Origin: a virus
Lineage: Duplodnaviria > Heunggongvirae > Uroviricota > Caudoviricetes
Length of the DNA: 4,767 bases
Strand: one strand, 5' to 3'
Virus record (IMG/VR): IMGVR_UViG_2660238346_000024
Part shown: one piece after another, positions 1-4,767 of the stretch
Numbering within the stretch: position 1 is the first letter of the stretch
How the letters are laid out: each line of letters opens with the position of its first letter
The notes under the pieces: generated by a model
Database searches by the model: none
Told to the model about the DNA's origin: nothing
The model's input: the letters and a program-made list of their open reading frames with translations, nothing else
Made by a program: the position numbers and the translations under genes

Positions 1-87
1 CCCCCGGAGTCCTCTTATCTTGCTGGGCGGTGGAAGACGTTGCCCTTTCAGGTGGCAATAATGAACTGCATGGGTAATGACCGGATC

Positions 88-111
88 GTAAGCGACTCGT
101 CAGAACCGTAT
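88..111. repeat. Left terminal inverted repeat of the IS66-family element (GTAAGCGACTCGTCAGAACCGTAT)
   Basis: Starts with GTAA. Aligns with the reverse complement of 2762..2785 (GTAACCGGCTCATTTAAACCGTCT) at about 17 of 24 positions, sharing GTAA, CG, CTC and AACCGT blocks. Aligned by eye, not computed. Confidence 0.55.
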
Positions 112-117
112 TGATAT

Positions 118-1689
118 TTACTGAGAGCTCAGATCAACTTTCCAGGGCAACAGATCGCGTACCCGGTTTGCCGGCCAGTCCTGGATATGTTCAATGACGT
201 AACGCAGCCACTTTTCTGGCTCCACATTGTTCAGACGGCATGTGCCGATCAGCGAGTACAACACCGCCGCATGTTCACCACCGCTGTCGGAACCCACGAA
301 CATCCAGTTTTTCCGGCCTACGGCCACTCCCCGTAAGGCGTTCTCTGCGATGTTGTTGTCGATTTCCACCCAGCCATTACTGCAGTACACGTTCAGTGCA
401 TCCCACTGTTTCAGCAGGTATGCGAACGCTTTTGCCGTATCTGACTGACGCGACAGTGTTTTCATCTGTTGCTGTATCCAGTCATACAGTGACTGCATCA
501 GTGGCGCGGCTCTGGCTTTTCTTGCCGCCAGACGCTGTTCTGCTGAACAGCCCCGGACCTCTGCCTCGATGGCATACAGTTCACCGATACGCTGCAGGGC
601 TTCCGTGGTGATGTAGGTGGGCGCTCTTGCATGCACATCGTGGATTTTTCTCCGGGCATGAGCCATACACGCGGCTTCCGTTATTCTGCCGGATTCGTAT
701 AACTCCCGGTAACCACCGTAAGCATCGGCCTGAAGCACACCGCTGTAACCGGCCAGGTGATTTTGTGGATGGATACCTTTCCGGTCCGGACTGTACGCGA
801 ACCAGACCGCCGGGGGCATCTGTGAACCGGCGTTACGGTCATCACGGACGTAGACCCACAGCCGGGCTGTCCGGGTTTTACCGCTGCCCGGCTCCTGGAC
901 CGGGACGGGGATATCATCAGCATGGACTTTACCGGGCATCAGCACATACTGGCGCAGGACGTCATACAGCGGCTCCAGCAGTTCAGCAACAGCACCTGTC
1001 CAGCGCCCAAGTGTGGCACGGCTCAGCTCCACTCCCTGACGACGGTATATTTCTGACTGGCGGTATAACGGCAGATGGTCTGCATATTTCCCGGTGACAA
1101 CATGGGCCAGAAGCCCCGCTCCGGTATAACTGCGTGCAATTGGTTTTGAAGGTACTGGTGCCTGCACGATATGGTCGCACCGGCAACAGGCCTGTTTCGG
1201 ACGTTGTGTTTCGATAACCTTAAAGGCGCTGCTGATAAGCTCCAGTTGCTCTGACACATCACATCCCAGAGAACTGAGTTCACCACCACAGGCAGGACAG
1301 CATTCCTCTTCCGGCCGGATAACCCGGGTTTCACGGGGAAGTGAGGCCGGTAACGGTTTACGGGCTGAAGACTGGCGCAGGGCGGATGGCAGTACCGGGT
1401 CATATTGCTCACCCAGCGTTTCCGCCATTTCTTCCTGAAGTGCGCTGATTCGCTCCTGTGCTTCCTGTATCTGCCGTTCGGTTTTTGCACGAAGTTTTTC
1501 TGAGCTTTTACCGAACTGCATACGTTGCAGTTTCGCAACCAGCGCCTTCAGCCGGTTGATTTCGGAAGCATAAGCCGCCACCCGCTGTGAGAGCAGGCGG
1601 TTGTATTAAGCCATCTGGCGGATGGTGTCCTGTTGCGTCTGCAACAGTGCCCGCAGGCGGGCGTTCTCATGAGCAAGTGAGGTGTCCAT
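118..1689 (-). pseudogene. tnpC: IS66-family transposase TnpC, interrupted by an in-frame TAA (plus-strand 1606..1608) 27 codons after the ATG at 1687..1689; the longest intact frame is 118..1581 (487 aa from a GTG)
   Basis: The 487-aa ORF has an N-terminal coiled-coil or leucine-zipper-like region, a Cys cluster (CCPACGG...CCRCDH) and a DDE-type core, typical of IS66 TnpC. Translating upstream in the same frame gives MDTSLAHENARLRALLQTQQDTIRQMA[13 protein letters not shown] and then the ORF. The ATG at 1687..1689 lies 4 nt after the tnpB stop with GAGGA just upstream, so it is the natural coupled start. The full frame is 523 codons, the normal TnpC size. Confidence 0.85.
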
Positions 1690-1693
1690 ATCC

Positions 1694-2056
1694 TCACTTT
1701 ACAACGGGATATATGCGGATTCCAGCGCGTTCCGTTCGTTTCGGGTGCTTCCAGTTGATACCTTCAAGAAGCATGGATAACTGAGCCGGAGTAAGGTGCA
1801 CCTTGCCGTCACGGGTGACTGGCCAGACGAAGCGGCCCAGCTCCAGGCGTTTGGTGAAGAGGCACAGTCCGTCACTGTCAGCCCACAACACTTTTATCTG
1901 GTCACCCCGGCGTCCGCGGAAGATGAACAGGTGTCCGGAGAACGGGTCATCCTTCAGGACGTTCTGAACTTTTGATGCCAGGCCGTTAAAGCCATTTCGC
2001 ATATCGGTGATACCTGCAACCAGCCAGATACGCGAACCTGCAGGTAGAGATATCAT
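1694..2056 (-). CDS. tnpB: IS66-family accessory protein TnpB (IS66 Orf2-like), 120 aa
   Basis: Size and position between tnpA and tnpC. The start ATG overlaps the tnpA stop by 1 nt (ATGA), indicating translational coupling. The sequence MISLPAGSRIWLVAGITDMRNGFNGLA... resembles IS66 Orf2-like proteins. This is the IS66 TnpB, not the IS200/IS605 RNA-guided TnpB. Confidence 0.88.
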   Translation of the reverse strand: MISLPAGSRIWLVAGITDMRNGFNGLASKVQNVLKDDPFSGHLFIFRGRRGDQIKVLWADSDGLCLFTKRLELGRFVWPVTRDGKVHLTPAQLSMLLEGINWKHPKRTERAGIRIYPVVK

Positions 2057-2448
2057 CAGTGGTTGCTCCCTTTTATTTCGCGGATAAGTGTCTGTAATAA
2101 CGCCGGCGTCAGTTTACCTTTAAGCCTGAGAGTTCCGGCCGGCAGAACCAGCTCACAACACAGACTGTCGGACGGTGTATTTATCTGCTCTGGTTCCTGT
2201 GCGGGGGCCGGGATTTTATTATCCGGCTCCGGCGTTAACGTCACGGGAAGCAGTGCCGGCATATTTTTTCCGGAAGGCAGCAGTCCACCTTTCCGGTATT
2301 GATGGCGCCAGTTGAAGAGCAGGTTATCGTTGATTCCGTTTTCCCGGGCGGTCTGCGCCACACAGGCTCCGGGCTGCAGTGACTGCTCCACTAAGGCGAT
2401 TTTAAACTCATAAGGGAAGTTGGGCCGCCGGGGACGTTTTTTTACCAC
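2056..2448 (-). CDS. tnpA: IS66-family accessory protein TnpA (transposase HTH_Tnp_1-like), 130 aa
   Basis: The N-terminal segment RPRRPNFPYEFKIALVEQSLQPGACVAQTARENGINDNLLFNWRHQYRKG fits the transposase-8 helix-turn-helix pattern. It is the first of the three canonical IS66 ORFs and its stop overlaps the tnpB start. Confidence 0.82.
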   Translation of the reverse strand: MVKKRPRRPNFPYEFKIALVEQSLQPGACVAQTARENGINDNLLFNWRHQYRKGGLLPSGKNMPALLPVTLTPEPDNKIPAPAQEPEQINTPSDSLCCELVLPAGTLRLKGKLTPALLQTLIREIKGSNH

Positions 2449-2732
2449 GGGGCTTCGGATATAACGGTGCTTTCAGGACGTACGACTGGTACCGTGGAAA
2501 ATTGTACGTAAAGGCAGGCATCAAGTTCCTGCTCCGACATGCCTGCGGGCAAATGCCACGAAAGACCAGCTCTCCGAAAGCGCACGAACATACTACAAAC
2601 TGTTGATTTTGGTACACCCAGGCGACGCCCGGCCACAACCCGGGGTAAATGTTCTTCAAAGTGAAGACGTAAAGCTTCAGTGATCCAGGTCCGGTGTTTC
2701 ATACGATAGTGTCCATTAAAAATGATGGACAT
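2442..2732 (-). CDS. Small helix-turn-helix protein ORF (96 aa; possible start at the internal Met MKHRTW, giving 86 aa) inside the IS upstream of tnpA; probable IS-encoded accessory or regulatory protein
   Basis: Intact ORF between the right inverted repeat and tnpA, overlapping the tnpA start by 7 nt. Contains an HTH-like segment (RVVAGRRLGVPKSTVCSMFVRFRRAG). No strong Shine-Dalgarno sequence is visible, and the family assignment is uncertain. Confidence 0.5.
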   Translation of the reverse strand: MSIIFNGHYRMKHRTWITEALRLHFEEHLPRVVAGRRLGVPKSTVCSMFVRFRRAGLSWHLPAGMSEQELDACLYVQFSTVPVVRPESTVISEAPW

Positions 2733-2761
2733 TATTTTTGTAGAGCCGGAGGAAACAGACC

Positions 2762-2785
2762 AGACGGTTTAAATGAGCCGGTTAC
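2762..2785. repeat. Right terminal inverted repeat of the IS66-family element
   Basis: The reverse complement reads GTAACCGGCTCATTTAAACCGTCT, beginning GTAA. It sits immediately next to the breakpoint in the phage I gene. Confidence 0.6.
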
Positions 2786-3329
2786 TATCCAGCGAGGAAA
2801 AGTACGTGTTCTGTCTGCCGTTATCCGTTACGCGGTAATCCGGTGTTTTTGCCTTCGGGGCCAGCATCTGTGCCACACCGCCCAGTATCATGCTGGCCCC
2901 CAGTGAAAACAGCATCGTGGTGGCAGAAAAACCACCGGCACTCAGGGCTGAACCCCATAACGCCATCGAGGCACCGGCCGTGAAGAAAGAGCCCACGATG
3001 GCTGCCGCCCCCAGCACAATCTGCAGTCCGCCCTTTCCGGCTCCGGCCAGTCGCGGCACAATTTGGATGACCGTTCCCTCACCCAGCTGTTCGTGAAGAC
3101 GGGCGTACACCGCCTCCGGTGCCGTGTCATCACCGGCAATACGTATCTGGTACCAGCCTTCGTTCATCTGACGGCGGAATCCGGGCACCTGTAACGACAG
3201 GGCGCGAATGGCTTCCGCTGCCGTGTTCACATACAGGCTGAGGCGGCGGCCAAATCGTTGTAAATCCCCGTGAAGGCAGATGCGTGCCAGTGGCGGTGAC
3301 GCCAGACAGAATGCGTTCGTCGTTGCCAT
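2769..3329 (-). CDS. I: Lambda-like tail tip assembly protein I, C-terminally truncated by IS insertion; native I sequence is 2786..3329 (181 codons), followed by 5 IS-derived codons and a stop
   Basis: The N-terminus MATTNAFCLASPPLARICLHGDLQRFGRR and the rest closely resemble lambda gpI (223 aa) up to ...QNTYFSSLD. The ORF then reads SNRLI-stop from IS sequence. Base 2786 supplies the first base of the next codon, and the IS GTAA end starts at 2785. Confidence 0.88.
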   Translation of the reverse strand: MATTNAFCLASPPLARICLHGDLQRFGRRLSLYVNTAAEAIRALSLQVPGFRRQMNEGWYQIRIAGDDTAPEAVYARLHEQLGEGTVIQIVPRLAGAGKGGLQIVLGAAAIVGSFFTAGASMALWGSALSAGGFSATTMLFSLGASMILGGVAQMLAPKAKTPDYRVTDNGRQNTYFSSLDSNRLI

Positions 3330-3970
3330 TTTTCGGAATACCTCTCCCGTTTACTCAGTTGTTCAGGCAGATGGTGAAGCAGCTCACCGTTGCCGCAGTA
3401 AATGGCGGCATGATTAGCCACCGATGCGCCGAAGCAGCACAGCAGGATATCGCCCGGCAGTGCAGAGGACAGGGGCACCCGGTAAAAGCCCGTTGCCTCC
3501 ATATTGTCCAGGTAAAGGTTCTGACCGTTGCACCACCAGTCATCCCCGCGATGAAAATCCGGCATATCAATGCCTGCCAGATGGTATGCATCCCGGAACA
3601 GCGTGTAACAGTCCGTCACCCCGTGCGCAAAGCGCCGTCCTGTCAGATGCGGCACACAGCGGAATTTGTGAATGTCACCCCGGCTGACCAGCCACCAGGG
3701 CAGTGCGCTTTTTATCTGCAGCCGCCGGTCAGCCTCGCTCAGCCAGGGCAGACCACCGGGATGACTGTGGACCAGTGCCACAATCTCCCCCTGCATCTCT
3801 GCCCGCAGCCAGTCTTCCGGTGCGATACGAAAATACGCCTCAGGCTCTGCAGAGATATTCACGCACGGCTGGTACTGGTTGCCCTCCGGCGTGCTTATCA
3901 CGAAGCCGCACGACTCCGCAGGCGCACACCGCCGGGCATGCGCCAGAATCGCTGATTCAGTCTGTGTCAT
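3227..3970 (-). CDS. K: Lambda-like tail tip assembly protein K (JAB/MPN metallopeptidase plus NlpC/P60 peptidase domains), 247 aa
   Basis: JAMM motif HSHPGGLPWLSEAD (H-x-H-x7-S-x2-D) is encoded at 3728..3769. An NlpC/P60-type catalytic Cys lies in GVTDCYTLF (codon 3608..3610), with a downstream His in NHAAIY. The 103-nt out-of-frame overlap with the start of I (3227..3329) matches the known K/I overlap in lambda. The start is 5 nt downstream of the L stop. Confidence 0.9.
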   Translation of the reverse strand: MTQTESAILAHARRCAPAESCGFVISTPEGNQYQPCVNISAEPEAYFRIAPEDWLRAEMQGEIVALVHSHPGGLPWLSEADRRLQIKSALPWWLVSRGDIHKFRCVPHLTGRRFAHGVTDCYTLFRDAYHLAGIDMPDFHRGDDWWCNGQNLYLDNMEATGFYRVPLSSALPGDILLCCFGASVANHAAIYCGNGELLHHLPEQLSKRERYSEKWQRRTHSVWRHRHWHASAFTGIYNDLAAASACM

Positions 3971-3975
3971 GGGAT

Positions 3976-4675
3976 TTACTGCGAAAGTTTATTAATGGAA
4001 AGGAAACCGCCAAAATTGCCGACATTCCTGCGCAGTTCACACCCGCGCATGCACTTGCTGCATCTGTCCTTACGGATATCCGTGGTGGGTTTATCGAACT
4101 CATCCGCCACAGCCCCGCCCGTGTAACCACACTCATCAGAGCGGTAGGTCCACATACAGGTGTTCGCCAGCATGATACGACCGGGAAACAGCGCCCCGTC
4201 CGTCTCGGTCGGTGTGGCCAGCACAAACGAGGCCGTCATGGCTGTCAGCTGCGACATCTGCTCCACCACCCAGCGGTCACTCAGCTCCTGCTCCGGGTCC
4301 GCCTCCGGATTGCCCGCAACGAAATTCACCGCATCCAGAAAACGGGCATACACCCGGCGGCGGACCACCGTGGCCCCCACCAGGCTCTGCAAATCCTCCG
4401 CCATTCCGGTGACAAGACCAAACAGATTGGACACCGTCAGCGACGGGCGGGCACTGCTGCCCTTTCCGTTCATCTCAAAGCCACTCCCCTCAATCGGGTA
4501 CGCCTGATATTGCCGCCCCTGCCAGGTCACCGGCTCCCCCTTTTTCATTCAGCTCATTACAGAAAAAATACCGCTCACCGCCCTGTACCGTCAGGTCGAT
4601 TTCCCAGAGCACCACCCGCGGTGACTGCTCTGACTTAACCGACTCGTTCAGACTTTCTTCGTGAATATCCTGCAT
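3976..4675 (-). pseudogene. L: Lambda-like tail tip protein L, disrupted by a +1 frameshift in an A5G5 homopolymer tract (plus-strand C5T5 at 4536..4545); the two pieces are ORFs 4490..4675 and 3976..4548
   Basis: The 61-aa ORF begins MQDIHEESLNE...ERYFFCNELNEKG like the lambda gpL N-terminus. The 190-aa ORF continues (MKK)GEPVTWQGRQYQAYPIEGSGFEMNGKG... through to ...NVGNFGGFLSINKLSQ. Joining 46 aa and 186 aa gives 232 aa, the lambda gpL length. The coding strand reads GAAAAAGGGGGAGCCG where the fused reading needs one base fewer. Confidence 0.85.
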
Positions 4676-4767
4676 CAGTTCACCACCTGCTCAATCGTAC
4701 AACTGAAATCACTGTACCTGGCGTTATCTGTGACGCTCCACTCCCGGCACACCACCCTCACCGTCCG
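4675..4767 (-). CDS. M: Lambda-like tail tip protein M, C-terminal fragment; the gene continues beyond the window
   Basis: The minus-strand frame translates to ...VRVVCREWSVTDNARYSDFSCTIEQVVN-stop, resembling the lambda gpM C-terminus (ending ...EQVVN). Its TGA stop overlaps the L ATG by 1 nt (TGATG), as in lambda. Only about 30 codons are present. Confidence 0.7.
   Translation of the reverse strand, partial: RTVRVVCREWSVTDNARYSDFSCTIEQVVN

Follow-up and report, generated by a model that had tools for sequence, protein, structure and literature searches.

An ISCro1 element lacking a target-site duplication between a terminase fragment and a truncated tail gene I: probable joining of two separate insertions in one draft contig

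The stretch of DNA analyzed here, referred to as the window, corresponds to one entire contig of 4,767 bp (CCCD01002330.1 of assembly GCA_000939215.1), in which a copy of the IS66-family element ISCro1 lies between a fragment of a large terminase gene and the 5' part of tail gene I, with no target-site duplication. On balance, this contig is probably chimeric, with two independent ISCro1 insertions, one in each of these genes, having been joined in silico across a multi-copy IS. Each junction on its own is real. By contrast, the link of both flanks to a single IS copy is most likely not real, although the in silico join is something that we infer. The biological weight of the case is small, amounting at most to one decayed lambdoid prophage that took two ISCro1 insertions and may have undergone rearrangement between them, a well-known process. 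The lesson is methodological, in that the lack of a duplication flanking a multi-copy IS is no evidence of deletion when the contig is short and the draft fragmented.

Content of the Window

The source is a draft assembly of more than 2,300 contigs, among which the window is contig number 2330, with the host probably belonging to an ETEC lineage of Escherichia coli. A literature search with the accession numbers returned no match. Along the window, a terL-5' stub on the plus strand is followed by ISCro1 on the minus strand and then by the truncated gene I (I'), K, L and the 3' end of M, also on the minus strand. The features are as follows:

1..87, plus strand: large terminase gene fragment (lambda-type gpA/TerL), codons 41-69, assigned by nucleotide identity to annotated terL; translation PPESSYLAGRWKTLPFQVAIMNCMGNDRI
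80..87, no strand: left outer 8 bp, ACCGGATC, presumably one half of the duplicated target from the terminase-gene insertion; junction also on the separate contigs L019 and L020
88..2785, genes on the minus strand: ISCro1 (IS66 family), 2,698 bp, with imperfect terminal inverted repeats that start with GTAA
118..1689, minus strand: tnpC, DDE transposase, 523 aa; a 523-aa product is called in L008, L007 and L006 (PF13007, PF13005, PF03050, PF13817)
1709..2056, minus strand: tnpB, 115 aa (PF05717 in L007)
2056..2732, minus strand: tnpA, 225 aa in RefSeq copies, here split into ORFs 2442..2732 and 2056..2448
2786..2793, no strand: right outer 8 bp, TATCCAGC, presumably one half of the duplicated target from the gene I insertion; junction also in L006, L007, L009 and L016 (identical to L033)
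2786..3329, minus strand: tail assembly gene I, 5' part (lambda gpI family; PF06805), aligned with intact I of L003 and L004
3227..3970, minus strand: tail gene K, 247 aa, JAB/MPN and NlpC/P60 (PF14464, PF00877)
3976..4675, minus strand: minor tail gene L (PF05100), aligned with L009 and L004
4675..4767, minus strand: tail gene M, 3' end, assigned by location, the end of a PF05939 gene meeting the L start in L004 and L009; runs to the contig end

Positions 1..87 are identical (87 of 87 nucleotides) to sequences in 13 complete E. coli genomes that are annotated as 'phage terminase large subunit', and are in frame with codons 41-69 of WP_001625277.1 and with the gene start in L002, such that the break introduced by the IS falls exactly after terL codon 69. 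Relatives carry PF05876/PF20454. The preliminary description had stated that this segment is not the rest of gene I, and indeed, no minus-strand frame of 1..87 corresponds to that gene, with genome searches placing the segment, on the plus strand, in a lambdoid large terminase gene. This match was initially overlooked because minus-strand frames alone had been considered.

On the other side of the IS, the Lambda_tail_I domain (PF06805) and the gene order L-K-I identify the interrupted gene as encoding lambda tail protein I. The reading frame is cut after ...NTYFSSLD, where intact relatives (L003 and L004) go on with NMIAQGNPMPVPYGEM..., leaving approximately 43 C-terminal codons missing. An exact look-up of the 186-aa ORF in which I' is fused to IS sequence gave no match, and the 153-aa form of the fusion, as called in the deposit, matched only the window's own contig. 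The exact K protein is found on 11 draft contigs, and gene L is frameshifted by one additional base in the C-run at 4536-4540.

Identity and Ends of the ISCro1 Element

The element shares 99.2-99.4% identity over 2.7 kb with RefSeq-annotated ISCro1 copies and resembles other IS66-family members in its length of ~2.7 kb, its tnpA-tnpB-tnpC gene set with a DDE_Tnp_IS66 transposase, and its GTAA-starting inverted repeats. RefSeq annotation names the genes tnpA, tnpB and tnpC in L001, L013 and L014, and Pfam analysis of the IS genes called in L007, L006 and L008 returned PF01527, PF05717, PF13007, PF13005, PF03050 and PF13817. The left end reads GTAAGCGACTCG... and the right end ...GAGCCGGTTAC, with the terminal inverted repeats (GTAAGCGACTCG... 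versus GTAACCGGCTCA...) matching at 22 of 40 positions. ISCro1 is commonly multi-copy, with as many as 26 places in a single E. coli genome and 24 copies in C. rodentium (PMC3072379).

The sequences immediately outside the two ends, ACCGGATC at 80..87 and TATCCAGC at 2786..2793, agree at only 2 of 8 positions, as the preliminary description had noted in reporting no target-site duplication. Duplications of 8 bp have reportedly been established for the IS66 family in work on IS679/IS66, and these are seen in other ISCro1 copies, whereas the window copy as assembled has none. Specifically, five copies in complete genomes or long contigs (L001, L013, L014, L018 and L022) are 2,699 bp long and bear a direct repeat exactly at these ends, namely a perfect 8-bp duplication in L001, L013, L018 and L022 (CCTGCATC, GACTATCT, TAATTTGA and AGATGATC) and a 9-base repeat with a one-base offset in L014 (TACCGGGAT). 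As such, the ends in the window are not misplaced. Moreover, the 30 bp on each side of the IS share no word of 4 or more bases, and no common word of 6 or more bases appears when the ends are slid by up to 12 nt. The idea that the ends were placed wrongly and that a duplication exists at other coordinates, for which no supporting evidence was found, is thus refuted by these two observations and can be considered exceedingly improbable. Absence of the duplication concerns the history or the assembly of the window copy, not the identity of the element.

Junctions in Related Assemblies

An identical right junction (I::IS) was found joined to three unrelated left flanks, in all cases without duplication. 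The left flank is the 87 bp of terminase sequence in the window and L007, 172 bp of pilI (chromosomal island) in L006, and 107 bp of F-type/ETEC plasmid DNA, with 1,880 of its 1,902 matching places lying on plasmids, in L016 (L033). The remaining contig with this junction, L009, ends within the IS. L006 and L007 differ by 1 base across 1.9 kb of tail genes, yet their left flanks differ, and no left flank exceeds 172 bp, even though pilI is single-copy.

The terminase junction is also seen apart from gene I. L019, from the same assembly as L007, covers lysis genes and nu1 as well as terL codons 1-69 and the initial 111 bp of the IS, and shares 198 identical overlapping bases with L007, yet the two contigs were not merged. 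In GCA_000941535.1, contig L020 contains terL-5' followed by an IS with A at base 296, whereas L033 contains plasmid DNA followed by an IS with G at this base and then I'. Therefore, at least two distinct IS copies exist in that assembly, and the I' flank there is not linked to the terminase copy. At IS bases 1839, 2045 and 2554, L006, L009 and L016 have C/G/G, with A/T/T being found in the window and L007. Given this pattern in the I-proximal part of the element, a real crossover would need to have occurred in the last 231 of 2,699 bp.

All four distinct IS-crossing contigs detected in assemblies that have ENA-style accession prefixes of this kind, including L035, which has other flanks, lack a duplication, as opposed to the five of five copies from complete genomes or long contigs that have one. 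Both the terL::IS and the I::IS junctions were absent from each of 5,426 complete E. coli genomes. When the exact observed junctions and the predicted reciprocal junctions were sought in viral, metagenome and species-representative genome collections, only I::IS was found (L016 and L017). The outer halves of the predicted reciprocal IS copy would be ...GATCCGGT and GCTGGATA-I-3'. Such reciprocal junctions are expected under an inversion and equally under two simple insertions. The predicted hybrid protein running across the right end of the IS into terL-3' (MSRLHRIRTINL..., 580 aa), the exact sequence of which would depend on the TerL allele of this lineage, was found neither among the cluster representatives nor among the exact members of the collection considered.

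Geometry Relative to an Intact Prophage

In the intact prophage of JE86-ST05 (L015), window positions 1..87 are found in the forward orientation at 5039-5125 and positions 2788-4694 in reverse at 19715-17805. The two sites are similarly directed and lie 14.6 kb apart, with the terminase gene upstream of I, such that 1..87 is not contiguous with I in this intact relative. In the window, by contrast, terL-5' (plus strand) and I'-K-L (minus strand) converge on the IS. The flanks hence do not keep the original orientation and order that a within-prophage adjacent deletion would preserve, and a simple adjacent deletion of I-3'/J, as first proposed, is therefore excluded. The geometry fits a mis-join as well as an inversion between a pair of IS copies.

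Possible Origins of the Unmatched Flanks

In the case of a mis-join, one ISCro1 would have inserted behind codon 69 of the large terminase gene, with ACCGGATC as target, and another in tail gene I after approximately codon 181, with TATCCAGC as target. A short-read assembler would then have entered the 2.7-kb multi-copy IS from the unique I'-K-L flank and exited on a read-length stub flanking another IS copy. The duplication would be missing because the contig is chimeric, and no conclusion on the loss of I-3' or J is possible from such a window. This explanation is favored because the window is a whole short contig with Ns in its IS, because sibling assemblies offer three alternative left flanks, all short stubs, because of the unmerged L019/L007 overlap, the two copies in GCA_000941535.1 and the confinement of any crossover to 231 bp, and because none of four draft contigs crossing the multi-copy ISCro1 shows the duplication found in five of five other copies. 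The two Ns of the deposit, at 1608 and 1709, both displayed as A in the window, lie within the IS between the two junctions, and suggest that non-identical copies were piled up or that scaffolds were joined there. As in known collapsed-repeat chimeric contigs, the repeat exceeds the likely insert size, contains ambiguous bases and is followed by a read-length stub, while the junction recurs on another contig of a sibling assembly and partner flanks vary among related assemblies.

Several observations argue against a mis-join. The window and L007, from two assemblies, show the same join and identical contig ends; with contig numbers of 2330 and 2326 and the same boundaries, these may represent the same isolate. 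The IS of these contigs departs from the commoner lineage sequence at five bases spread over its full length, which differs from what is expected of a pure many-copy consensus and suggests that a single copy was tracked during assembly; with read pairs reaching from 2554T into the flank, the exit to I' could have been resolved correctly. In addition, the terminase and I-K-L sequences come from the same prophage type, making a real local event plausible, and genuine ISCro1 copies without duplication exist, such as the plasmid copy adjoining a SPATE autotransporter gene, for which three independent assemblies (L029, L031 and L034) show none.

Were the join not made in silico, ordinary IS-IS recombination would otherwise be the explanation. 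Recombination between two IS copies, the alternative offered in the preliminary description, is compatible with the sequence, and could have taken the form of a real inversion through homologous recombination between inverted ISCro1 copies in the terminase gene and in I, an unlikely but not remote possibility. Within one prophage, the 14.6-kb stretch from terL-3' to I-5' would be inverted, whereas with two lambdoid prophages, a larger chromosomal inversion would result; each IS copy would then hold one half of each duplication. Such an inversion exactly fits the geometry relative to L015, involves junctions that both occur independently, and is in line with the join shared by the window and L007. 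IS-IS inversions are, moreover, documented, as in the ISCro4-mediated 0.59-Mb inversion in C. rodentium (PMC3072379), the window resembling recombination of this type in that an IS is flanked by halves of two duplications and neighboring genes are mutually inverted. The C. rodentium rearrangements were, however, shown with paired-end data and PCR, whereas the link across the window IS is unsupported and is contradicted by sibling assemblies, where the joining of I::IS to pilI and to plasmid DNA would call for several further events in near-identical strains, or else reflects unreliable assembly. Furthermore, the four junction sequences equal those of two simple insertions, such that the contig lends an inversion no specific support, and both the 231-bp limit on the crossover and the absence of either junction from complete E. 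coli genomes argue against it.

A real deletion extending from I-3' through J as far as a terminase gene, be it an adjacent deletion by intramolecular transposition of the I copy or recombination between directly oriented copies, is very unlikely. While a deletion would be in agreement with the lack of duplication and of I-3' in the contig, and would leave a single hybrid IS that a short-read assembler could cross, the expected within-prophage product is terL-5'-IS-I-3'-J, and the orientation seen would require a second convergent lambdoid prophage alongside, together with loss of all sequence in between. The two Ns in the window IS and the two distinct copies in GCA_000941535.1 point to more than one copy, and the other left flanks in sibling assemblies likewise speak against a deletion. 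Intramolecular replicative transposition is known to cause adjacent deletions and inversions in the case of IS1, IS26, Tn3 and Mu, events that also leave an IS with unmatched flanks, but a deletion of this type within one prophage is excluded by the flank orientation in the window. Even more improbable is a one-step real join in which the element would have transposed replicatively within the molecule from I to the terminase gene 14.6 kb away, inverting the head-tail module between inverted copies. To our knowledge, IS66-family elements have no established replicative mechanism and, if true, such a join would provide sequence-level evidence on the still unsettled transposition chemistry of this family.

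Variants in the Window and Other ISCro1 Copies

Relative to other copies, the window ISCro1 is 1 bp shorter, has a frameshifted tnpA and two ambiguous bases in the deposit, and lacks a duplication as assembled. The split in tnpA reflects a 1-bp loss in the G-run at 2449-2452, which comprises five Gs in all other copies. Two further apparent gene defects in the IS stem from Ns written as A. The TAA at 1606-1608 in tnpC is an artefact of the A at 1608, and the A at 1709 abolishes the tnpB stop at 1709-1711, giving rise to an apparent 120-aa ORF from 1694. Position 1709 is N in L008 and likewise in L006.

Other candidate matches were rejected. Apparent flank extensions (H12 and H13) arose by chance at unrelated loci. 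Matches to nearly the whole window came down to ISCro1 or another IS66-family element at a different site, which was gene K for EH031 and the I-J interval for ETEC-2264. When the TnpB variant seen in L007 was traced to long contigs, these proved to have in common only the 1839A polymorphism and to be located at unrelated sites. Finally, the ISCro1 copy in pilI of GPEC673, located at a distance of 57 bp from the insertion site in L006 and flanked by a perfect duplication, represents a different insertion.

The Window Is a Complete Contig of a Draft Assembly

Exact look-up of the K protein identified the window as contig CCCD01002330.1 (4767 bp, reverse orientation) of draft GCA_000939215.1. As the two sequences differ only at 1608 and 1709, where N in the deposit appears as A in the window, the window is an entire short contig from a draft of at least 2,330 contigs, organized as follows:

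1..87: left flank
88..2785, minus strand: IS66-family element (ISCro1) with tnpA, tnpB and tnpC
2786..4767, minus strand: lambda-type tail genes I (truncated), K, L (frameshifted) and the end of M

The apparent nonsense codon in tnpC (TAA at 1606-1608, minus strand) is an artefact of N having been written as A at 1608, and the same substitution at 1709 abolishes the tnpB stop codon (1709-1711), yielding an apparent 120-residue TnpB. Both Ns lie inside the IS, within 704-1839, a long stretch free of copy-specific variants; L006, a related contig, also contains an N at 1709. The tnpA gene is split into ORFs 2442..2732 and 2056..2448 by the absence of a G from the run at 2449-2452 (four bases versus five in all other ISCro1 copies examined), a change unique to the window contig and probably erroneous, introduced by assembly or sequencing. 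The frameshift in tail gene L, due to an additional C (coding-strand G) in the run at 4536-4540, is common to contigs L006 and L007 and absent from L009 and L004, and reflects either a real sublineage pseudogene or a systematic homopolymer error.

At the level of individual bases, differences from sibling contigs (704, 1009, 1141, 1839, 2045, 2284, 2506, 2554 and 3063) were nearly all G:C>T:A transversions, some private to the window and some shared with L007. This pattern could be a sequencing artefact of the oxidative-damage type, arising in an assembly of low coverage, or the mark of a mutator lineage. Six synonymous differences from L006, L007 and L009 were clustered in gene K (3641-3752), three of them corresponding to the divergent K allele of contig L016, which suggests mixed reads from paralogous prophages or a short recombination patch.

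The Insertion Sequence Lacks a Target-Site Duplication

The window IS shares 99.2-99.4% identity with ISCro1 copies annotated in RefSeq. In five complete genomes or long contigs (L001, L013, L014, L018 and L022), ISCro1 spans 2699 bp and is bordered by a direct repeat at exactly those ends assigned in the preliminary description, namely, a perfect 8-bp repeat in four cases (CCTGCATC, GACTATCT, TAATTTGA and AGATGATC) and a 9-base repeat with a one-base offset in L014. The octamers outside the window IS, ACCGGATC and TATCCAGC, are equal at 2 of 8 positions, and no word shared between the flanks was found when the ends were allowed to slide. As such, the absence of a target-site duplication, as originally described, is correct and is not due to misplaced ends. 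The mismatch is real within the contig, and the two ends of the IS represent two different insertion events. Overall, the duplication accompanied 5/5 ISCro1 copies from these complete genomes and long contigs, as compared to 0/4 distinct IS-crossing contigs in the set with ENA-style accessions, including a further short contig with unmatched flanks (L035).

The Flanks Derive From Two Prophage Genes

In the window, gene I ends ...NTYFSSLD, where intact relatives run on NMIAQGNPMPVPYGEM... for ~43 further codons. This continuation is not encoded in any minus-strand frame of 1..87, confirming the earlier view that the left flank is not the rest of gene I. Mapping of 1..87, as had been proposed, placed it in lambdoid-prophage DNA, though not in I: its plus strand matches, at 100% identity, codons 41-69 of the large terminase subunit gene in lambdoid prophages from 13 complete E. 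coli genomes, with the IS break falling exactly after codon 69. In the prophage of JE86-ST05 (L015), the terminase site lies 14,592 bp from the I site and has the same reading direction. Window 1..87 aligned to this prophage forward and 2788..4694 reversed; in the window itself, both gene fragments point towards the IS. This geometry matches inversion between two inverted IS copies and also the left junction of one insertion joined to the right junction of another.

Both junctions recur independently in other contigs. The I::IS junction is present in L006 (GCA_000947375.1), L007 (GCA_001373195.1), L009 (GCA_000944435.1) and L016 (the same as L033; GCA_000941535.1). The terL::IS junction was sought by exact look-up of the predicted 77-residue fusion protein (TerL residues 1-69 plus VSDSSEPY), which was found on two contigs:

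L019 (GCA_001373195.1): lysis genes, nu1, the 5' part of terL, 111 bp of IS
L020 (GCA_000941535.1): nu1, the 5' part of terL, 479 bp of IS

Linkage Across the Insertion Sequence

Although each junction recurs, their connection through the IS is less secure; further grounds for doubt are the two Ns inside the IS and the unmatched flanks of all four IS-crossing contigs. Among the window and sibling contigs, a single I::IS junction was associated with three different left flanks, none with a duplication.

Left flanks at the I::IS junction
Terminase, 87 bp: window, L007
pilI of a chromosomal island, 172 bp: L006
DNA almost exclusive to plasmids, with ETEC plasmids as the best matches, 107 bp: L016/L033

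L006 and L007 differ at one base over 1.9 kb of tail genes, yet their IS partners differ. L019 and L007, from the same assembly, have in common an identical 198-base overlap spanning the terL::IS junction, but were left unmerged. In GCA_000941535.1, the 5' part of terL and IS with 296A occupy one contig, and plasmid DNA, IS with 296G and truncated gene I another; this assembly therefore holds at least two distinguishable IS copies, and its assembler made no link between gene I and the terminase copy.

All sibling IS copies share four lineage bases (445C, 1125T, 2063T and 2565A). Five extra variants (296A, 704T, 1839A, 2045T and 2554T) are carried by the window and L007, of which 296A was confirmed beside the terminase gene by L020; the IS adjoining gene I in L006, L009 and L016 keeps the lineage base at each of 1839, 2045 and 2554. 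If this strain and its siblings have similar I copies, a real crossover would be confined to the last 231 of 2699 bp of the IS (prior ~9%), whereas an assembler tracking the variant path would need only a single wrong exit past the last variant. Provided that the terminase copy is the source of all five variants, this pattern favours a mis-join.

The favoured explanation, rather likely, is a chimeric contig joined across a collapsed multi-copy IS. Such a chimera and a real inversion between two IS copies would both yield the same four junction sequences, so that even a complete set of them from this assembly cannot alone separate the two. Inversion, which would account for the converging gene fragments and is a well-documented outcome of recombination between IS copies (PMC3072379), is the less probable reading. 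A real join would also fit the agreement between the window and L007, although their boundaries and contig numbers are nearly equal, such that both may come from one isolate. Likewise, the variant bases span the whole IS, suggesting that one copy was followed, read pairs could in principle resolve the last 231 bp, and genuine ISCro1 copies free of a duplication appear to exist on a plasmid (L029, L031 and L034). Real deletion, which requires two convergent prophages, is very improbable: deletion within one prophage should leave the 5' part of terL, IS, the 3' part of I and J, in that order, an arrangement differing from that of the window. The loss of J raised in the preliminary description is hence unsupported. 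Whether chimera, inversion or deletion, the phenomenon is an ordinary one.

Other Insertions and Prophage Variation

The plasmid copy (L029 5694-8392; also L031 and L034) adjoins a Peptidase_S6 (SPATE) autotransporter gene on a conjugative plasmid. Its unmatched flanks, CAAACTGC and GATCAACG, the left one within an IS3-type orfA, were reproduced in these three independent assemblies, and it looks like a real copy without duplication. The start of pilI, within a type IV pilus gene cluster, was hit independently by ISCro1 at two sites separated by 57 bp: in GPEC673, a chromosome-level genome (L018 4116-6814), where the copy has the perfect duplication TAATTTGA, and at L006 173, in the window orientation. 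In L016/L033, truncated gene I is identical to that of the window, K diverges by ~10% from window position 3413 onwards and, beyond 3945, close to its 5' end, K breaks off into unrelated sequence carrying a P22-type antirepressor gene, reflecting either prophage mosaicism or another mis-join. Finally, a related IS66-family element was seen in L023 and L024 (6800-17100), in an island whose SMODS/AGS_C plus SLATT_6 and QatB/KAP-NTPase genes look like anti-phage defence genes.

Follow-up and report, generated by a model that had tools for sequence, protein, structure and literature searches.

We estimate at roughly 85% the probability that the stretch of E. coli DNA analyzed here (4,767 bp; hereafter the window) belongs to a decaying, tail-defective prophage in which an ISCro1-like insertion sequence (IS) once transposed into the tail-tip gene I, that the junction between gene I and the IS has been inherited, and that the present arrangement is not the original insertion. 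The window is one whole contig, CCCD01002330.1 of the draft assembly GCA_000939215.1, which is fragmented into more than 2,300 contigs; the window contig is numbered 2330. A literature search found no paper naming this assembly or its WGS prefix. The minus strand of the window contains the tail-tip genes L (4675..3976), K (3970..3227), and I (3329..2769) of a lambda-like prophage, in what we take to be the same order, and with the same overlap between K and I, as in phage lambda. The IS occupies positions 88..2785, and a fragment of a gene for the terminase large subunit fills positions 1..87.

The open reading frame of gene I (3329..2769, minus strand) specifies a product of 186 amino acids, in which 181 codons derived from I are followed by five codons (SNRLI) and a stop that lie within the IS terminus (2769-2785). 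Over its residues 1-182, this product is collinear with lambda gpI residues 1-181 (PDB 8IYK chain I, 223 amino acids, E=1e-73), and the alignment has no large gaps. The match to the Pfam family PF06805 Lambda_tail_I covers the full profile (positions 3-83, E=1.6e-15), showing that the N-terminal domain is present. Lambda gpI, which aligns end to end over residues 1-181, is also represented by PDB entries 8IYL, 8K35, and 8XCG. The codon for D181 corresponds to positions 2789..2787, and the coding strand across the break reads GAT A|GT AAC CGG CTC ATT TAA. Position 2786 is the last base of I and position 2785 the last base of the IS; codon 182 is cut between its first and second bases. Many E. 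coli I genes match the window with 100% identity starting exactly at 2786, and the ISCro1 copy of an O26 strain ends exactly at 2785. The first-pass annotation had proposed that I follows lambda gpI to ...YFSSLD (codon ending at 2787), then reads five IS-derived codons and a stop, with the break exactly at the GTAA terminus of the IS; all of this agrees with the alignments.

In intact homologues, the sequence ...NTYFSSLD is followed by NMIAQGNPMPVPYGEMLVGSRRISQDISTRDEGGDGK.VVIGR.., within a conserved NM(I/V)AQGN...VVIGR tail. Among the four sequences aligned, 43 to about 47 residues lie beyond ...YFSSLD, with 43 in lambda. The C-terminal β-strand region (lambda residues ~181-223) is missing from the window's I, which ends with SNRLI and a stop codon instead. 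The first-pass annotation had put the loss at about 42 residues; the C-terminus is indeed lost, and by lambda numbering 43 residues are missing. Gene I adjoins the IS with the 8 bp TATCCAGC at 2786..2793, and the intact allele reads ...ATCATGT TATCCAGC GAGG across this site. At the intact locus the 3' end of I, ...GGCAATCATGTTATCCAGC, precedes gene J. Both J and the 3' part of I are missing from the window.

Annotated I homologues differ in length, which might suggest that the short I is a natural, functional variant and that the IS merely lies downstream of it. However, these differences come from alternative start codons and from partial genes at the ends of contigs. The last five codons and the stop of the window's I fall inside the IS terminal repeat and are identical in the other ISCro1 copies compared. 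All of the aligned full-length homologues keep the conserved tail, continuing NMIAQGN...VVIGR, and none of them ends in ...YFSSLDSNRLI. On the basis of the homologue tails, the IS-derived end, and the 223-residue length of lambda gpI, we rejected a natural short variant, the probability of which we consider negligible. The SNRLI ending was seen in no other protein. No exact protein record was found for the 186-amino acid product; a 153-amino acid version that begins at a GTG start is on record with its exact sequence from the window contig only.

Two members of the protein cluster that end in ...YFSS (P0122 and P0123) looked like possible further carriers of the junction. They were rejected in that role: the contigs that encode them end 8 nt short of the junction, in a different prophage background with extra genes between L and K, and so carry no information on the IS. 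Several independent draft contigs (L010-L013) terminate at one identical base inside I (...TACTTTTCCTC), likewise 8 nt short of where the window has its junction. Their common end probably reflects an assembly graph branch shared among prophage copies and is unrelated to the IS.

The IS spans 2,698 bp (88..2785, minus strand) and is 99.3% identical over its full length to RefSeq-annotated copies of ISCro1, an IS66-family element that was first described in Citrobacter rodentium and is widespread in E. coli. It has the same termini as ISCro1 (GTAAGCG...CCGGTTAC) and the same order of tnpA, tnpB, and tnpC. The intact ISCro1 copy of E. coli O26:H11 11368, which has an 8-bp duplication (TATTCGCG) directly outside its termini, aligns to the window from 88 to 2785, and the ends also coincide with those of the IS66-family copy in ETEC 90-9280 (L003). 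The O26 copy is 2,699 bp long, the difference being a 1-bp deletion in the window's tnpA. The terminal inverted repeats of the window's IS are imperfect and have GTAA ends (GTAAGCGACTCG... and GTAACCGGCTCA...); they agree at 18 of their outermost 26 positions (GTAAGCGACTCGTCAGAACCGTATTG versus GTAACCGGCTCATTTAAACCGTCTGG) and at 22 of 40. The ISCro1 match, the three tnp genes, and the GTAA at both ends confirm the earlier assignment to the IS66 family with termini at about 88 and 2785. When the element is read from tnpA to tnpC, position 2785 is the tnpA-proximal end, which under the naming convention is presumably the left end (IRL).

The genes of the IS, all on the minus strand, comprise the transposase gene and both accessory genes expected of an IS66 element. 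The DDE transposase gene tnpC (118..1689) encodes the Pfam domains DDE_Tnp_IS66 (E=1e-102), zf-IS66, LZ_Tnp_IS66, and DDE_Tnp_IS66_C, and its match to NCBIfam transpos_IS66 (476 bits; cut-off 180) places the product in this transposase family. An in-frame TAA at 1606-1608 interrupts tnpC at codon 28, and the longest open reading frame restarts at a GTG at 1581. This stop is caused by a C-to-A change at 1608 that is private to the window; two IMG/VR draft contigs that carry the same I/IS junction (L007 and L008) have the intact base. A public gene call (L009 3079-4650, equivalent to window 118-1689) lists a 523-residue tnpC product that runs through the in-frame TAA at 1606-1608. The adjacent tnpB (1694..2056), which encodes the IS66 Orf2 accessory protein (Pfam TnpB_IS66; NCBIfam IS66_TnpB), is intact. 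The gene for the accessory helix-turn-helix protein, tnpA (2056..2732), has lost 1 bp from a run of G residues at ~2448-2452 and is thereby split into two open reading frames (2442-2732 and 2056-2448). Both halves match NCBIfam IS66_access_TnpA, at profile positions 1-73 and 80-189, and the deletion is found in neither the O26 copy nor L007 nor L008.

Comparison with L007, L008, and the O26 ISCro1 copy revealed 14 differences private to the window between positions 296 and 3063: 13 substitutions and one 1-bp deletion. All but one lie in the IS; the exception, at 3063, changes H to Q in gene I. G:C-to-T:A transversions account for 10 of the 13 substitutions, and the nonsense change in tnpC (1608) is among the private set. 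Were such transversions to account for 15% of substitutions, at least 10 in 13 would be expected with a probability of ~1e-6. Spectra of this kind typically arise from oxidative damage while libraries are prepared or from a mutY or mutM mutator, and the excess could reflect either oxidative sequencing damage or a mutY/mutM-type mutator. The tnpC nonsense codon and the tnpA frameshift may be sequencing errors. Because of this spectrum, and because the assembly is a draft of more than 2,300 contigs, we do not take the two lesions at face value.

As judged by sequence comparison, the I/IS junction is real and inherited rather than a one-off assembly error, because L007 and L008 contain the same junction together with the same four single-nucleotide differences in the IS. 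The exact 32-mer that spans the junction is present in both contigs, whose alignments with the window start exactly at position 88. The four differences from the O26 copy that are common to all three contigs lie at 445, 1125, 2063, and 2565. A frameshift in gene L of the window is also found in L008. The prophage background of L007 is somewhat unlike that of the window: its K gene is mosaic, and an antirepressor-like open reading frame (L007 1-494) lies upstream of K. The junction is rare. It occurs in none of 5,426 complete E. coli genomes, and exact 28-32-mers across it were absent from GTDB representative genomes and JGI metagenomes.

The opposite end of the IS abuts a different gene. Positions 1..87 (plus strand) contain codons 41-69 (nt 121-207) from the large-subunit gene of a lambdoid terminase; the gene is directed toward the IS and would stop 8 codons into it. 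Thirteen complete E. coli genomes have annotated terminase large-subunit genes that match this segment with 100% identity; it corresponds to 4001-4087 inside the coding sequence 3881-5809 of L004, and its in-frame translation, PPESSYLAGRWKTLPFQVAIMNCMGNDRI, equals the terminase of L004. The 5' part of the terminase gene and the 5' part of I therefore converge on the IS from its two sides. Read directly, the 8 bp to the left of the IS (80..87) are ACCGGATC, which agree with the right flank, TATCCAGC, at only 2 of 8 bases, so no 8-bp target-site duplication brackets the element. Duplications of this length are present in the controls, namely TATTCGCG around the O26 ISCro1 copy and CCATAAAC around the IS66-family element of ETEC 90-9280. 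Unlike these controls, the window copy has no target-site duplication, and the tnpC nonsense codon and the tnpA deletion occur in this contig only. The missing duplication reflects the context of the element and is no argument against its membership in the IS66 family.

The window is not a simple insertion because terminase sequence lies at its left end, the flanks do not match, and the 3' part of I is lacking. The first-pass annotation had described an element inserted in I. The I/IS break is exact and real, as that description implied; the simple insertion does not survive these observations. More generally, "IS inserted in gene X" should not be read from one junction, and the other end and the target duplication should be checked, notably in short draft contigs.

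We propose that an ISCro1-like element would once have transposed into I between bases 1 and 2 of codon 182, and that this original insertion would have duplicated TATCCAGC. The reading frame of I now extends 15 nt into the end of the IS and stops there. The join of the other IS end to terminase codon 69 would stem either from an IS-mediated rearrangement, for example one that inverted the ~14.6-kb block of head and tail genes within one prophage, or from the assembler. The simple-insertion ancestor was not observed, and no finished genome among the 5,426 complete E. coli genomes supports the arrangement.

The left linkage is either an IS-mediated rearrangement or the result of a contig joined through a repeat, and gene I is broken under both readings. 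The odds are even that the contig is chimeric, with the I/IS and terminase/IS junctions both real and derived from two ISCro1 copies that the assembler threaded together. The window is, after all, a complete contig of a fragmented assembly, and the three contigs with the I/IS junction leave the IS for unrelated loci after very short distances: 87 bp of the terminase gene in the window, 107 bp of a plasmid region beside a tyrosine recombinase gene in L007, and 172 bp of the type IV pilus gene pilI in L008. Three such different flanks would be more readily explained by arbitrary departures from a repeat than by three independent rearrangements. The leftmost 209 bp of the IS (88-296) contain no copy-specific difference and ISCro1 is usually multi-copy: C. 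rodentium has 24 copies (PMC3072379), and a single E. coli genome can contain as many as 26 places that match; short reads are therefore unable to tie the left flank to this particular copy. Against a chimera, the true left junction that it predicts, between the 3' part of I and the IS, is absent from IMG/VR, GTDB representatives, and JGI metagenomes, and De Bruijn assemblers would normally be expected to break at the edges of repeats rather than run into a wrong flank. If the contig is chimeric, the chromosome itself may contain a simple IS insertion in I, beyond which the 3' part of I and then J would follow.

A real rearrangement is possible, though we entertain it only tentatively. It would consist of the ~14.6-kb inversion from terminase to I in one prophage or of an exchange between two prophages, brought about by homologous recombination of inversely oriented ISCro1 copies or by intramolecular transposition, and it would leave both terminase and I broken. 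Two 5' gene parts that converge on an IS with no duplication are the exact product expected of such an inversion or of an intramolecular transposition. Moreover, in a complete genome with the identical terminase fragment, the same strand contains, ~14.6 kb downstream, L-K-I sequence that is 95.3% identical to the window's. Several complete genomes that have both sequences, however, have their best terminase and tail segments hundreds of kb apart, and the brevity of the left flank and the differing flanks of the sister contigs favor an assembly effect. Nor were the reciprocal junctions found: the predicted ancestral one (TATCCAGC followed by GTAAGCGACTCG..., GTAAGCG...) is missing from IMG/VR, GTDB representatives, and JGI metagenomes, and that of the terminase (CCGGTTAC followed by ACCGGATCCGCACAATT) from IMG/VR. 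The terminase/IS junction itself was detected neither in IMG/VR nor in the 5,426 complete E. coli genomes, and the pilI/IS junction of L008 was not detected in complete genomes. It is unlikely that all three left junctions are real, such that one inherited copy remained fixed in I at its tnpA-proximal end and was rearranged repeatedly at the other in three lineages, and, as a separate matter, that the strain is a mutY/mutM-type mutator. Three real left junctions would document that an IS66-family element had, in nature, produced adjacent rearrangements on one side only or fusions between replicons.

Of the remaining tail-tip genes, K (3227..3970, minus strand) is intact and encodes JAB/MPN and NlpC/P60 domains (Pfam Prok-JAB and NLPC_P60); its end overlaps the start of I by 103 nt. 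Gene L (3976..4675, minus strand), which encodes a minor tail protein (Pfam Phage_tail_L; TIGR01600), is split into open reading frames at 4490-4675 and 3976-4548. A +1 frameshift maps to a run of C residues at 4536-4540 (plus strand) that has five C residues in the window and L008 versus four in the intact allele L006. Because L008 has the same five-residue run, the frameshift is probably not a homopolymer error but a real change that was inherited.

Cryo-EM structures of the lambda tail tip provide a view of what the truncated I has lost. The gpI trimer sits in the lumen of the tail tip, where residues 135-223 were modeled, and each copy binds gpJ (HDII, HDII-insertion, as well as FNIII-A) through three β-sheet augmentations (PMC10721106). 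Two hydrophobic helices and a plug (residues 159-175) are followed by loop-joined β-strands, for which gaps in the hub domains of gpJ provide a passage, and residues 167-223 are still resolved in the open state after receptor binding (PMC11101478). Aligned with these structures, the window's I is cut after the equivalent of D180 and retains the N-terminal domain along with the hydrophobic helices and the plug. What it lacks, the counterpart of lambda residues 181-223, falls within the gpJ-binding, C-terminal part of gpI (PMC10721106, PMC11101478). The truncation would be expected to abolish the function of I in tail-tip assembly, and the prophage could form a tail tip only if a second lambdoid prophage in the same cell supplied the proteins. 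We consider the prophage tail-defective because I is truncated, L is frameshifted, and J is not adjacent. The first-pass annotation had regarded I as a contributor to tail-tip assembly and infectious tailed particles as unlikely without complementation. The role of a mere assembly factor is outdated, with the gpI trimer located inside the tip (PMC10721106, PMC11101478); the prediction about particles stands, on firmer ground than before, in light of the gpI structures, the frameshift in L, and the position of J.

IS66-family elements occur near the same genes in complete genomes. In ETEC 90-9280 (L003 5983-8756), such an element lies in the same orientation in the I-J intergenic region, bracketed by a clean 8-bp duplication, CCATAAAC, and neither I nor J is interrupted. 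In EH031 (L001 6442-9892), an ISCro1 copy in the same orientation interrupts K, not I, and in FDAARGOS_1059 (L002 6032-8689) an IS679-family element follows I. The window's junction was found in neither L001 nor L003. The different sites of these elements, inside K and between I and J, led us to reject a hotspot for IS66-family insertion in I.

Strains of EHEC and EPEC (O157, O26, O103, and O111) contain defective lambdoid prophages that are riddled with IS elements and have lost structural genes to IS insertions and frameshifts; complementation by sibling prophages is possible in such strains. By analogy, the window would be another instance of an IS-riddled defective prophage, with nothing notable to set it apart. 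IS elements in prophage structural genes, IS-mediated rearrangements, and repeat-induced chimeras are all well known, and the finding as a whole is one of ordinary prophage decay. Beyond annotation its importance is small: it is a clear case in which a known IS has inactivated one of a prophage's structural genes. Related prophages in L010 (7187-8221), L011, and L012 encode a ClpP-like protease and two Arc-family repressors between L and K.

Follow-up and report, generated by a model that had tools for sequence, protein, structure and literature searches.

A one-base G insertion, very probably a true mutation, splits tail gene L of a defective Escherichia coli lambdoid prophage

Tail gene L in the stretch of DNA analyzed here (4,767 nucleotides in full, hereafter the window) carries one extra G within an A5G5 homopolymer pair that interrupts its reading frame, and the same tract recurs in many assemblies whereas the intact orthologues read A5G4. 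Based on this replication across assemblies, we consider it very likely that the one-base insertion is a real, heritable mutation. The initial annotation had left the choice between a pseudogene and a homopolymer error open, and it is the recurrence of A5G5 across assemblies, with A5G4 elsewhere, that in our view decides it in favor of a true mutation.

The split gene L and its tail-tip setting

The window corresponds in its entirety to contig CCCD01002330.1 (4,767 bp; NCBI assembly GCA_000939215.1), from which it differs at only two positions, 1608 and 1709, where the window has 'a' and the contig has N. The host prophage is a defective lambdoid prophage of Escherichia coli. All of the genes lie on the minus strand in the order M', L, K, I, followed by ISCro1 and then a piece of a terminase gene. 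The order M-L-K-I(-J) of the tail-tip block agrees with that of lambda (13100-15444), with J missing from the contig because of the insertion sequence. The features on which the argument rests are as follows.

4675..4767, minus strand: gene M (distal tail protein), 3' end only, truncated where the contig stops; the TGA of M overlaps the ATG of L
3976..4675, minus strand: gene L (homologue of lambda gpL, Phage_tail_L), 700 nt; rendered a pseudogene by a +1 nt insertion
4536..4545, minus strand: A5G5 homopolymer pair, CCCCCTTTTT on the plus strand and AAAAAGGGGG on the coding strand; nucleotides 131-140 of L
4490..4675, minus strand: 5' ORF of L, 61 aa, made up of native residues 1-46 and 15 out-of-frame residues; TGA at 4492-4490
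3976..4548, minus strand: 3' part of L, open in the +1 frame; 190 aa, with 187 native residues (G46-Q232) that include the Fe-S cysteines
3227..3970, minus strand: gene K (JAB/MPN + NlpC/P60), 247 aa, intact
2786..3329, minus strand: gene I (Lambda_tail_I), native to codon 181 of about 223, then insertion sequence
88..2785, minus strand: ISCro1 (IS66 family; tnpA-tnpB-tnpC), a complete element and the first tail lesion
1-87, minus strand: terminase large-subunit gene fragment, the 87 bases beyond ISCro1

In loci L114-L119, M has 113 aa. The entire window is found in no complete E. coli genome record, the best match to the tail part being 96.4% and the insertion sequence part being matched everywhere. 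It is likewise absent from the GTDB species representatives in a scan with the G4/G5 pattern, the sole match of which was a contaminating contig of 430 bp, with the G4 allele, among the sequences of a Streptomyces assembly.

The frame of L changes at the tract, beyond which it is shifted by +1. On the coding strand the codons AAT GAG CTG AAT lead into GAA AAA GGG GGA, which continue as GCC GGT GAC CTG. The G run, read as C5 at 4536-4540 on the plus strand, is one base longer than the G4 of the orthologues, and the inserted G can be placed somewhere within that run but no more finely. The longer ORF happens to begin at an ATG that precedes the tract by two codons and directly follows an in-frame TGA. 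It is open through to the normal L stop and overlaps the 61-aa ORF at the tract over 57 nt (4548-4490). The initial annotation had put a +1 switch of frame at this A5G5 tract, and its coordinates are right, as ORFs 4675..4490 and 4548..3976 overlap at 4536-4545. Since L is not a single uninterrupted reading frame but is divided into 61-aa and 190-aa parts, it is a pseudogene member of the Phage_tail_L family. Apart from the +1 nt insertion, it contains no other stop or indel.

Without one G (or one A) of the tract, L becomes a 699-nt ORF that encodes 232 aa. The reconstructed protein aligns with lambda gpL (PDB 8iyk_L) over residues 1-232 on 1-232 without a gap (E 2.8e-126), is identical to it in the segment NEKGEPVTWQG that crosses the junction, and scores 309.8 bits against Pfam Phage_tail_L (PF05100), for which the cut-off is 25. 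That the two ORFs joined would make a gpL-like protein of 232 aa, as was read from the sequence at the outset, is fully borne out by this alignment and score. Residues 1-166 of lambda gpL form the HDI beta-sandwich domain of the last tail ring, and residues 154-232 hold a 4Fe-4S cluster bound by Cys173, Cys182, Cys205, and Cys212 (PMC10721106). In the alignment, cysteines occupy the positions of lambda C173, C182, C205, and C212, and all are present in the downstream frame of the window's L. Hence the reconstructed L is like lambda gpL in its length, in the M-L-K-I gene order, and in the four 4Fe-4S cysteines, with cluster binding predicted, while the two genes differ in that the frame of lambda L is unbroken and that of the window's L is lost after codon 46 by one extra G.

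The comparison of homopolymer length with orthologous L genes that the initial annotation had suggested identifies the run that has gained a base. When IMG/VR was scanned with a pattern that permitted G4 to G6, the same 29-nt context was recovered from 107 contigs, and A5G4 was read in all 107 of these orthologous tracts, A5G5 being confined to the window's own relatives. IMG/VR contains the 21-mer with G5 a single time, on the IMG version of a sister contig, and the 20-mer with G4 at least 120 times, so that G5 accounts for under 1% of sampled alleles. One SNP and a 1-nt gap separate the nearest intact alleles (loci L055 and L108) from the L of the window. Lambda has GGT at the codon in question (AAAAAGGTGAG) and hence no G4 run, unlike the G run of the window. 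From the A5G4 state of the orthologues together with the lambda sequence, it follows that the lesion is a G4-to-G5 insertion and that it is the G run, not the A run, that is altered. None of 5,426 complete E. coli genomes combines the window's haplotype with G5 (68-nt and 95-nt queries).

The extra G as sequencing error or mutation

The exact 190-aa product is encoded by four contigs and the exact 61-aa frameshift product by 15, which come from at least seven NCBI E. coli assemblies and two ENA metagenomes. The 61-aa product is informative on the indel because its sequence can arise only with the extra base. Its isolate sources are GCA_000936715.1, 000936775.1, 000939215.1 (two contigs), 000941535.1, 000947375.1 (two contigs), 001373195.1, and 918374325.1, and its metagenome sources are ENA ERZ28637354 and ERZ27266621, one of the two being a MEGAHIT k141 contig. 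A MEGAHIT k-mer of 141 presupposes short reads with a length of 141 nt or more, as Illumina typically yields. The same product is also present in NCBI nr as the PGAP-annotated MDA6116218.1 [Escherichia coli]. A5G5 was found in 10 of the 10 contigs that were retrieved and inspected from among the 15. An artefact should not be reproducible across independent samples, libraries, and assemblers, and A5G5 is.

The alternative is that the sequence really is A5G4 and that the fifth G stems either from a miscalled homopolymer (454, Ion Torrent, or nanopore) or from a faulty consensus where a repeat was collapsed. We judge this to be very unlikely, even though several properties of the source would accommodate it. 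The tract is a homopolymer, CCCD01002330.1 contains two N positions, and the source assembly is heavily fragmented, its contigs being numbered beyond 2300. Among the supporting assemblies, several bear consecutive ENA prefixes (CDQU-CDRO) and may share a project, a platform, or a clone. A search of the literature with the assembly and WGS accessions yielded nothing relevant to the sequencing platform. There is, moreover, a second homopolymer-length difference unique to GCA_000939215.1, a G4 in place of G5 in ISCro1 tnpA at 2449-2452, and therefore this assembly is not free of doubtful homopolymer calls. Against these points, the 15 contigs include the two metagenomes from other studies, a 2021 ENA assembly, and the PGAP-annotated NCBI isolate, and the uniform A5G4 reading of the 107 other tracts with identical 29-nt context excludes a context-specific systematic miscall. 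In addition, the G5 allele is linked to distinct flanking haplotypes, that is, it has been inherited and recombined.

The tnpA difference deserves separate comment. The one-base deletion in the G run at 2449-2452 splits tnpA into ORFs 2442-2732 and 2056-2448, the run being G4 in the window and G5 in sister contigs L002 and L003 and in E. coli EH031, and the G4 form is present in only 3 of 1,851 complete-genome records. This indel, which is assembly-specific unlike the L tract, could be an error or a rare copy of the insertion sequence. ORF 2442-2732 was considered as a separate IS21-type fragment and rejected, as it corresponds to the N-terminal half of the TnpA of ISCro1, which the window-specific deletion divides in two. 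A TAA in tnpC was similarly rejected as a true nonsense mutation, since base 1608 is N in the source record and the sister contigs have GAA. The 'a' at 1709 abolishes the tnpB stop (TAA in sister contig L003) and lengthens tnpB from 115 to 120 aa.

The closest intact L in a complete genome is that of E. coli G1/2 (L122, NZ_CP060083.1 2924232-2942325), whose 18-kb prophage has about 15 'frameshifted' genes. This cluster probably reflects homopolymer errors of long reads that were left uncorrected in a RefSeq genome listed as 'complete'. Such a density of about 15 frameshifted genes in 18 kb contrasts with the tail genes of the window, where there is one, and the reading frames of K and L are clean apart from the tract.

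Haplotypes that carry the five-G run

The G5 allele is found on several backgrounds. Loci L115 and L116 are the same as the window's L through nt 424 and differ at 25 sites from nt 425 on, which indicates that they have a recombinant 3' part of L. Locus L005 differs from the window's L by five synonymous SNPs, and the MEGAHIT contig L120 has an identity of 100% in the surroundings of the tract and of only 95.6% in H/M. Two assemblies each contain two different G5 contigs, one of the window type and one with another 3' part of L and K (L119, CCCD01000577.1; L116, CDRA01000746.1). These pairs suggest either two prophage copies per genome that share the frameshift, recombination having spread it, or redundant or mixed assemblies.

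Truncated frame-A L products on further haplotypes (P0018-P0021) led to E. coli MY504 (L123/L218; pMY504-2, NZ_AP026904.1 20058-20757), the L of which has A5G5 on a different haplotype with 25 SNPs in 700 nt. The nearest SNP upstream of the tract is 35 nt away, at nt 96, and the nearest one downstream is 8 nt away, at nt 148. This MY504-type haplotype has G4 in dozens of complete genomes and G5 in MY504 only. The record is a 237-kb linear 'plasmid' bearing a lambdoid prophage, and its L (OQH85_RS25025) has the PGAP label 'phage minor tail protein L, frameshifted' and adjoins a frameshifted tape measure gene (H). MY504 therefore shares with the window the same A5G4-to-A5G5 insertion at the same codon and damage to a second tail gene (H there, I in the window), whereas its L haplotype and the nature of its second lesion are unlike those of the window, and this difference points to an independent event. 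We propose that the change from G4 to G5 probably arose at least twice, with the reservation that the fifth G in MY504 may be an error of assembly. In a gene under relaxed selection, slipped-strand mispairing would be expected to recur at the longest G run.

A scan of JGI metagenomes with the G5 21-mer also returned 25 marine/TARA contigs (L193-L217) that share 23 bases with the region of the tract 21-mer in a conserved motif, ACCGTTTGAATGAAAAAGGGGGAGCCGGTCGCGAGGCTCCTGAGGTGCTATGAT. All 25 were rejected as L genes, the similarity being one of chance to an unrelated motif. One example of ACCGTTTGAATGAAAAAGGGGGAGCCGGTCGCGAGGCTCCTGAGGTGCTATGAT matched no Rfam family at the gathering score, and the marine motif could be an undescribed conserved RNA or gene start.

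Consequences for the tail tip and the possibility of residual expression

We now put forward a mechanism for the origin of the lesion and its effect. The one-base insertion in the run AAAAAGGGG of L converted G4 to G5, most likely when the strands slipped and mispaired in replication. A ribosome that initiates at the L start codon would depart from the native frame after Gly46 and halt 15 codons on, giving a 61-aa fragment predicted to be without most of the HDI beta-sandwich domain and without the entire iron-sulfur domain. The 4Fe-4S cysteines, conserved downstream, would remain untranslated from the L start. If only this fragment were produced, no functional tail hub protein L would be made. 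We infer slippage as the mechanism, loss of function of L as the result, and relaxed selection as the cause of the persistence of the allele.

The other lesion of the tail tip is in gene I, which ISCro1 cuts at codon 181, with the annotated I ORF extending five codons into the element, to 2769. Residues 135-223 of the gene I product form a plug in the tail lumen (PMC10721106), and part of this region is lost in the window's I. The view that the L frameshift is a second, independent tail lesion is thus upheld, gene I being cut and J being missing from the contig. Together, the frameshift in L, the truncation of I by ISCro1, and the missing J would leave the prophage unable to build a tail tip alone, and in this sense it appears to be doubly defective. 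At the ends of ISCro1, 88 and 2785, no 8-bp target duplication is found (flanks accggatc and tatccagc). The left flank, 1-87, is 100% identical to the terminase large-subunit gene in several E. coli prophages, while sister contig L002 has an unrelated AT-rich far flank beyond ISCro1 in place of the terminase piece. Because the far flank differs in L002, the sequence beyond the element cannot be read from short-read contigs, and the far flank is probably an arbitrary path through a multi-copy insertion sequence in short-read assembly or the result of an IS-mediated deletion.

A rival reading is that the G5 allele is still expressed, whether through a +1 slip of peptidyl-tRNA-Gly on GGG-GGA or in two parts, with the 61-aa product supplying the N terminus and the 190-aa product, begun at the ATG at 4548, the C terminus. 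Specifically, a +1 slip on the G run would regenerate the exact wild-type L, GGG can re-pair with GGG, the following codon, GGA, is comparatively rare, and the two frames overlap by 57 nt. The remainder of L has no further lesion in any G5 contig, and G5 persists on several backgrounds, also in two contigs of one assembly. However, the nearest intact allele is only one SNP away, so that the absence of further decay is explained by recency, and the shifted arrangement is not conserved, in-frame A5G4 being present in more than 99% of orthologues (one G5 against at least 120 G4 contigs in IMG/VR). The shift site has no stop or known stimulatory element, the frame-A stop is 15 codons downstream, and only a weak GAG precedes the ATG at 4548. 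Both of the G5 prophages with enough context have another tail lesion (the insertion sequence in I here, the frameshifted H in MY504), which fits decay. Hence we regard continued expression of the G5 allele as extremely unlikely.

The comparison with programmed +1 sites of the E. coli prfB type leads in the same direction. The L tract is like them in needing a one-base forward shift, and it has a Shine-Dalgarno-like AGGGGG and a P-site GGG able to re-pair in the +1 frame. It is unlike them in that its A-site codon is GGA, a sense codon and not a stop or starved codon, and in that the spacing is unmatched, since AGGGGG overlaps the shift codon and does not lie 3 nt before it. Programmed +1 frameshifting is recognized by a conserved out-of-frame arrangement and by a slow or stop A-site codon with a correctly spaced stimulator, and neither is found in L.

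A further reading is that the G run is a phase-variable (contingency) switch that toggles between G4 and G5 at high frequency and turns tail production on and off. The apparent repeated origin of the G4-to-G5 change, at least once each in the window family and on the MY504 haplotype, is what such a switch would give, but ordinary mutation also predicts recurrence at the longest G run among the thousands of sequenced E. coli prophage copies. Known contingency tracts are typically 7-8 bases or more, much longer than a run of five, and G5 is rare, at 1 in more than 120 IMG/VR contigs and in one complete genome for the MY504 haplotype. A contingency locus is expected to have a run of about seven bases or more with common length polymorphism, and L has a run of 4-5 G with G5 below 1%. 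Phase variation is, in our assessment, vanishingly improbable. A combined form of these ideas, in which the G4 run at codons 46-47 is a recurrent hot spot that reversibly silences tail-tip assembly and the G5 allele may leak full-length L through a slip of tRNA-Gly, we consider highly improbable; if it were true, 'defective' G5 prophages would keep a low-level or revertible tail production.

Our preferred reading therefore remains that of decay. The L lesion makes an ordinary pseudogene, most likely of slipped-strand origin, out of a well-known gene (lambda L) in a decaying lambdoid prophage; the same lesion is annotated as 'frameshifted' elsewhere, and it opens no new question. For annotation, this means that the split L is to be recorded as one frameshifted pseudogene and not divided between a hypothetical protein of 61 aa and a 'Phage_tail_L' protein of 190 aa. 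For quality control, it means that the L tract should not be 'corrected' as a homopolymer error. The same slip from G4 to G5 has probably happened more than once, and the window provides a further example of the decay of resident E. coli lambdoid prophages, in which a homopolymer indel and the insertion of an IS element are combined within one tail-tip module.
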